A stretch of DNA of 64,000 bases from an uncultured bacterium (GTDB taxonomy: Bacteria; Patescibacteriota; Minisyncoccia; Phycocordibacterales; PALSA-1337). Shown piece by piece: positions 1 through 64,000 of this stretch. The translations under genes were made by a program, and so were the position numbers. The stretch lies in contig OY969557.1 in assembly GCA_963701025.1 (NCBI GenBank), positions 368,622 through 432,621 of the forward strand. Direction: 5' to 3'. Position 1 is the first letter of the stretch. Every line of letters begins with the position of its first letter. The notes beneath the pieces were generated by a model. The model was not told the origin of the DNA. It was given only the letters and a program-made list of their open reading frames with translations, and ran no database searches.

Positions 1-893
1 CGGCGGCGGCGTGTCTCATCTTGAAGGCGTACGCTCGAGCGCGATACATGCCTGGACTATATTTCCTGGTTTTCGCCGTCGTCATCTCATTACCGACTGT
101 CGTCATCAACAGCTCCTTGTGGGGACAGAGCGATTCACTATATGCTTCTTTCGCGCTCCTAAGCCTCTACTTCGCCATGAGCGACCAGCCACTGCTCTCC
201 GCTCTGTCGTTAGGAGCGGCCTTCAGTCTCAAGCTCCAATGCCTCTTCATCGCGCCAGTCATCGTCGGATACTTCTTCTCCACGAGAAAAGGCCGGTGGT
301 GGTACCTTATCATCGTACCGGCCTTCTATGTCGCCACGCTCATACCAGCCGTCGTCGCGAGCGGATCATTCCCCGACCTGCTACTAACCTATGCCGGACA
401 AGCCGGCGAGTTCCAGCAACTGACTTTGTCGGCTCCGTCTATATTCTCGTTCGTAGACGCAAACAGTCTTTCCGCCTCCGCTTCCAGCGCTCTTGCATTT
501 GTAGGCTACATACTCGCCACCGCCGCGGCTATCTTCGTCTTTATTCAGACAATGAAGAATTACCAAAGCGATCATCAAAAGCTCCTGCTCTTGGCCCTGT
601 TCTCCGTCCTGGCCATTCCTTTTTTTCTGCCGCATATGCATGAGAGATACTTCTATATGGCCGATATCCTGTCGGTGATATTCGCTTTCTCGGAGCCCCG
701 CTACTGGTTCATACCTGTACTCACTGTCACGGCCTCTTTCCTCTCATACATGCCTTTCCTATCGGGACAAGTGCCCCTCTTCGCCCGGATGGTCGTGCCG
801 GAGGCATATCCGGGGGCGCTTATCCTCGCGGCGACCGCCGTCGTCGCAACCGTCATATGGAGAACGACGCGAATAAAAACGGAAAGAGCCTGA
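1..893 (+). CDS. Polytopic membrane protein, PMT_2/ArnT/GT87-like glycosyltransferase family; 5' end lies outside the window
   Basis: The ORF is open from the window edge (a TTG-initiated ORF is called at 21). It has multiple hydrophobic helices and an HERYFYMAD-type motif typical of membrane mannosyl/arabinosyltransferase-like proteins. Confidence 0.55.
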   Translation, partial: AAACLILKAYARARYMPGLYFLVFAVVISLPTVVINSSLWGQSDSLYASFALLSLYFAMSDQPLLSALSLGAAFSLKLQCLFIAPVIVGYFFSTRKGRWWYLIIVPAFYVATLIPAVVASGSFPDLLLTYAGQAGEFQQLTLSAPSIFSFVDANSLSASASSALAFVGYILATAAAIFVFIQTMKNYQSDHQKLLLLALFSVLAIPFFLPHMHERYFYMADILSVIFAFSEPRYWFIPVLTVTASFLSYMPFLSGQVPLFARMVVPEAYPGALILAATAVVATVIWRTTRIKTERA

Positions 894-1378
894 ACCCGCT
901 CACGGTTCAGGCATACTTGAAGGGGGCAACGTACCCTTCCTCCTTGACGAGGCTGATCGGCATCGCCGTGTCCAATCGCGCGACGCGCGCCATCATCGGC
1001 GCCCTCGCGAGCGCGCGCGATAGGATATACCGCACACCCGCCGATCTCACCAAGGAGATCAGTAGGCGTATGCATCCCGGGTAGCCGTTGCACTTCAGGG
1101 TGGGATTCAAGATATTCTGTTGACAGAATAGGATAATCTTGTCTAACGATATTTCGGGCGGATGCGTTCCGTCTATGCGCGCGGGAGAATTGAGCCGTGT
1201 TTTTGTCATGGCATTTTTTGACCACAAATGATCTGAAAAAACCCTTGCCATGAAGGCGGCGTTTGATACAATTTTCGCCGATGCCGGTCAGTCTTATCCG
1301 TGCACTGTGTACGGATAACTGGTCGGTTTTATATTATCAGCCAAACATGCGAAAAATAATCTTGCATAAAAAATAATA

Positions 1379-3223
1379 ATGAATCCTCATAGGTTAGCTC
1401 TAGTATCAACGCTCTACGCAATACCGATTATCATCACCGCGCTATGGATCGCCACCCCTGGACGGGCATACGCATCGTCCGACATCTCGATCTGGTGGCC
1501 GACCGACGGCGCTCACATTTCATCCGTCCAGCCTTTCAAGGCGCTCGTCGACGGCATGGCACTCTCTGACTATTCCATGTACTGGCAGGTGGACAACGGC
1601 CAGCTCAATCAGATGAGCGACAACGCGACCGACGCTCCGCACAAAGAAGCGTCCGTCGACGTCTCCGGATGGCACTGGAGCGGTAGCGGTGCATATCAGG
1701 TGAGCTTCGTCGCCAAGGACTCCGGCGGCAATACCATAGCCCAAAAACAGGAGACTATATATGTAGATCAGCCTGCGGCGAATATTCCGACCCCCTCAAG
1801 TGCACCTGCTCCGGTTGCCCCAGCACCGACGAGCATACCCGCACCGACAAACGTGCCCATCAATGCATCCGCGTCGATCTGGTGGCCGACCGACGGCGCT
1901 CACATTTCATCCGTCCAGCCTTTCAAGGCGCTCGTCGACGGCATGGCACTCTCTGACTATTCCATGTACTGGCAGGTGGACAACGGCCAGCTCAATCAGA
2001 TGAGCGACAACGCGACCGACGCTCCGCACAAAGAAGCGTCCGTCGACGTCTCCGGATGGTCATGGCATGGCGCCGGTCCGTACGCCGTCAACTTCGTGGC
2101 GAAGGACAAGAACAGCTCCGTCATCGCCTCTAAAGGCGTGAACATATACGTCGACCAGCCAGCGGCGAGCGCTCCGGTGACGGCGCCACCTGCTCAAATT
2201 TCCGCCGATCCTATTCAAGTCCAGGCCGCAACCGCACCGATCGCGCCCGTACCGACAAGCGCGCCTGTACCGACAAGCGTCCCTATCACGATCGCGACTC
2301 CCCCATCGACGGTTCCTTCCCAACCCGCAACGGCCATTTCCGGCGAGGGCGACTCGCTCTCCGGCCTCTCTTTCTACGTCGATCCGACAAGTGAAGCGGC
2401 AATCCAGGCGACAGCTTGGAGCGTCTCCGATCCGGCGGGCGCGAGCGAGATGGAAAAGATCGCCATTGAGCCAGTGGCGAAATGGTTCGGCGACTGGAAC
2501 ATCGACGTGCGCTCTGACGCGGAGAATTATGTAGACGCGGCCGTGTCGGCCGGCGAGACGCCTATTCTCATCGCCTATGACATACCCGAACGTGATTGCA
2601 ACGGATACTCCGGCGGAGGCGCTTCGAGTCCGTCCGCGTATACAGCCTGGATACAAGGCCTAGCTTCTGGTATCGGTAGCCGACGTGCGGTCGTCATTCT
2701 GGAGCCAGACGCTTTGGCTATGATGGATTGTCTGTCGCCGATCGATCAAAGCACGAGACTCGGCCTTCTTAGCTCCGCGGTCGCCACGCTCAAAGCCAAC
2801 GGCAAAAATACCGTCTATATAGACGCCGGCCACTCGGACTGGATAGGAGCTTCGGATATGGCCGCGCGCCTCTCCGCCGCCGGCGTCGCTGGAGCGGATG
2901 GATTCTCCTTGAACGTCTCCAATTTCTACACGACGGCGGACCAGATCGCCTACGGGACAGCGTTGTCGTCTCTCATCGGAGATAAGCACTTCGTCGTGGA
3001 CACTGGCAGGAACGGTCTCGGGCCGGACGGCGATCTCTGGTGTAACCCTCCAGGACGCGCCCTCGGGACCAGGCCGACGACGAATACCGGCAATCCGCTT
3101 GCTGACGCCTTTCTCTGGCTGAAGACGCCGGGCGAGTCCGACGGAGCCTGCAACGGCGGCCCGAACGCGGGCGTCTGGTGGCCGGATTACGCGCTCGGTC
3201 TCGCGGAACGGGCAGCTTACTAG
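1379..3223 (+). CDS. Secreted glycoside hydrolase family 6 (cellulase/endoglucanase). It has an N-terminal signal/TM, two tandem ~100-aa Ig/CBM-like repeats, a Pro/Thr linker and a C-terminal GH6 catalytic domain.
   Basis: The catalytic domain has the GH6 signature segments YDIPERDCN, VILEPDALA, DAGHSDW and FLWLKTPGESDG, which are collinear with Thermobifida Cel6A-type enzymes. Confidence 0.85.
   Translation: MNPHRLALVSTLYAIPIIITALWIATPGRAYASSDISIWWPTDGAHISSVQPFKALVDGMALSDYSMYWQVDNGQLNQMSDNATDAPHKEASVDVSGWHWSGSGAYQVSFVAKDSGGNTIAQKQETIYVDQPAANIPTPSSAPAPVAPAPTSIPAPTNVPINASASIWWPTDGAHISSVQPFKALVDGMALSDYSMYWQVDNGQLNQMSDNATDAPHKEASVDVSGWSWHGAGPYAVNFVAKDKNSSVIASKGVNIYVDQPAASAPVTAPPAQISADPIQVQAATAPIAPVPTSAPVPTSVPITIATPPSTVPSQPATAISGEGDSLSGLSFYVDPTSEAAIQATAWSVSDPAGASEMEKIAIEPVAKWFGDWNIDVRSDAENYVDAAVSAGETPILIAYDIPERDCNGYSGGGASSPSAYTAWIQGLASGIGSRRAVVILEPDALAMMDCLSPIDQSTRLGLLSSAVATLKANGKNTVYIDAGHSDWIGASDMAARLSAAGVAGADGFSLNVSNFYTTADQIAYGTALSSLIGDKHFVVDTGRNGLGPDGDLWCNPPGRALGTRPTTNTGNPLADAFLWLKTPGESDGACNGGPNAGVWWPDYALGLAERAAY
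1487..2059 (+). repeat. Intragenic tandem duplication: two 186-nt blocks (1487-1672 and 1874-2059) that are 100% identical, spaced 387 nt apart, inside the GH6 gene
   Basis: Direct sequence comparison. The flanking parts of the two protein repeats are diverged, so the identical core suggests recent gene conversion or a duplication/assembly collapse. Confidence 0.9.
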
Positions 3224-4812
3224 GTCCCGATATGCTGTAGCGCTTCGGACAAAGACATCGAATCATACCGGAGCTTGTACCCATATAGGTCCAGGCCAGG
3301 AGAGAAATGTTCCTCGTCGATCCGCTCGAAATGCGTGTCGAAATAGAGGCGCACGCTCTCTTCATATCCCTGATCGTATGACAGGAGCAACCATAGGGTC
3401 TGATGCGCGTCCTCGATAGTCGCCGCATCTTGGGCTAGTTCCGTCGGAGAATATTGCGGTATCGGTCCGACGGCATACCGGTCCCAGATCGGCAGAGTCT
3501 CCACCCGGACCGGCCCATTATAATAATACTCGAACGGATATATGGTGAATGGCGCCGAGAGGGCGATCACGTCCTCGGGCGTGGCATGCGCGGAAAGATA
3601 GAGCGCGGCGGCGCGATAGTCCTCCTTGACCGGCGTATCCGCGCTCACCGCTTCGAAGGAAAGAGTCGAGATCATGGCGATCGTCAGGAAGACCTTCAGG
3701 TACCGCTCAAGCCGCGGCGGATAGGTCGACAGCACCCAGCCGATGAGGAGATAGAGAGGTGGCAGTGAGAGCACCAGATAGCGCGTCAGATAGACGGGTT
3801 TCCAGGCGTAGCTCACCGCGAATGCCAGGATGACCGGCACGGCCACGCTCAAGAACAGATATATCGTCTGGGGCGGCACGCTTCTGCCCCTCCGGAGCGA
3901 CAGGAAGATGAGGAGGACGGCGAGTGGCCATGCCGACAGGATGATGGCGTTCGCGCGGTCGCCCTGGAAGCCGAAGATGAATTGCGAGAATGTGTTGAAC
4001 ACGTCTATGGTCGAAGGGCGCGTCAACGCCGGCTGGGTGTTCGCGGCCGACCCGAGGTGCACCACCAGGTACAGCCAGGGCGCGAAGGCCGCGGCGACCA
4101 CGAGGGCGGCGAGCGCGAGATTCCTGAAGGCACGCGGCGGGAAGCTCTTCCGATAGGCTAAGAAGAATCCGACCTGGGCCGCCAGATTGAAGGCGAAGAA
4201 ATAATGAGTGAACATGCCCGCGACCGCCGTGACGGCATAGCCGATCCAGACGGAGCGCGGGACGGCGCCTTTTTCGTTCCGGCTGTCGGTGAACATCCGC
4301 ACGAAGAAATATTGGTTCAGCACGGTGAATAGGGCAAAGAGGGTATACATGCGCACCTCATTGCCGTACCAGTTCAAGAAAGGAGATACGGCCACCATGA
4401 GCGCCCCGAACAGGCCGATTGTCCGGGAAAAAGCCTGCTTGCCGAGCGCGTACGTAGCCGGGATGAGAAGAGCGAGGAAGATGAGCGACGGAATCCTCTC
4501 GGTCGGCACGGCGTTGCCGAAGAGGACCTGCCAATAATGGAGCATGAGATGGTAGAGCGGGACATGGACATCCTCCGCGACGACGTTGAACATCGCCGGG
4601 ACGCTCCGGCTGGTCTGCCAGATGCTTTGGGCTTCGTCGAGACGCAGGCTCTGATTCATGAAGAAGAGGGCGGAGAAGAGCAGAGTGAGGGCGGCGAACA
4701 GCACCAATAGCCATCGGGTCCCCGCAGGCGAATAGCCGCGGCCGCCGTCGGGGCCGCTCGATCCCCCATCATCATTCTCCATCTCATTCGTTGTATATAT
4801 GTCAGTGCTCAT
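3220..4812 (-). CDS. Glycosyltransferase family 39/83-like (ArnT/PMT_2 family) polytopic membrane protein
   Basis: About 12 predicted TM helices and an N-terminal GT-C-type loop with a DEAQ-like motif (LRLDEAQ). It is co-directional and adjacent to the GT2 synthase. Confidence 0.7.
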   Translation of the reverse strand: MSTDIYTTNEMENDDGGSSGPDGGRGYSPAGTRWLLVLFAALTLLFSALFFMNQSLRLDEAQSIWQTSRSVPAMFNVVAEDVHVPLYHLMLHYWQVLFGNAVPTERIPSLIFLALLIPATYALGKQAFSRTIGLFGALMVAVSPFLNWYGNEVRMYTLFALFTVLNQYFFVRMFTDSRNEKGAVPRSVWIGYAVTAVAGMFTHYFFAFNLAAQVGFFLAYRKSFPPRAFRNLALAALVVAAAFAPWLYLVVHLGSAANTQPALTRPSTIDVFNTFSQFIFGFQGDRANAIILSAWPLAVLLIFLSLRRGRSVPPQTIYLFLSVAVPVILAFAVSYAWKPVYLTRYLVLSLPPLYLLIGWVLSTYPPRLERYLKVFLTIAMISTLSFEAVSADTPVKEDYRAAALYLSAHATPEDVIALSAPFTIYPFEYYYNGPVRVETLPIWDRYAVGPIPQYSPTELAQDAATIEDAHQTLWLLLSYDQGYEESVRLYFDTHFERIDEEHFSPGLDLYGYKLRYDSMSLSEALQHIGT

Positions 4813-4820
4813 ATCTCATA

Positions 4821-6398
4821 TCATTCGATGGAGGCTTCGCTCCAGGTATCGGGCACCGTCATGACCTTGAGCTTGACTTCCCTCTTTGCCGGCAAGCCGC
4901 TCGGCAGGGCCGCGCCGACGTATTCGCTGAAGACAGTGGTGTTCAGGATGACCCAGGCGAAATTGGAGACGAGCGAAGCGGTCGCACCCGTATGGCTGAT
5001 CATGAAGAACGCGCCGGTATACGCCAGAAAGAGGTACGCGATCTGCGGCACGACCAAGCTGACGAAACTGCCGGCGACCCGCCGTTTGGACGTCACCGAG
5101 AAGCCGTTCTTCCTGCGGAAGATCGCCGCTATGATGGCCGATATATGTATATTGAATCCGGCCATGGAGAATGCCAGCGACCTGAACGAGTATGAGAAGT
5201 TCGTCGATGCCTGAAGGACGTATATGGTCGTCAGGATATACGGCAGGAAGATGGCGGCCAAGAGCATCGTCGAAATGTTGAGCGGCACCAGGCCCGTGTA
5301 GAAGAACACGACGGGTATCATGGCGTCTATGAGGACCACCACGCCGGAAAAGAAATACCCGATCGCGGAGAGATATTGCACGCGCTGGCCCAAAGAGAGG
5401 CCGCGCTTGAACAAGAAGTTATATTGGAACAGCACGTCCAACGACCCGCGCGCCCACCTGAACTGTTGCTTGTAGTAGGACAGAAAATCCTCCGGCGCCA
5501 GCCCTTCCGCCAGCACTTCCGGGACATAGCACGACTTCCAGCCGCGCTGGTGCAGGAACATGCCGGTGACGAAATCCTCGGCGATGCTCTCCGTGCAGAT
5601 GTTGCCGACTTCGCGAAGAGCCTCCCTGCGGATGACCATGTTCGTGCCGCACATCGTCGTGGCGTTCAGCCTGTTCCTGCCTTTGCATATGGCGCCGAAG
5701 AAGAGCGCCTGCTGCTCCCACGATCCCGCGGCGACGCCGTTCACCGCATGGTTCCGGTAGTATTGCGGCGACTGCACGAATCCCATCCGCGGATCGGCGA
5801 AATAGCCCGCGGTCTTCTTCAGGAAATCCCGGTGCGGCACATGGTCGGCGTCGAAGACCGCCACGAGCGGGCTCGCCGTCTCGGCGAGAGCGTTATTGAT
5901 GTTACCGGCTTTGGCGCCGCCGCCGGACTGCCTCGTGATGCAGCCGATATGGAGCTTCGCGGCGACCATCTCGATGTCCATCCAGTTGCCCTTATTCGCC
6001 ACATACCCGTCATTCAGAAGGTAGACCTTGAAATCAGGATATTCCATGGCGATGGCCGCTCGGGCTGTCTCCTCGACGATATCGGCCGGCTCGCCGCAGA
6101 CCGTGATGAAGACGTCGACACTCGGAGTGCAAGCGGCGTCGAACGGAGGCATATAGTCCATGTCCCAGACGGTGTACAAAAACGTGAACAACTGCCAGAC
6201 ATGGAAGACTTCCCCCGCGATCAGTATCCAAAAGAGCGCCACATCGCCACGCGGGAAGAGGAAGAGAATGCCCACGAAATAGACCGCAGCGAGGACCGCG
6301 TTGAAGCAGACGAGCGGTTTGGAGACTCTGCCTTGCAGGAAGTCCTCGCGCGCGTCAGGCATCTTCTCTATTTCGATTTTTTCCGTGTCGAACGTCAT
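4821..6398 (-). CDS. Processive family-2 glycosyltransferase, cellulose synthase (BcsA)-like. No obvious PilZ domain.
   Basis: D,D,D and QxxRW (QQFRWARG) motifs with flanking TM helices. The track ORF start at 6713 overlaps GH8 in another frame, so a start at ATG 6398 (MTFDTEK) is preferred. Confidence 0.8.
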   Translation of the reverse strand: MTFDTEKIEIEKMPDAREDFLQGRVSKPLVCFNAVLAAVYFVGILFLFPRGDVALFWILIAGEVFHVWQLFTFLYTVWDMDYMPPFDAACTPSVDVFITVCGEPADIVEETARAAIAMEYPDFKVYLLNDGYVANKGNWMDIEMVAAKLHIGCITRQSGGGAKAGNINNALAETASPLVAVFDADHVPHRDFLKKTAGYFADPRMGFVQSPQYYRNHAVNGVAAGSWEQQALFFGAICKGRNRLNATTMCGTNMVIRREALREVGNICTESIAEDFVTGMFLHQRGWKSCYVPEVLAEGLAPEDFLSYYKQQFRWARGSLDVLFQYNFLFKRGLSLGQRVQYLSAIGYFFSGVVVLIDAMIPVVFFYTGLVPLNISTMLLAAIFLPYILTTIYVLQASTNFSYSFRSLAFSMAGFNIHISAIIAAIFRRKNGFSVTSKRRVAGSFVSLVVPQIAYLFLAYTGAFFMISHTGATASLVSNFAWVILNTTVFSEYVGAALPSGLPAKREVKLKVMTVPDTWSEASIE

Positions 6399-6456
6399 AG
6401 ATAATATAAGATGATTCCAAATCCATCCTTTATTTTTAATCGAGGATCCAAAACTT

Positions 6457-7713
6457 TCAGGAATTTTCTTCGACGACTGGGTCCCAAAGGTCTGGTAGCT
6501 CGCCGTCATAAAGCGCCATGCCGAACCATACCCAATTGTCGTCGTAATAGCCGAGCGGGTTTTTCCATGAATACGAGTCCGGGTCATACAGCGCGACGAG
6601 CTTGGTGTCGTATATCTCTTTTGCCGCGGCCGGATCCATGGCCATGAACGCGCCGATCGTCCCGCCGTACATGGCTGATGACTCGACAAGAGGGGCCTGT
6701 GGCACGCCGTCATGCTGATAATCGGCGTAGAGGACCCTCCGCGTCTGCCACTGCGTCTCGAGGAATGACATCGAGCTCAAGATGTCAAGCGCCCGCGGGT
6801 CCTTGTTCCATTGCCAATCCAAGGCGATCCTCCATGGCACGCGCAAGGCATCATAACCAAAATCTGTCTTCAACCCCCCGGCATCGGCTCTCGTCCGCGA
6901 CGGGGGCATGAGCGACGTACCCGTCCGGCTTTCCGACAGCCAGTCGGGCGGTAGGCCATCGCTCTTCGGCTGGTCGAGTTCCGCCTGCATGCTCCGTTTC
7001 AACACCGCGTAGCTGTCGTCGACTAGCCCATTCCAATCATGCTTGGGGTCGATCGTAGCGAACATGCGGTATGCATACGGGGCGAAGTAGGATGGGTCGA
7101 CGGTAACGAACTGGGGTGAATCCTTCTCGATGTCGTCCGAGGTAATATACGGCTTGCCGCCGACCATGACGACTTCGCTGTCCCAAATCGCTATGGCGAC
7201 GTTCTGCGCCGCCTGAAGATATGAGACGTCCCTCCATCTTGCGTAGGCGAACATGAGCGCCGTCGCTATATCAGTGTCGGCGTCGCTCGCCGAGTTCTGT
7301 CCGTTCACTGCGGTGAGGATGCCGTACGTCCCGTCCGCTCGCTTTCCGAATAGCCATGAGAACAAATAACCGTTCTTAAACTTTAGGTTGTCCTCCGTCC
7401 ATTTCCAGCTGGCATCGAAGGTCGTATGGTCGTCGAGCCACACCGCCCGTAACATGGTATAGCCTTCACCTTCCGACGTCGTCACGCCGCCGCGCTGGAC
7501 GTCCATGGTGCGGCTCGTCCCCTGCTCGAGATACGCCGCCTTGTACCTCTGCCAGAGCGCGTCTAGCATCTCTTTGTTTGAAAAGACGAGCGGAGTCTTG
7601 GTGCTTTCAATGTCCCGATATGCGGCGACTGCCGCTATCAATACGACGACGGCACAGATCACATACCCTATTATCTTGATATTCATGGATGGATATTGAC
7701 ACGCGCGCACCAT
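6457..7713 (-). CDS. Glycoside hydrolase family 8 endoglucanase (BcsZ-like), N-terminal membrane anchor
   Basis: TSEGEGYTM and DADTDIA motifs match GH8 catalytic signatures. It lies upstream in the same operon as the BcsA-like GT2. Confidence 0.75.
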   Translation of the reverse strand: MVRACQYPSMNIKIIGYVICAVVVLIAAVAAYRDIESTKTPLVFSNKEMLDALWQRYKAAYLEQGTSRTMDVQRGGVTTSEGEGYTMLRAVWLDDHTTFDASWKWTEDNLKFKNGYLFSWLFGKRADGTYGILTAVNGQNSASDADTDIATALMFAYARWRDVSYLQAAQNVAIAIWDSEVVMVGGKPYITSDDIEKDSPQFVTVDPSYFAPYAYRMFATIDPKHDWNGLVDDSYAVLKRSMQAELDQPKSDGLPPDWLSESRTGTSLMPPSRTRADAGGLKTDFGYDALRVPWRIALDWQWNKDPRALDILSSMSFLETQWQTRRVLYADYQHDGVPQAPLVESSAMYGGTIGAFMAMDPAAAKEIYDTKLVALYDPDSYSWKNPLGYYDDNWVWFGMALYDGELPDLWDPVVEENS

Positions 7714-7816
7714 CGCCGACCTTGCTTTTGACGACGCGGCTTACTTTTTCTTACACAGATTTAACATGATTTTAATATATGTGTAAGAAATCCTGACGCA
7801 CGGCGTCACAAAGGCT

Positions 7817-8965
7817 ATGCGCATATCGCTTTTTTTTCCCGCATACAACGAAGAACGTAACATCGCACTGGCTATCGCGCAGGCGAAGGCCGTCTTGAAC
7901 GCTATCGCCGAAGAATATGAGATCATAGTCGTCGATGACGGTAGCACCGACAGGACAGGCGACATCGTCGACCGTCTTTCCGTCTTCGACGAGAAGGTGA
8001 GGGTCGTGCGTCACTGTCTGAACAGGGGCTATGGGGCAGCGGTGCTCTCCGGCATCAGGGCGGCGCGTTATGAATGGGTGTTCTTCACCGATGCCGATCT
8101 ACAATTCAGGCTCGAAGAGATTCCCCGCCTGATCGCCTATGCGCCAGAGTATCCTGTCGTCATCGGCTACCGGGCGCCTCGGCGCGATCCGCTGATGCGT
8201 CTCATCAACGCTAAGGGATGGAACATACTGAACCGGGTCATGTTCGGTCTCAAGGCGCGTGACATCGACTGCGCTTTCAAGCTTTTCCGGCGAAACTTGG
8301 TTTCCAACCTCCCCATGCGGTCAGGCGGAGCAACCGTCTCCGCCGAGATGCTGATCCGCCTACAGAGGAACAACGTCCCGATCAAAGAGGTTCCTGTGAC
8401 TCATCTGCCTCGTAAGAACGGTATCGCCACGGGAGCGAAATTACCCGTGATCGTCCGCGCTTTCAGAGAGCTCTTCGGGTTGTATATAAGCGGCCTCGGG
8501 GGTCGGGACACGGTCTATGTGCAAGCCGGCAAATACGCCGCCGTGGGGATTCTCAATACCTTCGTCGATATTGGATCATATATAGCCCTGACAAGGTCTA
8601 TGCCGTTCTTCGGTATGCACATCCTCGTCTCGAAATTCGCTACCTTCTTTGTAGGAGCTACGGCAAGCTTCGCCCTAAACCGGCGCTTCACCTTCTCCCT
8701 GCGATCGCGGCCGACCGTATCTGAAACCGTAAGATTCTATTCCAGCACGATTGTTCCTGTGACTATCAACGTGGCTTCGCTGTATGTGTTCAATATCCTT
8801 CTCGGCATATATGATCTTATAGCCGTCGGTATGTCGACTGTGATGACTTTTGCTGTAGGTTTCATCCTATCGAAATTCTGGATCTTCAAAGACAGCTTGG
8901 CCGAAGAAAGCGAGCGGCAACGGCTGTCAGCGCGTACCGCTGCTACCATATCAAATACGCCGTAA
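7817..8965 (+). CDS. GT2 glycosyltransferase (dolichyl/polyprenyl-phosphate sugar synthase-like) fused to a C-terminal GtrA-like membrane domain
   Basis: The N-terminal GT-A fold shows FPAYNEE...VVDDGSTD...TDADLQ motifs. The C-terminus has four TM helices typical of GtrA. Confidence 0.8.
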   Translation: MRISLFFPAYNEERNIALAIAQAKAVLNAIAEEYEIIVVDDGSTDRTGDIVDRLSVFDEKVRVVRHCLNRGYGAAVLSGIRAARYEWVFFTDADLQFRLEEIPRLIAYAPEYPVVIGYRAPRRDPLMRLINAKGWNILNRVMFGLKARDIDCAFKLFRRNLVSNLPMRSGGATVSAEMLIRLQRNNVPIKEVPVTHLPRKNGIATGAKLPVIVRAFRELFGLYISGLGGRDTVYVQAGKYAAVGILNTFVDIGSYIALTRSMPFFGMHILVSKFATFFVGATASFALNRRFTFSLRSRPTVSETVRFYSSTIVPVTINVASLYVFNILLGIYDLIAVGMSTVMTFAVGFILSKFWIFKDSLAEESERQRLSARTAATISNTP

Positions 8966-9012
8966 CCGTCGGCCTGACAAGACATCATAGACGCCTCATT
9001 CGTCGTGAAGCC

Positions 9013-10287
9013 TTAAGCGAGGATCGGCAAAGAGATCCTGAAAGTACTCCCTTCGCCCTCGGTACTCGTCACGGAGAGCTTGCCACCGTGGACTTCGGTG
9101 GACCACTTAGCTATGGCGAGTCCCAGGCCGGTGCCTTCGGGGTTCTTGTGCCGCGCCTCGGCGGACCGATAGAATCTCTCGAACACGTGCGAAAGGTCTT
9201 TTTCGGATATGCCGACACCGTCGTCGGCTATATCGATGTGCGCCCAGCGCCCTTTCTTCGATCCGCTGACGCGGACATGGCCGCCTTTCCGGCCGTACAA
9301 TATGGCGTTCTCGATGAGATTGACGAACAGCCGATCGAGGTATGTTCCATTGCCGGAAACGGAGACATCCGGAAGGCTTCCTATCTTCAGGGATATGCCT
9401 CTCTTCGCGGCGAAGCCCTCGCATCTTTTCGCCGCCTGCGCGACCGTCTGACGGAGGCCGGTCTCGATCATAGCCAGCTTTTCGCGCGATGAGTCCCATG
9501 ATGTGGTGAGCAGAGCCATGTCCGATATGAGTATGGTGAGATGCTTCACCTCGTGATCGATGGCGCGGAGCGCCCGCTTCGCCTCCGAGACGCTCGATGG
9601 ACCCGACTGCAGGACGAGGTCCACGTTGCCTTTTATGATGGCGAGCGGGGTCCGCAGCTCGTGCGTGGCATTGGACATGAACTCCGATCTCGTTTTTGAT
9701 TCTTTTATATTCGCCTCCTGTTCCGCCTCTTTCTGCATCGCTTCGTTCTCCTTCTTGATCAAGCTGTTGATCTTTATGGACCGCGCAGTAGAATGGCCGA
9801 GCGAGGCAGCGAGCGACCGATCAACATCGGAGAAGGCGCGCGGCCGCGTATAGCAGAGGACGATGCTACCGTAGAGGTCGGCCTTGTAGGCTATCGGCAC
9901 GATGACATAGCTCTTCATGTACGGGCTGACGTCGTACTTCTTCTCGTAGTTGCCGCTGACGACTTTCTCCATGAAAAAAGGAGACCGGCTCTTTGTGGCT
10001 TGAAAATTGCCTCCCCGTTCCCTCGGCAGATTGGGCTCATACGGCGTCTCCGGGCTCTTATATATGAGCCGATGCTTCGACTTCTCTCCCGTCTGCCACC
10101 AAGCGAATCCGTAATCGGCCTCCAATATCTCTATGCCGGCCCGGGTGAACAGCTCGACGATCTGCAACGTATCGTGAAAAGCCAGTCCATCCAAGATGGC
10201 CTGGTTCAATGAAGATATCTTTTTTGAGATGATATGTTCCATGTCTTTAAAAAATCCCGTCTTGGAGCATGTCCTGCGAGAGGGCAC
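9013..10287 (-). CDS. Cytoplasmic sensor histidine kinase with an N-terminal GAF-like domain
   Basis: H-box ATHELRTPL and HATPase_c motifs (GTGLGLAIAK...GSTFRISLP). No TM segments. Confidence 0.85.
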   Translation of the reverse strand: MPSRRTCSKTGFFKDMEHIISKKISSLNQAILDGLAFHDTLQIVELFTRAGIEILEADYGFAWWQTGEKSKHRLIYKSPETPYEPNLPRERGGNFQATKSRSPFFMEKVVSGNYEKKYDVSPYMKSYVIVPIAYKADLYGSIVLCYTRPRAFSDVDRSLAASLGHSTARSIKINSLIKKENEAMQKEAEQEANIKESKTRSEFMSNATHELRTPLAIIKGNVDLVLQSGPSSVSEAKRALRAIDHEVKHLTILISDMALLTTSWDSSREKLAMIETGLRQTVAQAAKRCEGFAAKRGISLKIGSLPDVSVSGNGTYLDRLFVNLIENAILYGRKGGHVRVSGSKKGRWAHIDIADDGVGISEKDLSHVFERFYRSAEARHKNPEGTGLGLAIAKWSTEVHGGKLSVTSTEGEGSTFRISLPILA

Positions 10288-10312
10288 GGCGGCAAGACGG
10301 GATATCAGGCTC

Positions 10313-11149
10313 TCAATGCGCCGCCGGCCTTTCCGGTTCCCGCTTCATGATCCTGATGAGGGAATAGGTCTGGTGGTAGTAGGCGTGCGTGCCGAGGATC
10401 TCGCAGGCGACAGCCGCGCCGCTCTTCTCGACGGCTTCGATCAGCTCGCCTTCGTCATATGGACGCGTGTCTCCCCAGACGACCAGCATACGATGGCTTC
10501 CCCATTCCTTCTGGCCGACATTGTCCTTGCGGAACGGATGCACTAGATAGATGCGCTTATCCGGATACGCGGGCGACTGATTCGCCAGGATCGACCCGAA
10601 CCGCTTCATGATCCTCTGCATCTTTGGCCTGCTTTGGACCTGAATGAACTGGCTAGCGAAGTAGATGACGCTCTGCGGCGCATCGAACTCGCCGTCGGAC
10701 CATGTCTCCTCGATCTCCCCTTTCTTCACGCGGACCGCGCCGCTTTTGACGAACTCCGGACAGAGGATATTGGAGACGCTGTCGCATCCAACCTGGCAGA
10801 CTTCCCGGATGGTGATGATGAAGCCTTGTTTCTTGGCATCCCTCACCCACCCGAGATCCCTGCACAGCCCCGCGCCCAAGATCTCGACGCGGAGATTCGT
10901 GCGCGCCGCACCCGCTTCGCGCGTGACATCGTCTATCTGGCCCGTCATGATGTCGCTCGAGAACCCCCCGAAGGACAGATTCTCTTGCAGGTAGTTCTCC
11001 TCGTTGATGATGCCCTCCGACAGCTTTCGGGGTGCCAAAGGGAAAGGATTGCCCTTTCCGGCCTTCAGCTTTCTGTTCCAATGATTTTCAAGCTCCAACT
11101 GCGCGGAAAGCCTCAAAGCAAGGTCTTGCCGCAAAGTGATCCCACTCAT
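10313..11149 (-). CDS. Conserved hypothetical protein with a Cys cluster, directly upstream of the GAF kinase in the same operon
   Basis: Long ORF with good coding character and a CQVGCDSVSNILCPEF motif. I recognise no family. Confidence 0.5.
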   Translation of the reverse strand: MSGITLRQDLALRLSAQLELENHWNRKLKAGKGNPFPLAPRKLSEGIINEENYLQENLSFGGFSSDIMTGQIDDVTREAGAARTNLRVEILGAGLCRDLGWVRDAKKQGFIITIREVCQVGCDSVSNILCPEFVKSGAVRVKKGEIEETWSDGEFDAPQSVIYFASQFIQVQSRPKMQRIMKRFGSILANQSPAYPDKRIYLVHPFRKDNVGQKEWGSHRMLVVWGDTRPYDEGELIEAVEKSGAAVACEILGTHAYYHQTYSLIRIMKREPERPAAH

Positions 11150-11320
11150 ACCAACCTCCTTTTTGATGGTTAAAGACTAAGATCGCTAACTTCTATTTAC
11201 CCACTTTATATCACAAGTCGAGGCATCACGCCACACACTGTTAATTACCTGTGTATAACTATTAATACATATTTAATAAAACCGCTTGCGCCGCGGAGCC
11301 GGACGGTATAGTATGGCCCG

Positions 11321-11989
11321 ATGACCATACTCATCATAGAAGACGAAAAGAAGCTCGTCGCTATATTGAAAAAGGCCCTGAAACGCGAGCGCTACGCCAC
11401 GGACGAGGCATACGACGGCGAAGCGGGACTCAAGAAGGCCCTGAAGAACAGCTACAGCCTCATCCTGCTCGACATCATGCTGCCACGGAGGAACGGCATG
11501 GAAGTCTGCTCCGAGCTGCGCCGGCGCGGCAGAGAGACTCCCGTCATCATGCTCACCGCCCGGGGCATGACCGAAGACCGCGTCCAAGGCCTCGACCTCG
11601 GCGCCGACGACTATATCGTCAAGCCGTTCGAGATGAGCGAGCTCTTCGCCCGTATGCGGGCCGTGCTCCGCCGGAGGAAGGCTCTCGAAGCGCCCGTGCG
11701 GAAGGTCGGCAACCTCGTCTTCGACGCGTCCCGGCATCAGGTCACCCGCGCCGGCAGACAGATCGCTCTCACGCCGAAGGAATATCGCCTGCTGGACACG
11801 CTCATCCGCCACGCCAATCAGGCGTTGACCAGGCGTCAGCTCCTCGATGAGGCGTGGGGACCGGATTTCAAGGAAACGAACTACGAGCTCAACGTGCATA
11901 TACGCTATTTGAGGCAGAAGATCGACCCCGCCCGGACGAAAAAGCTCATCTGTACGGTGCGCGGCGTCGGTTATGCGCTTCGAGAGTGA
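11321..11989 (+). CDS. OmpR-family response regulator (receiver plus winged-helix)
   Basis: LILLDIMLP receiver motifs and a C-terminal trans_reg_C domain. It is divergent from the kinase operon. Confidence 0.9.
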   Translation: MTILIIEDEKKLVAILKKALKRERYATDEAYDGEAGLKKALKNSYSLILLDIMLPRRNGMEVCSELRRRGRETPVIMLTARGMTEDRVQGLDLGADDYIVKPFEMSELFARMRAVLRRRKALEAPVRKVGNLVFDASRHQVTRAGRQIALTPKEYRLLDTLIRHANQALTRRQLLDEAWGPDFKETNYELNVHIRYLRQKIDPARTKKLICTVRGVGYALRE

Positions 11990-12179
11990 CGTCAGAGCAA
12001 GGCGCTCAAGCCATGAATATTTGATTTATATTAAAAGATATTAACAGGTAATTCACACCTTATCTACATTTTGGTGTGTTTTTTTGTTGACTTTACCGTT
12101 TTTAATTTTTATCATTGTTATATTAAAATAATATTAAGTTATTAATTATCAATTATTAATCTAAACTTCATATATCATC

Positions 12180-12434
12180 ATGTTAAAAAGACTACAGAGG
12201 ATCGGTTCGTCGGTGAAAGACCGCTTCAGCGGCTCTCGGAAGCTGGTCATGTGCAGGAAATGCCACTCTTTCTATTACAAGAGGAGCTGGCACTTCGAGG
12301 CGCCGGAAAGCGCCGAGAGCGAGATTGAAGAGGAGGTTCCTGTGCGCTTGACCCAATGCTCTGCCTGCGCCGAGTTCGAGGCGACGCTCAACGACCGCGA
12401 CAGCGAGCTCCTGGCATACGGATTTTCGTCATAG
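12180..12434 (+). CDS. Small zinc-ribbon protein (CxxC...CxxC), hypothetical
   Basis: 84-aa ORF after an AT-rich promoter-like region, with two CxxC pairs. Confidence 0.4.
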   Translation: MLKRLQRIGSSVKDRFSGSRKLVMCRKCHSFYYKRSWHFEAPESAESEIEEEVPVRLTQCSACAEFEATLNDRDSELLAYGFSS

Positions 12435-12525
12435 TTGTCATAGGTGTCATGGGTACGAAGGTTCATGGGTATGAGAACCCGAGGATGGTCGTGGACAACA
12501 CTTCAAGGCGCCGGTTGTATGGAAC

Positions 12526-13173
12526 ATGCGTGATCATAATCATATGAATAACCGATCAATACAACTTAGATTCACCGCGTGTTATGAAGCCGAGGTAGAT
12601 AGCATATTCAGGTTCTGCTCGTTCCGCGTTTCCGACCATGAGCAAGCTATCGACCTCGTCCAAGAGACGTTCACCCGCATGTGGCGGGTCCTCTCCGATG
12701 GCACCCGTATAGAGAATGACCGGGCATTCCTCTTCACGGTCGCCCATCATGTCATCATTGATTGGTACCGCAAGAAGAAAGCCCTTTCCCTCGAGAGCCT
12801 AGCCGATCCAGAGAGCCAGGAATCATACGAACCCTCCGACGGCCGTTGCTTCGCGGACCTAGAGAGAGATGCCGAAGGCAGACGCATCGTCGCTAAGCTC
12901 AACGATGTCTCTCCTATCAATGGTCAAGCAGTTTACCTCCGCTTTATCGAAGGCATGTCCCCGCCGGACATCGGCAAGGTACTCGGCATCACTGGCAATG
13001 CCGCCGCCGTCCGCGTCAACCGCGGATTGAAAGAGTTGCGTCACCTGACCGGATATGACCAGGGGGCACAAACGCGCGCGAATGGCAAGGTGCGAACTGA
13101 TACCACCGCGCACAAGCTTAGGAAGCTGGTGACGATATGGAGAAAGAGAGACCTCACCACGCGAATGGCGTGA
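12526..13173 (+). CDS. ECF-type RNA polymerase sigma-70 family factor
   Basis: Region 2 (DLVQETF...W) and region 4 helix-turn-helix (PPDIGKVLGITGNAAAVRVNRGLKELR). Confidence 0.8.
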   Translation: MRDHNHMNNRSIQLRFTACYEAEVDSIFRFCSFRVSDHEQAIDLVQETFTRMWRVLSDGTRIENDRAFLFTVAHHVIIDWYRKKKALSLESLADPESQESYEPSDGRCFADLERDAEGRRIVAKLNDVSPINGQAVYLRFIEGMSPPDIGKVLGITGNAAAVRVNRGLKELRHLTGYDQGAQTRANGKVRTDTTAHKLRKLVTIWRKRDLTTRMA

Positions 13174-13283
13174 ACTTTGGTTGGAAGCGGCGTTGCACAA
13201 TATCCTTTGTGCTACATTTATATACTCTGTGTCAACTCCCCTCCCCTCTCACTCTCGAAAATGCTACAGTTATCGCACTTGCT

Positions 13284-15059
13284 ATGAATCCTTCCGACCC
13301 AGCACTCGCCGCCAAGCGCCATACCCTGGCGCATTTGCTCGCCGCCGCCGTGTTGGAGCTATACCCCGATGCAAAGCCGACCATCGGCCCGGCCATAGAC
13401 AACGGCTTCTATTACGACTTCGAGTTCAGCGCGCCCATCGCCGAATCAGATCTGAAAGACATAGAGAAGAAGATGCGCAAGCTGCTTCCGTCGTGGAAAT
13501 CGATGGAAGGAAAAGAGACGGATGAAAAAGGGGCAAAAGAGACATTTAAAGCTAACCCGTATAAGACGGAACTCATCGATGAAATAATAAATAAAAAGGA
13601 GAAGCTGACCCTCTACACCGCAGGCCATTTTACCGACCTCTGCCGCGGCGGACACAGCGAAAATCCGGCAAAAGAGATCGCGGTCGATTCATTCAAACTT
13701 TCCCGCTTGGCTGGCGCCTATTGGCGCAGCGATGAAAAGAATAAACAGCTTACGCGCATATACGGTCTGGCTTTCAATACCAAAGACGAATTGGACGCGT
13801 ATCTCAACATGATGAAAGAAGCCGAGAAGCGCGATCACCGCAAGCTCGGCAAGGAAATGGATATATTCGAATTCGACGACGACGTCGGACCCGGTCTGCC
13901 ACTTTGGCTACCGAATGGCGGAGCCCTAATAGAAGAATTGGAAAAACTGGCGGTGGAAACCGAATTCAAGGCCGGTTATGTCCGTGTACGTACTCCTCAC
14001 ATCGCCAAAGAATCGATGTACTTGAAGAGTGGTCATTTGCCCTACTATGAAGAGTCCATGTTTCCTCCCATGGAATATGAGGGTGGAAAATATTACCTCA
14101 AAGCGATGAATTGTCCGCACCATCACAAGATATATGCGGCACGGCCCAAGAGCTATCGCGACCTGCCTCTTCGATTGGCCGAATACGGCACCTGCTATCG
14201 CCACGAGAAATCAGGGGAGCTCTTCGGTCTCATGCGCGTGCGCATGCTCGATATGAACGACGCCCATATCTATTGCACGGAGGAACAATTCGCCGACGAA
14301 TTCAAAGCAGTCAATGACATGTATCTGGAATACTTCAGATTGTTCGGCATAGATAAATACGTCATGCGCTTCTCCACCCACGATCCGAAGCGTCTCGGCG
14401 ACAAGTTCGTCAATGAGCCGGAGTTGTGGAAGAAGACCGAGGATATGGTGAGAAATGTCCTGGTCGATTCGAAGATCCCATTCGTCGAAGTGCCCAACGA
14501 GGCCGCCTTCTACGGGCCGAAGATAGACGTCCAGGTCTGGTCGGCTATAGGCCGTGAATTCACCCTGGCGACGAACCAAGTCGACTTCGCCGTGCCGCGC
14601 AGGTTCGGTCTCGAATACAGCGATTCCGACGGCACAAAGAAGACCCCTCTTTGCATCCACCGCGCTCCGCTCGGCACGCACGAGCGCTTTATCGGCTTTC
14701 TCATCGAGCACTACGGCGGCAACTTCCCTCTCTGGTTGGCACCGGTTCAAGTGGCAGTCATACCGGTGACCGAAGCGAATTTTGAAGCCGCCAAAAAAAT
14801 CCATACCTCTCTGCGCGCCCGTATGATCCGTTCCGAATTCGACGCGTCGAACGCCGGTTTCGGCAAGAAAGTCAGGAACGCCAAAAACGCCCGCATTCCT
14901 TATACGATAATTATCGGAGACAAGGATATGGCCGCAGGCAAAGTCACCCTGGAAAGCAGGGACCTGTCTGCCGAACAGGCAGGCAAGGGACAGATCGGGC
15001 AGTTGGGCGTTGAAGAAGTATTGAAAAGGTTTGAGGAGGAGATCAGGGAGAGGAAATAA
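13284..15059 (+). CDS. thrS: Threonyl-tRNA synthetase lacking the N-terminal TGS/editing region
   Basis: Class II motifs and a C-terminal anticodon-binding domain. The start at ATG 13284 (MNPSD) is chosen because upstream in-frame sequence overlaps the sigma-factor gene. Confidence 0.85.
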   Translation: MNPSDPALAAKRHTLAHLLAAAVLELYPDAKPTIGPAIDNGFYYDFEFSAPIAESDLKDIEKKMRKLLPSWKSMEGKETDEKGAKETFKANPYKTELIDEIINKKEKLTLYTAGHFTDLCRGGHSENPAKEIAVDSFKLSRLAGAYWRSDEKNKQLTRIYGLAFNTKDELDAYLNMMKEAEKRDHRKLGKEMDIFEFDDDVGPGLPLWLPNGGALIEELEKLAVETEFKAGYVRVRTPHIAKESMYLKSGHLPYYEESMFPPMEYEGGKYYLKAMNCPHHHKIYAARPKSYRDLPLRLAEYGTCYRHEKSGELFGLMRVRMLDMNDAHIYCTEEQFADEFKAVNDMYLEYFRLFGIDKYVMRFSTHDPKRLGDKFVNEPELWKKTEDMVRNVLVDSKIPFVEVPNEAAFYGPKIDVQVWSAIGREFTLATNQVDFAVPRRFGLEYSDSDGTKKTPLCIHRAPLGTHERFIGFLIEHYGGNFPLWLAPVQVAVIPVTEANFEAAKKIHTSLRARMIRSEFDASNAGFGKKVRNAKNARIPYTIIIGDKDMAAGKVTLESRDLSAEQAGKGQIGQLGVEEVLKRFEEEIRERK

Positions 15060-15107
15060 AATTCATGTAAAAGTCGAGGCGCCGGGAGAATAAATCCTCC
15101 AGGCGCC

Positions 15108-15341
15108 CTAAGTTTCACCCTCAACTTCAGAAACGATATCGAGCTTCGCATTGTAGTCATCTATAGAATTAGGATTACAACGCGGGCAATCTATCTGAAA
15201 CTCCAGGATCACCTGGACCACGTTTTGGGACGCGGTCTTCTCTCTCAATCGTTCTTTCAGTCTTCGTGGAACTGATGCCTCAAAGAAGGCAGGGTCCGGA
15301 TGGTATGGACCGCACTTCGGGCATTGAAAGAAGTAATCCAT
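15108..15341 (-). CDS. Small zinc-ribbon protein (CPKC...CPRC), hypothetical
   Basis: Start at MDYFF gives an ATGA overlap with the upstream gene. Two CxxC pairs. Confidence 0.45.
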   Translation of the reverse strand: MDYFFQCPKCGPYHPDPAFFEASVPRRLKERLREKTASQNVVQVILEFQIDCPRCNPNSIDDYNAKLDIVSEVEGET

Positions 15342-15847
15342 CAGATCACCCCTTTCATGCCACACGCTTTGGCCCTGTTGAACCAACCCGTGATTTCTCC
15401 GGCCGCCTCATGGTAACCGGTAATCGCATCGTCAGCTGTGACCAGCACACGCGCCCGCGGGGCACAATCTTTGTGCGGATTCATAGTCGTATCCACCGTC
15501 ACGATGACCCCCTCGTAGAAAAAGAAGCCGTCAATCTTGTGGAATACATCCAATGCGCTGCCCACGGCGGTATATATAGCCAAGCGCGATGGATTCATGC
15601 CGGCGCCTTGCATCTCTTGAGCGACGACCTCGCGAAAATTCGAAGCTTCGCCCGCCGGTTCATAAGGACTGCCCGGTTGGTTGCAGAAGACCGCATCCAA
15701 GGCCGGTTTGAACTTTACGTACCCCCGGCATCGGATCCTGCATTCTCCGAGAGTTTCGCGTTCGAAAATCCGTCCTGTCGTACCGCGCAATTCTGGATTC
15801 CATGTTTGCCGCCATATGTTTATTGATCTCGTACTCATGAGTTTCAT
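15341..15847 (-). CDS. Hypothetical protein
   Basis: 168-aa ORF with coding-like composition and no recognisable motif. Confidence 0.45.
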   Translation of the reverse strand: MKLMSTRSINIWRQTWNPELRGTTGRIFERETLGECRIRCRGYVKFKPALDAVFCNQPGSPYEPAGEASNFREVVAQEMQGAGMNPSRLAIYTAVGSALDVFHKIDGFFFYEGVIVTVDTTMNPHKDCAPRARVLVTADDAITGYHEAAGEITGWFNRAKACGMKGVI

Positions 15848-15954
15848 TCCTCCATTTTAGTTGTTTTTCGTTGACCGAAATATTTGGCTGGAAAGATCAT
15901 GCTACACTTTCCCCTCGCTATTATACACTATAATATACCTTCCTGTCAAGCACT

Positions 15955-15982
15955 CAAAAAACCCCATTTCTGGGGCTTTTTG
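15955..15982 (-). terminator. Rho-independent terminator (bidirectional-looking) downstream of the surface-protein gene
   Basis: The sequence aaaaaa-cccca-tttc-tgggg-cttttt gives a 5-bp GC stem flanked by an A tract and a T tract. Confidence 0.6.
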
Positions 15983-16036
15983 CGACATCTTTTATTTGGA
16001 GCCGACACCCGCTCGTTTCTTTTCTATTGCCTCCTA

Positions 16037-17419
16037 TTATATCTTAGGACGGTTGAATACGAGATACATGACCGTACCAAAGAGAACGAGGATGACGAGG
16101 ACGGCTACCCAGCCCCATGGCAAATTCGACAGAGAGAACAGGGCCGAAGCAGAGAGGCCGTTGCTATTCTGCTGTTGCGCCGCGGGGGCAGGTTGGACCT
16201 GCTGGACGGGGGCAGTCGGGGCCGCGTATCCGCCGCCGTTGCCGTGGACAGCCAGAGAATCGGTGCAGGCTCGGGTGCCGGTCTTGCCGTCGGCGGAAGT
16301 GATGGAGACTATGGCGTCCTTTTGCCCAGCCGAACTATAGTATTTGATGACGGAGCTCTGCGAACCGTTGAGACCGTCGGAACCGGTCCAAGAATAGGTG
16401 TAAGGAGCGACGCCGCCGGTCACTTCAGCGTTCCAGGTAACGGGTTGGTTCACGGAGACAGTCGCGGGGTCGGCGTAACAACCGATATCGAGGCTATTGT
16501 TATTATTGGACGCGACGACTGGAACGATGTAGGAATTCTGATAGCCGCCCACGTTCACGCTGCTGGAACAATTCTGGGTGACGGTCTGACCGTTAGAATA
16601 GACGGTGACCGAAGCGATCTTCTGTCCAGGCGTATTATAGGTCGTGACGATCGACTGATTGTAACCGTATATGCCGTCGGTACCTGACCACGAATAGGTG
16701 TAGACGCCGTTACCGCCGGAGACGCTGGCCAACCAATTTACGGCCGAGCCGATCGAAGCGATGGAGGTATTGGAGTTACAGGAAACTTGGAGCAGATTGT
16801 AATAACCCGTGGTATTGTAATATGTCGGAGCCGTATTGTAATAGTACGTAGGCGACGTATTGTAGGTCGTCGGAGGGTAATAGTAGTTGGTTGTGCCCTG
16901 GACATTGACCGAACCGCTGCAGTTAGCCGATATGGTCTGGCCGCCAGAGGTTACCGTGACGCTCGCGTTCTTGAAGCCGGGTGAATAATACGATTTGGAG
17001 ATGGAAGAGCCGTAACCGGAGAGACCTTCATCACCGGACCACGAGACGTTATAAACGCCATTGCCGCCGGAGAGAGATGTCATCCATTGAGCCGTCTGAC
17101 CGGACTGGATAGTGAGCGGCTGCGGATAGCAGGAAGCGTACAGAGGCGCATATTGCTGTACGGGCGGAGAAGTATAGACGGGCGGATAGGAATATGTCGG
17201 CGTACCATAGTAACCGCATGAACCGGAGTAGCAGCCTTGATTATAGGGACTATTGTAATATTGGGCATGAGCCGCCGGCGCGCCGGCAAGACCGGCAACG
17301 AAAACAAGCGCCATGACGAGCATGATGCTTCCGAGGATCTTGTTGTTGCTGATGTTTTTCATGTGATTTAACGGCTCTATTAAGCCATTCCATAATGGAA
17401 TCAACTGATAAGTTATCAA
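16037..17419 (-). CDS. Secreted cell-surface protein with a signal peptide, Tyr/Thr-rich low-complexity segments, three ~55-aa PKD-like repeats, a C-terminal TM helix and a basic tail
   Basis: Repeats GGNGVY..SWSG.DG..G...S......G.K.A.V....G.T....C read directly, and a C-terminal NLPWGWVAVLVILVLFGTVMYLVFNRPKI. Confidence 0.7.
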   Translation of the reverse strand: MITYQLIPLWNGLIEPLNHMKNISNNKILGSIMLVMALVFVAGLAGAPAAHAQYYNSPYNQGCYSGSCGYYGTPTYSYPPVYTSPPVQQYAPLYASCYPQPLTIQSGQTAQWMTSLSGGNGVYNVSWSGDEGLSGYGSSISKSYYSPGFKNASVTVTSGGQTISANCSGSVNVQGTTNYYYPPTTYNTSPTYYYNTAPTYYNTTGYYNLLQVSCNSNTSIASIGSAVNWLASVSGGNGVYTYSWSGTDGIYGYNQSIVTTYNTPGQKIASVTVYSNGQTVTQNCSSSVNVGGYQNSYIVPVVASNNNNSLDIGCYADPATVSVNQPVTWNAEVTGGVAPYTYSWTGSDGLNGSQSSVIKYYSSAGQKDAIVSITSADGKTGTRACTDSLAVHGNGGGYAAPTAPVQQVQPAPAAQQQNSNGLSASALFSLSNLPWGWVAVLVILVLFGTVMYLVFNRPKI

Positions 17420-17477
17420 GCTCTTTTAAAGTCGTATGGGCCGTATTATATACTACCTAAACAATTTGTCAAGTGGG

Positions 17478-17550
17478 TGCCGAGGACCAGGATCGAACTG
17501 GTGACCCTTCCCTCTTCAGGGGAATGCTCTACCAACTGAGCTACCTCGGC
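17478..17550 (-). tRNA. tRNA-Phe (anticodon GAA)
   Basis: Manual cloverleaf: acceptor GCCGAGG, D arm GCTC/GAGC, anticodon loop CTGAAGA, T arm ACCAG-TTCGATC-CTGGT. The 3' CCA is not encoded (ACCCA follows). Confidence 0.8.
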
Positions 17551-17570
17551 ATATTATGAAGCGGAAAATT

Positions 17571-17843
17571 TCAAAGATTACGAAGCGCCTGCATCAAGCC
17601 CTGGGACGAACTCGTGCCGTTCTGTGCGTTGCCTTGTAAGCTACCTAGCTCGGTCATGATGAAATTGACATACGGCTGGATAAAATAGTACGCCCCAAAG
17701 GAAAGAACGATGATGATGATCCAGTAGACATACCTCATGACGCTGGACCACCGCGCCGATCGGCGTATGCCCTTGAGAAGACGATTATTCTCCTCGGCGA
17801 GCTTGCAGGTCCGTTCTAGCAATGACTTCTCTTCCGGCGTCAT
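17571..17843 (-). CDS. Small membrane protein, hypothetical
   Basis: 90 aa with a single TM helix, lying between two tRNA genes. Confidence 0.4.
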   Translation of the reverse strand: MTPEEKSLLERTCKLAEENNRLLKGIRRSARWSSVMRYVYWIIIIVLSFGAYYFIQPYVNFIMTELGSLQGNAQNGTSSSQGLMQALRNL

Positions 17844-17928
17844 GAGACCAACTATAGCAGGTTTATAAACGGCTGAAAAGTGTGCTAATCTCTCATGGTG
17901 CGAGGCGCCTAAGGGCGCATATCCGTTC

Positions 17929-18000
17929 GCCCTCGTAGTTCAACGGATAGAACAACTCCGTCCTAAGGAGTGGATGTAGGTTCAATTCCTGCCGAGGGTA
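17929..18000 (+). tRNA. tRNA-Arg (anticodon CCT)
   Basis: Manual fold: acceptor GCCCTCG/CGAGGGT (G1:T72), anticodon stem ACTCC/GGAGT, loop GTCCTAA, T arm GTAGG-TTCAATT-CCTGC. No encoded CCA. Confidence 0.75.
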
Positions 18001-18038
18001 CTCTACACAGTAGCGCTTGCGAAATAGAATCTGCTATA

Positions 18039-18737
18039 ATGTCCGCCATGAAAATACTGGTCGTAGAAGATGATCCGTCGATCGCCGAAGCGCTCCGTGC
18101 CGGACTAGTCTCCGAAGCCCATGCGGTCGATGTCGCGAGCGACGGCACCGACGGGTCGTTCCTGGGACGGAGCTATGAATACGACGCCGTGATTCTGGAT
18201 CATGCCTTGCCGGGAAAGAACGGCATCACGGTCTGCAAGGAGATCCGTAGCACCGGCAAGATGACGCCGATCATATTCCTGTCCGTGACCGGAGATGCCG
18301 ATACAAAGGTCGCGGCCCTCGAGAACGGAGCCGATGATTACGTCGTGAAGCCGTTTTCGATGGCCGAGCTGCGAGCGCGGATCCGCGCGGTCGCGAGGAG
18401 AACACCGGTCGTCCGGAGCGCCGAACTGAAAGTGCACGACCTCGTCCTTGACCCGGGCAGGCATTCTGCCACGCGCGGTTCGAGACATATCCATCTGACC
18501 AAGAAAGAATTCGCTCTTCTTGAATATATGATGAGAAATCAGGGGGTAGTATTGTCGCGCTCCATTCTCATGGAGCACGTCTGGACGGCCGACAATGACC
18601 CGTTCTCCAATACTGTCGAGGCCCATATGCGCAACCTACGCAAGAAACTGAATGCCGGGAATAAGCGGGATCTCATCTCCAATATGCCAGGTCACGGCTA
18701 TATCATGGACGCGACCGAGCGCCTTGTTCGGCTATAG
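18039..18737 (+). CDS. OmpR-family response regulator
   Basis: MKILVVEDD receiver and a winged-helix C-terminus. The track ORF start at 17970 overlaps the tRNA, so an internal ATG is chosen. Confidence 0.9.
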   Translation: MSAMKILVVEDDPSIAEALRAGLVSEAHAVDVASDGTDGSFLGRSYEYDAVILDHALPGKNGITVCKEIRSTGKMTPIIFLSVTGDADTKVAALENGADDYVVKPFSMAELRARIRAVARRTPVVRSAELKVHDLVLDPGRHSATRGSRHIHLTKKEFALLEYMMRNQGVVLSRSILMEHVWTADNDPFSNTVEAHMRNLRKKLNAGNKRDLISNMPGHGYIMDATERLVRL

Positions 18738-18738
18738 A

Positions 18739-18850
18739 ACCGGATCTTCATCGTTTCTTTATCCGATCTTCATCGTTTCTTTATCCGATCTTCATCGTTT
18801 CTTGAGCCTTTCTTGAGCGTTTCTTTATCTGCGCCTGATAAGCTGACCGC
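18739..18850 (+). repeat. Array of about nine phased 11-bp direct repeats (cgtttctttat / ccgatcttcat / sstttcttgag). This is copy A; copy B is at 26119-26208.
   Basis: Read directly. The 11-mers form 22-bp super-units. A similar block (~85% identity) recurs 7.4 kb away. Confidence 0.85.
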
Positions 18851-18930
18851 GGTTATGTGTCGACATAACTAATTATAAATATGGTGATGGTAACCACAAA
18901 GAGGATCCGCTCCCTGGAATAGCTAAAATC

Positions 18931-20490
18931 ATGGCACCTCTTCTCGTACAGGCAGTAGGAGCAAAGAGGAACGCCGCGCGGGCACTCTCCGCCCGGGCGG
19001 CGTTATTCCTAGGATACATATCTAAAAGCTCGCCCTCGCCCGTACCAACCGACGAAGAGCGGAGGCGTAAGGGGTATCTGTTGAACATCATCCTGATCCT
19101 TTCGCTCGCGTACCTCATCATACTCGGAACAACGACCCTGTGGAATTGGGCTATTAAGGGAGGCTCATATGACGACATTCATCCGCTTGTATTCGGAGGC
19201 ATAATCGTCTTTTATGGGGCATTATTGCTGATATCGAAGCGTGGTCATGTCCAAAGCGCTTCTTTCATTCTCGTGGCTTCGGACATGCTCGGCGTCATCT
19301 GGGGTGGCTGGGTCTGGGGAGCAAGTCTGCCGGAAACGCTCTTATTCACGGCTCTCATCATAGTAACGGCAAGCGTGCTCTTGGGATCGACCAAGGGTTT
19401 CATCGTCGCCGGGGCAATGATAGGCGCACTCTCTATTCTCGGCATACACGAAGCGACTGTGCTGAACGTACCAGATTGGAGGTACGACGAGATAACCGCC
19501 GCCGACGTCATATCGTACTCTGCCCTGCTCTTATTCATGAGCTTTGTCGGCTGGCTTTCGAACCGGGAGATCAGGTTGTCTCTCGACCGGACCAAGCGTT
19601 CGGAAAAAGCTCTTGAAGAGGAAAGGAACATGCTCGAGAGGCGAGTAGCCGAGCGCACGAAAGAAATGGTCGCCTTGGAAAGGAAAAATATGTTTTCCCG
19701 GATGGAAACACTGGATCAGGCGGCTCATATAGGCGAGCTGTCGCAGGGAGTCCTACATGATCTGATGAGCCCTTTGTCCGCGATCGCTCTATATGTGGAG
19801 GATATCGCCCGGACGGGCACGGACGTGCATGCTCATGATGGGGGCCGCATGCGGGAGATGATGGAAAAGGCCGTGGAGACGTCAAAACGTATGAGGTCAT
19901 TCATGGAAAGCGTCAGACGACATATAGATCCGGGAGAAAAGTGTTGCATGATAGCGCAAAAGACCGATATAGGCGAAGAGATAGAGATCGCCAGGGATAT
20001 TCTGGCATATAAAGCCCGTATGGCTAATGTCCGTATAATCATAGAGAAGTGCGATCCAATTGAGATTGCCGCCCATCCGGTGCGTATCCATCAAGTATTT
20101 TTGAACCTCATGTCTAACGCTATCGATGCGTGCACGGAAGCTTCAAAAGAAAAATCGGTGCATATTTCGGCCGTTGAAAACGGTGAGAATCTCTTAATAA
20201 CTGTTGCCGACACCGGTTGCGGCATGACCTCGGCGCGACTGGAGTCGCTTTTCGGAAAACCCTCAACGACCAAGCCGCGTGGAACCGGCATCGGCCTTAT
20301 GACAGTCAGATCGATCGTCGAGGGAGAGCTTGGCGGCTCAATCATGGTCAAGAGCGAAGAGGGAGTCGGTACTACATTCATCCTGACCATACCTATGCGC
20401 CCTATGAAGGATACGGAAACAAAAAAAGCTGTATGCGGAATAAATGAACAAAAAGTCAAAGTTCCATATTCTTCACTTCTTACTCTTTGA
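18931..20490 (+). CDS. Membrane sensor histidine kinase (about five TM helices plus HisKA-like and HATPase_c)
   Basis: H-box VLHDLMSPLSAI; ATP-binding motifs DTGCGM and GTGIGL. Confidence 0.85.
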   Translation: MAPLLVQAVGAKRNAARALSARAALFLGYISKSSPSPVPTDEERRRKGYLLNIILILSLAYLIILGTTTLWNWAIKGGSYDDIHPLVFGGIIVFYGALLLISKRGHVQSASFILVASDMLGVIWGGWVWGASLPETLLFTALIIVTASVLLGSTKGFIVAGAMIGALSILGIHEATVLNVPDWRYDEITAADVISYSALLLFMSFVGWLSNREIRLSLDRTKRSEKALEEERNMLERRVAERTKEMVALERKNMFSRMETLDQAAHIGELSQGVLHDLMSPLSAIALYVEDIARTGTDVHAHDGGRMREMMEKAVETSKRMRSFMESVRRHIDPGEKCCMIAQKTDIGEEIEIARDILAYKARMANVRIIIEKCDPIEIAAHPVRIHQVFLNLMSNAIDACTEASKEKSVHISAVENGENLLITVADTGCGMTSARLESLFGKPSTTKPRGTGIGLMTVRSIVEGELGGSIMVKSEEGVGTTFILTIPMRPMKDTETKKAVCGINEQKVKVPYSSLLTL

Positions 20491-21255
20491 TTTCTGATTC
20501 TCCTGCTGTACATCCCGTGCCGCTTTCCTGTAGGCGCAATAATCGCAGGCGGCAGCGGGCTTCGGCAAAATCTCGTTCATAAGGCACTTTTTGATGTCGG
20601 CGAGGGCTTTTTCCACCCACCCGTCATCGCCGGTATACGGGATTATATCGATGTCGAATTCAAGCTTGGCGTCGAATGCCGCACGATCTGTCTTGCCATT
20701 ACAATAGACGAAATAACCGGTCGACGAGACCTTGAAACCGTTCCGTCGGAATAGCCATTGATAGACTTCCATCTGGCGCTTGTAGCCGATCTGCCACTCC
20801 TTGTCGAGGGTGACTTTCTCTTCCTTGCTGGTAGATTTATAATCGACAATGATCAATTCCCCCTTCGCATTGATCCAGACATCGTCGATGGCGCCGGTCA
20901 CGAGCAGATTGGTCGGCTCATGGAGGAAACGGATGCCTTTGAAATTGCTTCGCCAGGTATCGAGATCTTCATGGCTGTACGGCACCACGTCGCGGACGCC
21001 ATAGGCGTGCATCAGAGGGTGCGGGCGGCCTTTAGCGCGATGGACGTCGAATTCTTTCTTGAGCAAGGTGTCCACCGCAGAGTTCAAGGCGAACGGAAAG
21101 CCCGGTGGCCTGCCCACGCCGAGACGGCAGTCCAGATAGAAGCAGAGCGGGCAGTTCATGAAGAGGTCTATCTTCGAACGGCTGATCCTGAACGGCTCCG
21201 CGCTTCCCGGATTGAAGAGATTGCGGCTGCGGCGAGAATTGTAATAGTCGGACAT
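20473..21255 (-). CDS. PD-(D/E)XK nuclease, Cas4/RecB-family-like with a four-Cys cluster (DUF83-like)
   Basis: IIVDYKS core with an N-terminal CPLC and a C-terminal CDYCAYR. No CRISPR or cas context. Confidence 0.65.
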   Translation of the reverse strand: MSDYYNSRRSRNLFNPGSAEPFRISRSKIDLFMNCPLCFYLDCRLGVGRPPGFPFALNSAVDTLLKKEFDVHRAKGRPHPLMHAYGVRDVVPYSHEDLDTWRSNFKGIRFLHEPTNLLVTGAIDDVWINAKGELIIVDYKSTSKEEKVTLDKEWQIGYKRQMEVYQWLFRRNGFKVSSTGYFVYCNGKTDRAAFDAKLEFDIDIIPYTGDDGWVEKALADIKKCLMNEILPKPAAACDYCAYRKAARDVQQENQKSKSKK

Positions 21256-21264
21256 GATTGAATG

Positions 21265-21516
21265 CTACCATGCGCGTTCGGCTCTGAGCAATTTTGTCTT
21301 CTTCTCCATTCCTCTATTCCACCCACCCGTCTTTCCATCAGACCGTATCACCCGATGGCACGGTATCTTCGGATCATAATTGGTATTCAAAATGTTTCCC
21401 ACGGCGCGATACGCCCGCGGCCTACCGGCTTTGATAGCGACTTCTTTATATGTCATCGTCTTCCCTTTCGGGATGAGACGAACGACGGCAAAGATTTTTG
21501 CTTTGAATGTTATCAA
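21265..21516 (-). CDS. MGMT-family DNA-binding domain protein (O6-alkylguanine-DNA alkyltransferase-like, PCHRV motif present)
   Basis: 83 aa with PCHRVIRSDG. Confidence 0.75.
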   Translation of the reverse strand: MITFKAKIFAVVRLIPKGKTMTYKEVAIKAGRPRAYRAVGNILNTNYDPKIPCHRVIRSDGKTGGWNRGMEKKTKLLRAERAW

Positions 21517-21519
21517 GGA

Positions 21520-22233
21520 CTACTGCGTCGTCGTGGCGACAGTCACTTTGGTCATGACCACGTCTGTCGTCGGCTTGTCGGAGGCATTGACGGGCGTGGC
21601 GGCGATGGCGTCAACGACATCCATGCCGGAAATGACCTTGCCGAATATCGTGTAGCTGTGCGGCAGAGGAGTATCTTTCTGGACGATAAAAAATTGCGAG
21701 CCGTTGGTGTTCGGACCGGCATTGGCCATGGCGACGGTGCCGCGTACGTAGCCGGCCTGATAGGACGGAGTATTCTGGTTGAGCTCGTCGGCGAACTGAT
21801 AGCCCGGACCGCCCGAGCCGGTGCCGGTGGGATCGCCGCCTTGGATCATGAAGCCCTCGATGACGCGATGGAATATGAGGCCGTTGTAGAAGCCTTTGTC
21901 GGCGAGCGAGATGAAATTGGCCACGGTATTTGGCGCGTCGGCGTCATAGGTCTCGAAGACGATAGCGCCCTTGGCAGTCTCTATGGTGATGGTATGCATG
22001 AAATTTTTGACGGATGTATTAGCGCTAGTAACTGAAGCGGTGGGTGCGGGAGCAGACGGAGAAGCGGAGACAGGTTCAGTCGCCGAAGCGACAGCCAGCG
22101 TCGATGAGGCCATGGCGGCCATGATCTCTTCCGGGCTCTGGGGATATTTAGAGCGATGATCAAGCGAGAACCAGGCGATGGCAATCACGATAATGGCGAG
22201 GATGACGGATATCCAGATGTTTTTTGTTGGCAT
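21520..22233 (-). CDS. Cyclophilin-type peptidyl-prolyl cis-trans isomerase with an N-terminal TM anchor and an Ala/Ser/Thr-rich linker
   Basis: FHRVIEGFMIQGGDP and related cyclophilin motifs. Confidence 0.85.
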   Translation of the reverse strand: MPTKNIWISVILAIIVIAIAWFSLDHRSKYPQSPEEIMAAMASSTLAVASATEPVSASPSAPAPTASVTSANTSVKNFMHTITIETAKGAIVFETYDADAPNTVANFISLADKGFYNGLIFHRVIEGFMIQGGDPTGTGSGGPGYQFADELNQNTPSYQAGYVRGTVAMANAGPNTNGSQFFIVQKDTPLPHSYTIFGKVISGMDVVDAIAATPVNASDKPTTDVVMTKVTVATTTQ

Positions 22234-22236
22234 AGT

Positions 22237-23259
22237 TTAGAGATTATACAGTTCCTTGGCCTTTGCCACAACTATGGCCTTGGCTTCGGGGAGAGAGACG
22301 CCCATCACGCGCGCGCCCGCGGCGGCGCGATGCCCGCCTCCGCCTAAGGCGACCGCGAGCTTTGAGACGTCGAACGCCTCCGGATCGCGGCTGCGCATGC
22401 TTATCTTGATGTGACCGGGTTCGCGCTCGATCAATATCATTCCGATATTCCAGCCGATGACAGACTTGAGCATATTGGGAATGTCACTGTGAGTAAATTC
22501 CAAAGATATGCCTTTTTCGGCAAGCTGTTTACTGGAAACCGATGCCATGGCTATATTCTCGCCCAGAAACGTCTCGATCGAGCCAAGGGCGAGTGCCTGG
22601 AAATAAATAGATTCTTTATGATTTGCGTTCTCCATCTTGAAAATGGCCTCTGTAAAATCCGGCGCGATCCTCGTCAAAACAGCTACAGCTTCAAAGAGGC
22701 GATGATCGACGGGGACGTATTTGAATCCGCCGCTGTCGGTATATATGCCGATGAATAGATTGATGGCTATATCATGGGTCAGACTGATATTCCACAGAAC
22801 GAAAAGCTGATAGAGGATAAAAGCCGTGGCTGAACAGTTTTCGACGAGATTTATATCCCCATACATCTGATTGGACGCGTGATGGTCTATGACGATGGTC
22901 CGTATGGGCATCGGAAATACTGGAGGGGACTTATGAGAGACCATTTCGGGAGAGCCGCTATCGAGGATGATGAACAGGTCGAATGCGCTTATATCGATCT
23001 CCATCATATTCTTCGGCACGATCATATCCGTGCCGGGAAAATGCATGAAATCTTCAGGGATCTTATCCGAATCTCCTTTGATAACGGTCGCTTTCTTCCC
23101 CATTTGTTCCAAAGTGAACTTCATAGCTAATGCCGAACCGACGCTGTCCGGATCCGGCGACGGATGACAATGCAGAAGGATAGACTTCGCCTTCTTTATT
23201 TCAGCCAGAATAAGCGGTGCCTTTTCTTTTATGAGAGGCGATATGTCGGAGATCTCCAT
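22237..23259 (-). CDS. nrnA: DHH/DHHA1 phosphoesterase (NrnA-like nanoRNase/pAp phosphatase)
   Basis: HPSPDPDS..D, DHH and GGGH (ALGGGGHRAAAG) motifs. Confidence 0.8.
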   Translation of the reverse strand: MEISDISPLIKEKAPLILAEIKKAKSILLHCHPSPDPDSVGSALAMKFTLEQMGKKATVIKGDSDKIPEDFMHFPGTDMIVPKNMMEIDISAFDLFIILDSGSPEMVSHKSPPVFPMPIRTIVIDHHASNQMYGDINLVENCSATAFILYQLFVLWNISLTHDIAINLFIGIYTDSGGFKYVPVDHRLFEAVAVLTRIAPDFTEAIFKMENANHKESIYFQALALGSIETFLGENIAMASVSSKQLAEKGISLEFTHSDIPNMLKSVIGWNIGMILIEREPGHIKISMRSRDPEAFDVSKLAVALGGGGHRAAAGARVMGVSLPEAKAIVVAKAKELYNL

Positions 23260-23268
23260 GGACCCAGT

Positions 23269-23832
23269 TTACTGGAATACGACGGGAATCTCAACTGAAG
23301 CGTCATTCTGCGGCAAGCCGGACGGATTGTCATTTTTCAAGATGATGAAACCTCGGGTGCCGGGAGTTTGCTTGACGAAGGTTATGTTCGCCGTGAAGGG
23401 CACGAATTTCACCGTCATCCAATCGCTTCCCGCTTGGGCCGTTGCTTGGGAGATGACCCTTCCGTCGGCGGCGGCGAGGATGACAGGGAATGTCGCCTCG
23501 AAGTACCAGCTTCCGAGAGCCTGGCCGGTCACCGTGATCGGCTTCGACGCGGATACGACGGCTCCGGCGAGAGGTGCCGTCACGCGTACGGCATTCGTGG
23601 TGGAAGCCGGGATATATGTTATCTTCGGAGTGGCTTGAGCAGGAACGACCGATACATATGACGGCTGGGCGGTATGGACCCCGCCGGTGTCCGTGGAAGT
23701 AGACATCACCGTCACGGCCGTCTTCGTCGCCGTATCCGACACCGTCGGGGTCGAATGCGACACCAATTTAACTATAAGGAATAGAAGTACGACCAGAACG
23801 ACCAGCGCTATGAGATATTTATATGTTTTCAT
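23269..23832 (-). CDS. Secreted protein with a Gmad2/GerMN-like Ig domain, hypothetical
   Basis: Signal/TM at the N-terminus and a Thr/Ser-rich linker. Confidence 0.5.
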   Translation of the reverse strand: MKTYKYLIALVVLVVLLFLIVKLVSHSTPTVSDTATKTAVTVMSTSTDTGGVHTAQPSYVSVVPAQATPKITYIPASTTNAVRVTAPLAGAVVSASKPITVTGQALGSWYFEATFPVILAAADGRVISQATAQAGSDWMTVKFVPFTANITFVKQTPGTRGFIILKNDNPSGLPQNDASVEIPVVFQ

Positions 23833-23883
23833 GGATGCATTATAGCATGGTACCAGCGTGAGGAATATGCTATATTTTCCAGC

Positions 23884-25302
23884 ATGAATCGAACATATAT
23901 CAAGGATCTAAAGGCGCATGTCGGCCAAGAAGTCTCGATTTCCGGTTGGGTGGATATACGCCGCGATCACGGCAAGCTCATATTCATAGACTTGCGCGAC
24001 ATGACGGGCAAAGTGCAATCTGTGGCATTGCCGAATAACAAAGAGGCCCATGAAATGGCTGCCAAAGTCAGGCCTGAATGGGTAGTGCGAGCTACGGGCG
24101 TCGTCAACAAGAGACCTGACAAGATGGTATCCAAAAACAAAGAGACGGGCGAAGTTGAACCGAACGGTGATATAGAGCTCGAATTAAAAAAACTGGAAGT
24201 TTTGAACGAGGCACTCACTCCCCCGCTCGATGTGCGCGGAGATGGCCATGATATCAACGAAGATGTGCGGCTGAAATACCGCTATCTCGATCTTCGTCGG
24301 CCGCGCATGCAGAAGAATATCCGCGCCCGGGATAAGATCATCTCCTTCTTCAGGGATTACATGCATAAAAATGATTTCGTCGAAATCGAGACGCCTATCC
24401 TCATGAAAGGCACACCTGAAGGCTCGCGCGAGTACGTAGTGCCGTCGCGGTTGGAGAACGGCAAATTCTACGTTCTGCCGCAATCGCCCCAACAATTCAA
24501 ACAGCTTTCGATGGTCGCCGGCTTCGAGAAATATTTCCAGATCGCCCGATGTTTCCGCGACGAGGACACCCGCGGCGACCGTCAGCCAGAGTTCACCCAG
24601 TTAGATTATGAGATGTCATTCATAACCCAGGAGGACGTACTCCGTTACACCGAGGCTATGTTTATAGAACTCGTTAAAAAGTTATATCCTCATAAAAAAA
24701 TAACCAAAACGTCATTTCCGAGATTGACCTACGCGGATTGCGTCAAGGAGCATGGCGACGATAAGCCGGATCTGCGCAAGGACAAGAATGATCCGGATGA
24801 ACTGGCTTTTGCCTGGATCGTCGATTTCCCCATGTTCGAAAAGAACGCTGATGGCAATATACAAGCCACTCATCATCCGTTCTGTTCGGTCAAAGATGAA
24901 GATGCGGATAAATTCATGACCGGTAAAGACATCCTGTCCATACGAGCCAATGCGTATGATCTCGTCCTAAACGGCTATGAATTGAGCTCCGGCTCTATAC
25001 GCATCCACAAAGCCAACATGCAGAAGAAAGTTTTCGAATATCTGAATATATCGCCGGAAGAGCAGGAGACCAAGTTCGGCCATATGCTCGAAGCTTTCAG
25101 ATACGGCACGCCTCCGCACGGCGGCTTCGCCCCGGGCATAGACCGCATCGTCATGATCCTCGAGAACGAACCGAACATCCGCGAAGTCATAGCCTTCGCC
25201 AAGACGGGCGAAGGCAAGGACCTCATGATGGGTGCACCGAGCGAGATCTCCGAAAAGCAATTCAGGGAATTAGGGATCGAATTGCGCAAGAAAAAGAAAT
25301 AG
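23884..25302 (+). CDS. aspS: Aspartyl-tRNA synthetase, short archaeal/eukaryal-type (no GAD insertion)
   Basis: Class IIb motifs FQIARCFRDEDTR and GFAPGIDRIVM. Its 472 aa is shorter than the ~590 aa bacterial type. Confidence 0.85.
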   Translation: MNRTYIKDLKAHVGQEVSISGWVDIRRDHGKLIFIDLRDMTGKVQSVALPNNKEAHEMAAKVRPEWVVRATGVVNKRPDKMVSKNKETGEVEPNGDIELELKKLEVLNEALTPPLDVRGDGHDINEDVRLKYRYLDLRRPRMQKNIRARDKIISFFRDYMHKNDFVEIETPILMKGTPEGSREYVVPSRLENGKFYVLPQSPQQFKQLSMVAGFEKYFQIARCFRDEDTRGDRQPEFTQLDYEMSFITQEDVLRYTEAMFIELVKKLYPHKKITKTSFPRLTYADCVKEHGDDKPDLRKDKNDPDELAFAWIVDFPMFEKNADGNIQATHHPFCSVKDEDADKFMTGKDILSIRANAYDLVLNGYELSSGSIRIHKANMQKKVFEYLNISPEEQETKFGHMLEAFRYGTPPHGGFAPGIDRIVMILENEPNIREVIAFAKTGEGKDLMMGAPSEISEKQFRELGIELRKKKK

Positions 25303-25698
25303 TCAACGGTTCAGCCATGTGATCGTGAACTGGAGGATGGCGGCAAAGCTAGTCCATATAAGATAAGGGATCTGCCAGTAGGCCAACTTCCTTGAATACG
25401 GCCATATCGTTTTCATACCCCAGACCAAGGTGCCGAGGACGAGGAGGACATCTATAGCCGCCAGGTAATTATCCCGCAAGCCGAATTGGATCGGCGTGTA
25501 AGCGAAATTGAAGACCAAATTTAGAACAAATAGCGCGGCGGCTTTTCTCGGGATTATCTTTTTGAATGCCAGATAAAATACTCGGACATATGTTATGGCG
25601 ATGACGAAATAGAGGCAGGTCCAAACCGGACCAAAGACCCATGATGGAGGAGCGAACGCGGGCTTGATAAGTGTAGAGTACCAAGAATATGCGTCCAT
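25303..25698 (-). CDS. tspO: TspO/MBR tryptophan-rich sensory protein
   Basis: Five TM helices and an N-terminal WYSTLIKPAFAPPSWVFGPVWTCLY signature. Confidence 0.8.
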   Translation of the reverse strand: MDAYSWYSTLIKPAFAPPSWVFGPVWTCLYFVIAITYVRVFYLAFKKIIPRKAAALFVLNLVFNFAYTPIQFGLRDNYLAAIDVLLVLGTLVWGMKTIWPYSRKLAYWQIPYLIWTSFAAILQFTITWLNR

Positions 25699-25707
25699 GG
25701 CAGTCGA

Positions 25708-26100
25708 TTATTTCTTGCCGTTTTTCTCGTCAGGCTTGAGCTCCAGGCAGACGGAGTTCATGCAATATCGCTTGCCCGTCGCCGTCGGACCGTCGTCGAA
25801 TATGTGGCCGAGGTGGGAACCGCAATTGGCGCAGACGACTTCTGTTCGGATGGATCCATGGCTTGAGTCCTCATTGAATTTGACCGCGCCCGGCAGGGCC
25901 TGGTCGAATGACGGCCAACCGGTACCCGAATCGAATTTCGCATCGGACGGAAAAAGAGGATTGCCGCAGACCTTGCACATATACGTGCCGACGCGCTTTT
26001 CGTGCAGGAGTTTGCCGCTAAAAGGCGCTTCAGTCCCCTTCTCGCGCAGGACCGCGTACTCTTCCGGCGTCAGTTTCTTTTTGATCTCTTCTTCATTCAT
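25708..26100 (-). CDS. msrB: Peptide-methionine (R)-S-oxide reductase
   Basis: CGWPSF, CxxC zinc motifs and the catalytic RTEVVCANCGSHLGHIF segment. Confidence 0.9.
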   Translation of the reverse strand: MNEEEIKKKLTPEEYAVLREKGTEAPFSGKLLHEKRVGTYMCKVCGNPLFPSDAKFDSGTGWPSFDQALPGAVKFNEDSSHGSIRTEVVCANCGSHLGHIFDDGPTATGKRYCMNSVCLELKPDEKNGKK

Positions 26101-26118
26101 AGGGACATTTTAACACGA

Positions 26119-26208
26119 TATCCGATCTTCAGCATTTCTTTATCGAAATTTCATCGTTTCTTGAGGCTTTCTTGAGCGTTTCTTTATTTCGACCTGATAA
26201 TCTTGCCG
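26119..26208 (+). repeat. Copy B of the phased 11-bp direct-repeat array (copy A at 18739-18850)
   Basis: The sequence atccgatcttcagcatttctttatcgaaatttcatcgtttcttgaggctttcttgagcgtttctttatttcgacctgataa aligns to copy A at about 85% identity. Confidence 0.8.
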
Positions 26209-26213
26209 ATACG

Positions 26214-26478
26214 GAGGGTATCGGCCTTCCGCGTAGGCGTGTTCCTGGAGAGGAACTGAACTTTAACCAAGTGCAGTAAGCCGGTGCAACTCCGGTCACG
26301 TCTACAACGTAAACGGCTTGACAAGTATATCTAGGCACGAATACAATTAATGAGTCGAATAAACCCGACTGGTAGACGTGTGAGGAGTTGTACTCTTCAG
26401 GCTGGCCATTGAATCCAGACATGGATTCATTCACTGGCAACACAAGGCCTCTTCGGGGGCTTTTGTGTTTATACCGGA
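26214..26478 (+). ncRNA. Candidate structured non-coding RNA in the 390-bp msrA-msrB spacer; strand and identity uncertain
   Basis: Several local hairpins (gccgata/tatcggc, gttcct/aggaac, ccgg/ccgg, aatcca/tggatt), a 7-bp long-range pairing cgtctac...gtagacg, and a terminal ggcctc-ttc-gggggc hairpin followed by ttttgtgttt. No ORF with coding character. Confidence 0.3.
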
Positions 26479-26489
26479 TCAATTTGAGC

Positions 26490-27035
26490 CTACTGCGCCA
26501 GCAACCTGGCGAACTTCTTCTGCAATTTTTCCAGTTTTGGCGCGATGACAAGCTGACAATATGGCTTATCTGAATTGTGCTTGTAATATTCGTGATGATA
26601 ATCCTCGGCCTCATAGAATCTTTCGAGCGGACAGACTTCGGTCACCACCGGCTTGTCGTAGGCCTTTGAATCATTCAATTCTTTGACAAGCGCCTCCGCC
26701 GTGGCCTTTTGTCCGGCGTTCGAATAGAAAATAGCCGAGCGATATTGCGTACCAACGTCATTGCCCTGCCTGTTCAAGGTGGTCGGATCGTGAGTGTTGA
26801 AAAAGACTGCCAACAAATCGTCGTATGAGATGATTGCGGGATCGTATTCTATCTTGATAGCTTCGGCATGTCCGGTATTCCCTTCCGACACTTGTTCGTA
26901 TGTCGGATCCGCAAGGACACCACCTGCATAGCCGGGCACGACCGACTTCACGCCTTTCAGCATGGAGAAAACCGCCTCTGTGCACCAGAAGCATCCGTTG
27001 GCAAAGACCGCCGTCTCGAGAGCGGTATCCGCCAT
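26490..27035 (-). CDS. msrA: Peptide-methionine (S)-S-oxide reductase
   Basis: GCFWC active-site motif and full-length PMSR fold. Confidence 0.9.
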   Translation of the reverse strand: MADTALETAVFANGCFWCTEAVFSMLKGVKSVVPGYAGGVLADPTYEQVSEGNTGHAEAIKIEYDPAIISYDDLLAVFFNTHDPTTLNRQGNDVGTQYRSAIFYSNAGQKATAEALVKELNDSKAYDKPVVTEVCPLERFYEAEDYHHEYYKHNSDKPYCQLVIAPKLEKLQKKFARLLAQ

Positions 27036-27036
27036 A

Positions 27037-27150
27037 TTATTTATGCGCTTTCGCGCCGTGAAGCTTGACGCGCTTTGCCTGCAGGCGCTTTGCCGTCTTC
27101 CTCGATCGCGTGGCGCGCCTTTTTCCTACTCCTGTCGCTCGTTTTGCCAT
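27037..27150 (-). CDS. Possible 37-aa highly basic peptide (MAKRATGVGKRRATRSRKTAKRLQAKRVKLHGAKAHK) between the dsbD-like gene and msrA
   Basis: Short ORF filling the gap in the operon, with ribosomal-protein-like composition. Unverified. Confidence 0.25.
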   Translation of the reverse strand: MAKRATGVGKRRATRSRKTAKRLQAKRVKLHGAKAHK

Positions 27151-27169
27151 GGGGAGAGTATAGCAGGAC

Positions 27170-29086
27170 TTACCCAAACGTGAAAGTATACGCCTCAACC
27201 CCCGGCCTCGAGAATATGATGTCCACCCTATGTTGCCCGGCCATATTATTTGGATCGGCATAGAAATTGTATAGGCGAGAAGAGTCGACATGGATGATGC
27301 CGCCTTTGTCGTCGACGCCGACCCGACTCGGCAGGATCGGCTTGCCGTCGATGAGAACGGTCGCGTCAGCAGGCTTGCCATCGGCCGTGGACAATATGAT
27401 ATAAGCTTTGGAAGCAGTGAATATGTACGACAAGGTCGATGAAGCAGATTCCGTCTCCGCGTACTCCTGGTCTATGTGCCACTTTCCTCCTAGATAGAAT
27501 TGATTGGGTGTCAATGAAGCCGGAGTAGTATAAGAATTATCTCCTTGAATGAGGGGGGTGCCGTTGCCGAAATACTCATTTCTCATGGCGCCGAAATATG
27601 TCTCCGGGCTTTGGGCTTGGATAGAATAATCTGACGCCGTGCTAGTACCAGTCGAGACCGAGCCGCTTTGGCCCAGATAAGCCATGCGATCATTCAAAAG
27701 CTTGACGATCTCCGACTCGAGGACAGGCTCATTGCCCTCGCCGATATAGTCGTAGACCACGTTGCCGTGTATGTCTATGAAATATTTGTGCGGCCAATAT
27801 TCATTGCCGTAGGCGTTCCAGGTGGCGTAATCATTGTCGAGAACAATCGGTAATTTCAGACCGTATTGCGCGGCGGCGGCTGTGACATTGTTGATATCTT
27901 TCTCGAAGGCGAATTCCGGCGTATGGATAGCCACGATTTCCAAACCTTGACTAGCATACTTGGACCACCACATATTCAAAGCCGGAAAAGTGCGCTCGCA
28001 ATTGATGCAGGAATAGTCGATGAAGTCGACGAGGATGACTTTTTTGCCGATGAAGTCGACGAGCTTGAACGGGGTATTACCGCCGTAGGGACTATTGACG
28101 AAACCTGCAGGATCTTTGATCTCGACGTATCTGCCTTCATTGGACTCTACCGGAGGTGGGGGTAGGTTCGCGGATATGGCGTTTTTCAAATCTTGCCGTA
28201 GCAAGATTCCGGAATGGGTCATCGCAGAGGAAGAGTCCACTGCGCCGCCGGTCGAAGCGGTCGAAGTCGCGCCAGAGAATGCCGATAATGAAGCTTCCGG
28301 CAGTGACGATGGCCCTTGCAATGATTGATGTATTGATTGCTCGATCGTCGTGACATCGAAGAATCCGCTGTTCAGGATGGCGGCCTCGACTTTCTTGTCC
28401 CAGCCGAAGACTATGGCCACGGCCACTATTATAAATAGGACGCCGAGGGCCTTGCGGAACCATCCGTACGGATCGGAGGCCCATTCAAGGCGGCCGACGA
28501 GCTTTTGGCCTATATAGGCGATGAGTAACAAAGCCAAGGACAAGCCGATAACGTAAGCCAAAAGATCGATGACGCCCATGCTCAAAGATTGCGGCAAGAC
28601 CGTGGCCAATATGACGAAGAAGGTCGGCGAACAGGTGGTGAAGACCGGGCCGAGTGCAGCGCCGACGAGAACATCTCCCCACCACGAGGCGCGATTCCGA
28701 TAACCCTTTGCCATCCACGATTCCGGTTTGTCGTGACCGGGCAATTTGAGCACGATCTTGGCCCAGGTTGTCGGGAACAAAAGGGTCAGGCCGAAGGCTA
28801 TCAGGATGATCGCCGATATATATGCCCAGAATGTCGGTGATGCTCCGATAAGAGCGGTCGAACCTTTCAGCAACAGAGTGAAGACGAAAACTGAAATCGC
28901 CAGGGCGCCGATGATAGTGAATGGCCTGCGCTTATTCCCCGCTTCCGCCATCGCTCCGCCCAAGGTCACCGGCAGAAGCGGCAGAACGCATGGCGCCAAT
29001 ACCGTGAGAGCTCCGGCGATGAATGAGACTAAAAGCAGTATCATGCCTTTTATTATACCTAATGGAGTGTAGTATGATAAGTCCAT
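27170..29086 (-). CDS. DsbD/CcdA-like transmembrane thiol-disulfide electron transporter fused to a periplasmic TlpA/redoxin domain (CINC) plus a C-terminal domain
   Basis: The N-terminal CcdA-type TM region has paired Cys (APCVLPLL; TTCSPTF). A thioredoxin-fold block follows (VILVDFIDYSCINCERTFP...YWPHKYFID). The start is taken at MDLSYY to avoid overlap with the divergent sigma gene. Confidence 0.7.
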   Translation of the reverse strand: MDLSYYTPLGIIKGMILLLVSFIAGALTVLAPCVLPLLPVTLGGAMAEAGNKRRPFTIIGALAISVFVFTLLLKGSTALIGASPTFWAYISAIILIAFGLTLLFPTTWAKIVLKLPGHDKPESWMAKGYRNRASWWGDVLVGAALGPVFTTCSPTFFVILATVLPQSLSMGVIDLLAYVIGLSLALLLIAYIGQKLVGRLEWASDPYGWFRKALGVLFIIVAVAIVFGWDKKVEAAILNSGFFDVTTIEQSIHQSLQGPSSLPEASLSAFSGATSTASTGGAVDSSSAMTHSGILLRQDLKNAISANLPPPPVESNEGRYVEIKDPAGFVNSPYGGNTPFKLVDFIGKKVILVDFIDYSCINCERTFPALNMWWSKYASQGLEIVAIHTPEFAFEKDINNVTAAAAQYGLKLPIVLDNDYATWNAYGNEYWPHKYFIDIHGNVVYDYIGEGNEPVLESEIVKLLNDRMAYLGQSGSVSTGTSTASDYSIQAQSPETYFGAMRNEYFGNGTPLIQGDNSYTTPASLTPNQFYLGGKWHIDQEYAETESASSTLSYIFTASKAYIILSTADGKPADATVLIDGKPILPSRVGVDDKGGIIHVDSSRLYNFYADPNNMAGQHRVDIIFSRPGVEAYTFTFG

Positions 29087-29687
29087 GCCACAATCGGAAA
29101 TATCGGGAACGGACGAGGAGCTCGTCGAGAAATGCAAGGCCGGTGATGACGCTGCTTATCGCGAGCTCATGTCCCGGCATTTGAAGCATATCTTCAATTT
29201 CGCCCGGCAATACGCCCGGAACGATGAGGATGCCGAGGACATCGCCCAGGATGCTTTCTTCAAGGCATGGAAATATATCAAACGCTTCAAGAAAGGTGCC
29301 AAATTCCTGCCATGGCTCTTCGCCATCGCCCGCAATACCGCCCTCGACCATGTCAAGAAGAAAAAGGCCGTGGTTTTTTCCGATCTGGACGATACGGAGA
29401 ACGACATGGTCTTCGCCGACAGCCTTGCCGATGAGGAGCCTCTGCCGGCGGAGGTATTCGCCCGCGCGGAGCTTGGCGACTTGCTCATGTCGTCTATGGC
29501 AGGCCTTCATCCGGACCATCGGGCCGTTCTCGTCATGCATTATCACGACGATATGACATTCGATGAGATAGCCATCGTCATGAGGAGACCGATGAATACC
29601 GTAAAAAGCTGGCATCGACGCTCATTGGCCAAGATAAGGGCTTCATTTCCGTCCGGAAAGGTCAGAGACACAGCCGCACCCGATTGA
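29085..29687 (+). CDS. ECF sigma factor (sigma-24/RpoE-like)
   Basis: Region 2 (ARNDEDAEDIAQDAFFKAW) and region 4 (MTFDEIAIVMRRPMNTVKSWHRRSLAKIR). Confidence 0.85.
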   Translation: MPQSEISGTDEELVEKCKAGDDAAYRELMSRHLKHIFNFARQYARNDEDAEDIAQDAFFKAWKYIKRFKKGAKFLPWLFAIARNTALDHVKKKKAVVFSDLDDTENDMVFADSLADEEPLPAEVFARAELGDLLMSSMAGLHPDHRAVLVMHYHDDMTFDEIAIVMRRPMNTVKSWHRRSLAKIRASFPSGKVRDTAAPD

Positions 29688-29720
29688 GCCGATTATTCGT
29701 ACTTAGCCTATTAAAAAACC

Positions 29721-30143
29721 ATGAATCACGCAGAAAACTCATATAAAAGACTGTTCGCGGGGTTACCTGCGGTCGAGCCTAGCGCAACTGTCATTCCAGC
29801 CGTTATGGGCCGGATAGCCCGCGCGCGAACGCTACGCGCCCGCCTCCATGCGGGACTGCATGGCGGCCTCATTCTCGGTGCTATCGCCGCCTTCGTGCCG
29901 GCCGTGAATGCCCTCACGGCGCGCGCCGCCCGCTCTGGATTTTCCGAGTATCTCTCGCTCATCTGGTCAGACGGCGGATCGGTCTTCGGCTCGTGGAAAG
30001 CTTTCGCTCTGTCTATCATCGACTCCGCTCCGATATTGGAGATAGGCGTCGTCATTGCTTTGGCGCTCGTCGTCGCCAATTCGCTCCGCCGCGGCGCGCG
30101 CTTCGTCTCGGCCGCCGGGCACGCGGGTATCGCATTTTCATGA
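29721..30143 (+). CDS. Putative membrane anti-sigma factor
   Basis: Small protein with TM segments immediately after the ECF sigma gene. Confidence 0.45.
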   Translation: MNHAENSYKRLFAGLPAVEPSATVIPAVMGRIARARTLRARLHAGLHGGLILGAIAAFVPAVNALTARAARSGFSEYLSLIWSDGGSVFGSWKAFALSIIDSAPILEIGVVIALALVVANSLRRGARFVSAAGHAGIAFS

Positions 30144-30619
30144 ATCTCAACGACTTCCTCCAATCAAAAAGATACTCGAGGCTCCTCGCCTCTCTCGGTA
30201 TCCTTTTGGTCGCCCTTATCGTCTTCGCCGCCGGAATCATCGTCGGCTATCGTAAGGCGGAATTCTCATATCGCTGGAGCAATAATTATTACCGGAATTT
30301 CGGCGGGCCGTCCTCGCCGTTCGGTCTGTCGGACGCCGACGATAATGCTCTCTCGCCGCATGGCGCTTTCGGCACAGTCATCGGGGTGAACCTGCCATCA
30401 TTCGCAGTCCGGGGACCTGACGAGGCCGAAAAGATCGTCATCATCGGGCCGCAGACTGTCATACGGTCCATGCGCAACCCCGCCACGACGAGCGACATCC
30501 GCACGGGACAGTCAGTCATCATCATCGGGGAGCCTGATGAGCAGGGACAAATCGATGCCTCGTTCGTGCGCATCGTGCCACCGCCGCCTTCGAGCGCCTC
30601 CACGACGATAACGCCATAG
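30140..30619 (+). CDS. Membrane-anchored hypothetical protein (single N-terminal TM, Pro-rich C-terminus)
   Basis: ATGA overlap with the upstream gene; coding-like composition. Confidence 0.45.
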   Translation: MNLNDFLQSKRYSRLLASLGILLVALIVFAAGIIVGYRKAEFSYRWSNNYYRNFGGPSSPFGLSDADDNALSPHGAFGTVIGVNLPSFAVRGPDEAEKIVIIGPQTVIRSMRNPATTSDIRTGQSVIIIGEPDEQGQIDASFVRIVPPPPSSASTTITP

Positions 30620-30624
30620 TAATT

Positions 30625-32499
30625 ATGAAAAGAACATTTAAAAAAAGCTTCGCCATCCTCGCCGCACATAAGGTATGGACCGGCGTAGCCGTGATCGCCG
30701 TCGTTGCCGCGGGGTATGGCGTCTATCATTACACTCGTCCCGCCCCCGTGCCGCAGTATACGATCTCCCGCGCGAGAGTCGGCAACATCGTAGAAACAGT
30801 CACCGGCACCGGGCAGGTCTCCGCCGCCAATCAGCTCGACGTCACAAGCCAGGTATCCGGCACCATAGAGTCCATCGACGCGACAGTCGGCCAACAGGTC
30901 AGTAAGGGCGATCTCATCGCCACCATAGACCCGACGAATGCCTTGAACGCCCTCAACAACGCCAAGATCGCCTACGCCAAACTAACCGAAGCGCCGAAAA
31001 CCACTGATATCTCGAACGCGCAGGATTCCGTGACGCAATCATACGGCAACGCTTTCAATACTGTCTCCTCATTATTCCTCGATCTCCAGATCGTCATGCC
31101 TGGGATGGATTCTCTTTTATACAATCAAGGGACATTCTTGAGCGACCAGGAGGCGACGCAATTGAGCATAACGGCGCAGAATTATCGCAACACGGCCGGC
31201 ATAAGCTATGACAAAGCCAAGACGCAATATCAGAGTCTTCTTGACGAATATGCCGCCTTGTCTAGGCAAAGCTCCACGAGCACGATAGACCAGGATCTTG
31301 CCGACGCGTACGCGTTAGCCAAGAACGTCGCCAACGCCTTGGCTGATATGCAGAATGCCATCACCTTCATCACCACTAATCAGCCGAATTATCTGACCAA
31401 AGACGCCGCGACTGCCCAAAGCAACGTGACGACGTGGTCGAATAGCATAAACAGCGATGTCTCTTCCCTGCTCTCTGCGGAGACGGGCATCACGAGCGCG
31501 GAGAATTCCCTGGCCAATCTCGTCGCTGGAGCGGACCCGTTGGACGTGCAGTCGCAGCAGCTATCGCTCCAGCAAGCCGAGCAGACCTACGCCAACTATT
31601 TCATCCGCGCGCCGTTCGACGGCGTCATCGGGCGCATCCCGGTCAATGTGTACGGACAGGCAGGCGGTTCGACCGTCATCGCCACCGTCATCGGCAACCA
31701 AAAGATCGCCACGCTGTCGCTCAATGAAGTCGACGCGGCCACGGTCAAGACCGGCGATCCGGTATCCCTCACCTTCGACGCCATCAATAATTTCACCGCC
31801 ACCGGCACAGTGGCTGAGGTCGACCTGGTCGGCACGGTGTCATCCGGCGTCGTCTCCTATGGCGTCAAAGTCGCCATCAATACCGGCGACAGCCGCATCA
31901 ACCCAGGTATGAGCGTGAATGCCACCATAACGACCAACGAGATAGATAATGTCCTCATCGTGCCGGCTGCCGCTGTGAAGACCCAGGGCAACGCGAATTA
32001 TGTCCAGATATTCGCTTCTTCGACGGTAAGTCAATATATGGCCACATTGGCAGCAACGAACGGAGCAGCCGCGAACGGAGGGACTGCGAGCTCGACTAGA
32101 AGGTCATTTGCCTCGACGACATTCGCCGGAGGATATAGCGGCGGAAGCGGCAGCGGTTCTACCACGAGACAGTTCGGCGCAGGCGGAAGCGGCGCGAACG
32201 GCACGGCTCGCAACACAAGCGTCACCATGAGTTCCGCTGTCGCGCCGCAAAATCAGATCGTGACCATCGGCGCATCCGATGGAACGAATACTCAGATACT
32301 CACAGGTCTTTCCACCGGAGCATGGGTCGTGACCAAAACCGTGGCGGCATCCGCCGCAGTCACCACTGCCGCGCCAAGCCTTCTATCCAGTCTCGGTGCA
32401 GGCGGCCGAGGAGGATTCGGCGGAGGAGGCGCGGGTGGCGGAGCAGTCAGAACGGCGGCGCCTGCGGCGGCACCGGCGGCAGCGGCTACGGGACGATAA
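30625..32499 (+). CDS. HlyD/MacA-family periplasmic adaptor subunit with a ~150-aa Gly/Ala/Ser/Thr-rich C-terminal tail
   Basis: N-terminal TM, coiled-coil region, beta-barrel/lipoyl segments, and a tail of GGSGSGS.../GGRGGFGGGGAGGG. Confidence 0.75.
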   Translation: MKRTFKKSFAILAAHKVWTGVAVIAVVAAGYGVYHYTRPAPVPQYTISRARVGNIVETVTGTGQVSAANQLDVTSQVSGTIESIDATVGQQVSKGDLIATIDPTNALNALNNAKIAYAKLTEAPKTTDISNAQDSVTQSYGNAFNTVSSLFLDLQIVMPGMDSLLYNQGTFLSDQEATQLSITAQNYRNTAGISYDKAKTQYQSLLDEYAALSRQSSTSTIDQDLADAYALAKNVANALADMQNAITFITTNQPNYLTKDAATAQSNVTTWSNSINSDVSSLLSAETGITSAENSLANLVAGADPLDVQSQQLSLQQAEQTYANYFIRAPFDGVIGRIPVNVYGQAGGSTVIATVIGNQKIATLSLNEVDAATVKTGDPVSLTFDAINNFTATGTVAEVDLVGTVSSGVVSYGVKVAINTGDSRINPGMSVNATITTNEIDNVLIVPAAAVKTQGNANYVQIFASSTVSQYMATLAATNGAAANGGTASSTRRSFASTTFAGGYSGGSGSGSTTRQFGAGGSGANGTARNTSVTMSSAVAPQNQIVTIGASDGTNTQILTGLSTGAWVVTKTVAASAAVTTAAPSLLSSLGAGGRGGFGGGGAGGGAVRTAAPAAAPAAAATGR

Positions 32500-32632
32500 T
32501 GGTTATTATGACGGGACATCTTCATGTGGGTGAGGATGCCTTGCGAGCGCGACTGGCGCGAGCACGAGGAATTTTTCAGCAGAAAAATATCCGTGCATAC
32601 GAATCCCACATGAAGATGTCCTTCAAATTACC

Positions 32633-33352
32633 ATGATCGAAGTAAAAAATATTACTAAAACCTACGTGAACGGGGATAACGAGACTCACGCCTTGCGCGG
32701 CGTGTCCTTCACCATCAAAGACGGCGAATTCGTGGCCATCATGGGGCCGTCCGGATCAGGCAAATCCACTCTCATGCATATCCTCGGCGCTCTAGACACG
32801 CCGACTTCCGGTACCTATATCCTTGACGGCAAAGACGTGTCCAAGCTGTCCGACGACGAGCTCGCCGTCATCCGACGGGACCGCATCGGTTTCGTCTTCC
32901 AGTCATTCAACCTCCTGCCTCGCGCCACCGTCATGAGGAACGTCACCCTACCGCTCATATACGCGGGAGTGCCGGAAGCTGAACGCGATAAGCGAGCACG
33001 GAAATCGCTGGAGTCGGCCGGGCTCGACGAGGACCGTTTCGACCACAAGTCGAATCAGCTCTCCGGTGGCCAGATCCAGCGCGTGGCCATCGCCCGGGCG
33101 CTGGTCAACAATCCGTCCCTTATCCTGGCCGACGAGCCGACAGGAAACCTCGACTCGCAGACAGGCGATATAGTCCTCGGCACGTTCCAGAGGCTGAATA
33201 AAGAATTGAAGGGCACCATCATCCTCATCACTCACGAGCGCGAAGTGGCCGAGCATGCCGACCGTATCATATACATACGCGACGGGCTCATCGTCGAAGA
33301 CGGCAGCTCGCACGAGAGGCGCATCATCGGCCATGCGAAACATAAAGCATGA
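32633..33352 (+). CDS. ABC transporter ATP-binding protein (MacB/LolD type)
   Basis: Walker [10 protein letters not shown], signature [15 protein letters not shown], Walker [12 protein letters not shown]. Confidence 0.9.
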
Positions 33353-33412
33353 GGGTATAGGGTTAAGGGTGTAGGAAATCACACCCTCTACCCTACACCC
33401 TCTACCCTAACT

Positions 33413-34639
33413 ATGACCACCAAAGACATCATCCATGAGACGATATCAGCGCTCACCGCCAACAAAGTGCGTACGGCCCTGACCATGCTCGGCATAGTGA
33501 TCGGCATCAGCTCGGTCATAACCATGGTCTCCATAGGCCAAGGAGCCCAAGGCTCCATACAGTCGAGCATCCAAGCTCTCGGCTCTAACCTGCTCATCAT
33601 CTCTCCCGGCGCCCAAAGGACGCCCGGCTATCAGGCTTCGGCCGGCCGCGGATCGTCTCATACGCTTACGCCCGGGGACGCCGCGGCCATAAGCTCCGGC
33701 ATCGCCAACGTAGCCGCCGTCTCGCCGGAAGATTCCGGCCGTTATCAAGTGACCGCCAAAGGCACCAATACCAATACGACCGTGACCGGCGTCACCACGG
33801 CTTATGCCGACGTCCATAATGTCCAGGTCAATGACGGCTCATTCATTTCCGATAACGACAATAAGAGCCTGAACAAAGTGGCAGTCATCGGCCCGACTAC
33901 CGCCACGGATCTCTTCGGCACCGGAGTCGAGCCGGTCGGCCAAACCATAGTCATCAAAGGCATAAACTTCACCGTGATCGGCGTGACGGTCTCGAAGGGC
34001 ACCACCGGCTTCAATAACCAAGACGATATGATATATATCCCCTTGCAGGACTCGGAGCTCTTCCTGGTCGGAAATACGACATATCTGACGTCAGTCAGCG
34101 TGTCCGCAGTCTCAGCCGACGCCATGACGCAAGTCCAGAATGACATAACCGCACTGCTTCTCCAGAGGCACAAGATCAGCGATCCGACGCAGGCTGACTT
34201 CAACGTTCTGAACCAGGCGTCCATCGTCTCGGCGGCATCATCAGTCACCGGCACTTTCACCATACTGCTCGGCGCCGTAGCCGGCATATCCCTCGTCGTC
34301 GGCGGCATCGGCATCATGAATATGATGCTCACCACCGTGACCGAGCGCACCCGCGAGATCGGCCTGCGCAAAGCCATCGGCGCCAAGCGGCGCAACATCA
34401 GCACCCAATTCCTGACAGAGGCCGTGGCTTTGACCGTGATAGGCGGAGCCATCGGTGTCTTCCTCGGCTGGCTCATATGTTACGGAATGACCTATTTCGG
34501 CATCTTGCAAACGTCTATCTCGATCTCATCCATCCTCCTAGCTTTCGGCGTCTCCGCGGCCATCGGCATCGTTTTCGGCTATTACCCCGCCCGCCGCGCA
34601 GCTGGATTGAATCCGATAGAGGCCTTGAGGTATGAGTAG
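33413..34639 (+). CDS. ABC transporter permease, MacB/FtsX family
   Basis: N-terminal TM, a large periplasmic domain and a C-terminal FtsX four-TM bundle (TERTREIGLRKAIGA). Confidence 0.85.
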   Translation: MTTKDIIHETISALTANKVRTALTMLGIVIGISSVITMVSIGQGAQGSIQSSIQALGSNLLIISPGAQRTPGYQASAGRGSSHTLTPGDAAAISSGIANVAAVSPEDSGRYQVTAKGTNTNTTVTGVTTAYADVHNVQVNDGSFISDNDNKSLNKVAVIGPTTATDLFGTGVEPVGQTIVIKGINFTVIGVTVSKGTTGFNNQDDMIYIPLQDSELFLVGNTTYLTSVSVSAVSADAMTQVQNDITALLLQRHKISDPTQADFNVLNQASIVSAASSVTGTFTILLGAVAGISLVVGGIGIMNMMLTTVTERTREIGLRKAIGAKRRNISTQFLTEAVALTVIGGAIGVFLGWLICYGMTYFGILQTSISISSILLAFGVSAAIGIVFGYYPARRAAGLNPIEALRYE

Positions 34640-34651
34640 AGACTTCAAATT

Positions 34652-35098
34652 TCAATTCGTCTTAGTCGCTAACATTTTCTTGATCTCATCCCGGATTTTG
34701 ATCAACTCAATTTCGGCCATAGGCTCACGATCACCTGTTCTATAAAGCATGCTCCTTGGATCATAGCCGAGCAGTCCGGTATCCCCTTCTTTTCGACTAA
34801 TGATGTGCAGATGGAAATGTGGGATGGACTGTCCGGCTAATTTCTCCTGATTCCACACGCAATTGAATCCTTCTGCGCCATATAGCTTGCGTAATGTGGC
34901 CATAATCTTATCCGCCAATTCCAATATCGCTAAACGTTCCGCGGACGTCAGTTCACCCAATGTCTTTGCGCACTTGCGCGGGGCTATGAGGATATGCCCA
35001 AGAGTGATCGGAATGTTCGTGGGAAAGGCCCAAGCCAGGTCATTGCCGATGATCTCGCGGGCCTTGATATCTGGGTCTGAGCAGTATATGCAGGTCAT
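34652..35098 (-). CDS. HIT-family (histidine triad) nucleotide hydrolase
   Basis: HFHLHII triad. Lies in an AT-rich segment. Confidence 0.8.
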   Translation of the reverse strand: MTCIYCSDPDIKAREIIGNDLAWAFPTNIPITLGHILIAPRKCAKTLGELTSAERLAILELADKIMATLRKLYGAEGFNCVWNQEKLAGQSIPHFHLHIISRKEGDTGLLGYDPRSMLYRTGDREPMAEIELIKIRDEIKKMLATKTN

Positions 35099-35820
35099 AG
35101 ATTGTATAGGTATATCAATCTCTCAAGGCCAAATCCAAATCCTACGAATTTTTTCTCTAGGATATTTGTATTTATAATATTCTCTTTATCTACAATAAAG
35201 TTATGCTTATTGAGATTCTCCCCAAGATTGCCACATGCTGCTATCTCAACGCACTCACTTTTGTTTACAAAGAATATTTCAAATTTTGATGTCTGATGGC
35301 TATCGCTTCCTTGAGTATCATAAAATGACTCATCTATTGGATAATCTGTGACAATGAGCCAATACTTGCCTTGTAGCTTCTCTTTGTCTATTTCAGAAAA
35401 TCCCTTATGAGTCATATATTTGATTTCCGAATCGGATAGTTTGGGTAAAGCTAGACGCTCTTCTAATGATTTCAGTATTTCGATATATTTATTGATCACA
35501 TAGCTCATTGTTCCTTGCGACTGATAGATGTCAACTACGGTGAATTCGTATTGATACAAACTAGAGAGTTTCTTTTCGTCTCTAAACATGCTACCTATCC
35601 AAAAAAACTTATCGTGATTCACCCCGACCTGCCAAATGTCGGGCTCGGGATTATAGCGTAAAAAGAGATTCTCTTTAATTTTAAAACTATCGGTGTTTTC
35701 AATCTTGTAATCTATAGTCGAATACAGATGATGTTCGAAAAAATCCTGACTCTTAAGGAGGTCTCTTATAACATTTATGAACAGACTAAGCTTGTATTGT
35801 TGTTGATAACTGGGATTCAT
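35095..35820 (-). CDS. Standalone class IIb aminoacyl-tRNA-synthetase catalytic-core paralogue (AsnA/EpmA-like amino-acid ligase), no anticodon-binding domain
   Basis: Motif 2 (IGSMFRDE...YEFTVVD) and motif 3 (GFGFGLERL). Only 241 aa, in an AT-rich segment with different codon usage. Confidence 0.6.
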   Translation of the reverse strand: MNPSYQQQYKLSLFINVIRDLLKSQDFFEHHLYSTIDYKIENTDSFKIKENLFLRYNPEPDIWQVGVNHDKFFWIGSMFRDEKKLSSLYQYEFTVVDIYQSQGTMSYVINKYIEILKSLEERLALPKLSDSEIKYMTHKGFSEIDKEKLQGKYWLIVTDYPIDESFYDTQGSDSHQTSKFEIFFVNKSECVEIAACGNLGENLNKHNFIVDKENIINTNILEKKFVGFGFGLERLIYLYNL

Positions 35821-35943
35821 AGAATAATATTAACACAAACCGCTCCTTGATTTCCTAACCCCGTATATGATACTCTTTAGCGGTAGGTTTTTACCTACCG
35901 GATTTTATTCGAGGCCCGCCTCACGGCGGGTCTTTGATTTGTC

Positions 35944-36441
35944 ATCGATATCTGAACCTGTCCATGTTCAGTCTATATTCAAAATCCTCGGCAAATAATA
36001 CCTTACTGACCGTCCCGTCGTTGACAGCGTCAATAGTCTCTCCGGCTATATGATTCCTCGCTCCGAATACATAAGACACCTTGCTGAAATCGTCCTTAAG
36101 ATTGTGAACCCTGAAATATTCTTGTTATCGTGAATGTATTTGACTCGTTTTGTCACCACATCGAATCTGTTCATTTCGGCACGCCTGAGTATGTTGCTTG
36201 ACCAAGGTGTAAGAGTAGTCGAATTAGAATCACTCCCGTAATCAGAACCGTAATAAAATCTCCTTAAACTGCTGTCGCCCTTAGAAAAATGCCTCGCCAA
36301 CGCCGCCAGCTCCTGAATACCGATTTTCCATCGCAAGCTTTGTTTCCATTTCTCGACATTGCTGAAATCGACTATCACTATGGTGCGCGACAGCTTATCG
36401 GAAAAAGAGTCTGTGAATTTTTTGATCTCTGTTTTATTCAC
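35944..36441 (-). pseudogene. NYN/LabA-like domain protein, apparently frameshifted near 36046
   Basis: The N-terminal ORF (RTIVIVDFSNV...) stops at 36046. An adjacent frame continues with ...GETIDAVNDGTVSKVLFAEDFEYRLNMDRFRYR to about 35944. Confidence 0.4.
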
Positions 36442-36523
36442 TGCGCCGTTGATTTTACAGCACCTATTTATCTTGTGAAGTTCCCATGAGCAAAAAATCG
36501 TGTGCCTATGCTAAAATACCTCC

Positions 36524-37207
36524 ATGAAAACCGCTCTCATCACCGGCGTCGGACGCGGCATAGGCAAGGCGTTGGTGAAGAAATTCATGAAAGAGGGATA
36601 CGCCGTCGTCGGCACTTCCCAGACTGGCGTTGTCGATTATTCAGATCAGAATCTGAAGGTGTTTCAGCTCGATTTAACTTCCACGACTTCTATAAAGAAA
36701 TGTGCAGACCAGATCATCGAAAGCGGCATAAAGATAGATATCATGATAAATAATGCCGGCGTCAATATAGATTATGACGAGACCCATGTGCTCATAAACA
36801 TGCTCCGAAATACGCTCGAAGTGAATCTTTTTGGTACCGTAAACTTCACTGAACAGGTCATACCGGCGATGAGCGCCGTCAGCCACATAGTGAACATATC
36901 TTCGCAAGCGGGCTCTATAGCTGACGCGGAAAATGTACTCGATACGCATTATCCATATCACTACCCCGCTTACAAGATATCCAAAGCTGCACTAAACATG
37001 TACACACGCACATTGGCTCTGCGATTCAAACATGAGAATGCGGGCATCATCGTCTCTTCCGTCCACCCCGGCTGGGTGCGCACAGACATGGGCGGCGAGG
37101 ATGCGCCGACTACACCGGAAGATGCAGCCGAGAATATCTACAAGCTGGCTATTTCAAGACCGGAGACGGGACAATTTTGGTTCAACGGAAAAAAATATCC
37201 GTGGTAA
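36524..37207 (+). CDS. Short-chain dehydrogenase/reductase (SDR)
   Basis: TGVGRGIG cofactor motif, NNAG, and catalytic YxxxK (YPAYKISKAA). Confidence 0.85.
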   Translation: MKTALITGVGRGIGKALVKKFMKEGYAVVGTSQTGVVDYSDQNLKVFQLDLTSTTSIKKCADQIIESGIKIDIMINNAGVNIDYDETHVLINMLRNTLEVNLFGTVNFTEQVIPAMSAVSHIVNISSQAGSIADAENVLDTHYPYHYPAYKISKAALNMYTRTLALRFKHENAGIIVSSVHPGWVRTDMGGEDAPTTPEDAAENIYKLAISRPETGQFWFNGKKYPW

Positions 37208-37252
37208 AAATCGGCACTCGCCGATTTTTCATACTTAATCGGCGCTTCCGGG

Positions 37253-37603
37253 TTAATTGACGCTTCCGAGGGAGACGTCAACGACTTTCTTCGGAGTCCG
37301 GGCGGTGAATTGGCGGCCGCCGAGGAGGATTAGGATAGAACCTATGATGAAAAGGAGGTAGAAGAGGATCGACAAAGCGTTCTGATACGCCGACAATGGA
37401 TAGCCGAGCTCCGGTGAGAATATTATGGACGCCGCGGTGAGGACACCGAAGGTGATGAGCAACATGCCGAAAGAGATGAGCCGCATGGCTTTGCGCAGGG
37501 CGCTCAAGAACGGGCTCACTGATTGATACAGATACCCGGCCGAGACTACGCCGACGATGACGGCCGAGAAGATCATGATCGCCTGGATATCCGCCGTGGT
37601 CAT
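37253..37603 (-). CDS. Small membrane protein (three or four TM), hypothetical
   Basis: Hydrophobic 116-aa ORF. Confidence 0.45.
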   Translation of the reverse strand: MTTADIQAIMIFSAVIVGVVSAGYLYQSVSPFLSALRKAMRLISFGMLLITFGVLTAASIIFSPELGYPLSAYQNALSILFYLLFIIGSILILLGGRQFTARTPKKVVDVSLGSVN

Positions 37604-37720
37604 GGGGATATTATATCATAAATGAAATAGTTATCATCGAAGATATCCACTATTCAAATAATAGGGTTATTTTTTGGTGTGGCACGGTCGGCCTCTCTCC
37701 CTAACATACCCCCTATTTCA

Positions 37721-37812
37721 AATCTTGCTATAACAAGATTTTCCTATGGACATGGACGGGAAGAAGCCATTTTCTGGGAAAATTAACGCGGGAATCTTGC
37801 TGTGACAAGATT
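37721..37812 (+). promoter_or_regulatory. Two copies of a 7-bp-arm palindrome AATCTTG-N6-CAAGATT (37721-37740 and 37793-37812) upstream of the PadR gene; putative operator pair
   Basis: Both palindromes read directly. They lie 72 bp apart and 90-180 bp upstream of the PadR start. Confidence 0.5.
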
Positions 37813-37904
37813 TCAAAAAGAGGCATCAGACAGAACATGTCATTCCTCCCCAGCTCAAGAAAGCGAGCGGTGGCAAAAGTGGCAAAAAGAGTATAATAGA
37901 CGCC

Positions 37905-38372
37905 ATGCCTATTAAATTCCCCTCAATGAAACGTGGCCTGCTTGAGTTCGTAGTGCTCAAGACTCTCGTCGCTGAACCTATGTATGCCTCGCAACTTCTT
38001 GCCTATCTGGCAACAACCGAATTTCGGACGCCTGAAGGCACCCTCCATCCCCTATTGTGCAAACTACGCGGCCGCCGATTACTTGAGCAAAGCTATGAAG
38101 AATCAGACGGCGTCTCTGCCAGAAAATATTACTACCTTACAGATCTCGGCCGCACACACATGAAACACCTCGTGGAATATTGGAAAACCTTGAACGATAC
38201 TCTGGCGAATATCACCCCAGAACAAATCAGAAAAGACCGTGATGTCGCAAATGAATACGGCGCCCGATCTCACGCTCACACCTCCACCTTCGAGAACAGC
38301 CACGCGCCTATGGATAGGAAAAGCGCCGACACCCCGAGGATGACGAGAGCGTCCACGCCGATAGCGTATTGA
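37905..38372 (+). CDS. PadR-family transcriptional regulator
   Basis: Winged-helix PadR core (LEFVVLKTL...GTLHPLLCKL...YYYLTDLG). The C-terminal tail overlaps the convergent permease gene by 97 nt. Confidence 0.75.
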   Translation: MPIKFPSMKRGLLEFVVLKTLVAEPMYASQLLAYLATTEFRTPEGTLHPLLCKLRGRRLLEQSYEESDGVSARKYYYLTDLGRTHMKHLVEYWKTLNDTLANITPEQIRKDRDVANEYGARSHAHTSTFENSHAPMDRKSADTPRMTRASTPIAY

Positions 38373-39034
38373 GACATGCCGGTGAAGGCCGCTCGCAGGC
38401 CATCGACGCCATAAGACAGAGGATTGAAGAAAGCGATCCAACGTATGAAGGCCGGGGCGGTAGTCAACGGAAAGAGTGCGCCCGAAAGGAAGAAGAGCGG
38501 CATATTGACCAGGTTGATGATGAGGCCGAAACCTTGCATATCCTCCATCATCGAGGCTATGGCCGTGCCGAAGGCCGTGAAGACGAGAGCGATGCCGAAC
38601 ATGAAGAGCAATCCCCAGAGGATGGCGAATATATCGGGTCGGAAACCTATAACGATGGTGAGTATAAGAACGATAATACCCTGAATGAAGGCAGTAGTCG
38701 CTCCGCCCAATGTCCTGCCGAACATGATGGTCAGGCGCGAAACCGGGGCAACCATAGTCTCCTTGAGGAAGCCGAACTGCCGATCCCAGATGAGCTCGAT
38801 GCCCGAGAATACCGCCGTAAACATAATGGACATGGCGATGATGCCGGGCGACAGGAATTGTATATAGTTACCGGCGCCCGCGGCGGAGAAGATAGAGCCG
38901 AAGCCGTAGCCCAGAGCCACCAGGAATATGAGCGGCTGTCCCAGGCCGCCGATGATACGCGACTTCGAACGGAAGTAGCGCTTGATCTGGCGGAACCAAA
39001 GGATGTATACGGGGTATAAAACGCGGGAATTCAT
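38276..39034 (-). CDS. ABC-2 type exporter permease
   Basis: Six TM helices, ABC-2 family architecture. Confidence 0.8.
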   Translation of the reverse strand: MNSRVLYPVYILWFRQIKRYFRSKSRIIGGLGQPLIFLVALGYGFGSIFSAAGAGNYIQFLSPGIIAMSIMFTAVFSGIELIWDRQFGFLKETMVAPVSRLTIMFGRTLGGATTAFIQGIIVLILTIVIGFRPDIFAILWGLLFMFGIALVFTAFGTAIASMMEDMQGFGLIINLVNMPLFFLSGALFPLTTAPAFIRWIAFFNPLSYGVDGLRAAFTGMSQYAIGVDALVILGVSALFLSIGAWLFSKVEV

Positions 39035-39086
39035 GGTTGGGGAATTAATCTAATTTCTAATTTCCGCCAGCTGGCGGACTAATTAC

Positions 39087-39917
39087 CTAACGGCGGCCGC
39101 CACTAAAGGCTTGCCGCATCTGACGCAAATGATCCAGACCGCCCGCTTCCTGCTCGCGGATCTCATGACCGGTCAGCTTGATGAAGGCGTCTTCCAGATT
39201 GGCCGTGCCGGAAGCGGCGATTATGTTCGCTGGGGTATCGCTAGCGATGATCTTGCCATGATCAATGACGGCAACCTGTTGGGCGGAGCGCTCGGCTTCT
39301 TCCATGTAATGCGTGGTGAAAAAGATGGTCAAGCCCTGTTCTTCGTTGAGCTTCTTCAAGTACGTCCATATGTAGTTCCTGGTCTGCGGATCAAGGCCTG
39401 TGGTCGGCTCATCGAGAAAGAGGATGGCCGGTGTGTGCAGAAGCCCGCGGGCGATCTCCAGGCGCCGCTTCATGCCGCCGGAAAAGGTCTTGACCAGGCT
39501 GTCCTTGCGGTCCCAGAGCTCCACGAACTTCATCAAGTCTTCGATCTTCCTGGGCGTCTCCGCGCGCGGCACGCCATAGAGGCCGGCGTGGAAGAACATG
39601 TTCTCGTAGGCGGTGAGCTCGTCGTCGAGCGAAGGATCCTGGAAGACGATGCCGAACGACTGCCGCACGTCATGCGAACGCCGGACGGGATCCATGCCGT
39701 TCACGTGGATCGTGCCCGACGTCGGGTGAACCAGGGTCGTGAGCATTTTGATGGTGGTGGTCTTGCCCGCTCCGTTCGGGCCCAGGAAGGCGAAGATCGA
39801 GCCGGCGGGCACATCGAAAGATATATTATCGACAGCCTTCAAGCCGCCCTTGAACGTCTTGGTCAAGTTCTTGACGGAAATGGCTACTGTCTTTTCTGAT
39901 TGGTTCGGTTGGGGCAT
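39087..39917 (-). CDS. ABC transporter ATP-binding protein (DrrA-like)
   Basis: GPNGAGKTT, LSGGMKRRLEIARGL, LFLDEPTTGLD. Confidence 0.85.
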   Translation of the reverse strand: MPQPNQSEKTVAISVKNLTKTFKGGLKAVDNISFDVPAGSIFAFLGPNGAGKTTTIKMLTTLVHPTSGTIHVNGMDPVRRSHDVRQSFGIVFQDPSLDDELTAYENMFFHAGLYGVPRAETPRKIEDLMKFVELWDRKDSLVKTFSGGMKRRLEIARGLLHTPAILFLDEPTTGLDPQTRNYIWTYLKKLNEEQGLTIFFTTHYMEEAERSAQQVAVIDHGKIIASDTPANIIAASGTANLEDAFIKLTGHEIREQEAGGLDHLRQMRQAFSGGRR

Positions 39918-40095
39918 AGCAATAGAGACGGATGAATGGCGCTTATAATACATACTACCATTCGATGAATTGCGGTGCGAGGGTTTTTGGTGGCGTCATC
40001 CCTGAATCATATATCTTTACATTATATCGTTATTTGACTTTCGACGAGATATACTATTAAATCAACATCAAAAGACCGAAACTGGAAGGAACATT

Positions 40096-40536
40096 ATGAA
40101 ATGCGACATATGCAAGAAGCCAAATCCGGAACTGTTGATAATCCTGCCTATTCATCAAGCAGACGGGAGACTCGACACCATAGCCTGCGAAAAGTGCGCC
40201 AAGGAGTCGAAAGCATACTGTAAGAAACACCGCCGTCCTCACCAAGGCTTCATTGACGGCACAACTGCTTGCTTACAGTGCATCGAGGAGTTGGTGAAAG
40301 TCAACAAAGACGACGCCACATCCATCAGGGACCGCGTGCGGGAAGCCTTGCCACGAGATCAGGTCGAAGATCTAAATGATGCCGCAGAAATCAGCGCGGA
40401 AGTGACGGGCAGTTCCGAAAGCATCGCTGTACTACGCTTCATCGCATCAAAAGCGATGCGCTCGAATCAGACGATCGAAGAGGTGATCAATGAAATCACC
40501 GAATCACATTCCGTCGACTACATTCTCTGGAGATGA
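40096..40536 (+). CDS. Cys-rich zinc-binding hypothetical protein
   Basis: CDICKK...CEKC...CLQC motifs. Confidence 0.5.
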   Translation: MKCDICKKPNPELLIILPIHQADGRLDTIACEKCAKESKAYCKKHRRPHQGFIDGTTACLQCIEELVKVNKDDATSIRDRVREALPRDQVEDLNDAAEISAEVTGSSESIAVLRFIASKAMRSNQTIEEVINEITESHSVDYILWR

Positions 40537-40565
40537 CAAGGGCCGTGTTTGTCACTTCAGGCCGC

Positions 40566-40596
40566 CAAACTTTATCTGGCGGTTTTTTATTCGCTA
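40566..40596 (+). terminator. Rho-independent terminator
   Basis: The hairpin ccgcca-aactttatc-tggcgg is followed by ttttttatt. Confidence 0.6.
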
Positions 40597-40600
40597 TCCC

Positions 40601-41645
40601 TCACAGCACCGGCTCGTATTTCTTTTTCCTAAATAGCCAGCCTTCAAGCGAGTATCTGTCGTAGCCGTAGAATATGTAAGCGATGGGGATGCCGATCAAG
40701 ATGAGGTGCGGCCAGACGACTTCGCCGAAAAAGATGAGGGAGAGCGTCAACCAGAAGAGAAGAAAAAAGGCGGTGAAGCGGATCTCGATGCCGAGGATGA
40801 AGAACAGACCGATGGCAAGCTCGACGATAGCGGCGCCTAGGACCAGGAAATGCGGCTCGAAGCCGAGGATCTTGTCCAGGTGGTATTGCTCCACGGTGAA
40901 AAGAGCCAGATTATTGTGGATGATCTTGGCATAAGCCGAGGCATATATGAGGGCCACGCCGAAGAGGACGCGCAGGATCATGAAGCTCCGCGGGGCGAGA
41001 TAGGCCTGGACCTTATTGACAACCTTTTTCTTCGTCGCCATGAGTGTATCCAAGCTGAAGTTATGCGAGCCGAGAATGAGAAGGACGATGATCTCGCCCA
41101 GATAATTCACATAGGTCAGCATGTACCAGCCGTGATTCCGGATGGCGATGACATAGAGTACGAGAGCGACCAGCGCGGCCAGGCGGACATAAAGACCCAA
41201 GATAGCCATAATGCCTATGACCACGAGCACGATCGTTACCAGTCCTGCCCACAGCCCGAAATTCTGGGCCAGCGGTAATTCGGGACCGTATATCGTCTTG
41301 ATAATACGCAGCCGCCAAGAACGACACGCCGATGGTCACGCGAGCGATCGTGGTGGCGTATTTGCGGAGCTTGATCAGCATCGGATCCAGCCTGCGCTCG
41401 AGGAAACGCAGGGTGGATATCCAGAAGACACCGAAGACCGTGAGCACGCCGATGAAAGCCCAGAAAGAGAATTGGCCGATATTATCCATGGCCACGTCGA
41501 ACAGATTGAATGAGGGCGTATCTATAGCTTGGGTGACTTGGCCGGACGTGAGGACATAGACTTCGTGGGCGGAGGAGAGGGTTGGAACAGCGATCACCAC
41601 TAACATAATGGCCGCGAACGCGAATAAAGACATACGATTGATCAT
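40601..41645 (-). pseudogene. Large polytopic membrane protein (DoxX-like C-terminal half) split by an apparent frameshift near 41300
   Basis: The ORF 41645-41061 (signal plus TM, ...FLAAAYY) and ORF 41230-40601 are both hydrophobic. The upstream extension of the second frame (…IIKTIYGPELPLAQNFGLWAGLVTIV) joins the first with a single-nt shift. Confidence 0.5.
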
Positions 41646-43432
41646 GATGTTTTTACTATATGTTTAAACGCATACTCCAGCGTCCCGCCAACTTTCTTCC
41701 CCGGATTGAAAACGCCTTTCGGATCCCAGATCTTCTTTGCCTCTTCGAAAAGTTTGTAGACTTCTTCGCCGTACTGCATCTTGACGAACGGCGTCCTGAT
41801 AATACCATCATTGTGCTCGCCAGTGATGGAACCATGGAATTCGTGGACGAGAGTGTAGACCTTGACTGACAATTCTTCGATGATCTTGTGGGCCTTCGGA
41901 TCGGCCAGATCCATGAGCGGGATGATATGGAAATTGCCGTCGCCGACGTGGCCGGCGATGGTATAGGTCAAGTCCTTCTTGTAGGGCTCGAGCAAGGCAT
42001 AGAGCTTTGGCAGAAAGACCGGCAAATCCTTCGGCATGACCACGAAATCGTCTATGAACGGCGCCGTGCGCACGCCGTGGATATGTTTGCGGAGCATGTT
42101 GAAGCTCTCGCGTCGGATGACCCAGTATTTATTCTCGTCGTTGGTGGTTTTCGTCACCCGGGTCTTTTCATGGAATTGTTTGAGTGAAGTTTGCGCCTTT
42201 GTGGCCATGCTCAAGGCTTCTTCGTCGGAATCGGCCGTGAATTCAGCCATGAGGACGAGCTTCGGCAAGCCGCCTTCGAGTACAGCCACCATCTCCGGCA
42301 CGAATTCGAGGCCAAGGGTCAGCAAATTGCCGCCCATCTGCTTCATCAGTTGAGGCAGGAATTTGAAAGCGACTTTCAGGGTCTGATCATCGTACGATTC
42401 GAAACTCTCGGGCTTGAAATCGAGTATATGCGTGGCGGTATCGCCGAGCTGGTCGAGACTGGTCAGGAATACGACCAACAGATGTGAATACTTTTTCGGC
42501 TTGACCAAAGCGAATTCTATTTCGGTGATGAGGCCGAGCGTGCCTTGAGAGCCGACGATCATCTTGGTCAGGTCGAAATAGGGTATAGGGTTTAGGGTAT
42601 AGTCCTCTACCCTATCCCCTACACCCTTGTTCATCACATTCCATAGGTAATAGCCACAGGAATTCTTCGAGACTATAGGCTTTGCTTTTTGAAGAAGTTC
42701 GTAGTTGGAGTCGATGAGGTCGAACATTTTGCGGTAAATTTCGCCCTCGAAGGTGGGCAGTTTCTTTTTTTCCTCCACTTTAGTCGAGTAAAGTGGCTTG
42801 AATTCATACTCATTGCCGTCGGCACAGACCATCTTTAACCGTCTGATATATCTTTCAGTTTTGCCATAGGTCAACGTCTTCTCACCGCCGGCATTATTCG
42901 CCACCATACCGCCCACGGTGCACAGCTCGCGCGACGCCGGATATGACGGCATGATCTGTCCTCCTTTCTCCAAAGTAGCCTTATCAAAATCGCGATAGTA
43001 AACGCCTGGTTCGGTCACGGCATAACCTGATATTTCCACGCCATTTATATCCTCTTGCTTCTCTTCTTTGACCTTTTTTATATGATTGAAATATTTCGTA
43101 AATGAGACGACGACTGACTCTGTGAGCGGCCCGCCTGACATATCCGTGCCGGCCGAACGCGCGGTCAAGGTGACAAGTGGTTTTGGTTCCGCACTCGCCT
43201 TGCCGCCCGGCGGGGTGTTACGGCCAAGCGCGTATTTGACTAATTTCTTGATGTCTTCGACATCCTTCGGATGGACGACCGCCTGCGGCCTGACCTCAAA
43301 TAGGCTCGCGTCATGGCTGGCGGCGACGAGCGATTCGTCTGATGTCTCGACGTCGCCGGAGATGAGTGACGAGAGATCTGAAGCTTTCAGCATGGGTAGA
43401 ATTATAACACGGGCGCAAGAACATATTGACAA
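41642..43432 (-). CDS. FAD-linked oxidase (GlcD/D-lactate dehydrogenase family; FAD_binding_4 plus C-terminal domain)
   Basis: FAD-binding PCMH motifs (ARSAGTDMSGGPL) and a C-terminal FAD-oxidase_C region. Confidence 0.8.
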   Translation of the reverse strand: MSICSCARVIILPMLKASDLSSLISGDVETSDESLVAASHDASLFEVRPQAVVHPKDVEDIKKLVKYALGRNTPPGGKASAEPKPLVTLTARSAGTDMSGGPLTESVVVSFTKYFNHIKKVKEEKQEDINGVEISGYAVTEPGVYYRDFDKATLEKGGQIMPSYPASRELCTVGGMVANNAGGEKTLTYGKTERYIRRLKMVCADGNEYEFKPLYSTKVEEKKKLPTFEGEIYRKMFDLIDSNYELLQKAKPIVSKNSCGYYLWNVMNKGVGDRVEDYTLNPIPYFDLTKMIVGSQGTLGLITEIEFALVKPKKYSHLLVVFLTSLDQLGDTATHILDFKPESFESYDDQTLKVAFKFLPQLMKQMGGNLLTLGLEFVPEMVAVLEGGLPKLVLMAEFTADSDEEALSMATKAQTSLKQFHEKTRVTKTTNDENKYWVIRRESFNMLRKHIHGVRTAPFIDDFVVMPKDLPVFLPKLYALLEPYKKDLTYTIAGHVGDGNFHIIPLMDLADPKAHKIIEELSVKVYTLVHEFHGSITGEHNDGIIRTPFVKMQYGEEVYKLFEEAKKIWDPKGVFNPGKKVGGTLEYAFKHIVKTS

Positions 43433-43498
43433 AAGAACGATTTGATATAGTCTTCATATTCGGGTATCACAGAAACAACAGAAAACAAAAGAGAAACT

Positions 43499-43927
43499 AT
43501 GGACACGAAAACACGCAGAGTCCTTCGACCGAACTTCGAAAAACGCGGCGGATTGATCACAGTGGTCGCCACGGACGTATTCACGGGAAATGTCCTGATG
43601 GTCGCCTACACGGATGAGGCCGGCTTTATGGAGACCTTGAAGACGGGCGAGGCCGTCTATTATTCCACTTCGCGTAAAAAACGCTGGAAAAAAGGCGAGG
43701 AGAGCGGCGATATCCAGAAAGTACGCCAAGTCCTCATTGATTGCGACGGCGATGCCGTCATCTACCTCGTGGAGCAATGCGGTGACGGGGCGTGCCATAC
43801 AAAAGCCAAAAGTTGCTTTTATCGCGATGTCCTTGAGGGGTTCGAGATCATGAAGGCCCCAAAATCCGGCGCCAAGGAAGAATTACCTTTCATCGAAGTC
43901 GAAGTCTCCTCGAGCCTCCGAGGCTGA
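43499..43927 (+). CDS. hisI: Phosphoribosyl-AMP cyclohydrolase
   Basis: LITVVATDVFTGNVLMVAYTDEAGFMETLKTGEAVYYSTSRKKRWKKGEESGDIQKV...DCDGDAVIY...GDGACHT...SCFYR matches the HisI signature. Confidence 0.8.
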   Translation: MDTKTRRVLRPNFEKRGGLITVVATDVFTGNVLMVAYTDEAGFMETLKTGEAVYYSTSRKKRWKKGEESGDIQKVRQVLIDCDGDAVIYLVEQCGDGACHTKAKSCFYRDVLEGFEIMKAPKSGAKEELPFIEVEVSSSLRG

Positions 43928-44019
43928 CGGAAGCGAAGACCAAAAGCTCACCCGAGCCATTGGTCTTTTTTATTACACTACCTTCTTATCGCGCCAACTT
44001 AACATGCTATACTCGAACC

Positions 44020-44496
44020 ATGAGAGAGATCCCGGAAAAGAACATCCGCACCATATTTGTCGTCAGCCTCTTCATCAAGGCCTTCGACGCCATCCTGGAA
44101 GTCATCGGTGGCATCATACTGTTCATGCCTGCCAGCTTGGCAAAGCTTTTTTCATCCCTCACCTCCGGCGAATTGGCCGAGGATCCGACGTCCTTCACCG
44201 CCAATCATATCCGCGATCTCATACCGTATTTGTCATCGAATGGCATCCTGTTCGGCGCCTTTTATCTCTTGTCGCACGGCATAATCAAGCTCATCCTTGT
44301 CGGTGGCCTTCTCCGGCGAAAGCTCTGGATGTATCCGACGGCCATCGTCATCTTCGCCCTCTTCGTCATCTATCAACTCTATCGTTTCTCATACACCCAT
44401 TCGATCTTCATGATCGTCCTCACCGTCTTCGATCTATTCCTGATCGCCCTGACCTGGCATGAATACCGGTTCATGAAAAAAGGCATCGTTACATAA
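44020..44496 (+). CDS. DUF2127-like membrane protein
   Basis: Four TM helices. Confidence 0.5.
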   Translation: MREIPEKNIRTIFVVSLFIKAFDAILEVIGGIILFMPASLAKLFSSLTSGELAEDPTSFTANHIRDLIPYLSSNGILFGAFYLLSHGIIKLILVGGLLRRKLWMYPTAIVIFALFVIYQLYRFSYTHSIFMIVLTVFDLFLIALTWHEYRFMKKGIVT

Positions 44497-44521
44497 TGAA
44501 CCGCTTAAAAAAGCCTTAACA

Positions 44522-44920
44522 TTACCACCCGAGCGAATAGACCCACGGCTGGCTGACGGCCACGAGTGCCAGGATAGCCGCGGCCAGGGCCATATTCTTC
44601 TCGAAGTTGATCTTCTCCGAATATTTTTGACCAGGATCTTGGACTTTCCAGTAGGCGTGGATCTTCCATGAGACGCCGATGAGGAATATGACCAATGCGG
44701 CGATGCCATAGTACGGCCAGACGCCGAGGAGGATGGACAAAGCTCCGAAGAGGGCGAGAACGCCCGTGCCGATGACGGCGAGCTTGGCCGTGCGGACGGA
44801 ACTCACCCCCTTAGACTGGGTATAGCCGACGAGACCGGCTGATTTGAAGATATGGTTGTACGCCACATTCAGCCAGTAGAGGCAGAGAGCGGCGCGGGCG
44901 ATGAGGAATATGATTACCAT
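44522..44920 (-). CDS. DoxX-family membrane protein
   Basis: Four TM helices, ~130 aa. Confidence 0.55.
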   Translation of the reverse strand: MVIIFLIARAALCLYWLNVAYNHIFKSAGLVGYTQSKGVSSVRTAKLAVIGTGVLALFGALSILLGVWPYYGIAALVIFLIGVSWKIHAYWKVQDPGQKYSEKINFEKNMALAAAILALVAVSQPWVYSLGW

Positions 44921-44989
44921 GGCGGTGATATAGGTTAACCGATGCTAATGGGATAAGAATATCATGATATAATCCCTGCATACAATTAC

Positions 44990-45394
44990 ATGAGCAATGC
45001 TATCGTACAAGTCGGACCGTCCGAAGAGATCGCGCCGGGTAAGCGCGTGATACGCGCCCTTCTGGGCGGAAGATTCAGCGCGGAAGAGATACCACTGCTC
45101 GAAGCATGGGCTGACGGCCTGCATAAGTCGATAGAAACTGAAGCCGCCGGAAAAAGCCGGTCCGTCTGCGTCCTTATGGATATCAGCGGCATGGATACAT
45201 ACGACGATCCCAAAGTCATCGATATCCTGGCCGATCTCATGAAGAAGGACAACCCCTACATCCGCAAGACCGCCACCTGGGGCGGCAATGACATCCTCGA
45301 GATGGTGGAGCAGGTCGTCCGCAGTATGGCCGGTCGCGACAATATAATGAATTTCAAGACGGAGAAAGAGGCTTTGAAGTGGTTACAAGAATAG
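44990..45394 (+). CDS. Hypothetical protein (STAS/SpoIIAA-like?)
   Basis: 134-aa ORF with coding-like composition. Confidence 0.4.
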   Translation: MSNAIVQVGPSEEIAPGKRVIRALLGGRFSAEEIPLLEAWADGLHKSIETEAAGKSRSVCVLMDISGMDTYDDPKVIDILADLMKKDNPYIRKTATWGGNDILEMVEQVVRSMAGRDNIMNFKTEKEALKWLQE

Positions 45395-45420
45395 GATATA
45401 CATTGTAGGAATGTCCTTGT

Positions 45421-47350
45421 TTACCTCCTCCTCCCCCTCCCGGCCCTTAAAGCGTTCCCTATCGGAATAAAGTCGGTCAGGAAATTAAACGCCGCAGCGC
45501 CGGCTGGTCCTAAAACGCCCAGGCCGGGGATGCCGACGGTGACCCAGACGAGGCCGAAGGCGTTGGTCACGGCCCAGATGCCGAAGCATTGCCACATGAT
45601 GGCCCTGACCTGGCGGGCGGTCTTCATGGTCTCCGGCAGGCGGCGCAGGTGGTCGTGCATGATGGTGATGTCGGCCGCTTCGATGGCCGCGTCGGAGCCG
45701 ATGCCGCCCATGGCGATGCCAACGTCGGCCAGAGCCAATGAAGCCGCGTCATTCACCCCGTCGCCGATATAGGCGACGACTTCCGGTTCTTTCTCGCGCT
45801 CGAAACGGTTGACGAAAGCCACTTTCGATTCCGGCGTCATATTGGCATGGAAATGCCTGATGCCGAGCTCGCCGGCCACGGCCGCCGCGGCATGCTCGTT
45901 GTCGCCGGTCAGCATGTGCCATTCCTTGACTCCGTAAACTCCGGTTTCTGCAATGATGTCTTTGGCATGAGGACGCAATTCGTCGCGATATGACAGAAGA
46001 CCGGCCACTTCCCCGCCGATAGCCAGGACAACCACGCCGCGTCCGGCGTCTTTCTCCAGATCGATGTCTTTCTTTATTTGCTCGGGAATGCGCACGCCAT
46101 TGGACTCCATGAATGAAAGACGGCCGAGGAGCATGTGCTCATTGCCGTGGCTGTACGACACGCCCTGACCCGACACTTCCTCCGACTGATGCGGCGCGTG
46201 GATGGCGATATTCTTTGTCCTGATGTAATCGAGAATGGCCCGCGAGACCGCGTGCTTGGACTCCGAAGCGCCCATGCCGGCGCGGTTCAGGACCGTATTC
46301 GCGGAGAAAGCGCCATACGTCTTCACCTCCACTATCTTCGGCTTGCCCCGGGTCAAAGTGCCGGTCTTGTCGGTCAATATGTATTTCGTCCGAGAAAGCT
46401 GTTCAAAAGCGGCCGAGCCTTTGACGATGACGCCGCGCTTGGCGGTGCGGGCGATAGCGGAGGTGAAAGCCAATGGCACGGCCACGGCGATGTCGTCGGC
46501 GCAGACCACGAGAAGGATGGCCAGTATCTCATTCGGAGACAGGCCATAGAGATAGAGGGCGAATGAGCCCGCGAGCGACAGACCTATGTACCACTGGGTG
46601 AAAGTATCAGCCACTCGCTCGGCCCGGCTCTTTGACCGGCTGGCCTCTTCGACCAGAGCCATGATGCGGGCCAGCGTCGAATCCTTGCCGATCTTCTCGG
46701 CCCTGACCACAAGCGAGCCGCTCTCGTTCACCGTGGCGGTGAAGACGCTGCTACCGGCTTTTTTCGGCACGAGCTCGCTCTCGCCGGTCAGCGACGACTC
46801 GTCGACCTCGGCTTCGCCGGAGACGACCGTGCCGTCGACAGGCATGCGATCGCCGGATTCGACCACTATATGGTCGCCGACTTTGACCTGGCTGATGTGT
46901 ATATCTCTGACCGTCTCGCCGTCTTGGATGCGGACGTTCTCGACGTGATATTTCATCAAGCTCTCGATGACCTTCTTGGCCCGAGATCTGGGTGACATGA
47001 TCGAAGACCCGGGCGCAGGCCAGCATGAGGGTGATGAAGGCGGCCGAAGACCACTGATGGGCAAGGAGCGAGAAAGCTAGGGCGACCGACGCTAGAAGGT
47101 CGACCGAGACGCGCCTGTGGGCGATCGACTTCGCGGCGCTTATAAGGACCGGGATGAGGCCGAGGAAAGAAAGGACGGCGAGGATGATGGTCAGGATGGG
47201 CTTCACTCCCGCCGGAAATGGCATGAAAAGAGCGATGAGTGAAAGAGTCGTGAGTGCGATGAGGAAGATGTCGAAGGTGAATAGGAATCTGCCGCTACGG
47301 CCGATCTTGGCGGCGGCTTTGGATTCCTGGCAGGCTGTAGCAGAGAACAT
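45421..47350 (-). pseudogene. Cation-transporting P-type ATPase split by a frameshift near 46950-47000
   Basis: An N-terminal TM ORF (47350-46751) and an ORF 47064-45421 containing DKTGTLT, TGDN and GDGVNDA motifs. The frames are displaced by one nucleotide. Confidence 0.6.
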
Positions 47351-47357
47351 GGGGATA

Positions 47358-48365
47358 TTATAGCAGGTATGCCGATCTTAACTTCTCGATTTGGGCTTTT
47401 AGTTTATGACTATTGCCGTGACTGATCAGACCGAGATAAGACTGTACGGTCTCCGCTTTTCCGCCTTTTTCCTCGATCGTTCTAAACATCTTCCGCTTCG
47501 TTGCAGTTCGTAGCACACGATGATCCGTAAAATTGATCCATCCGAGGTAGTCGACGCCGGAGGCAATGGTGCGTATGGATATTTTCTTGGGATGTAAATG
47601 AAGGTGTAATCTGTCGTTCAAAAAAGATCGTATCTGCGGAATGAGCCCGACAAGCCAGTCCCGATCTGATGAGAAGAGAACGAAATCATCGGCGTAGCGG
47701 ATATAGTATTTTGCTTTAAGTTTGTGCTTCACGAACTGATCGAACTCATTCATGTAGATATTGACTAGGAGCTGTGAAGTGAGGTTGCCGAGAGGTAGAC
47801 CGATGCCGTCGGCAGTCGAGTGAAAGCTGCCAATGATTTCAGAGAGGAGCCAGATAATATCCTTGTCTGGAATATAATCTTTGATGATTTCAACGAGTAC
47901 TCTCTGGTCAATAGATGCGAAGAATTTCTTGATGTCGCATTTAAGCACCCAAGCAGTCTGCGTGTGATTCTGCGTCACTTTGTATGAAAAATCTCGGAAT
48001 CGGTTTACTGCTTCATGTGTCCCCTTTCCGAACCTGCATGAAAATGAATCCGCAATGAATATCTTGTCGAAAAAGATATGGAGTTCACGATAGATTGCGT
48101 GATGAAGTAGCCTGTCTCTCACGCTCGCCTTGTGGATGTTCCTCGGCTTTGGGTCGGATATATTGAACGCTTCGTATGATGAATGCTTGTAAGTCTTTGC
48201 CACAAGGTCATTATGAAGCGAAATTATATTGTCCATCAGATTTCGTTCGAATGTCTGAACGTCTTTTCTGGCCCGTTTTCCTTTCACGAACTCTTTCCAT
48301 GCCTCGATGATATTTTCGAGGGAAATGATATGATTGTAGCCATGTCCAAATTGAATCCGTCGCAT
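47358..48365 (-). CDS. DGR-type reverse transcriptase
   Basis: RT domains 1-7 with YADDFV. The DGR-diagnostic motif 4 is GIGLPLGNLTSQ (SQ instead of the group II SP). The N-terminus (FNISDPKPRNIHKASVRDRLLHHAI...SFSCRFGKGTHEAV) is typical of DGR RTs. No maturase or endonuclease domain. Confidence 0.85.
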   Translation of the reverse strand: MRRIQFGHGYNHIISLENIIEAWKEFVKGKRARKDVQTFERNLMDNIISLHNDLVAKTYKHSSYEAFNISDPKPRNIHKASVRDRLLHHAIYRELHIFFDKIFIADSFSCRFGKGTHEAVNRFRDFSYKVTQNHTQTAWVLKCDIKKFFASIDQRVLVEIIKDYIPDKDIIWLLSEIIGSFHSTADGIGLPLGNLTSQLLVNIYMNEFDQFVKHKLKAKYYIRYADDFVLFSSDRDWLVGLIPQIRSFLNDRLHLHLHPKKISIRTIASGVDYLGWINFTDHRVLRTATKRKMFRTIEEKGGKAETVQSYLGLISHGNSHKLKAQIEKLRSAYLL

Positions 48366-48378
48366 GTCAGAGAAGTCG

Positions 48379-48389
48379 CCCCCCCCCCC
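48379..48389 (+). repeat. C11/G11 homopolymer in the ~40-bp gap between the divergent avd and RT starts
   Basis: Read directly. Confidence 0.9.
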
Positions 48390-48406
48390 ACGGATTTTTA
48401 CCTGTA

Positions 48407-48760
48407 TTGAGTAAGGTGAAAGAAACATATTTGTTGTGGTATGGATATTACCAGATTTTACCCAAGGCACACAGGCATTCCCTTGGACAGAGGATTGACG
48501 GCCTTTTTATCGAAGTCATAGAGGCCATAACTGCCGCCAGTTTCTTGTCTCCCATTGAAAAACATCCGTATGTCCGGTTGGCCATCAAAAAGACCGACAC
48601 GCTCAAGGTCTTGCTCATGGTTCTGTGGGAGACCAAATCGCTTGATGACAAGAAATATATAGCCCTGTCGGTGAAGTTGGACGAGATAGGCAAGAATCTG
48701 GGCGGCTGGAACGGACAACTCACAAGACAAAACTCCCCCGTAAAAACGAGGGAGAAATGA
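48407..48760 (+). CDS. Accessory variability determinant (Avd)-like four-helix-bundle protein, encoded on the strand opposite to the RT, TR and VR
   Basis: 117 aa. LPKAHRHSLGQRIDGLFIEVIEAITAAS and a C-terminal KLDEIGKNLGGW resemble bAvd (…IAEVGRILGSWI) and the TIGR02436 family. TTG/GTG start. Confidence 0.7.
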   Translation: MSKVKETYLLWYGYYQILPKAHRHSLGQRIDGLFIEVIEAITAASFLSPIEKHPYVRLAIKKTDTLKVLLMVLWETKSLDDKKYIALSVKLDEIGKNLGGWNGQLTRQNSPVKTREK

Positions 48761-48766
48761 AGAGAG

Positions 48767-48890
48767 TTGCGGACACCGCAGCCGGATTGTTGGAGTTCCA
48801 GTCGTTGTCGAGCCAGTTGTTGCTCCAAATCCACCTGTCGCCGTTCCAGTTGAGGTAACGGACGTAGAGGTTGCCGTCAGAGTTGCGGTA
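48767..48890 (-). repeat. DGR template repeat (TR)
   Basis: 124 nt, 111/124 identical to the VR. On the minus strand it reads ...YRNSDGNLYVRYLNWNGDRWIWSNNWLDNDWNSNNPAAVSA with many AAC codons. Confidence 0.85.
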
Positions 48891-49171
48891 TCGTACGGGA
48901 CGCCTTCCGTGCCACCACCCCTTGAATGCTCTCAGGGTTGAATCGTATCCGGCATCGAAATGCCCTAGCGCCTCGTACCAAGTATGTTCATTTTTTAATG
49001 AAGTTCTGCATGCACCACTCTACCCAAAACCTTGGTCTTGCCCAAAGGGTCAATGTGCTCATTGAGATACGCTCGATGCATGGATACTGGATTCGGTAGC
49101 GAGAAACCGTGGTCGCCCGCATATTCACCTACTACCGCACTCGATTCTAGCATATTTATATAAATGACAAA

Positions 49172-49193
49172 CCCCAAGCCGAATTGCTTGGGG
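49172..49193 (-). terminator. Perfect 8-bp hairpin (ccccaagc-cgaatt-gcttgggg) between the target gene and the TR
   Basis: Read directly. On the minus strand it is followed by tttgtcattt. Confidence 0.45.
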
Positions 49194-49290
49194 TGAAGTT
49201 ATACGCATATCTTCAAGAGCGTTTGTTTTCTTATCGCAAGGACAAAGGTCAAAGTGACTGAAGCAGTCCACAGTAACCAAGTCCAGAGTG

Positions 49291-49911
49291 CTAACTTGCG
49301 GACACCGCAGCCGGATTGTTGGAGTGCCAGTCGCCGTCGAGCCAGAGGCTGCTCCAAAGACACCTGTCGCCGTGCCAGCTGAGGTAACGGACGTAGAGGT
49401 CGCCGTCAGAGCGGCGGTAAACCGTTCCCCAGAAGAAGATGTAGCGGGTGTTCCCATTGCCATCAACCTTCCAAGAATCCGGAATCAACTGCGGATGCTC
49501 ACGGAGGTAATCCAGAACATTGGCGTTCAGCACCGGTTGCTTCGACACTTCCTTGCGGAGGTCGTTGCCCTCGATGCGTCCACCTTTCTTCTGCGGCTTC
49601 GACAAGTAGAAGTCAATCTTCTTGCCGTCGAGGTAGAGGTCGGCTCCCCGGCGTTCGAGCTTGGCAACCTTGCCCTTCTGGTGTTCTTCCACCTTCCAGC
49701 CGTCAGGCAGAAAGGGGTCGGCACCGAGGTCAATTGCATACTCGACGGGCTTGATTTCATACAAGCCGAGTTTTACGCCCCTCACTTGGCCGAGGAAATC
49801 CCCGACGGTGAGCGCTTTGACTTCTTCCAATGATTGGAAACCGTTGCGGTTGAATGCGTGTTCCAGCTCTTGAGCCAGACCGACACCGAGTGTTAACCTG
49901 TTATTATCCAT
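49291..49911 (-). CDS. DGR target protein with the C-terminal variable region (C-type lectin/FGE-like fold inferred)
   Basis: The C-terminus is ...YIFFWGTVYRRSDGDLYVRYLSWHGDRCLWSSLWLDGDWHSNNPAAVSAS. The VR occupies the last ~41 codons. Start chosen at ATG 49911 (MDNNRL). Confidence 0.75.
   Translation of the reverse strand: MDNNRLTLGVGLAQELEHAFNRNGFQSLEEVKALTVGDFLGQVRGVKLGLYEIKPVEYAIDLGADPFLPDGWKVEEHQKGKVAKLERRGADLYLDGKKIDFYLSKPQKKGGRIEGNDLRKEVSKQPVLNANVLDYLREHPQLIPDSWKVDGNGNTRYIFFWGTVYRRSDGDLYVRYLSWHGDRCLWSSLWLDGDWHSNNPAAVSAS
49296..49419 (-). repeat. DGR variable repeat (VR) at the 3' end of the target gene
   Basis: 13 mismatches to the TR, 12 of them at TR adenines (coding strand): TR AAC codons become CGC, GAC, AGC, CAC, GGC and CTC. 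The 3' GC-rich segment with the tgcgg-aca-ccgca hairpin is shared (IMH-like). Confidence 0.85.
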
Positions 49912-50098
49912 AACGTGTTCTTTCTCTGTTTCGTGGACATGTCCTTTTCGAGGACTGGTCCAAGCTGTTGGGCTCAAGCTTCGTGCTTTTGCCACAGCAG
50001 AGAATGGCCTATAAATAAGCCGCTTTCTGCCGTGGCAAACGCAAGTTAGGCTATCAAGGAGCTTTACTCTGCCATTATACTACCAATTAGTACCAATG

Positions 50099-50650
50099 TC
50101 AATAGCGTGCAAATATGGCCCTAAATAGGGTCATAATCAAACTGAACAGCCACGCTACACCGACCGTCAATTCCAAATTCCCTTCCCTCTTTTCCGCTTC
50201 ACGGAGCGAACGGGCGGCAAGGACAAAGCCGGATGTCGAGGATGCCTGCCACGGCACGATGATCGCGGCGAAGCGCAGGCCGGAAGCGGTCTGCCAGGTG
50301 ACGCGATCTTCGCCGTGAGCTCTGACATAATCAAAAACACCGACCGGAGGCATAGGCAACTCGTTCCCTGCTCTCATCGATGATTCGAGCACAGTACCCC
50401 TGTCATCGAAGACCATGACGAACGGCGCCAAGCTTTTTGAAGCATCGATAACATGCCTGTCCGCCGGCATGAGAGATGCCGGCGCGGCGCCTACCGAAAG
50501 AGCGCGGGCCGCGTCTTCGGCGAGCTGTATTTGCGGATCATTGGCGGACTGTCGCAGGTCCTGTTGGACGGCGGCGTATATCGTGACAAAAATGACCGTT
50601 ATGACGGCCCCTGCGAGCAGAAATCTGACAAGCGGGATGAACCTTTGCAT
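50099..50650 (-). CDS. Membrane-anchored hypothetical protein
   Basis: The internal start MQRFIPLV avoids overlap; one TM near each end. Confidence 0.45.
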   Translation of the reverse strand: MQRFIPLVRFLLAGAVITVIFVTIYAAVQQDLRQSANDPQIQLAEDAARALSVGAAPASLMPADRHVIDASKSLAPFVMVFDDRGTVLESSMRAGNELPMPPVGVFDYVRAHGEDRVTWQTASGLRFAAIIVPWQASSTSGFVLAARSLREAEKREGNLELTVGVAWLFSLIMTLFRAIFARY

Positions 50651-50724
50651 GCCGTAATTATATGCTATGATGGCCCGGAACGCACTCTGAAAAGTGCGAG
50701 GATTAACCCAAAGGAGGACCTCAA

Positions 50725-51525
50725 ATGCATGGACGAATATGGATGTTCTGTATTTTTGTTGTTTTATTTTGCGAACCGGCACGGACGCAGACGATAACCC
50801 TGAATAGCACGAATGAGGCTGTCGGATGGGCCGCGTATCCCCGGGAATTGGAGATTCGAGCTACGACTGCGTATCTCGACCGGTTCGGGTATCAGACAGC
50901 GATCGGCTGGACGCGGCTGGCTGAGATCGATAGATATGAGATACACGCTCATGTCGCTTCGGCGGGAAAAGACGTCATGCGCCGCTCCGTCATCTACAGT
51001 TTACGCGAGACCGCGGCGAACATGCCCATCGCTCTAGGGTGGCACGATTGGGCAGAAAATCTGTTCGCCGGAACAGTCGGCAATACGATCGAAGGAGACG
51101 TCAATACGCTCTCTCCCTTACCATCTTCCGCCGAAGCTTCATATTGGAAACAGATGAAGTCGGATGGGAGCCTGTCATACGGCCTCCGACCGTTCGAGGG
51201 CAATCCGTACGGTTATATCGGCACGCAATGGGGACACTGGAGAGGCAATCCTGCCGCCGTGACCCTGGTACGTTGGCATTACGACCCGATCCGGATAGCG
51301 TCGACGATCGACGGACAGATATCATTCCCCTTGCCGTACGGATCGCAGTTGAGCATCGGCACGTCATTCCGACCGGAACGCATTGGATCGAGCGATCTCA
51401 ATCCCGGCGTATCGATACGATGGGTATGGTCGTTCAAGACGGTGGCTATGGATGGCAATTGCTTCGTCGGTACGATCATAGACGGGGACTCGAGGATCGA
51501 CTGCGGATTCATCATTCACTTCTGA
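50725..51525 (+). CDS. Secreted hypothetical protein (signal peptide)
   Basis: 266-aa ORF with a hydrophobic N-terminus. Confidence 0.5.
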   Translation: MHGRIWMFCIFVVLFCEPARTQTITLNSTNEAVGWAAYPRELEIRATTAYLDRFGYQTAIGWTRLAEIDRYEIHAHVASAGKDVMRRSVIYSLRETAANMPIALGWHDWAENLFAGTVGNTIEGDVNTLSPLPSSAEASYWKQMKSDGSLSYGLRPFEGNPYGYIGTQWGHWRGNPAAVTLVRWHYDPIRIASTIDGQISFPLPYGSQLSIGTSFRPERIGSSDLNPGVSIRWVWSFKTVAMDGNCFVGTIIDGDSRIDCGFIIHF

Positions 51526-51623
51526 CGCGACACGGCTTCAATGAGACACTACTTTAACGCGACGCGGCTCTCTCGGAGGGCCGTGTTTTTTATTGCCTAT
51601 TTTTTACCGTATTTCGCAGGCCG

Positions 51624-52970
51624 CTAGTGGAGCTTGGTGATATCCCTTGGGTAGACGGCGTCAAGAGTCCAGTCGATGGCGATGCGCAGACGTTTTTTCC
51701 ATGAAAAGAACTTGAAGAGATAGACCGTGCGCCACAGCCACCACGAAAGCTTACCGGCGATCTTCAAGGAGAAGATCTCGCCTACGGCGAACCAAGACCC
51801 GACCGAGACCATGGACCCTTTCGAATGATAATGGAATGCCTTGAGAGGCTTTTTGTTGAGCGAGGCGCGTATATTTCTGGCGACGACGCGAGCTTGGCCG
51901 ACGACGACCTGGGCGAGCATTGGCATAGGCGGCGGGGCGGCACTACCAGGATTTCCATCGTGCGCCGCGAGGGAGTGGGTATCGGTGTACGCCGCCATGT
52001 CTCCAAGAGCGAATACATGACGGTCATCAGGAAGCATGAAATGCTCGTCTACCGCCAGTCGGCCGGACGTGAGAGCCGGCGCGTCACCTTCGAAATACGG
52101 CATGGACGGCTTGACTCCCGCAGCCCAGATGACGGTGGCGGACGGTACCGTCGTGTTATTAGAGAGGGACAATCCATGAGTACTGACCGCCGTCACCGTG
52201 CTTCCCAGATATATTTGAACGCCGCTATGGCGCAGGCGCTTCTCGGCGGCAACCCGCAGGGACGGAGCGAACATCTGGAGAAGCTCCGGACCGGTATGGA
52301 TGAGCGACACGGTCGGCTCTTCGGGAGAACATCGATGCGGGTCGTCTGGATGGCAGTCGGTGTCGTTGTAATAGCGCTTGACCAGGCCTGCTACGAAGTC
52401 GGCGATCTCGGCCGCCGTCTCGACGCCGGTCGCTCCGCCGCCGACGATCGAGAACGAGAGCAAGCGGGCACGCACGGCCGGATCGTCGCACAGGATGGCT
52501 TCTTCGAAGGAATCTATGATGCGATCCCTGATGGCCGAGGCGTCAGCGAGCGTCTTCAACGGATAGGTGAATATGTCCGCGCCGGGAATATTGTAATAGT
52601 TCGTGACCGCGCCGGTAGCTATAACCAAGAAATCGTATTTTATATCGTGCGTCGGCCGGTGATGCGTCTCTTCGCTGTTGATGCCGCCCAAGACATGGAT
52701 GGTCTTTGCGGTCCGATCTATGGCATCAACGGTTCCCTGGACTATTCTGACGCCGCTATGGGCGAAAATCTCACGGATAGGCTCGGCTACCGAGGCCGGC
52801 GCGAGCGAGCCGGTGGCCACTTCATGGAGGAGCGGAGTGAAGAGGAAATAGTTCGCCTCATTGACGATGGTCAGGTCTATGGCCCCTTTTTTGGCCAGAC
52901 GCTTGAGATGGCGAGCTACGTACATGCCGCCGAATCCGGCGCCGAGGATGACGATATGGGGGCGGAGCAT
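51624..52970 (-). CDS. ndh: Type II NADH dehydrogenase (NDH-2)-like FAD-dependent pyridine nucleotide-disulfide oxidoreductase
   Basis: Two Rossmann GxGxxG motifs (ILGAGFGGM; IVGGGATGVE). Start chosen at MLRPHIV (upstream in-frame sequence has non-coding character). Confidence 0.75.
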   Translation of the reverse strand: MLRPHIVILGAGFGGMYVARHLKRLAKKGAIDLTIVNEANYFLFTPLLHEVATGSLAPASVAEPIREIFAHSGVRIVQGTVDAIDRTAKTIHVLGGINSEETHHRPTHDIKYDFLVIATGAVTNYYNIPGADIFTYPLKTLADASAIRDRIIDSFEEAILCDDPAVRARLLSFSIVGGGATGVETAAEIADFVAGLVKRYYNDTDCHPDDPHRCSPEEPTVSLIHTGPELLQMFAPSLRVAAEKRLRHSGVQIYLGSTVTAVSTHGLSLSNNTTVPSATVIWAAGVKPSMPYFEGDAPALTSGRLAVDEHFMLPDDRHVFALGDMAAYTDTHSLAAHDGNPGSAAPPPMPMLAQVVVGQARVVARNIRASLNKKPLKAFHYHSKGSMVSVGSWFAVGEIFSLKIAGKLSWWLWRTVYLFKFFSWKKRLRIAIDWTLDAVYPRDITKLH

Positions 52971-53005
52971 GGGGATATTATAATTCCTAATTTCTAATTG
53001 ACCTA

Positions 53006-53794
53006 TTATATATTCGCAAAGTGTATGGCTATGTACAAGATACCGGCTCCCAGTAGCGTCATGGCCGTGGTCATGAACTTCGGATGGGCGTGGTGGCTCT
53101 CCGGTATGAGGTCGGAAGCGCCGATGTAGAGGAAGAAGCCGGAAAAGATGGCGAGGATGATCGATAAGCCTTGTTCCGGCACGGTGAAGAAGAGAGTCGA
53201 AGCGGCTCCGAGGACTGGGGCGGCCGCATCCACCATGAGCCATTTGAATGCGCGCTTTTTGCTACCGGGGTCGCCGGTTGTCGCGTTCTTCAATATGAGA
53301 TTGACCGTATTGATGCCGTCGGAGAAATCGTGGACAAGGACGGCGACGGCTACGATAGCTCCGATAGCAGCGGATACTTGGAACGCCAGACCTATGGCCA
53401 CTCCGTCGAGGAAGCTGTGAAATGAGAGGCTGCCTGCCCCGAGAATGCCGCGGCGGCGCTGATGCGGCCGGGTGTGGTTATGATCATCGGCTCCTATATG
53501 CATCTCGTCGCCGTGATCATCAGGATCATCATGGGCATGCGCATGAAGAAATATGACACGGTCAAGAACGAGATATGCCAGAAATCCTAGAGCTACAATG
53601 GCAGGCACCGTGGCCGTACCCCAATATTTGCCGCCGATATCGATGGCTTCCGGCATGAGGTCGAAGAAAGCCACGGCTATGACCGCGCCGGCCGAGAAGC
53701 CGAGGACCAGATGGAGCTTGTCTTTGAGCCGCAGGGCCACGAGGCCTCCGAGGAGAGTGGCGACGAACGCGGCGAAGGCTATGAGGAGGATCAT
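53006..53794 (-). CDS. ZIP-family metal cation transporter with a His-rich cytoplasmic loop
   Basis: Eight TM helices; HAHAHDDPDDHGDEMHIGADDHNH loop; HHAHP in a TM helix. Confidence 0.75.
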   Translation of the reverse strand: MILLIAFAAFVATLLGGLVALRLKDKLHLVLGFSAGAVIAVAFFDLMPEAIDIGGKYWGTATVPAIVALGFLAYLVLDRVIFLHAHAHDDPDDHGDEMHIGADDHNHTRPHQRRRGILGAGSLSFHSFLDGVAIGLAFQVSAAIGAIVAVAVLVHDFSDGINTVNLILKNATTGDPGSKKRAFKWLMVDAAAPVLGAASTLFFTVPEQGLSIILAIFSGFFLYIGASDLIPESHHAHPKFMTTAMTLLGAGILYIAIHFANI

Positions 53795-53912
53795 GATGGA
53801 CAATGATACATCTTTAACCTCACATTGACAAAACCAGCAGGCGGAGTAGTCTTTCCTCTGGACTGTTCGAAACGATTGAAACAAGAAACACGATTGAAAC
53901 GAAAAATAAATC

Positions 53913-54407
53913 ATGAAAACGAAAACGACCCCCTCTCGCAGGAAAAAACCGGTAGCAGTATCGTCGGCCGACAAGACAATGGCCGTGACAACGACAGTAT
54001 CAGCCGCTCCGCCGCTGGTGCTGCTCCCTCCCCTGACTACCTATGCCGAACCGTGCATCATCGAATTTGAAGGCGTGGCCGGCGATACCGTGTCGAAGTT
54101 TGAAGGAAGCCATCCCATCGCAAAGCTTCTCGCAATGGCATATGCCGAATTGACAGGCGCCAGCGTAACCTGCAACCCCAATGACGCTTTCGAGCTGATC
54201 AGCTACGATCCTTCCTTGCACTACATCAAGGCTCGAAGGAAGGCTGGCGTGCCGGTCATGGCACAAAAAGTGCCGACCGCGCATGCCGGAGATTTCGGCG
54301 CCAACGCACCTCTTTGGAAAAGCAGGGTGGCACATTCGTCTTTGCTTCCACTGCAACGCGTGGAACGGCCATGTGAAGTCCCCAGACACTCGTCTGCGGC
54401 GTGGTAA
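53913..54407 (+). CDS. Hypothetical protein
   Basis: 164-aa ORF of moderate coding quality. Confidence 0.35.
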   Translation: MKTKTTPSRRKKPVAVSSADKTMAVTTTVSAAPPLVLLPPLTTYAEPCIIEFEGVAGDTVSKFEGSHPIAKLLAMAYAELTGASVTCNPNDAFELISYDPSLHYIKARRKAGVPVMAQKVPTAHAGDFGANAPLWKSRVAHSSLLPLQRVERPCEVPRHSSAAW

Positions 54408-54505
54408 ATGTCCCGAAACAAATAATTTTCGTAATTTCATTCGTATTACTCCGGATCCGTTTCGTCCGGGGTATTTTTATTTCGGCAAAAGATCGTCTGC
54501 CATGC

Positions 54506-55762
54506 CTATTCATACCGGAGCGCCTCGATCGGGCTCTTCTTTGAAGCCTGCCTGGCCGGATAACCGCCGAAGACGAGACCGATGACCGCGGAGACGGAAA
54601 GCCCCAGGATAGCGCCCGACCACGGGAAGACGAACTGCCAGTTTATGGCCAAGAAATGCGACAGGGCGAAAGCGATGATGAAGGCGAGAGACGCGCCGAG
54701 GATGATGCCCACCAAGCCGCCGATGACCGTCAGCAGGACTGCTTCGAGGAGGAATTGGGAGAGTATGTCTTTGTCCTTTGCTCCGAGAGCCTTGCGCAGG
54801 CCGATCTCGCGGGTGCGCTCGGTCACCGAGACGAGCATGATATTCATGATGCCGACGCCGCCGACGAAGAGAGCTATGGAAGCCACGGCCACCAGGAAAT
54901 AGGTCAAGGCGCTGGTGATGGTGCCGAGGGTATTAGCCAAGCTTTGCTGGGTCTGGACGGTGAAGTCATCCTTGGTCGGATCGGTGATATTGTGGGACTC
55001 CTCGAGAGTCAGCTTGATGTCCTCTGCCGTGGCCGGAACGGCCGCGTCTGAAGACGCTTGGGTGATGATGCGGTTGTAGAATTTCTGGCCGGTGACATAG
55101 GTCATGGCGGTGGTATACGGCATGATGACCATGCCGTCGAAATCAAAGAGCGTGCCGCCGCCGGATTTCGGCAAAACAGCCTCGATCCGGAAATTATGGC
55201 CTTTGATGTTGATACTTTGATTGAGGGGATCCTGGGTGTCGAAGAGATATTTGGCCACGTCGGAGCCGATGACGATGTTGCTCGTCATGGAGTCGACGTC
55301 GCTCTGGTCGAAGAACTGCCCTTCCGCAGGTACCAGGTTGAATATGCTCGCCATGAGGTCAGTGGCCCCGAACACGGTGACCTGATAGGTATTGGAACCA
55401 TATGAAGCGGGATCGGAGCCGATGACGACGGGCATGAGAGATACAAGATCCGGCACGTTCGATTTGTTGAGGAGGGCCGTCACGTCTTTCGGTTTAAGGG
55501 AGTCGCTATAGAGAGCGGAGACATTCGATGGGCTAGTCGAGATTTGGCCAGGGATTATGGCGATGGTATTCGTGCCGAGACCTTGCACTTCGCCGAGGAT
55601 AAGATTCTGCGCGCCGGCACCGAGCGAGACCACCAACATGATGGCCGTGATGCCGATGACGATGCCGAGGATAGTCAAAAACGAACGCGAACGGTTCGTG
55701 GTCAGCCCGGTCAGAGATGTTTTGAATAAATGTCGGTAGGTCATGTTATTTCTTGAACTCAT
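54506..55762 (-). CDS. ABC transporter permease, MacB/FtsX family (second copy)
   Basis: Same architecture as 33413-34639 (TERTREIGLRKALGA). Confidence 0.85.
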   Translation of the reverse strand: MSSRNNMTYRHLFKTSLTGLTTNRSRSFLTILGIVIGITAIMLVVSLGAGAQNLILGEVQGLGTNTIAIIPGQISTSPSNVSALYSDSLKPKDVTALLNKSNVPDLVSLMPVVIGSDPASYGSNTYQVTVFGATDLMASIFNLVPAEGQFFDQSDVDSMTSNIVIGSDVAKYLFDTQDPLNQSINIKGHNFRIEAVLPKSGGGTLFDFDGMVIMPYTTAMTYVTGQKFYNRIITQASSDAAVPATAEDIKLTLEESHNITDPTKDDFTVQTQQSLANTLGTITSALTYFLVAVASIALFVGGVGIMNIMLVSVTERTREIGLRKALGAKDKDILSQFLLEAVLLTVIGGLVGIILGASLAFIIAFALSHFLAINWQFVFPWSGAILGLSVSAVIGLVFGGYPARQASKKSPIEALRYE

Positions 55763-56465
55763 CGTTGGCTGTCAGGCGATCCTTCACTTTCACATCGCTC
55801 TCTATCTCTCCGTCCATGAGACGGATGATGCGCTCTGCGTGCTCGGCCGTGGAGGTCTCATGAGTGATGAGGACGATGGTCTTGCCGTGCTCAACGTTCA
55901 GGCGCTGGATGATGCCCATGACGTTCTTTCCCGACTTGGAATCGAGGTTTCCCGTCGGCTCGTCGGCGAATATGACTTCCGGATCGGTGACGAGGGCGCG
56001 GGCTATGGCCACTCTCTGGCGTTCGCCGCCGGAAAGCTCCGCCTGCTTGTGGTCCATGCGATTGCCCAGGCCGACCGACTCGACGGCGGCGCGCGCTTTT
56101 GCATCCCATTCATGTTCTGGTATGTCCGAATAATAAAGCGGCAATTTCACGTTTTCCAATACGGTCGTGCGCGACAATAGGTTGAAAGCCTGGAAAATGA
56201 AGCCGACCTCGCGGTTTCGCAAGAGGGCCAGCTCATCACCGGAAAATGAAGTCACGTTCTTGCCGTTGAAGTGATACGAGCCTGACGTCGGCTCGTCGAG
56301 AAGCCCGAGAAGATGCAGAAGTGTCGATTTGCCCGAGCCGGAAGGACCCATGATGGCCAGGAACTCCCCTTTCCGCACGTCGAAAGTCACGCCCGCCAGA
56401 GCAACGGTCGCCTCAAGGCCGTCGTGATATGACTTCTTCAGGTTCTTGACGGAGATGATGTTCAT
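55746..56465 (-). CDS. ABC transporter ATP-binding protein (MacB type)
   Basis: [35 protein letters not shown]. The track ORF extends to 56663 through an in-frame Avd-like remnant. Confidence 0.85.
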   Translation of the reverse strand: MNIISVKNLKKSYHDGLEATVALAGVTFDVRKGEFLAIMGPSGSGKSTLLHLLGLLDEPTSGSYHFNGKNVTSFSGDELALLRNREVGFIFQAFNLLSRTTVLENVKLPLYYSDIPEHEWDAKARAAVESVGLGNRMDHKQAELSGGERQRVAIARALVTDPEVIFADEPTGNLDSKSGKNVMGIIQRLNVEHGKTIVLITHETSTAEHAERIIRLMDGEIESDVKVKDRLTANDEFKK

Positions 56466-56663
56466 TGGAAATTGAGAATTGTGATTGAAAGATTGGAGAT
56501 CATTTTTTTCTACCTTTGTGTGAGAGGACGCTCTCTTGAGCTGATCGACGAATACAAAATCACGCTTAAGTTTTTCATTCGTCTTGATAAGATCGAAAGT
56601 CTTCTTGAAGAACACGCGGGCTTCTTGCCAAACGGGAATGTCTTCAAATTTGGAATAAGCCAT
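56466..56663 (-). pseudogene. Truncated four-helix-bundle (Avd/23S-IVS-protein-like) gene remnant, in frame with the ABC ATPase, in an AT-rich ~230-bp insert
   Basis: MAYSKFEDIPVWQEARVFFKKTFDLIKTNEKLKRDFVFVDQLKRASSHTKVE matches the family N-terminal consensus (FEDLxVWQKA...QLRRAxxSI) and then diverges after about 52 aa. Confidence 0.5.
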
Positions 56664-56693
56664 GACAATTCTTTAATCCCTAATATTCAATTA

Positions 56694-58178
56694 TCAATTA
56701 CCCACATACGTCACCACCTTATCTCCAGGATTCAGGCCTGATGTTATCTCGATGGTGCCGTCGGAGCCCTTGAGGCCGGTCATGACCGGCACGGGCGAGT
56801 AGCTTTTGCCATCCGCGCTTACGAGGCGCACGGTCGTGGAAGTAGCGGTGACGGTGAGGGCGCGATATGGTATCTCGATGACACCAGCGGCCATATGGGT
56901 CAATATCTCGAGATTGGCGGTCATGCCGGAACGGATACGGGCATCAGGTGTGACGAACTGCAGAGTGACTTTATAGGTAGGCACGCCTTCGAGGACAGTC
57001 TCGGCGGGGTCTATCATGACGACCTTGGACGGAAAATCGGTATATGAGCCGTAAGCGTCGAGAGTGGTCGATGCCAAATCGCCGACGGCCACCTTGGCGA
57101 TATCGGCCTCCGGCACATAGGCCTCTATCTTGAAGCCGCTATTCTGCACCGCGAAACCACCCTGACCAGCCGAAGCGAACTCGCCGACATTCGGATCTTC
57201 CTGCGTGACGATGCCGTCGATAGGCGATGTGATGGTGTCTTCGGCGAGGACCGCCCGGGCTTGGGCGACTTTGGCCGCTTGGGCGGCGATGGACTGGTCG
57301 GAATTACCAGCGAGCTTAAGGTCATAGTTCGACTGGGCGGTTTGCAGCGCAGTCTGTGCCGATGTGACCGAGTCGATGGCGGCGTTCAGGGCGGAAAGGC
57401 CGTTATTCATGGATGTCACGTCCGCGTCTATGGCCGGCTGGGTCAGGCCTGAATTTCCCGGGTTCAAGGCATTGACGATGACGGACAGGTCGTTCATGAA
57501 ACTTTTTATCGTCGCAAGGAATCGGCTCGCGTCGGAAGCAAGGGTGCTCGGATCGCTCGAGCTCGCCGCGGCCAATTCCACGGACCACTTGTTCAGTGTA
57601 TCCGAAACGGAGACGCGCTCGTTATCGATGGCGAGTTGTGTCATAGCCGACTGGGTGCGGACGTTGATAACCGGATTGGCGCTCTGGGGATTGGTGAAGA
57701 ATATATCGGTATAATTGACCAAGGCGCCTTGGGCTTTAACATAGCCGTCATGGGCGGCATTCACTGCACTGCTCTCGGCGCTGGCCAAGGCTGTCTGCTG
57801 GACCGATAGCTCCTCCGGCGTAAGCGAGCGTGACATATCGGCGAGCGTCGCCTGGGCGGAGGCCAAGGCGGCCGCGTCCTGGGCGCTGTCGAGCGAGGCG
57901 ACAGGTTGGCCGGCATTGACGGCATCGCCTACCTTGACATAGACACGCGATATGACGCCGCTCTTCTCGAAAGCAAGATCGGCTTTGTCGACCGGCGATA
58001 CCGAGCCGGTGACGGACACTTGCTCTATGACATTGCCAACAGTAGCCGCTGTAGAAGTGAAATTCGACGGCTTATTGGCGTTCTTGTAGATGGAGTAGAT
58101 GATTATAGCCGCGATGATGACGATGACAGCTATGACCCATTTATTTTTTAGAAAGCGAAAAATAGAGCGTTTTTTCAT
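56694..58178 (-). CDS. HlyD/MacA-family periplasmic adaptor subunit
   Basis: N-terminal TM, coiled-coil region, beta-barrel domains. Heads the operon. Confidence 0.8.
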   Translation of the reverse strand: MKKRSIFRFLKNKWVIAVIVIIAAIIIYSIYKNANKPSNFTSTAATVGNVIEQVSVTGSVSPVDKADLAFEKSGVISRVYVKVGDAVNAGQPVASLDSAQDAAALASAQATLADMSRSLTPEELSVQQTALASAESSAVNAAHDGYVKAQGALVNYTDIFFTNPQSANPVINVRTQSAMTQLAIDNERVSVSDTLNKWSVELAAASSSDPSTLASDASRFLATIKSFMNDLSVIVNALNPGNSGLTQPAIDADVTSMNNGLSALNAAIDSVTSAQTALQTAQSNYDLKLAGNSDQSIAAQAAKVAQARAVLAEDTITSPIDGIVTQEDPNVGEFASAGQGGFAVQNSGFKIEAYVPEADIAKVAVGDLASTTLDAYGSYTDFPSKVVMIDPAETVLEGVPTYKVTLQFVTPDARIRSGMTANLEILTHMAAGVIEIPYRALTVTATSTTVRLVSADGKSYSPVPVMTGLKGSDGTIEITSGLNPGDKVVTYVGN

Positions 58179-58242
58179 GGGAATATTATAGCATACGCAT
58201 GGCAGGAGACGGACGATTCGTCCGTATATTTCAGTCGCGCGC

Positions 58243-58821
58243 TCAATATTTCCTCACCACTCCCCTGACGATGGCCGCCACGCGCAGGCTCTCCTCCGGA
58301 TATATCGGTTTGTATTTTTTATTCGCCGGCTCCAGGAAAACAGCCGCGCCCTTTTTCCTGAAATATTTCATCGTCCAACCGCCGTCAACTTCGGCAATGA
58401 CGATATCGCCGTCTTTGGCTTGGCGCGAATCGTCACCTGTGCGCTCTGCTATAACCAAGTCGCCTTCATTTATCCCGGCGTCAATCATTGAATCGCCTTT
58501 CACCTCAAGAAGATATGTCTTGTCTTTATCGTTTATCAGATATTCGTCAATGCTCATAGTGTCGAGAACCGACTCTTCCGCGACTGAAGGAATGCCAGCT
58601 TCAACCAAGCCGAGGATCGGCACTTCGCCGACGAGCTTATTCGGTATCAATCGGCCGCTGGAATCTTTGGTCACCACGCCTTCGCCGATCAATTTATTGA
58701 TCAATTTGTAGACGGCATTCTTGGATTTGAAGCCGAGCATGTCCATGATCTCCGCGTAAGCTGGCATGCGCCGGTTATTCCGGTAGAAAGCGAGGATTTT
58801 CTTTTTATATGATTCGTACAT
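58243..58821 (-). CDS. lexA: LexA repressor
   Basis: N-terminal winged helix-turn-helix. S24 peptidase with an AG cleavage site, the catalytic Ser in GDSM and a Lys downstream. Confidence 0.9.
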   Translation of the reverse strand: MYESYKKKILAFYRNNRRMPAYAEIMDMLGFKSKNAVYKLINKLIGEGVVTKDSSGRLIPNKLVGEVPILGLVEAGIPSVAEESVLDTMSIDEYLINDKDKTYLLEVKGDSMIDAGINEGDLVIAERTGDDSRQAKDGDIVIAEVDGGWTMKYFRKKGAAVFLEPANKKYKPIYPEESLRVAAIVRGVVRKY

Positions 58822-58839
58822 GGATCTAGTATAGCGCGG

Positions 58840-59043
58840 CTAGAGCATGAAGAGCTGTGTCAAAGCGAAGCCGCCAAAGAGAGGCACGCGGCGTGGCTGG
58901 AGCCTGGCAAGCTGCGAGACGAGGAATTTATGCCGGCGGGACTCTTCCTTGTATGACATGCCCTGGATGATGCGCAGGTCGATCTTTTCGTTGATCTTCC
59001 TGATCTCGCGGCGAAGCTCACGGATTATCTGATGTTTGCTCAT
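58840..59043 (-). CDS. Small hypothetical protein, upstream of lexA in the same operon
   Basis: 67-aa basic ORF. Confidence 0.35.
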   Translation of the reverse strand: MSKHQIIRELRREIRKINEKIDLRIIQGMSYKEESRRHKFLVSQLARLQPRRVPLFGGFALTQLFML

Positions 59044-59127
59044 ATTTTTGTATCTATTATTAAAACGACTGCTAAACGACTTTTTATTTTGATGGGTAGG
59101 CCCCTGTTGGGCATGGATATAGTATAG

Positions 59128-59143
59128 GTGAACTATCGTTCAC
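59128..59143 (+). promoter_or_regulatory. LexA (Cheo-type) SOS box GTGAAC-TATC-GTTCAC upstream of the small-ORF/lexA operon
   Basis: The GAAC-N4-GTTC palindrome lies 85 bp upstream of the small ORF start. Confidence 0.6.
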
Positions 59144-59191
59144 CTGCAAGAGGTTAAGTGGGGATAACTAAAAAGACCCTGTGATATGGCC

Positions 59192-60535
59192 TTATTCTAT
59201 GAACGTGATTGCCTTGCCCTTCTTCCCCGCTCTGCCAGTGCGGCCGATGCGGTGTATATAGTCTTCATAGGTGGCGGGCAGATCGTAATTGATGACATGC
59301 GAAACATCGGAGACGTCGATGCCGCGGGCGGCGACGTCGGTGGCGACGAGGGCTTTGAGGTGTCCGGCTTTGAAGGAGTCGAGTGCCCTCTGGCGCTGGC
59401 CCTGGTTCTTGTTACCGTGGATGGACTCTGCTTTGAAACCGAGGGCGAAGAGGCCGTTCTTCAGACGCTCGACGCCGTGCTTGGTCTTGCCGAAGATGAG
59501 AACTTTGGTGAAACCGGGCTGGGAGAGCAGATCCTTGAGGACATCTATCTTATTACGTCCCGTGACGCGGACGATGTCCTGGTCGACGCCCTTGGCGGTA
59601 TCGCCGGTCTTGACCGATATGGAGACGGGGTTCTTCAGGAAATCCTTGATGAGGGCTTCGATATCCCGTGACATGGTGGCCGAGAAGAAAAGAGTCTGGC
59701 GCGCGGCAGGCATCTTTCCCATGATCAGGCGCATGTCGTGGATGAAGCCCATGTCGAGCATGCGGTCAGCTTCGTCGAGAACGACGGTCGAGAACTGCGA
59801 CAGGTTGATGGCTTTCCTCTCGAGCAGATCCTTGAGGCGGCCGGGTGTTCCGATGATGAAGCTGTTGCTGCGGCGCAAGGCCCCGAGCTGTTTGCCGATG
59901 GATGCGCCGCCGACGCAGACGACCGAGAATATGGAAAGCATTGACGAGAATCCGCGGAGCTCGTCGTCGATCTGGGTGGCGAGCTCGCGGGTCGGCACCA
60001 TGATGAGGATCTTTTCGTTGCGGAATTTGAGGACTTTGTCTATGAGCGGAACGAGGAATGCGGCCGTCTTGCCCGTACCCGTATTGGCGATGCCGACGAC
60101 GTCGCGGCCCTGGAGGATATGTGGGATAGTCCGGTCTTGGATGGGAGTCGGGGTCACATAGCCTTTCTTGACGATATTGTGTTTGAGCTTCTCGTCTATA
60201 AGGAAATCCTTGAAAGCATGTTCCGGCTTGAAGACCGGCATCTCCTCGGTGATTACGGCCTTGTTGACGAATTTGGATATGTCGTTGAAAGACTTCTGAG
60301 CGAATCCGCCTCCACGGCCGCCACGGTTACCGCCCTTATAACCGCCGCGAACATTCTTATAGCCGATTTTGCCTTTGTAGCCGCCTCCGCCTTTGTAGAC
60401 GCCAGGTTTGCCTCTGCGGAATGGACGAGGTCCTGACGCATGAAAAGAACGCCCGCCTGACGGGCGGTGCGAAGGCGATCCCCTTTTCGGAGAATGTTCG
60501 TGGCTTTGATAGCCGCTTGAATGTTTACCTGGCAT
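59192..60535 (-). CDS. DEAD-box ATP-dependent RNA helicase with an ~80-aa N-terminal Arg/Gly/Tyr-rich tail
   Basis: Q motif, GTGKT, PTRELA, SAT, VLDEAD, HRIGRTGR. Confidence 0.9.
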   Translation of the reverse strand: MPGKHSSGYQSHEHSPKRGSPSHRPSGGRSFHASGPRPFRRGKPGVYKGGGGYKGKIGYKNVRGGYKGGNRGGRGGGFAQKSFNDISKFVNKAVITEEMPVFKPEHAFKDFLIDEKLKHNIVKKGYVTPTPIQDRTIPHILQGRDVVGIANTGTGKTAAFLVPLIDKVLKFRNEKILIMVPTRELATQIDDELRGFSSMLSIFSVVCVGGASIGKQLGALRRSNSFIIGTPGRLKDLLERKAINLSQFSTVVLDEADRMLDMGFIHDMRLIMGKMPAARQTLFFSATMSRDIEALIKDFLKNPVSISVKTGDTAKGVDQDIVRVTGRNKIDVLKDLLSQPGFTKVLIFGKTKHGVERLKNGLFALGFKAESIHGNKNQGQRQRALDSFKAGHLKALVATDVAARGIDVSDVSHVINYDLPATYEDYIHRIGRTGRAGKKGKAITFIE

Positions 60536-60598
60536 AATATATCGAGTATATGAGGATAATCTGTGTGCAGAGCATAGTATCTCATTGGGAGCTTAGTG

Positions 60599-61993
60599 TC
60601 AAGATCGATCCGTAGCAATGCCCCCATCGAGCGCGGCGGCGCCTCCCGCCACATACCCTGTCGTCCAACAGAGCTGAAGCGAATAGCCGCCGGATGGCCG
60701 GTTGATGTGAAGGAGGTCGCCGGTGATAAATAGATTGTTTACTATTTTAGACTTCATCGTCCTGGTGTCTATTTCGGCGAGAGCGACGCCGCCATCGGAA
60801 ACCACAGCCCGATCATCGCCCATGAGATGAGTAATGGTGAGGGGCAAAGCTTTGAAAAGCTGCGTCAGAATCTTACGCTCTTCTACGGTTACGCTGTGCA
60901 CTTTCTTATCGAGCATTCTCCGCCCCGCATCTGACGATCCATCCTTTCTATCCGCTGGTCCATCAAGAAGCAGACCGACCTCTTTGGCCATGCCTGCAGG
61001 GAGAAGGCTGGCTAAAACATTCTTCAATGTTTTATTCTTATTCGCGTCGAAAATTCCGATGATCTTTTTCTCGAGCGCGCCGAGATCCAAATCCGGAAAT
61101 AGATCTATACCCGCAGTTACCGTGCCGGCTTGGAGCAGGTCAGCCACTTCTGCCGCGCTATTCAAGATAAGCGGCCCAGAAATGCCGAAGTGAGTAAAAA
61201 GGATCTTTCCTTTCTTGGAAAAGGCTTTGACCCCGTCGACAAAAAAAGTGATCTTCATTGATTCGACGCTTATGCCGGCCAATCTCTTCGACCACTCATC
61301 CGATACGGCTAGCGGCACGACTGACGGCGTCGGTGACGCCACGGTATGGCCAAGCTCACGAAGCCAGCCGAAGCCGTCCCCGGTCGAACCGGTCTCTCGA
61401 TGCGATGCACCGCCGGTGGCAAAGATGAAATTCTTGGCGCGGTACTCTCGTTCGCCATCTGCTCCACTACAGTTAACTGTAGTGATGCTTTTCTTGTATG
61501 CGCTCGAACTGCCCTTGATTTCACGGGTATTGATCCGCGTAACCGGCGAACCGACTTTGATCGTCACTTTTCCTTCTTGAACATATTTTTCCAAGACCTT
61601 ATATACATCCAGAGCCTTTTGGCTTTTCGGAAAGGCCCTTTTACGATCTTCGACGACGAGCGGCAAACCGCGAGACTCAAAAAATGAAAATGTGTCTTTC
61701 ACGCCGAATTTGGCAAAGGCGGAAAAGAGCGCCTCGCCCGCATTGCCATAATGCTTTAGCAGAGCGCGCGCATCATACTCGGCATTGGTGATATTGCACC
61801 GCCCGCCACCGGTTATCTTGAGCTTCTCGCCCATCTTCTTGTTCTTCTCCAGAAGGAGGACGCGCCTAACGCCGGCTTCTCCATTGTCTGCTGATGCGAC
61901 AGATAAGACTTCAGCCGCCCTGCCGGCAGCCGTGAGGCCAGACGCGCCGCCGCCCACGACGATGACATCGTATGTATCAGAATTATCGGCCAT
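60599..61993 (-). CDS. BaiN/HI0933-family NAD(P)/FAD-dependent oxidoreductase
   Basis: N-terminal DVIVVGGGASGL dinucleotide-binding motif and HI0933-like length and architecture. Confidence 0.7.
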   Translation of the reverse strand: MADNSDTYDVIVVGGGASGLTAAGRAAEVLSVASADNGEAGVRRVLLLEKNKKMGEKLKITGGGRCNITNAEYDARALLKHYGNAGEALFSAFAKFGVKDTFSFFESRGLPLVVEDRKRAFPKSQKALDVYKVLEKYVQEGKVTIKVGSPVTRINTREIKGSSSAYKKSITTVNCSGADGEREYRAKNFIFATGGASHRETGSTGDGFGWLRELGHTVASPTPSVVPLAVSDEWSKRLAGISVESMKITFFVDGVKAFSKKGKILFTHFGISGPLILNSAAEVADLLQAGTVTAGIDLFPDLDLGALEKKIIGIFDANKNKTLKNVLASLLPAGMAKEVGLLLDGPADRKDGSSDAGRRMLDKKVHSVTVEERKILTQLFKALPLTITHLMGDDRAVVSDGGVALAEIDTRTMKSKIVNNLFITGDLLHINRPSGGYSLQLCWTTGYVAGGAAALDGGIATDRS

Positions 61994-62029
61994 GCCAGCT
62001 ATGCTAGCACATCTTTATATGCACATGCC

Positions 62030-62407
62030 TTATTTAGCTAGAGTGCCCGGTGGAATGGAACTATTCGGCTCCAAGAGTGAAAATCCGCTCTGACCATTCG
62101 CGTCCGGCGGGGTGGAGACGGCGAAGAGCATGCCGTTCGATTCCAGCCCGCATATTGTCCTCGGCTCGAGATTCGTCACGAACATGCAGGTCTTGCCCAC
62201 GAGAACGGCGGGGTCGGGAAAATACGCGGCTATGCCGGAGACGATCTGTCTCGGAGAAGGCATCGAAACAGTAGCTCCCGCTAACGGCGCTACTTCGCCG
62301 AAATCGACCGACAATTTTAGCAATTTATCGGTATCAGGCACCTTCTCCGCCGAAATAATCTTGCCCGCGCGTATCTCAACTTTTTTGAAATCTTCGTAGG
62401 ATATCAT
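62030..62407 (-). CDS. csaA: tRNA-binding protein (CsaA/Trbp111, EMAP-like OB fold)
   Basis: KVEIRAGKII...KL..L.VDFGE...R.IVSGI signature. Confidence 0.8.
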   Translation of the reverse strand: MISYEDFKKVEIRAGKIISAEKVPDTDKLLKLSVDFGEVAPLAGATVSMPSPRQIVSGIAAYFPDPAVLVGKTCMFVTNLEPRTICGLESNGMLFAVSTPPDANGQSGFSLLEPNSSIPPGTLAK

Positions 62408-62448
62408 CGTTGGATTATAGCATTCCGAGGGCGTATAATTAAGATTAT

Positions 62449-63051
62449 ATGTTCATTGCAATACTCATCACGATCGCCATTACCGCGGTCGGGACCATCA
62501 TCTATGCGTCCACCTGCGAGTGGACTCTTCACCGATTCATCATGCACCGCCCGCTCTGGAAATTCCGTTATCCGTTCGAGGCGCATGCCCTCGTCCACCA
62601 TCGGGTATTCAAGGCCGACGAGACCTATCATCTGATCGACAAGACCACCCAGGACAAATGGACTATTCCCATGGCCTGGTGGAACGGGCCGATATTGATA
62701 ATCACCGCGTCGCTTCCCTCTTTGATCGTCTGGATCTTCTTGCCGACGTGGGGAATGCGCTTGTGGATGTACGGCACCAACTTTTCCGTCATCGCCCTGT
62801 ATTACGCGGCATACGAATACATGCATTGGTGCATGCACCTGCCTCTCCCGCGGAGACGGATCATAGAGCGGCGATGGATCTTCTTCCGGTTGAACGGCCA
62901 TCATCTCCTGCATCACAGGTACATGAAGAGGAACTTCAATGTTGTACTTCCCCTCGCCGACTTGTTCACGGGCACCCTGCTACTGCGGGCGCCGGTGCAT
63001 TTCAAGCAAGCGCGCGGGCCGTCCGTGCCCGATGTCCAACCGCTGGTCTGA
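62449..63051 (+). CDS. Fatty-acid hydroxylase/sterol desaturase superfamily membrane protein
   Basis: His boxes HRFIMH, HALVHH, HWCMH and HHLLHH across TM helices. Confidence 0.7.
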   Translation: MFIAILITIAITAVGTIIYASTCEWTLHRFIMHRPLWKFRYPFEAHALVHHRVFKADETYHLIDKTTQDKWTIPMAWWNGPILIITASLPSLIVWIFLPTWGMRLWMYGTNFSVIALYYAAYEYMHWCMHLPLPRRRIIERRWIFFRLNGHHLLHHRYMKRNFNVVLPLADLFTGTLLLRAPVHFKQARGPSVPDVQPLV

Positions 63052-63066
63052 CCGGCGGTTTTTTTA
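63031..63066 (+). terminator. Rho-independent terminator
   Basis: The accgctggtc/gaccggcggt stem is followed by ttttttt. Confidence 0.55.
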
Positions 63067-63549
63067 TGCCGCGACGGCATTGACTGGGCCATGACGGGGA
63101 TGAGCTCCAGCAGAAAAACGGCTCAAAATCAGAGTTTAGGTTCGAGTCCAAGACTCGTTCAGAGGAGGGAGTCTTGGACGTAGACGTGAAGCAAACCTAA
63201 AAGATGTTGAGATTGCTCAATATTTTACGAGAAAAAGGTTCGATTGGTATATCTACCAACTGGCTGACGTTTTTGATTAATGTTCGGACTTTTTTCGCCG
63301 CGAATCCGGAAGGGTGATGCGACTGGTTGCGCCGTCGCTCCGCTCGGCGCTCGGTTCGGACTGTCGCGACAGGGATTTCGGGGAGGAAGGTGTCGCGCCC
63401 GTCCGCCTGTTTTTTCGGGCGGGGGCGGGTCGTAGACGTAATCGGGTCAAATGGTGGAAATGACCCGATTAGGTCATACCATCTGACCCGATTATTCTAA
63501 CGCAGTGGCATGTAAATGACATCTCGGCCAGCTCCGGAACGCTTCGTCT

Positions 63550-63987
63550 TTAAGCAATAGAGAATTTATTTCTGACAGAAGTGATAGGAAAATATTTTCC
63601 TAAAAATTGACTTAATCGAGCAAATTCTGCATCAGCACCTTGTTGAAGTTTTAGGGATACAGTTTTTCTAACTAGAGTAACCTTCTTTCCGTTATAAGTT
63701 AAGTAGAATTTGTTCTTACCAAAAGTAATTTTATTTTTTAGATCACTAAGTGATACTTTTAGAAAAACGTATTTTTCGTAATCATGGGATATAATTTTGT
63801 CGTCTGAATTGACCCACGACAATCTACAAGTTTTGTAGTATTTGATTCTGCGTGCATCCCTAACAGTATAAAATGTTATAAGTCCTAGCCCTGTGAAAAG
63901 TGAAAGAAATGAAATGAAATGTTCCTTAACATTATTGAGTTTAGCTTCTGGCATTTTGATTAAATATAAGTATTCGTTATCAATCAT
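63550..63987 (-). CDS. Hypothetical membrane-anchored protein in an AT-rich terminal segment (possibly bacterial PH-domain-like)
   Basis: 145-aa ORF. Local GC is far below the window average. Confidence 0.4.
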   Translation of the reverse strand: MIDNEYLYLIKMPEAKLNNVKEHFISFLSLFTGLGLITFYTVRDARRIKYYKTCRLSWVNSDDKIISHDYEKYVFLKVSLSDLKNKITFGKNKFYLTYNGKKVTLVRKTVSLKLQQGADAEFARLSQFLGKYFPITSVRNKFSIA

Positions 63988-64000
63988 TACATCAAAAAAC

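Follow-up and report, generated by a model that had tools for sequence, protein, structure and literature searches.

A chromosomal diversity-generating retroelement of the candidate phyla radiation, with a conserved structured RNA upstream of its template repeat

The 64-kb stretch of DNA analysed here (the window) contains a real, apparently intact diversity-generating retroelement (DGR), of a kind already known from candidate-phyla-radiation (CPR) bacteria. The best explanation, to which a probability of about 0.9 can be given, is a chromosomal DGR of Patescibacteria (CPR, Paceibacteria-like) with the B3 layout, operating through the RNA and homing steps proposed below. The original prediction that the region is a DGR is supported by a reverse transcriptase (RT) of the DGR type, an adjoining pair of template and variable repeats (TR and VR), their adenine-specific divergence, the position of the VR as the 3′-terminal part of an open reading frame, and the presence of an Avd gene.

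Layout of the cassette and its protein genes

The genes and the elements lying next to them are the following:
47358-48368, minus strand: DGR reverse transcriptase, 336 aa and stop, Pfam RVT_1 (start given as GTG 48470 by the ORF lister)
48379-48389, minus strand: G11 homopolymer within the 38 nt that separate the divergent avd and RT genes
48407-48760, plus strand: avd (accessory variability determinant), 117 aa, on the strand opposite to the other DGR parts
49161-49194, minus strand: predicted terminator-like hairpin and T tract closing the target transcript; relatives have a GC hairpin at the same place
49291-49911, minus strand: target (variable protein) gene, 206 aa and stop, taken from the ORF list
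50074-50102, minus strand: putative promoter ahead of the target gene, a 12/12 match to the consensus (TTGACA-17-TATAAT)

The cassette runs in the order target-VR / TR / (avd, inverted) / RT, with a single target upstream. The term 'architecture B3' denotes the succession of TR, reverse-strand avd and RT without further accessory gene, and 90% of CPR DGRs have it (Wu et al. 2018, PMC5758913). This is the order found in the window, where TR (48890-48767, minus strand), avd (48407-48760, plus strand) and RT (48368-47358, minus strand) follow each other and other accessory genes are absent. As this layout is already on record for CPR DGRs, the window element belongs to a known DGR kind. Compared with the CPR B3 DGRs (Wu et al. 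2018, PMC5758913) and with clade 2 (Roux et al. 2021, PMC8144416), nothing essential differs: the host group, the chromosomal location, the inverted avd between TR and RT, the sole target lying upstream with its VR at the C-terminus, and the lack in the target of signal peptide, TM segment or recognisable domain are all shared, so that the window element is a member of that group. Its flanks hold ordinary cellular genes (P-type ATPase, NDH-2, DUF2127, DoxX). The layout and the adenine bias are common to 33 species-level relatives, and the cassette with A-biased repeats was found again in more than 130 loci. A scan of viral_contigs with an 18-nt word of the leader described below gave 10 matches, all of them chance matches with neither leader nor DGR, so this probe gave no sign of a phage-borne version.

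RTs of the DGR group are marked by the motifs (I/L)GxxxSQ and YxDD. The RT ORF contains both the LPLGNLTSQ motif, which had been taken as DGR-specific, and YADD; in the alignment with the Bordetella phage RT (bRT) they correspond to IPIGSLTSQ and YMDD, respectively. Among solved structures bRT (8ub7) was the best relative (E = 1.7e-37), far ahead of group II intron and retron RTs (E about 1e-15), which bears out the predicted affinity as judged by E-values of solved relatives. The alignment also shows conserved counterparts of bRT K29, F66, R74, I76, G182 and Q187 and of its catalytic Asp residues.

The predicted Avd-like gene is present, and it is inverted relative to all the other DGR parts, a detail missing from the earlier reading. 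Its product matches NF033474 DivGenRetAVD (E = 1.3e-13) and PF22296 bAvd (E = 3.7e-9), in both cases below the curated cut-offs. Both families were matched by 26/26 sequences (the window and 25 orthologues; best E 3.8e-20), and the position and orientation of avd are alike in every related cassette. The four-helix fold that had been proposed for it received no confirmation: neither the Avd sequence nor an Avd profile matched anything in the PDB, and the single-sequence AF2 model (pLDDT 48) left the fold unconfirmed. Avd occurs in most DGRs, though not in all. The G11 tract next to avd is the sole G/C run of at least 8 in the window. A G run of at least 5 stands at the avd-RT site in 80/92 related cassettes (lengths 6-14), and (GT)8 or (CT)6 replaces it in two further ones. 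The comparison of poly-G length between near-identical contigs provided one informative pair only. The conservation of the tract suggests that hypermutation itself may be switchable.

The target gene starts at ATG 49911, as the N-termini of homologues align at MDNN; a longer candidate starting at GTG 49995 (234 aa) was rejected, the homologues giving no support to it. As predicted, the VR is the 3′ end of this ORF, occupying codons 165-206 of the 206. The homologues (n = 742) are all unnamed and mostly from Patescibacteria. The sequence had no match in Pfam, NCBIfam or PDB, no hydrophobic N-terminal segment was seen by eye, and the AF2 model (pLDDT 92.6) gave nothing significant in Foldseek searches of PDB and BFVD. 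Targets without recognisable domains are also the rule reported for the CPR 'clade 2' of cellular DGRs (Roux et al. 2021, PMC8144416).

Template and variable repeats

The repeats and the elements at the VR end are the following:
48767-48890, minus strand: TR, from the repeat finder and an ungapped comparison; 32 adenines, nine AAC codons in the target frame
49296-49419, minus strand: VR, target codons 165-206; 13 differences from the TR, 12 of them at TR adenines
49296-49325, minus strand: IMH-like block of 30 nt closing the VR, same as the TR end 48767-48796
49240-49284, minus strand: segmented hairpin just 3′ of the VR, three short helices with T-rich internal loops between them; absent after the TR

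The repeat finder returned the same pair that had been predicted (124 nt, 90% identity, spacing 529). In the ungapped comparison of the minus strand, TR and VR were identical at 111/124 positions, and the re-check of the alignment upheld the adenine specificity: the 12 mismatches at TR adenines were A>G (six), A>C (five) and A>T (one), while the only other one, a G>T, stands immediately beside an A>C change. Given 32 A in the 124-nt TR, the hypergeometric probability of at least 12/13 mismatches at A is 1.5e-7. In the target frame, the changes affect positions 1-2 of eight AAC codons (N to R, D, S, H, S, L, G and H) and one ATT codon (I to L), the odd codon change being TGG to TGT (W to C). 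No mismatch lies beyond alignment position 93, the final 30 nt are the same in both repeats, and the similarity stops at the same base in both, one codon ahead of the target stop codon. No third copy of the repeat was found in the 64-kb window. Across relatives, 575/645 TR/VR mismatches were at A, a count that covers the 37 loci with a VR repeat found, 33 of which, the window included, have the standard layout.

By analogy with BPP-1, the IMH-like block may act as the 3′ homing boundary. Since the last 30 nt are alike in TR and VR, the discrimination between donor and recipient must lie in the flanks, and these differ: GTTAG... and the segmented hairpin follow the VR, while CTCTCTTCATTT and another hairpin follow the TR. 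In some other DGRs, too, IMH and IMH* are identical (Wu et al. 2018, PMC5758913). The original prediction had placed the IMH element in a tgcgg/ccgca hairpin. This assignment did not stand, because the hairpin (tgcgg-tgt-ccgca) lies inside the coding block shared by TR and VR and recurs in only 3/33 loci, window included; it was rejected as a conserved element, and thus it is no counterpart of the VR-specific structure of BPP-1. The segmented hairpin 3′ of the VR fits better in that role. In the window it folds with -19.0 kcal/mol (z = -2.4); z was below -2 in 20/33 loci, the window included, with a mean of -2.1 versus -0.57 for coding controls, and its shape is constant between loci with differing sequences. 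An inverted repeat or hairpin downstream of the VR occurs in about a third of DGRs.

Leader RNA, linker and terminal hairpin

On both sides of the TR, the following RNA elements were delineated:
49144-49152, minus strand: extended -10 promoter-like element for the DGR RNA, TG-c-TAGAAT, read from the sequence; putative start of transcription
48891-49137, minus strand: structured leader RNA of ~245 nt, directly abutting the TR (comparative fold)
49136-49089, minus strand: leader helix P1 (consensus fold)
49082-49009, minus strand: leader helix P2 (consensus fold)
48999-48979, minus strand: A-rich single strand of the leader (consensus fold)
48985-48993, minus strand: primer-like leader strand, AAATGAACA (consensus AAAUGAAGA), with complementarity to the linker that follows the TR; its priming role is hypothetical
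48978-48893, minus strand: P3 three-way domain of the leader, with hairpins 48964-48951 and 48938-48917
48755-48766, minus strand: linker CTCTCTTCATTT that follows the TR, conserved; its bases 48763-48755 are the complement of the leader strand
48724-48754, minus strand: hairpin (48754-48733) and U tract (48732-48724), intrinsic-terminator-like, overlapping the antisense of the avd C-terminal tail

The TG-n-TAnAAT sequence at the position of the putative DGR-RNA promoter is conserved in relatives. In the leader itself, RNAalifold gave 56 pairs, 43 of them with compensatory changes. Of the cells of the consensus, 97.1% were paired versus 83.7% after shuffling, with 0/500 shuffles as high, and slid-register controls were paired at 37-46%. 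Independent leaders from metagenomes (n = 88) kept the fold, with 96.3% paired. For the window leader, the single-sequence MFE (z = -1.86) differs from the consensus fold and fails to reproduce it, so the comparative evidence was relied on. A small ORF in the same gap (48995-49177, 60 aa) was rejected, because leader indels are not multiples of three (9/137 runs) and no frame is open across relatives.

The leader is present in more than 130 loci and goes with at least five target families besides that of the window. In 106 metagenome loci it is joined to TR-(avd)-RT, and the targets upstream of it, whose VRs are A-biased, belong to at least five further families. The homology between TR and VR sets in at a median of 3 nt past P3, and at 0-5 nt in 98/114 loci.

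The pairing of the leader strand with the linker was assessed in the same way. The two strands are 90-92% paired, with compensatory changes in 5/9 pairs and register controls at 46-66%, and their complementarity is kept in 103 loci across different target families. The covariation is modest (91.7% paired versus 89.8% with shuffled partners), because the sequence of the helix is highly conserved. In the window, 8/9 positions pair, with one C-C mismatch. All 33 loci, the window included, have the terminal hairpin with a conserved U tract behind it; the hairpin is 92% paired, with compensatory changes in 4/7 pairs. It is predicted to be an intrinsic-terminator-like end of the DGR RNA, and it is possible that it also serves as an Avd-binding stem-loop. 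Leader, linker and terminal hairpin of the window all agree with the consensus.

Searching Rfam at gathering thresholds gave only two tRNAs, both away from the DGR region, and at E <= 10 over 48650-49350 there was no family match but two chance matches only. Neither the 245-nt leader RNA nor the avd-RT poly-G tract was found in Rfam or in the accessible DGR papers, and in those papers no mention was found of the leader/linker complementarity either.

Working model, rival readings and meaning

The observations can be arranged in the following proposal. A separate RNA of ~415 nt would start at its own promoter (~49152) and end at the hairpin and U tract (~48724), comprising the 245-nt structured leader, the 124-nt TR, the 12-nt linker and the hairpin. 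It would be bound by the RT-Avd complex, which would reverse-transcribe the TR and put random bases opposite adenines. The cDNA would then replace the VR, and with it the final 42 codons of the 206-aa target, in which no signal peptide is recognisable; nine AAC codons and one ATT, ten positions at most, could be recoded in this way. Homing would be aimed at the VR and away from the TR by the 30-nt 3′ block, which is invariant, together with the segmented hairpin found only at the VR. As a working hypothesis, the leader strand 48993-48985, paired to the linker just 3′ of the TR, could be a cis-primer like Sp A56 in BPP-1, and helix P3, whose end is 3 nt ahead of the TR, could halt cDNA synthesis.

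The BPP-1 DGR has the order mtd-avd-TR-brt, and the structure of its bRT-Avd:RNA complex is known (PDB 8ub7; Handa et al. 2018 and 2024). The window element shares with it the RT homology including the residues in contact with template and dNTP, Avd, the adenine-specific TR>VR changes in AAC codons, the invariant 3′ block, the VR-only downstream structure, the stem-loop right after the TR and a helix at the TR 5′ edge. However, the window element is cellular and BPP-1 is phage-borne; avd is inverted and downstream of the TR in the window; where BPP-1 has a 140-nt 3′ spacer, the window has its large structured RNA on the 5′ side of the TR; the stop-like helix is made of two leader strands rather than of upstream and downstream sequence; the VR flank carries a long segmented hairpin rather than an 8-bp GC stem; and the target, a tail-fibre tip in BPP-1, is in the window a small protein in which no signal peptide can be recognised. 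The spacer RNA of BPP-1 is RT-10, one of the Rfam motifs RT-1 to RT-19 (Weinberg et al. 2017, PMC5737381). These are likewise structured RNAs beside bacterial RT genes, and RT-10 is part of a DGR RNA, but the window leader matches none of the families and is on the other side of the TR. If the priming hypothesis holds, there would also be a likeness to retrons (msr/msd), where an internal 2′-OH of a structured RNA 5′ of the template primes and a branched RNA-cDNA results; unlike retrons, the window has an RT of the DGR group, a TR/VR pair with adenine mutagenesis and no match to a retron RNA family.

The complementarity of a leader segment to the linker just 3′ of the TR suggests a permuted, 5′-primed DGR RNA. 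In its full form this idea, which is offered tentatively, is that the DGR RNA is a circular permutation of that of BPP-1, in which the 5′ leader gives both the cis-priming strand and the cDNA-stop helix and the RNA ends in an Avd-type hairpin and terminator, the whole being a modular cassette for at least six target families (that of the window counted) and the poly-G perhaps switching the system. Somewhat unlikely, but to be weighed against it, is an RNA like that of BPP-1, with priming and RT-binding elements 3′ of the TR in the avd antisense, the hairpin and U tract being only an Avd-binding stem-loop and the leader having a non-priming function in stability, regulation or RNP assembly. In BPP-1, indeed, the 3′ side of the TR holds the primer (Sp A56), the partner of the stop duplex, the thumb ring and the bRT-binding stem-loop, and an Avd-binding stem-loop comes directly after the TR (Handa et al. 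2024); besides, covariation support for the leader/linker helix is modest and termination at 48724 is a prediction. Against such an RNA speak the conservation of the U tract in all 33 loci, the presence past the terminal hairpin of sequence that codes for Avd on the opposite strand, the leader-linker complementarity in the 103 loci across target families (register controls 48-58%), and the occurrence of the parts of the permuted RNA in the expected order: primer-like strand, 6 nt, 12-bp helix, 3 nt, TR.

Two other readings concern the nature and the state of the element. That a group II intron or retron-type RT should stand by chance beside a duplicated gene fragment could be defended on the ground that the top NCBIfam match of the RT is a group II intron RT/maturase model and that a DGR-RT model is absent from its NCBIfam matches; yet that match scores 138 bits for a cut-off of 300, bRT is by a wide margin the best solved relative, the adenine bias (P = 1.5e-7) and the Avd gene are to be explained, the DGR region has no Rfam match to intron or retron RNA families, and the cassette with A-biased repeats recurs in more than 130 loci. 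So, this reading, whose chance is negligible, can be considered effectively refuted by the RT match, the adenine bias in the window and that across relatives. It is improbable, though to a much lesser degree, that the window DGR is an inactive relic, with TR/VR differences that are fossils of past homing and a cassette heading for loss. In this lineage DGR loss is common: in 39/80 related loci the target is kept but avd and RT are missing within at least 2.5 kb downstream, and about 10 of these 39 retain partial leader remnants. The target protein of the window copy forms a cluster of one, and the VR is identical in a second assembly (run ERR11718638). On the other side, both the RT ORF and avd are full-length, the RT keeps its catalytic and template-contact residues, leader, linker and hairpin conform to the consensus, and the TR keeps its AAC codons, with 12/13 differences at A and no drift elsewhere in the 124 nt. 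As to the family, in 8 clusters of related targets at least 90% identical, 162/343 columns vary in the last ~43 aa versus 82/1215 elsewhere (odds ratio 12.4, P = 4e-62). Among natural, near-identical versions of related targets the differences are almost confined to the VR, so the family is active; the window copy is presumed to be active at present.

The DGR itself is one more among thousands of CPR DGRs, and it is of value for what the comparison brought to light. Among cellular DGRs those of the CPR are the commonest, and with avd inverted they have no space for the 3′ spacer RNA by which the cDNA is primed in BPP-1, the only DGR studied mechanistically. A conserved, covarying 5′ leader, independent of the target family and provided with a primer-like strand and a helix at the TR boundary, offers a concrete and testable model of how cDNA synthesis may start and stop. 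The target family, with 742 or more members and no recognisable signal peptide or known domain, often outlasts the loss of the DGR, while leader-TR-(avd)-RT forms a compact cassette that could be reconstituted.

The repeat pair, the genes and their relatives

The genes and repeats of the element are located as follows:

49911 (ATG), minus strand: start of the target gene (variable protein, 206 aa), where its homologues also start
49296-49419, minus strand: variable repeat (VR), at the 3′ end of the target gene
48767-48890, minus strand: template repeat (TR)
48407-48760, plus strand: accessory variability determinant (avd), matching NF033474 (E = 1.3e-13) and PF22296 (E = 3.7e-9), both under the curated cut-offs
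48368 (ATG) to 47358 (ORF end), minus strand: reverse transcriptase (RT, 336 aa, Pfam RVT_1), with the start taken from the alignment of relatives

TR and VR (124 nt, spacing 529, 90% identity) were the sole long direct repeat that the repeat finder reported within 46000-51500, and two repeat-derived probes found no third copy in the window. In an ungapped comparison of the minus strands there were 13 mismatches, 12 of them at TR adenines (six A>G, five A>C and one A>T), the other being a G>T that adjoins an A>C change. Given the 32 A among the 124 nt of TR, chance would place 12 or more of the 13 mismatches on A with a probability of 1.5e-7. Read in the target frame, the changes lie in positions 1-2 of eight AAC codons and one ATT, while a ninth AAC and one AAT of TR are left unchanged in VR. 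The final 30 nt of the two repeats show no differences, and their homology ends at the identical base, one codon ahead of the target stop codon. The repeat pair of the original prediction and its adenine bias affecting AAC codons were thus borne out when the alignment was re-checked, and its interpretation as a diversity-generating retroelement (DGR) is supported, with corrections to the orientation of avd, to a hairpin and to how firmly a lectin fold was claimed.

The best solved relative of the RT was the Bordetella phage (BPP-1) DGR enzyme bRT (8ub7, E = 1.7e-37), against E about 1e-15 for group II intron and retron-type RTs, in agreement with the DGR type proposed for it. The numbering of bRT can be transferred because the first alignment block is ungapped. 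Residues K29, F66, R74 and I76, seen by cryo-EM of bRT to touch template and incoming dNTP (Handa et al.), are kept in the window RT. The same holds for the catalytic aspartates and, within the IGxxxSQ motif, for G182 and Q187; the counterpart of I181 is Leu. The presence of an Avd-like gene was also confirmed, since NF033474 and PF22296 were both matched by 26/26 Avd sequences scanned (the window and 25 orthologues). Its inverted orientation had gone unnoticed: avd is on the plus strand, opposing target, TR and RT.

Concerning the target, no match was obtained in Pfam, NCBIfam or PDB sequence searches, and no hydrophobic N-terminal segment was seen by eye. None of its 742 detectable homologues is named, and where a source organism is named it is nearly always one of the Patescibacteria. 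A confident AlphaFold2 model (pLDDT 92.6, 40-sequence alignment) predicts a unit of three helices at the N-terminus, a small beta domain and a C-terminal part in which two helices precede the four-stranded sheet bearing VR. The C-type-lectin scaffold suggested earlier is plausible, in a divergent and minimal form, without being established. In the cluster of P0073, two naturally occurring variants of a related target (P0165 and P0166) contain a 12-residue duplication within VR, which is therefore changeable in length as well as in sequence. Two or three tandem target paralogues occur at L031, L035 and L078, beside one DGR, but at L078 without any DGR.

One genome per species was scanned with the target alignment, which gave relatives in 224 species, and 80 loci were kept (L001-L080). 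A common layout of target, 320-440 nt gap, TR of ~123 nt, 6-62 nt, reverse avd and RT was found in 33 loci, the window counted. Summed over the 37 loci with a detected VR repeat, 575/645 TR/VR mismatches were at TR adenines. The arrangement TR-(avd)-RT was named architecture B3 by Wu et al. 2018 (PMC5758913), and Roux et al. 2021 (PMC8144416) described a cell-encoded, Patescibacteria-restricted DGR clade whose targets are typically without transmembrane or other recognisable domains. These traits, together with ordinary cellular neighbours (P-type ATPase, NDH-2, DUF2127, DoxX), make the window DGR a typical member of the already known B3 / clade 2 DGRs of candidate-phyla-radiation bacteria. 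The reading frame of the P-type ATPase 3′ of RT (45421-47350, minus strand) shifts near 47050, leaving two ORFs that overlap (46751-47350 and 45421-47064); this reflects either a pseudogene or an assembly error.

A conserved leader RNA adjoining TR

The ~245 nt that follow an extended -10 element and reach the first TR base (48891-49137) are highly conserved. The features of this region and of the 3′ side of TR, all on the minus strand, are:

49194-49171: predicted terminator-like hairpin of the target
49152-49144: extended -10 element TG-c-TAGAAT, 3′ of the terminator-like hairpin
49136-49089: leader part P1
49082-49009: leader part P2
48999-48979: conserved A-rich single strand of the leader
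48978-48893: leader part P3, a 12-bp helix closing two hairpins
48766-48755: conserved linker CTCTCTTCATTT 3′ of TR, present in 33/33 loci
48754-48724: hairpin with U tract 3′ of the linker, in 33/33 loci, with compensatory changes in 4/7 pairs

RNAalifold, run on 33 leader sequences, gave 56 base pairs, of which 43 show compensatory double changes. Pairing was found in 97.1% of cells versus 83.7% in column shuffles (0/500 shuffles equalled the observed value) and 37-46% with partners slid 1-3 columns. In 88 distinct metagenome leaders outside the derivation of the structure, 96.3% were paired (slid controls, 37-47%). The leader is non-coding, as just 9/137 indel runs were multiples of three, and it matched no Rfam family even at E <= 10; at gathering threshold, Rfam matched nothing in the 64-kb window but two tRNA genes, 17478-17550 (minus strand) and 17929-18000 (plus strand).

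When metagenomes were scanned with a leader pattern in two parts, at least 120 loci (L091-L210) matched, with the leader confirmed by nhmmer in at least 106. Among the matches listed, it was followed by TR, reverse avd and RT wherever the downstream sequence was long enough. The upstream gene had no detectable relation to the window target in at least 52 loci, and in 42/52 of these, among the matches listed, an A-biased VR was present in proteins whose C-terminal sequences form five or more further families. The leader is conserved in more than 130 loci overall (window, L001-L080 and L091-L210), and the leader-TR-(avd)-RT cassette is modular across target families. TR/VR homology starts at a median of 3 nt past the 3′ strand of P3, and within 0-5 nt in 98/114 loci, so P3 marks the 5′ limit of copying, whatever the target. 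We consider the leader a functional part of the DGR RNA with a probability of about 0.9. No such leader is mentioned in the DGR literature compared, which inspected no more than 40 nt on the upstream and 100 nt on the downstream side of TRs and does not include Paul et al. 2017.

Possible priming and the flank of VR

The BPP-1 RNA begins with an upstream avd segment, TR and the Avd-binding stem-loop; its primer strand is Sp53-56, A56 priming via its 2′-OH, and 3′ of it come the stop-duplex strand contributed by Sp, the thumb ring and finally the stem-loop that binds bRT (Handa et al.). Judging from its sequence, the window DGR RNA seems to end at the hairpin with U tract, and antisense avd lies beyond, which makes a 3′ spacer improbable. 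Linker positions +4 to +12 after TR (48763-48755) are complementary to the leader segment AAAUGAAGA (window 48993-48985, AAATGAACA). This pairing was found in 90% of cells in 33 sequences (slid controls, 46-66%), with compensatory changes in 5/9 pairs, and in 91.7% in 103 loci, where other registers gave 48-58% and shuffled partners 89.8 +/- 0.3% (maximum 90.6%). The covariation is modest because both strands are highly conserved; the window helix has one C-C mismatch. The pairing would put the leader strand on the template exactly at the expected primer site. The strand is 6 nt ahead of P3, which ends 3 nt ahead of TR, and the order would be primer strand, stop helix, TR, template strand and Avd-type hairpin, i.e., a circularly permuted BPP-1 RNA. 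Priming from the leader may be tentatively proposed, at somewhat below even odds.

The RNA hairpin with U tract (48724-48760) is antisense to the codons for the Avd C-terminal tail (consensus ...KQNSPxK), so the sequence of this tail is probably constrained by the RNA element rather than by protein function.

The tgcgg-tgt-ccgca hairpin, previously taken for an initiation-of-mutagenic-homing element, sits inside the shared TR/VR coding block and was found in 3/33 loci, the window counted, which rules it out as a conserved signal. Immediately 3′ of VR, and absent 3′ of TR, every locus has a T-rich region that folds as a long hairpin of three short helices split by T-rich internal loops, its shape being maintained despite differing sequences (mean z -2.1, z < -2 in 20/33; coding controls, -0.57 and 3/33). 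In the window it spans 49284-49240 (minus strand, z = -2.4), and the many CTTTG/CTTGG motifs of this flank are its helix ends and internal loops. By analogy, it likely corresponds to the inverted repeat that BPP-1 has at VR and not at TR, and it may act either as DNA (a cruciform) or as RNA.

Activity, loss and the poly-G tract

Eight clusters of targets sharing at least 90% identity had 162/343 variable columns in the last ~43 residues versus 82/1215 outside these residues (odds ratio 12.4, P = 4e-62), and several clusters had zero variation beyond VR. The DGR family is active, as shown for relatives of the window target and not for the window copy, whose target forms a single-member cluster and whose VR is identical in an independent short-read assembly. 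In 39/80 kept loci, about half of the related species, the target is present, but neither avd nor RT follows it for at least 2.5 kb (among them L002, L004, L009 and L011-L016). Partial leader remnants were seen just 3′ of the target at L004, L011, L013, L018, L029, L033, L036, L056, L069 and L074, and L023 keeps leader and TR without avd or RT. DGR loss with target retention is therefore frequent, which indicates that the DGR was deleted repeatedly while the target was kept.

A G11 run (48379-48389), the sole G/C run of at least 8 in the window, is in the 38-nt region between the divergent avd and RT. Runs of at least five G (lengths 6-14) occupy this site in 80/92 related cassettes, and (GT)8 or (CT)6 replaces them in two others; across 801 kb of related loci there are only 30 G/C runs of at least 8. 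The tract differs in one contig pair with identical flanks. From these sequence patterns, it may be a simple-sequence contingency element, that is, a phase-variation switch, though it could instead be an over-long ribosome-binding site. A literature search gave no paper that connects DGRs with phase variation or with homopolymeric tracts. L031 has two poly-G tracts within a longer avd-RT spacer.

We could not find the leader RNA, the primer-like pairing or the poly-G tract described in the DGR literature compared. Through these three features, the way in which the most common type of cellular DGR works becomes open to direct testing.

Follow-up and report, generated by a model that had tools for sequence, protein, structure and literature searches.

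How is a diversity-generating retroelement (DGR) kept from rewriting a receptor that already works? Control matters because unchecked mutagenesis of a working receptor is costly, and to our knowledge the control of DGR activity is largely unknown. The question is raised by the 64-kb stretch of DNA analyzed here (the window), in which an Avd-like ORF runs opposite to a reverse transcriptase (RT) and a run of 11 cytosines lies between the Avd core and the RT start. The first-pass annotation had taken this for an atypical DGR architecture and had proposed that the run could phase-vary one or both genes.

Results

A DGR in the layout usual for its clade

The core features of the element are as follows.

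49291–49995, minus strand: target gene, a 234-aa ORF from the ORF list, with the variable repeat (VR) at its C-terminal end
49296–49419, minus strand: VR, 124-nt direct repeat shared with the template repeat (TR)
49171–49194, minus strand: terminator-like hairpin (GC hairpin plus T run) downstream of the target gene
48767–48890, minus strand: TR, 124-nt direct repeat shared with the VR
48407–48760, plus strand: Avd core, four-helix-bundle accessory protein (Pfam bAvd match below the cut-off)
48379–48389, no strand assigned: C11/G11 simple-sequence repeat, proposed phase switch, poly-Pro on the avd strand
47358–48365, minus strand: DGR RT, 335 aa from ATG 48365 (RVT_1, E 1.5e-23)

TR and VR are 90% identical over 124 nt, and 12 of their 13 mismatches fall at a plus-strand T, equivalent to a minus-strand adenine, which places both repeats in the minus sense; the same adenine-biased mismatch pattern occurs in 97 related loci. 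The VR (49419–49296) ends 3 nt ahead of the stop codon of the 234-aa target ORF, for which no Pfam match was found, and the GC hairpin and T run that follow this gene occupy the same position in most related loci (alignment A1). The RT translation contains LGNLTSQ together with YADD, corresponding to the [I/V/L]GxxxSQ signature of DGR RTs (PMC7826257) and the YxDD box. With its adenine-biased TR/VR pair, its RT signature and a VR at the 3′ end of the target ORF, the window element is a DGR. Pfam bAvd matches its 117-aa Avd-like ORF with an E-value of 3.7e-9 and a score of 37.5 bits, slightly below the threshold of 40 bits, and PF22296 is precomputed both on protein P0001, which is 99% identical to the window Avd, and on 120/120 of the homologues listed.

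Scans with the RT as query against species-representative genomes and against metagenomes returned 80 loci from each, almost all from Patescibacteria/CPR and with RT identities of 58–71%; 140 of them had 200 nt or more of DNA upstream. In every one of these (140/140) avd is divergent from RT, and in nearly all loci with a detectable TR the repeat ends 0–25 nt from the avd stop, most commonly at 6 nt. This layout is already defined, in passages of Wu et al. (2018, NAR; PMC5758913), as architecture B3, TR-(avd)-RT, which is given there as present in 90% of CPR DGRs; the window shows the same order (TR, avd, RT) and the same inversion of avd relative to the other two. The arrangement is therefore atypical solely against the textbook arrangement of the Bordetella phage, and the three traits singled out by the first-pass annotation are what members of this clade normally have: avd is inverted, the TR adjoins its stop, and a repeat separates the Avd core from RT. 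The coordinates behind that description were verified: avd lies on the plus strand against a minus-strand VR, TR and RT, 6 nt separate its TGA (48758–48760) from the TR start at 48767, and C11 occupies 48379–48389. At least 7,991 RT homologues were counted at E ≤ 1e-60.

A repeat conserved in place while its sequence changes

C11 is the sole homopolymer of at least 9 nt in the window, which has a GC content of 53.5%. At the homologous site, 116 of the 140 related loci carry G8–G14 on the RT strand, with lengths of 9–11 commonest and a strand polarity of 116:0. Set against the 7 G/C runs of at least 8 nt present in 1.0 Mb of flanking DNA, this amounts to an enrichment of ~1,600-fold, and the tract lies at a tightly clustered distance of 16–18 nt from the Avd core. 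About 10 loci bear a different repeat at the same site, namely (GT)8–16, (CTGG)6–10, (GTTC)9, (GA)10 or (GATTGCT)11, some of these repeats reaching lengths of 24–77 nt. The repeat units at the tract site measure 1, 2, 4 and 7 nt, none a multiple of 3, and all leave the avd strand open; the 7-mer has a stop on the RT strand. Such retention of repetitiveness while the sequence changes is the mark of selection for mutability.

Codon evidence for an avd start upstream of the tract

The position of the avd start decides whether the tract is a spacer or part of the gene. Two further features bear on it.

48342–48410, plus strand: 5′ segment of the avd ORF in its current OFF frame, from ATG 48342 to TGA 48408–48410, reading MSKLNPSHVREVAPPPTDFYLY
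48307–48334, plus strand: promoter-like site (TG + TATGAT, pattern only), ending 7 nt before ATG 48342

The Avd N-terminus is conserved as (I/L)-L-P-V-L-Q-K-V-K without a conserved start codon. The first Leu of LPVLQKVK is encoded by TTG, TTA or CTN, a synonymous variation typical of codons inside a gene and not of a start, and a start at the TTG within ‘TTTTGCC’ was ruled out because roughly half of the loci have TTA or CTN there. Further upstream, ATG 48342 is antisense to RT codon 8 (CAT, His). This His8 is encoded by CAT in 101/105 loci, whereas CAT makes up 58% in the remainder of these RTs (Fisher, 4e-18), and a CAT codon here supplies an ATG on the avd strand. RT codons 1–7 likewise avoid TTA, CTA and TCA (0/77, vs 23% elsewhere; p 3e-9), which keeps the antisense frame on the avd strand open, as it is across these codons in 105/105 loci. 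These codon statistics ignore phylogenetic relatedness, although protein identity between the sequences is no higher than 60–70%.

In each of the 116 tract loci, an ORF opening with ATG continues across the tract and into avd in one frame or more. Avd homologues of 129–143 aa that begin M.ELN..H...TPPP.RILPVL are numerous among public gene calls, and in some database Avds the repeat encodes THTHTH, SQPASQPA or RERERE. Together, the codon evidence indicates a predicted avd start at ATG 48342, with the repeat inside the avd ORF. On this assignment avd and RT would overlap head-to-head by ~24 nt, and the 41-nt ‘gap’ would be coding on the avd strand. The spacer previously reported between the two genes thus keeps its length, exactly 41 nt from RT ATG 48365 to TTG 48407, and loses its character as a non-coding gap, since the avd start is placed at 48342 within the RT coding region. 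Current avd calls of 108–117 aa in such genomes, and RT calls of 356 aa such as that of the source annotation, which reads through G11, are probably wrong.

No Shine-Dalgarno sequence precedes the avd start ATG in 105 loci, including ATG 48342 in the window, so that initiation would need to be leaderless or otherwise unusual. The TG + TATGAT site, which falls within the antisense of the conserved RT ‘xDIIS’ codons, may drive such a leaderless avd mRNA.

Repeat length sets the avd reading frame

At C11, ORFs from ATG 48330, 48342 and 48364 all end early and the window is scored OFF: the ORF from ATG 48342 stops at TGA 48408–48410 and that from ATG 48364 at TAA 48412–48414. The Avd core is in frame with ATG 48342 or 48330 at C9 and C12, and with ATG 48364 at C10 and C13. 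Computed products are a 139- or 138-aa Avd from ATG 48342 at C12 or C9, respectively, and a 131- or 132-aa Avd from the second ATG, 48364, at C10 or C13. C11 is the one length class predicted to be OFF. The earlier suspicion that the tract hides a different gene structure was well founded in this respect, since with one extra C the Avd becomes 139 aa long and its ORF overlaps the start of RT. Another contig of this genome bears a second DGR, which likewise has C11 and is OFF.

Near-clonal contigs were then compared for repeat length (contigs; identity; alleles).

P0198: 5 contigs from 5 samples; 99.9–100%; G11, G9, G10, G11, G11
P0159: 6 contigs; 99.94–100%; G9 in three (141 aa), G10 in three (40 aa)
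P0122: 3 contigs; 99.75–99.83%; (GT)n lengths differing by 4 and 6 nt
L001 and L081: 99.7% identical; G11 vs G8, both in the same frame (OFF)
P0147, tract-less control: 4 contigs; 99.7–99.9%; no repeat, always in frame, 138 aa

Contigs of the P0198 set have identical RTs, and G9 is the sole allele among them to encode a 138-aa Avd when read from the canonical ATG. Five comparisons within the P0159 set comprised three in which the indel is the sole difference, one identical pair and one with a single substitution. The P0122 contigs differ by zero substitutions, and one allele is in frame (137 aa). The control contigs, conversely, show 3–6 substitutions and no indel. In silico, repeat length thus flips the avd ORF between ~140 aa (ON) and ~22–50 aa (OFF), this variation being read from the assembly consensus of relatives, in which poly-G is error-prone. 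A contig near-identical to the window locus was found neither by exact Avd and RT look-ups (including P0001 and P0121) nor by the genome and metagenome scans, which also returned no relative above 71% RT identity; the tract polymorphism is accordingly shown in other strains.

A contingency locus driven by simple-sequence repeats is characterized by a non-triplet repeat within an ORF or promoter and by repeat lengths that vary among near-identical genomes; the tract site has such a repeat, and four sets of relatives show the length variation. The slipped-strand phase variation put forward by the first-pass annotation is supported; the proposed route through a divergent non-coding spacer is not, as the repeat lies inside the avd ORF and the switch would be translational. 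We consider it probable, from sequence comparison, that Avd, and hence DGR mutagenesis, is phase-variable through a repeat within the avd ORF, and that the window allele is OFF.

Among the 116 tract loci, avd is in frame in 31 (27%), vs 39% expected for random frames, and a preference for the ON frame was rejected on these figures. The 27% suits a ‘default OFF’ state and equally suits a model in which frame is irrelevant. Tract-less loci with a scorable frame are in frame in 6/9 cases.

The RT side of the tract and competing explanations

The tract may also act on RT. An ATG follows it in 77 loci, the window included, with 13 nt as the commonest spacing; RT ATG 48365 sits at this conserved position, 13 nt past the tract. 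The remaining 39 loci have no ATG after the tract, and 28 of these 39 lack a start codon of any kind, so that their RT ORF has to read through the repeat as poly-Gly. The proposal that the tract shifts the RT N-terminus applies to the subset of relatives without a post-tract ATG and probably does not apply to the window. Where RT and Avd each have one permissive frame, weak start codons included, the two coincide in 9/10 loci, a small sample that suggests a joint switch.

Promoter spacing offers a different reading of the same region: the repeat would be a transcriptional element in the promoter or 5′ UTR of RT, avd or both, with avd starting after the tract, as the first-pass annotation had assumed, and length tuning the promoter spacing. 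Promoter switches built on poly-G/C and (TA)n occur in Neisseria and Haemophilus. Here, a TAnnnT hexamer adjoins the 3′ end of the G run in 45/116 loci (39%, vs 1.6% background), and in 20 of these 45 the RT ATG lies exactly 7 nt past the box; two other G10 runs in locus L005 directly precede TATAAT or TGATAT plus the ATG of unrelated genes; and the tight clustering of the core-to-tract distance also speaks for it. The window, however, reads CGACTT at this position and has no -10-like TAnnnT box, the upstream ‘GGYAAAA’ motif is accounted for by Ile/Leu-Leu-Pro codons, and repeats of 24–77 nt cannot be a -35/-10 spacer. The reading also leaves unexplained the CAT bias at His8, the avoidance of antisense stops, the repeat units that are never multiples of three and the long in-frame database proteins. 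The same two grounds led us to abandon, as the main model, a sigma-70 promoter in which ‘CTGGCA’ would be the -35 and the G run would be the spacer: the Ile/Leu-Leu-Pro codons explain the motif, and the long repeats do not suit a spacer. We regard a transcriptional element as an unlikely account of the tract, although a transcriptional effect may be an added role on the RT side, where a promoter role is possible. In relatives with the repeat read as RT poly-Gly, or placed directly upstream of an RT -10-like box, both partners may be gated.

Recoding at the RNA level would instead make the DNA frame immaterial. Polymerase slippage, ribosomal frameshifting or an EF-P-dependent poly-proline stall would then supply low, roughly constant Avd from any allele, in keeping with assembly frames that are near random (27% ON) and with poly-C encoding Pro in all three frames. 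Homopolymers of at least 9 nt are known slippage sites. Against this, the di-, tetra- and heptanucleotide repeats found at the same site in ~10 loci are poor substrates for transcriptional slippage, DNA length differences dominate the variation among near-identical contigs, and tract-less loci are mostly in frame. As the explanation of the tract we judge recoding improbable.

Least likely by far, and very improbable, is that C11 arose as a homopolymer error in sequencing or assembly, or that avd is mis-oriented by an inversion mis-assembly: exact tract length in any single assembly is inherently uncertain and a nearby P-type ATPase gene in the window appears frameshifted, yet avd has the same orientation in 140/140 independent assemblies, the tract is kept in 116 of 140 across many projects and assemblers, and the architecture is published as B3 (PMC5758913), so that an artefact is effectively refuted for tract existence and orientation alike and only n = 11 is correctable by reads.

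The TR lies in a putative structured small RNA

Phase variation of Avd through a repeat in its ORF, our preferred reading, concerns the protein arm of the element; the template arm is also distinctively organized. Three features between the target gene and avd are relevant.

49144–49152, minus strand: extended -10-like promoter TGCTAGAAT for the TR RNA (pattern only)
48891–49137, minus strand: structured 5′ leader of the TR RNA, ~235–245 nt, its 5′ end placed from the promoter
48723–48754, minus strand: intrinsic-terminator-like hairpin (48754–48733) plus T tail, antisense in the avd 3′ end

The spacer between VR and TR is 80–93% identical in nucleotides between loci whose RTs are 60–70% identical. 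A protein-coding gene in this spacer was rejected, because the similarity extends to all six frames and to the nucleotide sequence itself. Aligning 95 sequences revealed, in order, the target-gene terminator, a box with the consensus TTnTGnTAnAAT, and a conserved RNA of ~235 nt extending up to the TR; the TTnTGnTAnAAT consensus is conserved over these 95 sequences, just upstream of the conserved RNA. The RNAalifold structure of the leader comprises 57 pairs in 15 helices, with 93.3% paired, vs 36–53% when partners are slid by 1–3 columns, and 51 of the 57 pairs show compensatory changes on both sides. Its covariation score of 0.645 compares with 0.10–0.17 in the slid controls, and 0/500 shuffles reach 0.645. 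Rfam 15 gave no match at E ≤ 1 in 48650–49250; at the gathering threshold, the window yields two tRNAs only.

At the other end, a terminator-like hairpin with a T tail lies on the TR-sense strand, 13 nt past the TR. A terminator-like element of this kind is present in 90/131 loci, vs 2/131 on the other strand and 7/131 in shuffles, with stems that differ between loci, and it coincides with an unusually conserved Avd tail, ...QNSPxKxGEK. The TR thus seems to form the 3′ portion of a separate small RNA convergent with avd. That its putative terminator is embedded, on the TR-sense strand, in the 3′ end of avd is offered as the reason why the TR abuts avd.

Discussion

We propose that a CPR-type B3 DGR would consist of three compact transcription units, TR RNA, avd and RT. 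The minus-strand TR RNA would have its own extended -10, a structured leader of ~235 nt, the TR and an intrinsic terminator antisense in the last avd codons. The avd ORF would run from ATG 48342, antisense through the first RT codons, then as Pro-Pro-Pro over the C tract and into the core, LPVLSKVK.... Slipped-strand mispairing in replication would add or remove repeat units and, because the tract is non-triplet and lies inside the avd ORF, each gain or loss would shift the avd frame, bringing it in or out. In Bordetella phage BPP-1, Avd is needed for cDNA synthesis by bRT (PMC7826257). If Avd is equally needed here, adenine mutagenesis of the target would be a heritable and reversible ON/OFF trait, such that an OFF majority would keep the current VR allele and an in-frame minority would diversify.

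The sequences show the anatomy of the element, the conservation of the repeat, the codon signatures of an avd start before the tract, and the length polymorphism of near-clonal relatives with its effect on the ORF. Other links of this model, the switching rate among them, are inferred: OFF alleles would yield no functional Avd, Avd would be essential in this clade, and ATG 48342 would be the start used in vivo. OFF alleles might keep nearly full-length Avd through the in-frame TTG (48407) or weak post-tract starts, and RNA polymerase slippage on C9–C14 could restore the frame in some transcripts and blur the DNA phase.

A wider picture can be drawn, tentatively and with somewhat less conviction than the switch itself, in which hypermutation is phase-variable across a very large Patescibacteria DGR clade. 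One hypermutable repeat would sit in the head-to-head overlap of avd and RT, read as poly-Pro in Avd and, in a subset, as poly-Gly in RT with the two frames co-phased; RT-Avd would be on stochastically in a minority of cells, with the receptor variant locked elsewhere; and the template would be a separate small RNA in which a new structured 5′ domain replaces the 3′ Sp.

If this is true, a repeat that gates Avd ON and OFF would be a simple answer to the control problem for the most DGR-rich part of the tree, and DGR-finding pipelines could class loci as ON or OFF. The covariation-supported leader would give a second, differently organized DGR template RNA to compare with that of BPP-1. Our searches found no literature in which simple-sequence repeats, homopolymers or phase variation are tied to DGRs or Avd, although a mention in Paul et al. 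2017 is possible, and none linking CPR/Patescibacteria with phase variation. The word ‘promoter’ is absent from the text of PMC5758913, and in the passages considered here the repeat, the head-to-head ORF overlap and the TR-RNA leader go undescribed.

Comparison with known systems

The BPP-1 element (mtd-avd-TR-Sp-brt) resembles that of the window in its [I/V/L]GxxxSQ RT with an Avd partner, in TR/VR differences specific to adenine and in the VR at the 3′ end of the target gene. It differs in being collinear, with avd upstream of the TR on the same strand, whereas avd in the window is inverted, and its avd has no repeat gate. Template RNA of BPP-1 requires flanking non-coding sequence, and its functional non-coding Sp lies 3′ of the TR (PMC7826257); in the window, the structured RNA is 5′ of the TR and a terminator hairpin alone follows it. 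CPR B3 DGRs, as presented in passages of PMC5758913, share the gene order and orientation of the window.

On the side of the switch, the nearest counterparts are the simple-sequence-repeat contingency loci and phasevarions of Neisseria, Haemophilus and Campylobacter (PMC5084427, PMC5909438, PMC11868660), which likewise carry a non-triplet repeat in the 5′ part of an ORF, with repeat lengths that differ between near-clonal genomes and toggle the reading frame. Phasevarions gate a cytoplasmic enzyme whose downstream effects reach the whole population (PMC5084427, PMC5909438, PMC11868660), and the gated protein of the window may be likened to it. Unlike these loci, the gate here would be placed on an accessory subunit of targeted mutagenesis and would control the making of further variation, the repeat lies within a head-to-head overlap with the partner gene, and the hosts are uncultivated CPR bacteria.

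At hifA/hifB of Haemophilus influenzae, (TA)n between divergent genes alters the -35/-10 spacing and affects both genes. The two systems are alike in having one repeat between two divergent genes of a single system; the hifA/hifB switch is transcriptional, whereas the main signature in the window is translational. As far as checked, placing a contingency-locus gate on the accessory protein of a DGR combines two known kinds in a new way.

Gene calls and predicted start of avd

The C11/G11 tract (48379-48389), the proposed phase switch inside the avd ORF, is spanned in the source annotation by a 356-aa RT (P0121) that uses an upstream start and reads G11 as GGGG (window 48366-48470, minus strand), and the annotated Avd is a 108-aa protein whose start lies downstream of TTG 48407. 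Both gene models are probably tract artefacts. The predicted avd start is instead ATG 48342, preceded by the following element:

48307-48334, plus strand: promoter-like site (TG + TATGAT), ending 7 nt upstream of ATG 48342

This site is the antisense of the conserved 'DIIS' codons of RT. A Shine-Dalgarno sequence before the predicted avd ATG was found at none of 105 loci. Judged from the sequence, the promoter-like site 7 nt before ATG 48342 suggests that the avd mRNA is leaderless.

A second DGR of the same genome lies outside the window, with an Avd that is 74% identical; the Logan contig carrying its protein P0083 is L161, and P0083 is also encoded on the window's 876-kb source contig. This DGR, too, has a C11 tract and is one C out of frame; in contig L161 its RT appears frameshifted.

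Poly-G runs and neighbouring genes

Additional G10 runs were observed away from the DGR at L005:3404, L005:5253 and L096:4138, where L005 and L096 are related loci. Those of L005 are directly followed by TATAAT or TGATAT, with the ATG of another gene ~6 nt further on. These genomes may use poly-G beside a -10 box more generally as a switch.

Adjoining RT, a P-type ATPase gene (45421-47350, minus strand) is seemingly divided into two overlapping ORFs of 547 aa and 199 aa. On the sequence, this split points to a frameshift, a pseudogene or an assembly error; visual inspection of the stretch at the ORF junction (46740-47070) showed no long homopolymer. Related locus L064 carries a second avd/TR copy (10256-10513 and 10519-10818; 97% identical over 258 nt) ~6 kb downstream of its first DGR on the same contig, which may be a duplicated cassette. 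In the (GT)n-bearing lake-metagenome DGR of L178-L180, a phage-integrase-family gene (1733-2402) lies directly downstream of RT, hinting that some of these DGR cassettes sit on mobile elements.

RNA elements flanking TR

Three minus-strand elements surround TR:

48723-48754, minus strand: intrinsic-terminator-like hairpin with T tail, directly after TR, antisense and inside the avd 3' end
48891-49137, minus strand: conserved structured RNA of ~235 nt, immediately 5' of TR
49144-49152, minus strand: conserved extended -10 box, preceding the leader RNA

Compensatory stems preserve the hairpin in 90 of 131 relatives, and its position coincides with that of the conserved Avd C-terminal tail QNSPxKxGEK. 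The leader RNA is supported by covariation in A1, a 95-sequence alignment of the VR-TR spacer region, and has no entry in Rfam 15. Functionally, it may correspond to Sp, the functional non-coding region 3' of TR in the Bordetella phage BPP-1 DGR, although Sp lies on the opposite side of TR.

Follow-up and report, generated by a model that had tools for sequence, protein, structure and literature searches.

A probable internally deleted four-helix-bundle cassette joined in frame to the MacB-type ATPase gene of a Patescibacteria efflux operon

The window analysed here is a 64,000-nt stretch of contig OY969557.1 from an uncultured bacterium of the Patescibacteriota, and it contains an efflux pump operon whose genes all lie on the minus strand. 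The operon's first gene encodes an HlyD-family periplasmic adaptor (positions 56694–58178; Pfam HlyD_D23, E = 1.9e-15; HlyD_3, E = 1.4e-13) and ends with the TGA at 56696–56694. Downstream are a MacB/LolD-type ABC ATPase gene (55746–56465; Pfam ABC_tran, E = 7.8e-35; LolD/MacB-like in NCBIfam), whose canonical start MNIIS (MNIISVKNL) is at the ATG 56465–56463, and a MacB-type permease gene (54506–55762; MacB_PCD, E = 2.7e-38; FtsX, E = 1.6e-21), whose first 17 nt overlap the end of the ATPase gene. The adaptor is 69–76% identical to the adaptors of three related loci (L169, L170, and L171) and terminates in TYVGN, where these relatives terminate in TYVTGQ or TYVK. Its last codon and stop (AAT TGA, 56699–56694) fall inside the first AATTGA repeat of the inverted-repeat arm described below. 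Exact-sequence look-ups of the adaptor, the ATPase and the fusion protein found no identical record in the collections searched.

The adaptor stop and the ATPase start are separated by a 228-nt gap (56466–56693). As the original prediction had noted, this segment is AT-rich relative to both flanks, with a GC content of 0.368 compared with 0.571 in the adaptor gene and 0.564 in the ATPase gene, which places it in the lowest 1.7% among all 228-nt windows. The 66 codons upstream of MNIISVKNL (MAYSKFEDIPVWQEARVFFKKTFDLIKTNEKLKRDFVFVDQLKRASSHTKVEKNDLQSFNHNSQFP) contain no stop and are in frame with the ATPase, so that the read-through ORF claimed earlier is indeed open over 305 codons (55746–56663, minus strand). 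It comprises a 47-residue bundle fragment, a 19-residue frameshifted linker, and the ATPase, and the peptides predicted from the 305-residue fusion include AYSKFEDIPVWQEAR and NDLQSFNHNSQFPMNIISVK. The other two frames of the leader region are closed, leaving the ATPase phase as the sole open frame.

Comparison with orthologous junctions, which the original prediction had proposed as a check, identified empty sites in the closest operons. The spacer between the adaptor and ATPase genes is 38 nt in L169 and 32 nt in L171, whose ATPases are 90–92% identical to that of the window, and in ~20 more distant operons the gap ranges from −4 to 111 nt and contains no homolog of the leader. We found no N-terminal extension among the 120 closest ATPase orthologs (77–92% identity, 231–247 residues); these proteins align with the ATPase portion of the query alone, have at most eight residues before MNII, and most commonly begin with MNIIS or MNIIE. 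At the level of sequence, these comparisons identify the segment as an insertion relative to the orthologous junctions. No target-site duplication at its borders was convincing by eye. Rfam recognized no family in the segment and no rRNA in the window, and the neighbours are protein-coding genes, not the 23S (or 16S) rRNA gene helix that receives an IVS.

The first 47 codons of the leader (56523–56663, minus strand; ATG 56663–56661) match the N-terminal part of a TIGR02436/PF05635 four-helix-bundle gene, covering helix 1 and the first part of helix 2. In the profile search suggested earlier, PF05635 aligned its positions 1–40 of 106 with leader residues 7–47 (E = 8e-5, 23.3 bits), which falls short of the gathering score (33.8) solely through the loss of 60% of the domain, and TIGR02436 matched with an E-value of 2e-3. 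A word-indexed search with the 65-residue leader as query found no match, and recovering leader homologs from the protein libraries required an exhaustive search: among 1.84 billion proteins, phmmer returned 21 matches at E ≤ 1e-3, the best at 2.1e-9. Aligned by hhalign with 33 full-length relatives, the leader gave a probability of 99.3% and an E-value of 2e-20, and hmmsearch with the family profile gave an E-value of 1.9e-17. All four family-invariant residues of this stretch (E7, W12, D35, and Q41) are kept in the hhalign alignment. The alignment is restricted to residues 1–47, so the homology ends there. Thus the predicted N-terminal homology to the 23S-rRNA-IVS-protein family is borne out, and its predicted limit of about 52 residues is revised to 47. 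Homology of the leader's tail (HTKVEKNDLQSFNHNSQFP) to the C-terminal part of the bundle was also considered and rejected, as hhalign aligns nothing past residue 47; the DNA of this tail instead matches the stop relic and 3′ arm described below.

The full-length relatives match TIGR02436 end to end (E = 1.5e-30 and 2.1e-31) and are annotated as four helix bundle proteins in Patescibacteria, Parcubacteria, and Magasanikbacteria. Against the PDB, the family profile matched 2GSC (Xanthomonas XCC0516; E = 1.7e-18) and 2RLD (Bacteroides; E = 2.3e-9). Whereas these relatives are full-length, the window retains residues 1–47 only of a domain that is complete at ~110–127 residues, and the core motifs (NIAEGF…KGSAGE) are absent from all three frames of the segment. 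With the NIAEGF motif and helices 3 and 4 lost, no bundle can form, and the segment is a pseudogene fragment rather than a family member in the functional sense. Single-sequence phmmer and the family HMM found no other family copy in the window, and a Pfam search of ten small window ORFs found neither an Avd nor a four-helix-bundle gene.

The structure of the segment became clear from its alignment with the intact element of locus L098, which gave four collinear matches: the 5′ arm, the N-terminal coding region, the sequence AAAAAATGA, and the 3′ arm. The 5′ inverted-repeat arm of the cassette (GGTAATTGATAATTGAATATTAGGGATTAAAGAATTG; 56666–56702, minus strand) pairs with the 3′ arm (TCTCCAATCTTTCAATCACAATTCTCAATTTCCAA; 56465–56499, minus strand), which abuts the ATPase ATG and is now translated, ending in DLQSFNHNSQFP. 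The 9-nt sequence AAAAAATGA (56500–56508, minus strand) equals the last 9 nt of the L098 gene, stop included, and is the relic of the end of the four-helix-bundle ORF with its stop codon (TGA 56502–56500). It is out of the leader frame; in its own frame the tail reads …SHKGRKK*. Family homology stops at an approximate deletion junction at 56509–56522 (minus strand; junction sequence GCGTCCTCTCACACAAAGGTAG), where the hhalign and phmmer alignments end at residue 47–48, and the next collinear match starts at 56508. The matches to L098 are short (9–34 nt), with a database-wide E-value of 6.6e-4 at best; the two 3′ arms are 85% identical over 34 nt. An arm signature 12-mer, GATTGAAAGATT, occurs at 56483–56494 in the "downstream" orientation, as expected, and among 171 loci it was found only at 12 four-helix-bundle loci, mostly ~80 nt or less from the gene.

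Sequence collinearity of both arms and the old stop with an intact element indicates that a deletion of ~217–220 nt took codons ~48–120 and shifted the frame. The gene is therefore truncated, as predicted, but by internal deletion and not from its 3′ end, as the segment still contains the former stop codon and the 3′ arm. Terminal inverted repeats enclose the ORF in the window, with a local-alignment score of 25 (z = 3.5; 2 of 300 shuffles scored as well), and the arms pair with each other in both the minimum free energy and centroid RNA structures. The window arms are degraded; the stability of their duplex, −17.8 kcal/mol, is marginal, as 5.5% of shuffles were as good, and the fold of the whole segment is not significantly stabler than those of shuffled sequences (z = −1.4).

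The full-length genes most closely related to the leader come from Patescibacteria, where we found them co-directional inside operons, low in GC, and flanked by inverted repeats of ~30 nt. In locus L084, for example, the bundle gene is placed between genes for an ABC2_membrane protein and an ABC_tran ATPase; other intact cassettes lie in L085 (3930–4460) and L098 (2930–3460). Flanking arms in intact relatives are 34–38 nt long and 71–94% complementary, and the median arm is 29 nt. Across 79 loci with full-length relatives, the inverted-repeat z-score exceeded 3 in 54% and 5 in 40%, compared with 4% and 2% of 213 neighbouring control ORFs. The upstream neighbour is co-directional at 55 of 58 loci and the downstream neighbour at 43 of 53, the median gaps to neighbours are 61 nt, and the GC content of the bundle gene is below that of its flanks in nearly all loci. 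In this comparison set, Patescibacteria genes of the rRNA-IVS four-helix-bundle family thus tend to have low GC and flanking inverted repeats, and to lie inside operons in the same direction as their neighbours. Decayed copies occur elsewhere, with nonsense mutations or frameshifts in L093, L108, and L125, and an ORF-less arm hairpin precedes rpsR in L102 (positions 488–534; fold z = −4.5). Mismatches between arms showed no sense-strand G–U excess (18 sense-compatible versus 30 antisense-compatible), and in view of this negative wobble-pair test we do not claim an RNA-level constraint on the arms; the repeats may act at the DNA level rather than as a sense-strand RNA stem. Many family members reside on very short contigs (~1 kb). 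A search of 2.9 million viral contigs returned one weak match only, and a phage source is therefore not indicated.

We consider it probable, at roughly 77%, that the segment derives by internal deletion from a small cassette common in Patescibacteria. In the history we propose, the intact cassette would have carried a low-GC four-helix-bundle gene of ~125 codons and inverted-repeat arms of ~30 nt, lying co-directionally in a short operon spacer, and it would have replaced a spacer of ~35 nt between the HlyD-like adaptor and ABC ATPase genes. The later loss of ~217–220 nt (1 modulo 3), with codons ~48–120, would have left both arms, codons 1–47, and a few terminal codons including the former TGA. 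The frameshift puts that TGA out of phase, so that the ORF now continues across the 3′ arm and enters the ATPase in frame. Insertion probably preceded deletion, and the fusion appears to be an accident rather than a selected feature, given that only the frame in the ATPase phase is open. Judging from the sequence, ribosomes that terminate on the adaptor gene may reinitiate 30 nt further on, at the leader ATG, and produce a 305-residue protein: the predicted Shine-Dalgarno pairing energy is −4.6 kcal/mol at the leader ATG versus +2.8 kcal/mol at the ATPase ATG, and such pairing is rare in the genome. For annotation, the locus is best described as a 239-residue ATPase preceded by a four-helix-bundle pseudogene, and a 305-residue protein with a novel N-terminal domain should be avoided.

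The deletion could also have preceded arrival at this site. A MITE-like, non-autonomous deletion derivative, itself mobile, would then have inserted here already truncated, a history that we regard as improbable. It accords with the survival of both arms, on which the mover of intact cassettes could still act, with arm-only hairpins such as that of L102, with the many family members on very short contigs, as for repeated sequences, and with the failure to find an intact cassette at the hlyD–ATPase junction of any relative. Against it, no second copy of the deletion derivative was found in the window or in 172 fetched loci, a target-site duplication is not evident at the borders, and mobility is inferred even for the intact cassettes.

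Somewhat less probable again is that the 66 residues form a functional, lineage-specific N-terminal extension of the ATPase, such as a helix recruited from the bundle protein for regulation or docking. Such a role would agree with the open leader frame in the ATPase phase, with the position of the leader ATG just past the adaptor stop and its better Shine-Dalgarno pairing, and with the intact family-conserved residues in positions 1–47. Yet none of the 120 closest orthologs has more than eight extra N-terminal residues, a result that also answers the concern, raised with the original prediction, that orthologous ATPases might all share the extension. The matches from the exhaustive search are 40–173 residues long and none is an ATPase fusion. 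The fragment itself makes up under half of a four-helix bundle, and the 19 residues after it come from a frameshifted gene end and a repeat arm. The GC content of the segment, still foreign at 0.37, points to a recent event.

The original prediction had also suggested that the fragment might be the relic of a second DGR; on this reading it would be what remains of an avd accessory gene after loss of the RT, TR, and VR. Avd proteins are reported to resemble the Pfam family PF05635 (PMC10053308), Avd of Bordetella phage BPP-1 (PDB 4DWL) has a distantly related four-helix-bundle fold, and the window does contain a genuine DGR (47358–49995), with an RT at 47358–48470, a TR at 48767–48890, a VR at 49296–49419, adenine-specific differences between TR and VR, and a target gene that ends at 49995. 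However, this DGR has no detectable Avd in the RT-adjoining ORFs or the VR–TR spacer, and at least 6.5 kb with unrelated genes separates it from the remnant. No RT, TR, or VR remnant flanks the segment, which has no similarity to any of them; it fills the space between two operon genes, both of which its arms touch, leaving no room for such elements. In none of the 79 loci that contain full-length relatives is there a DGR-type RT within 3 kb. The family profile recovered 2GSC and 2RLD, with no chain named Avd at E ≤ 1, and the viral contigs gave the single weak match noted above. Unlike an Avd gene, the segment thus shows neither adjacency to an RT and TR nor an affinity to characterised Avd proteins over IVS-type proteins, and its genomic setting is different. 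The second-DGR reading is largely refuted and very improbable, and the fragment should not count toward evidence for a second DGR.

A mis-join in the metagenome-assembled genome, accounting for the deletion or the whole junction, is equally improbable: multi-copy cassettes do break assemblies, as the many relatives on ~1 kb contigs attest, and the exact proteins of the source lack records in the collections searched, but the genes on both sides are those expected from synteny, with the order and orientation seen in L169–L171, the segment is collinear with a real element (L098), and similar decayed copies occur in independent assemblies.

ORF-bearing IVSs of 23S rRNA, known from Leptospira, Coxiella burnetii, Xanthomonas, and Brucella, encode the four-helix-bundle protein called S23p or 23S_rRNA_IVP, and rRNA IVSs are cut out by RNase III. 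By analogy, intact cassettes may be cut from their transcripts by RNase III in the same way. The IVS-derived origin offered in the original prediction fits the segment, as it keeps both of the terminal inverted-repeat arms that enclose its intact relatives, the architecture of an ORF-bearing 23S IVS (PMC4990558). The likeness extends to the protein family in the loop (PF05635/TIGR02436), the size class (~430–460 nt when intact), the length of the repeats around the ORF (a 28-bp stem in the Coxiella IVS (PMC4990558) and a median arm of 29 nt here), and short tandem repeats within the arms, which are GACAGAT heptamers in Coxiella and of the AAAGATT/AATTGA type here. Foreign base composition, ORF-less hairpin derivatives, and a tendency of the ORF to decay (PMC4990558) are further shared features. 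In contrast to 23S rRNA IVSs, which sit in helix 25 or 45, the cassettes occupy spacers of protein-coding operons, namely an efflux pump operon in the window and polysaccharide and ribosomal-protein operons in relatives. The wobble test yielded no indication that the arms are constrained as sense-strand RNA, and the window copy has lost its middle and is joined to the gene downstream.

More tentatively, with the odds somewhat against it, we suggest that the relic represents a decay stage of undescribed mobile, IVS-like cassettes, each a four-helix-bundle ORF with inverted-repeat arms, that colonise the tiny operon spacers of Patescibacteria. The classical 23S rRNA IVS would be the special case that landed in rRNA; the cassettes would be tolerated because their arms permit removal or bypass in the transcript, and their decay would yield arm-only hairpins and occasional gene fusions. 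The full-text literature that we searched, whose coverage was incomplete so that a prior description is possible, held no description of such cassettes in protein-coding operons. If the cassettes are mobile, the origin of rRNA IVSs could be tested through pairs of filled and empty sites, and in streamlined genomes the cassettes would repeatedly remodel operons and give rise to RNA-processing sites and chimeric ORFs. The relic is unremarkable in itself; of greater interest is the by-product, this class of cassettes in protein-coding operons. ORFs for 23S_rRNA_IVP have been described inside insertion sequences of CPR 16S and 23S rRNA genes (PMC11270868); they share the phylum-level hosts and the protein domain with the cassettes found here, which instead lie between protein-coding genes.

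The reverse strand of the window carries an operon in which a 305-codon ORF (55746–56663) lies between a HlyD-family adaptor gene (56694–58178; Pfam HlyD_D23 and HlyD_3) and a MacB-type permease (54506–55762; MacB_PCD and FtsX). The ORF joins a leader of 66 codons to an ABC ATPase whose canonical start, MNIISVKNL, has its ATG at 56465–56463; the ABC_tran domain begins at residue 90, and the NCBIfam LolD/MacB-type models begin at residues 67–70. Of the three frames across the leader only that of the ATPase is open, and the 228 nt from the HlyD stop to the ATPase ATG have a GC content of 0.368, against 0.571 and 0.564 in the flanking genes, which is within the lowest 1.7% of 228-nt windows across the 64 kb. 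The original prediction had described these in-frame codons and this low-GC segment accurately. We found the segment to be the relic of a pseudogene.

The leader matches the four-helix-bundle (4HB) family of 23S rRNA intervening sequence (IVS) proteins over the N-terminal 35–40 model positions, at sub-threshold yet specific scores (PF05635, E 8e-5; TIGR02436, E 2e-3). When 1.84 billion representative proteins were searched exhaustively with phmmer, 21 matched at E<=1e-3 (best 2.1e-9), all 21 with their own N-termini placed against residues 1 to about 48 of the leader, and hhalign with a profile of 33 full-length relatives aligned residues 1–47 (probability 99.3%, E 2e-20). These comparisons argue firmly that the similarity is real, and the family had been named correctly. 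Past residue 47 the relatives run on as ...RASYSIMLNIAEGFERGSNKEF..., and the window as ...RASSHTKVEKNDLQSFNHNSQFP; the homology therefore stops there. The proposed truncated family N-terminus thus stands, but its endpoint of about 52 residues does not.

Comparison of orthologous junctions identifies the 228-nt segment as an insertion, as had been proposed. The best 120 ATPase matches (77–92% identity, 231–247 aa; named as Paceibacterota or Patescibacteria) align only to the ATPase part of the query, and their commonest N-termini are MNIIS and MNIIE. Two of the closest syntenic operons for which DNA is available, L169 and L171, have 38 nt and 32 nt, respectively, separating the adaptor stop from the ATPase start, and their ATPases lack the leader. 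About 20 more distant Patescibacteria operons have gaps between −4 and 111 nt (<=12 nt in most), with no leader-like sequence at the junction. A third close, syntenic operon, L170, whose ATPase is 92% identical, is also interrupted there by low-GC DNA, but of another kind (L170:1624–2734): a 310-aa ORF (GC 0.40 versus 0.51) without a Pfam or NCBIfam match, then a 163-nt AT-rich spacer that includes a TATACT box ahead of the ATPase ATG. More than one insertion has entered this junction, which looks like a recurrent insertion site.

The closest full-length relatives of the leader are about 520 proteins of 126–127 aa that match TIGR02436 end to end and are labelled 'four helix bundle protein' from Patescibacteria, Parcubacteria and Magasanikbacteria. 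In three of their loci (L081, L084 and L085) the 4HB gene is inserted co-directionally between operon genes (NUDIX and epimerase, ABC2_membrane and ABC_tran, and Wzy_C and epimerase, respectively), has a GC content of 0.24–0.35 against 0.37–0.50 in the flanks, and is bounded in both short spacers by inverted repeats of 34–38 nt with 71–94% complementarity. We refer to the gene with its inverted-repeat arms as a cassette. We measured 79 loci (76 came from a scan of metagenomes), taking in each the best complementarity of the 60 nt upstream of the start with the 60 nt downstream of the stop; it exceeded z=3 in 54% and z=5 in 40%, compared with 4% and 2% of 213 control ORFs from the neighbourhood. 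Median arm length is 29 nt; the 5′ arm ends about 11 nt before the ATG and the 3′ arm starts about 10 nt past the stop. Neighbours lie on the same strand upstream in 55 of 58 loci and downstream in 43 of 53, with median gaps of 61 nt. The arms are candidate substrates of RNase III, like those of rRNA IVSs, or candidate ends for recombination at the DNA level; testing them for wobble-pair asymmetry did not support a sense-strand RNA constraint. Six loci (L108, L115, L127, L140, L145 and L156) have two same-strand 4HB genes within a few kb, that is, multiple cassettes per neighbourhood.

The truncation in the window is of a different nature from that originally proposed, as the copy retains both arms and the old stop, with about 217–220 nt missing between them. 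Four collinear matches connect it to an intact cassette, L098: the 5′ arm, the N-terminal coding region, AAAAAATGA and the 3′ arm (85% identity over 34 nt). AAAAAATGA, at 56508–56500, exactly reproduces the final 9 nt of the L098 ORF, stop included. Read in the frame of the relic stop, the tail (...SHKGRKK) is basic, as is the C-terminus (...PSYKK) of the intact L098 protein. The sequences ahead of the leader ATG (GGTAATTGATAATTGAATATTAGGGATTAAAGAATTG) and ahead of the ATPase ATG (TCTCCAATCTTTCAATCACAATTCTCAATTTCC) are complementary (inverted-repeat score 25, z 3.5, 2 of 300 shuffles as good) and pair together in the MFE and centroid folds, although the pairing is weak (duplex energy −17.8 kcal/mol, 5.5% of shuffles as good); homology to L098 is the stronger sequence evidence for retained arms. 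A 12-mer, GATTGAAAGATT, occurs in 12 of 171 loci, all of them 4HB loci, mostly within about 80 nt of the gene, forward upstream and reversed downstream; in the window it lies at 56483–56494 in the downstream orientation. The last codon and stop of HlyD (AAT TGA) fall within the first AATTGA of the 5′ arm, exactly where the HlyD C-terminus departs from its relatives.

The distance from ATG to relic stop is 164 nt in the window and 381–384 nt in intact genes, from which the missing length follows. A loss of 1 mod 3 puts the old TGA out of frame, so that the ORF is read across the 3′ arm (giving DLQSFNHNSQFP) and on into the ATPase. Chance alone would produce an in-frame join in one frame of three, and selection need not be invoked. 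The foreign GC content and the intact conserved residues in codons 1–47 point to a recent event.

Other stages of decay are found elsewhere. The 4HB copies in L093, L108 and L125 are split by stops or frameshifts, and L102:488–534 is an ORF-less hairpin of cassette-type arms (AAGATTGAAAGATT / AATCATTCAATCTT; fold z −4.5) in the spacer before rpsR, with an intact cassette bearing unlike arms directly after rpsR (L102:852–1214). Chimeras like the leader–ATPase join recur in two database proteins, P0004 and P0011, where a truncated 4HB N-terminus (56–60 aa) is fused in frame to unrelated C-terminal sequence. Judged by eye, without a family search, the tail of P0004 resembles a sigma-70-type factor in its C-terminal region, and that of P0011 resembles part of a polysaccharide deacetylase.

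The suspected IVS affinity is borne out by cassette anatomy. ORF-bearing 23S rRNA IVSs share the same plan, a long terminal stem whose loop encodes a four-helix-bundle protein, with an overall size of about 430–460 nt, and the family profile matches the IVS-type structures 2GSC and 2RLD. The Coxiella IVS has a 28-bp stem, heptamer repeats ahead of a decaying ORF, and is excised by RNase III (PMC4990558); ORFs with the 23S_rRNA_IVP domain are also known from insertions in CPR 16S and 23S rRNA genes (PMC11270868). Unlike both the 23S rRNA IVSs and these CPR insertions, the cassettes described here sit in protein-coding operons, a class for which we found no description in the accessible literature, the coverage of which is incomplete.

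The alternative that the segment is a relic of a second diversity-generating retroelement (DGR) is largely refuted. The window does contain one bona fide DGR on the reverse strand (47358–49995), with a reverse transcriptase (RT) at 47358–48470 (RVT_1, 2e-23), a 124-nt TR at 48767–48890 and a VR at 49296–49419, at the 3′ end of ORF 49291–49995; TR and VR are 90% identical and differ almost entirely at TR adenines. This DGR has no detected accessory protein Avd and no Avd-like ORF nearby, and unrelated genes separate it from the remnant. Within 3 kb, a DGR-type RT is absent from all 79 loci that hold full-length relatives, the family-profile matches at E<=1 include IVS-type structures and no Avd-named chain, and 2.9 million viral contigs yielded one weak relative only.

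Shine–Dalgarno (SD) pairing is rare in the window (15% of 47 gene starts at −4 kcal/mol or better), and many genes, HlyD included, have a TATAAT-like box, often TGnTATAAT, 6–8 nt upstream of the ATG (for example at starts 58178, 58821, 23832, 43393, 44020 and 50650), which together suggest that the genome makes widespread use of leaderless mRNAs. Cistrons inside operons, the ATPase and permease among them, normally abut or overlap the preceding gene, implying translational coupling. The insertion shifted the ATPase ATG to 228 nt from the HlyD stop, where it lacks SD pairing (+2.8 kcal/mol). The leader ATG is 30 nt past that stop, with SD pairing of −4.6 kcal/mol. Most likely, we infer, at least some of the ATPase is produced as a protein of 305 aa, with 47 aa of helical fragment and 19 aa of nonsense linker ahead of the ATPase; initiation at 56465 may also occur.

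The locus itself is of modest interest, as an annotation trap. Of wider interest are the IVS-type four-helix-bundle cassettes with flanking inverted repeats that populate operon spacers in Patescibacteria.

Elsewhere in the window, equally AT-rich 228-nt windows (GC <=0.37) occur only at 11916–12311, 35047–35924 (spanning ORF 35095–35820) and 63481–64000, which may be foreign or intergenic DNA. An intergenic sequence of roughly 90 nt with an internal 11-nt tandem periodicity (TTTCTTTATCCGATCTTCATCG...) is present in two copies 7.4 kb apart with 84% identity (18738–18849 and 26119–26208). A 234-nt direct repeat (1487–1720 and 1874–2107, 92% identity) inside ORF 1379–3223 (614 aa) probably reflects duplication of a protein domain. 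The window also encodes a second ABC ATPase paralog at 39087–39953 on the reverse strand, and its 5′ coding region matches 56410–56457 as a direct repeat (D4, 48 nt, 71%).
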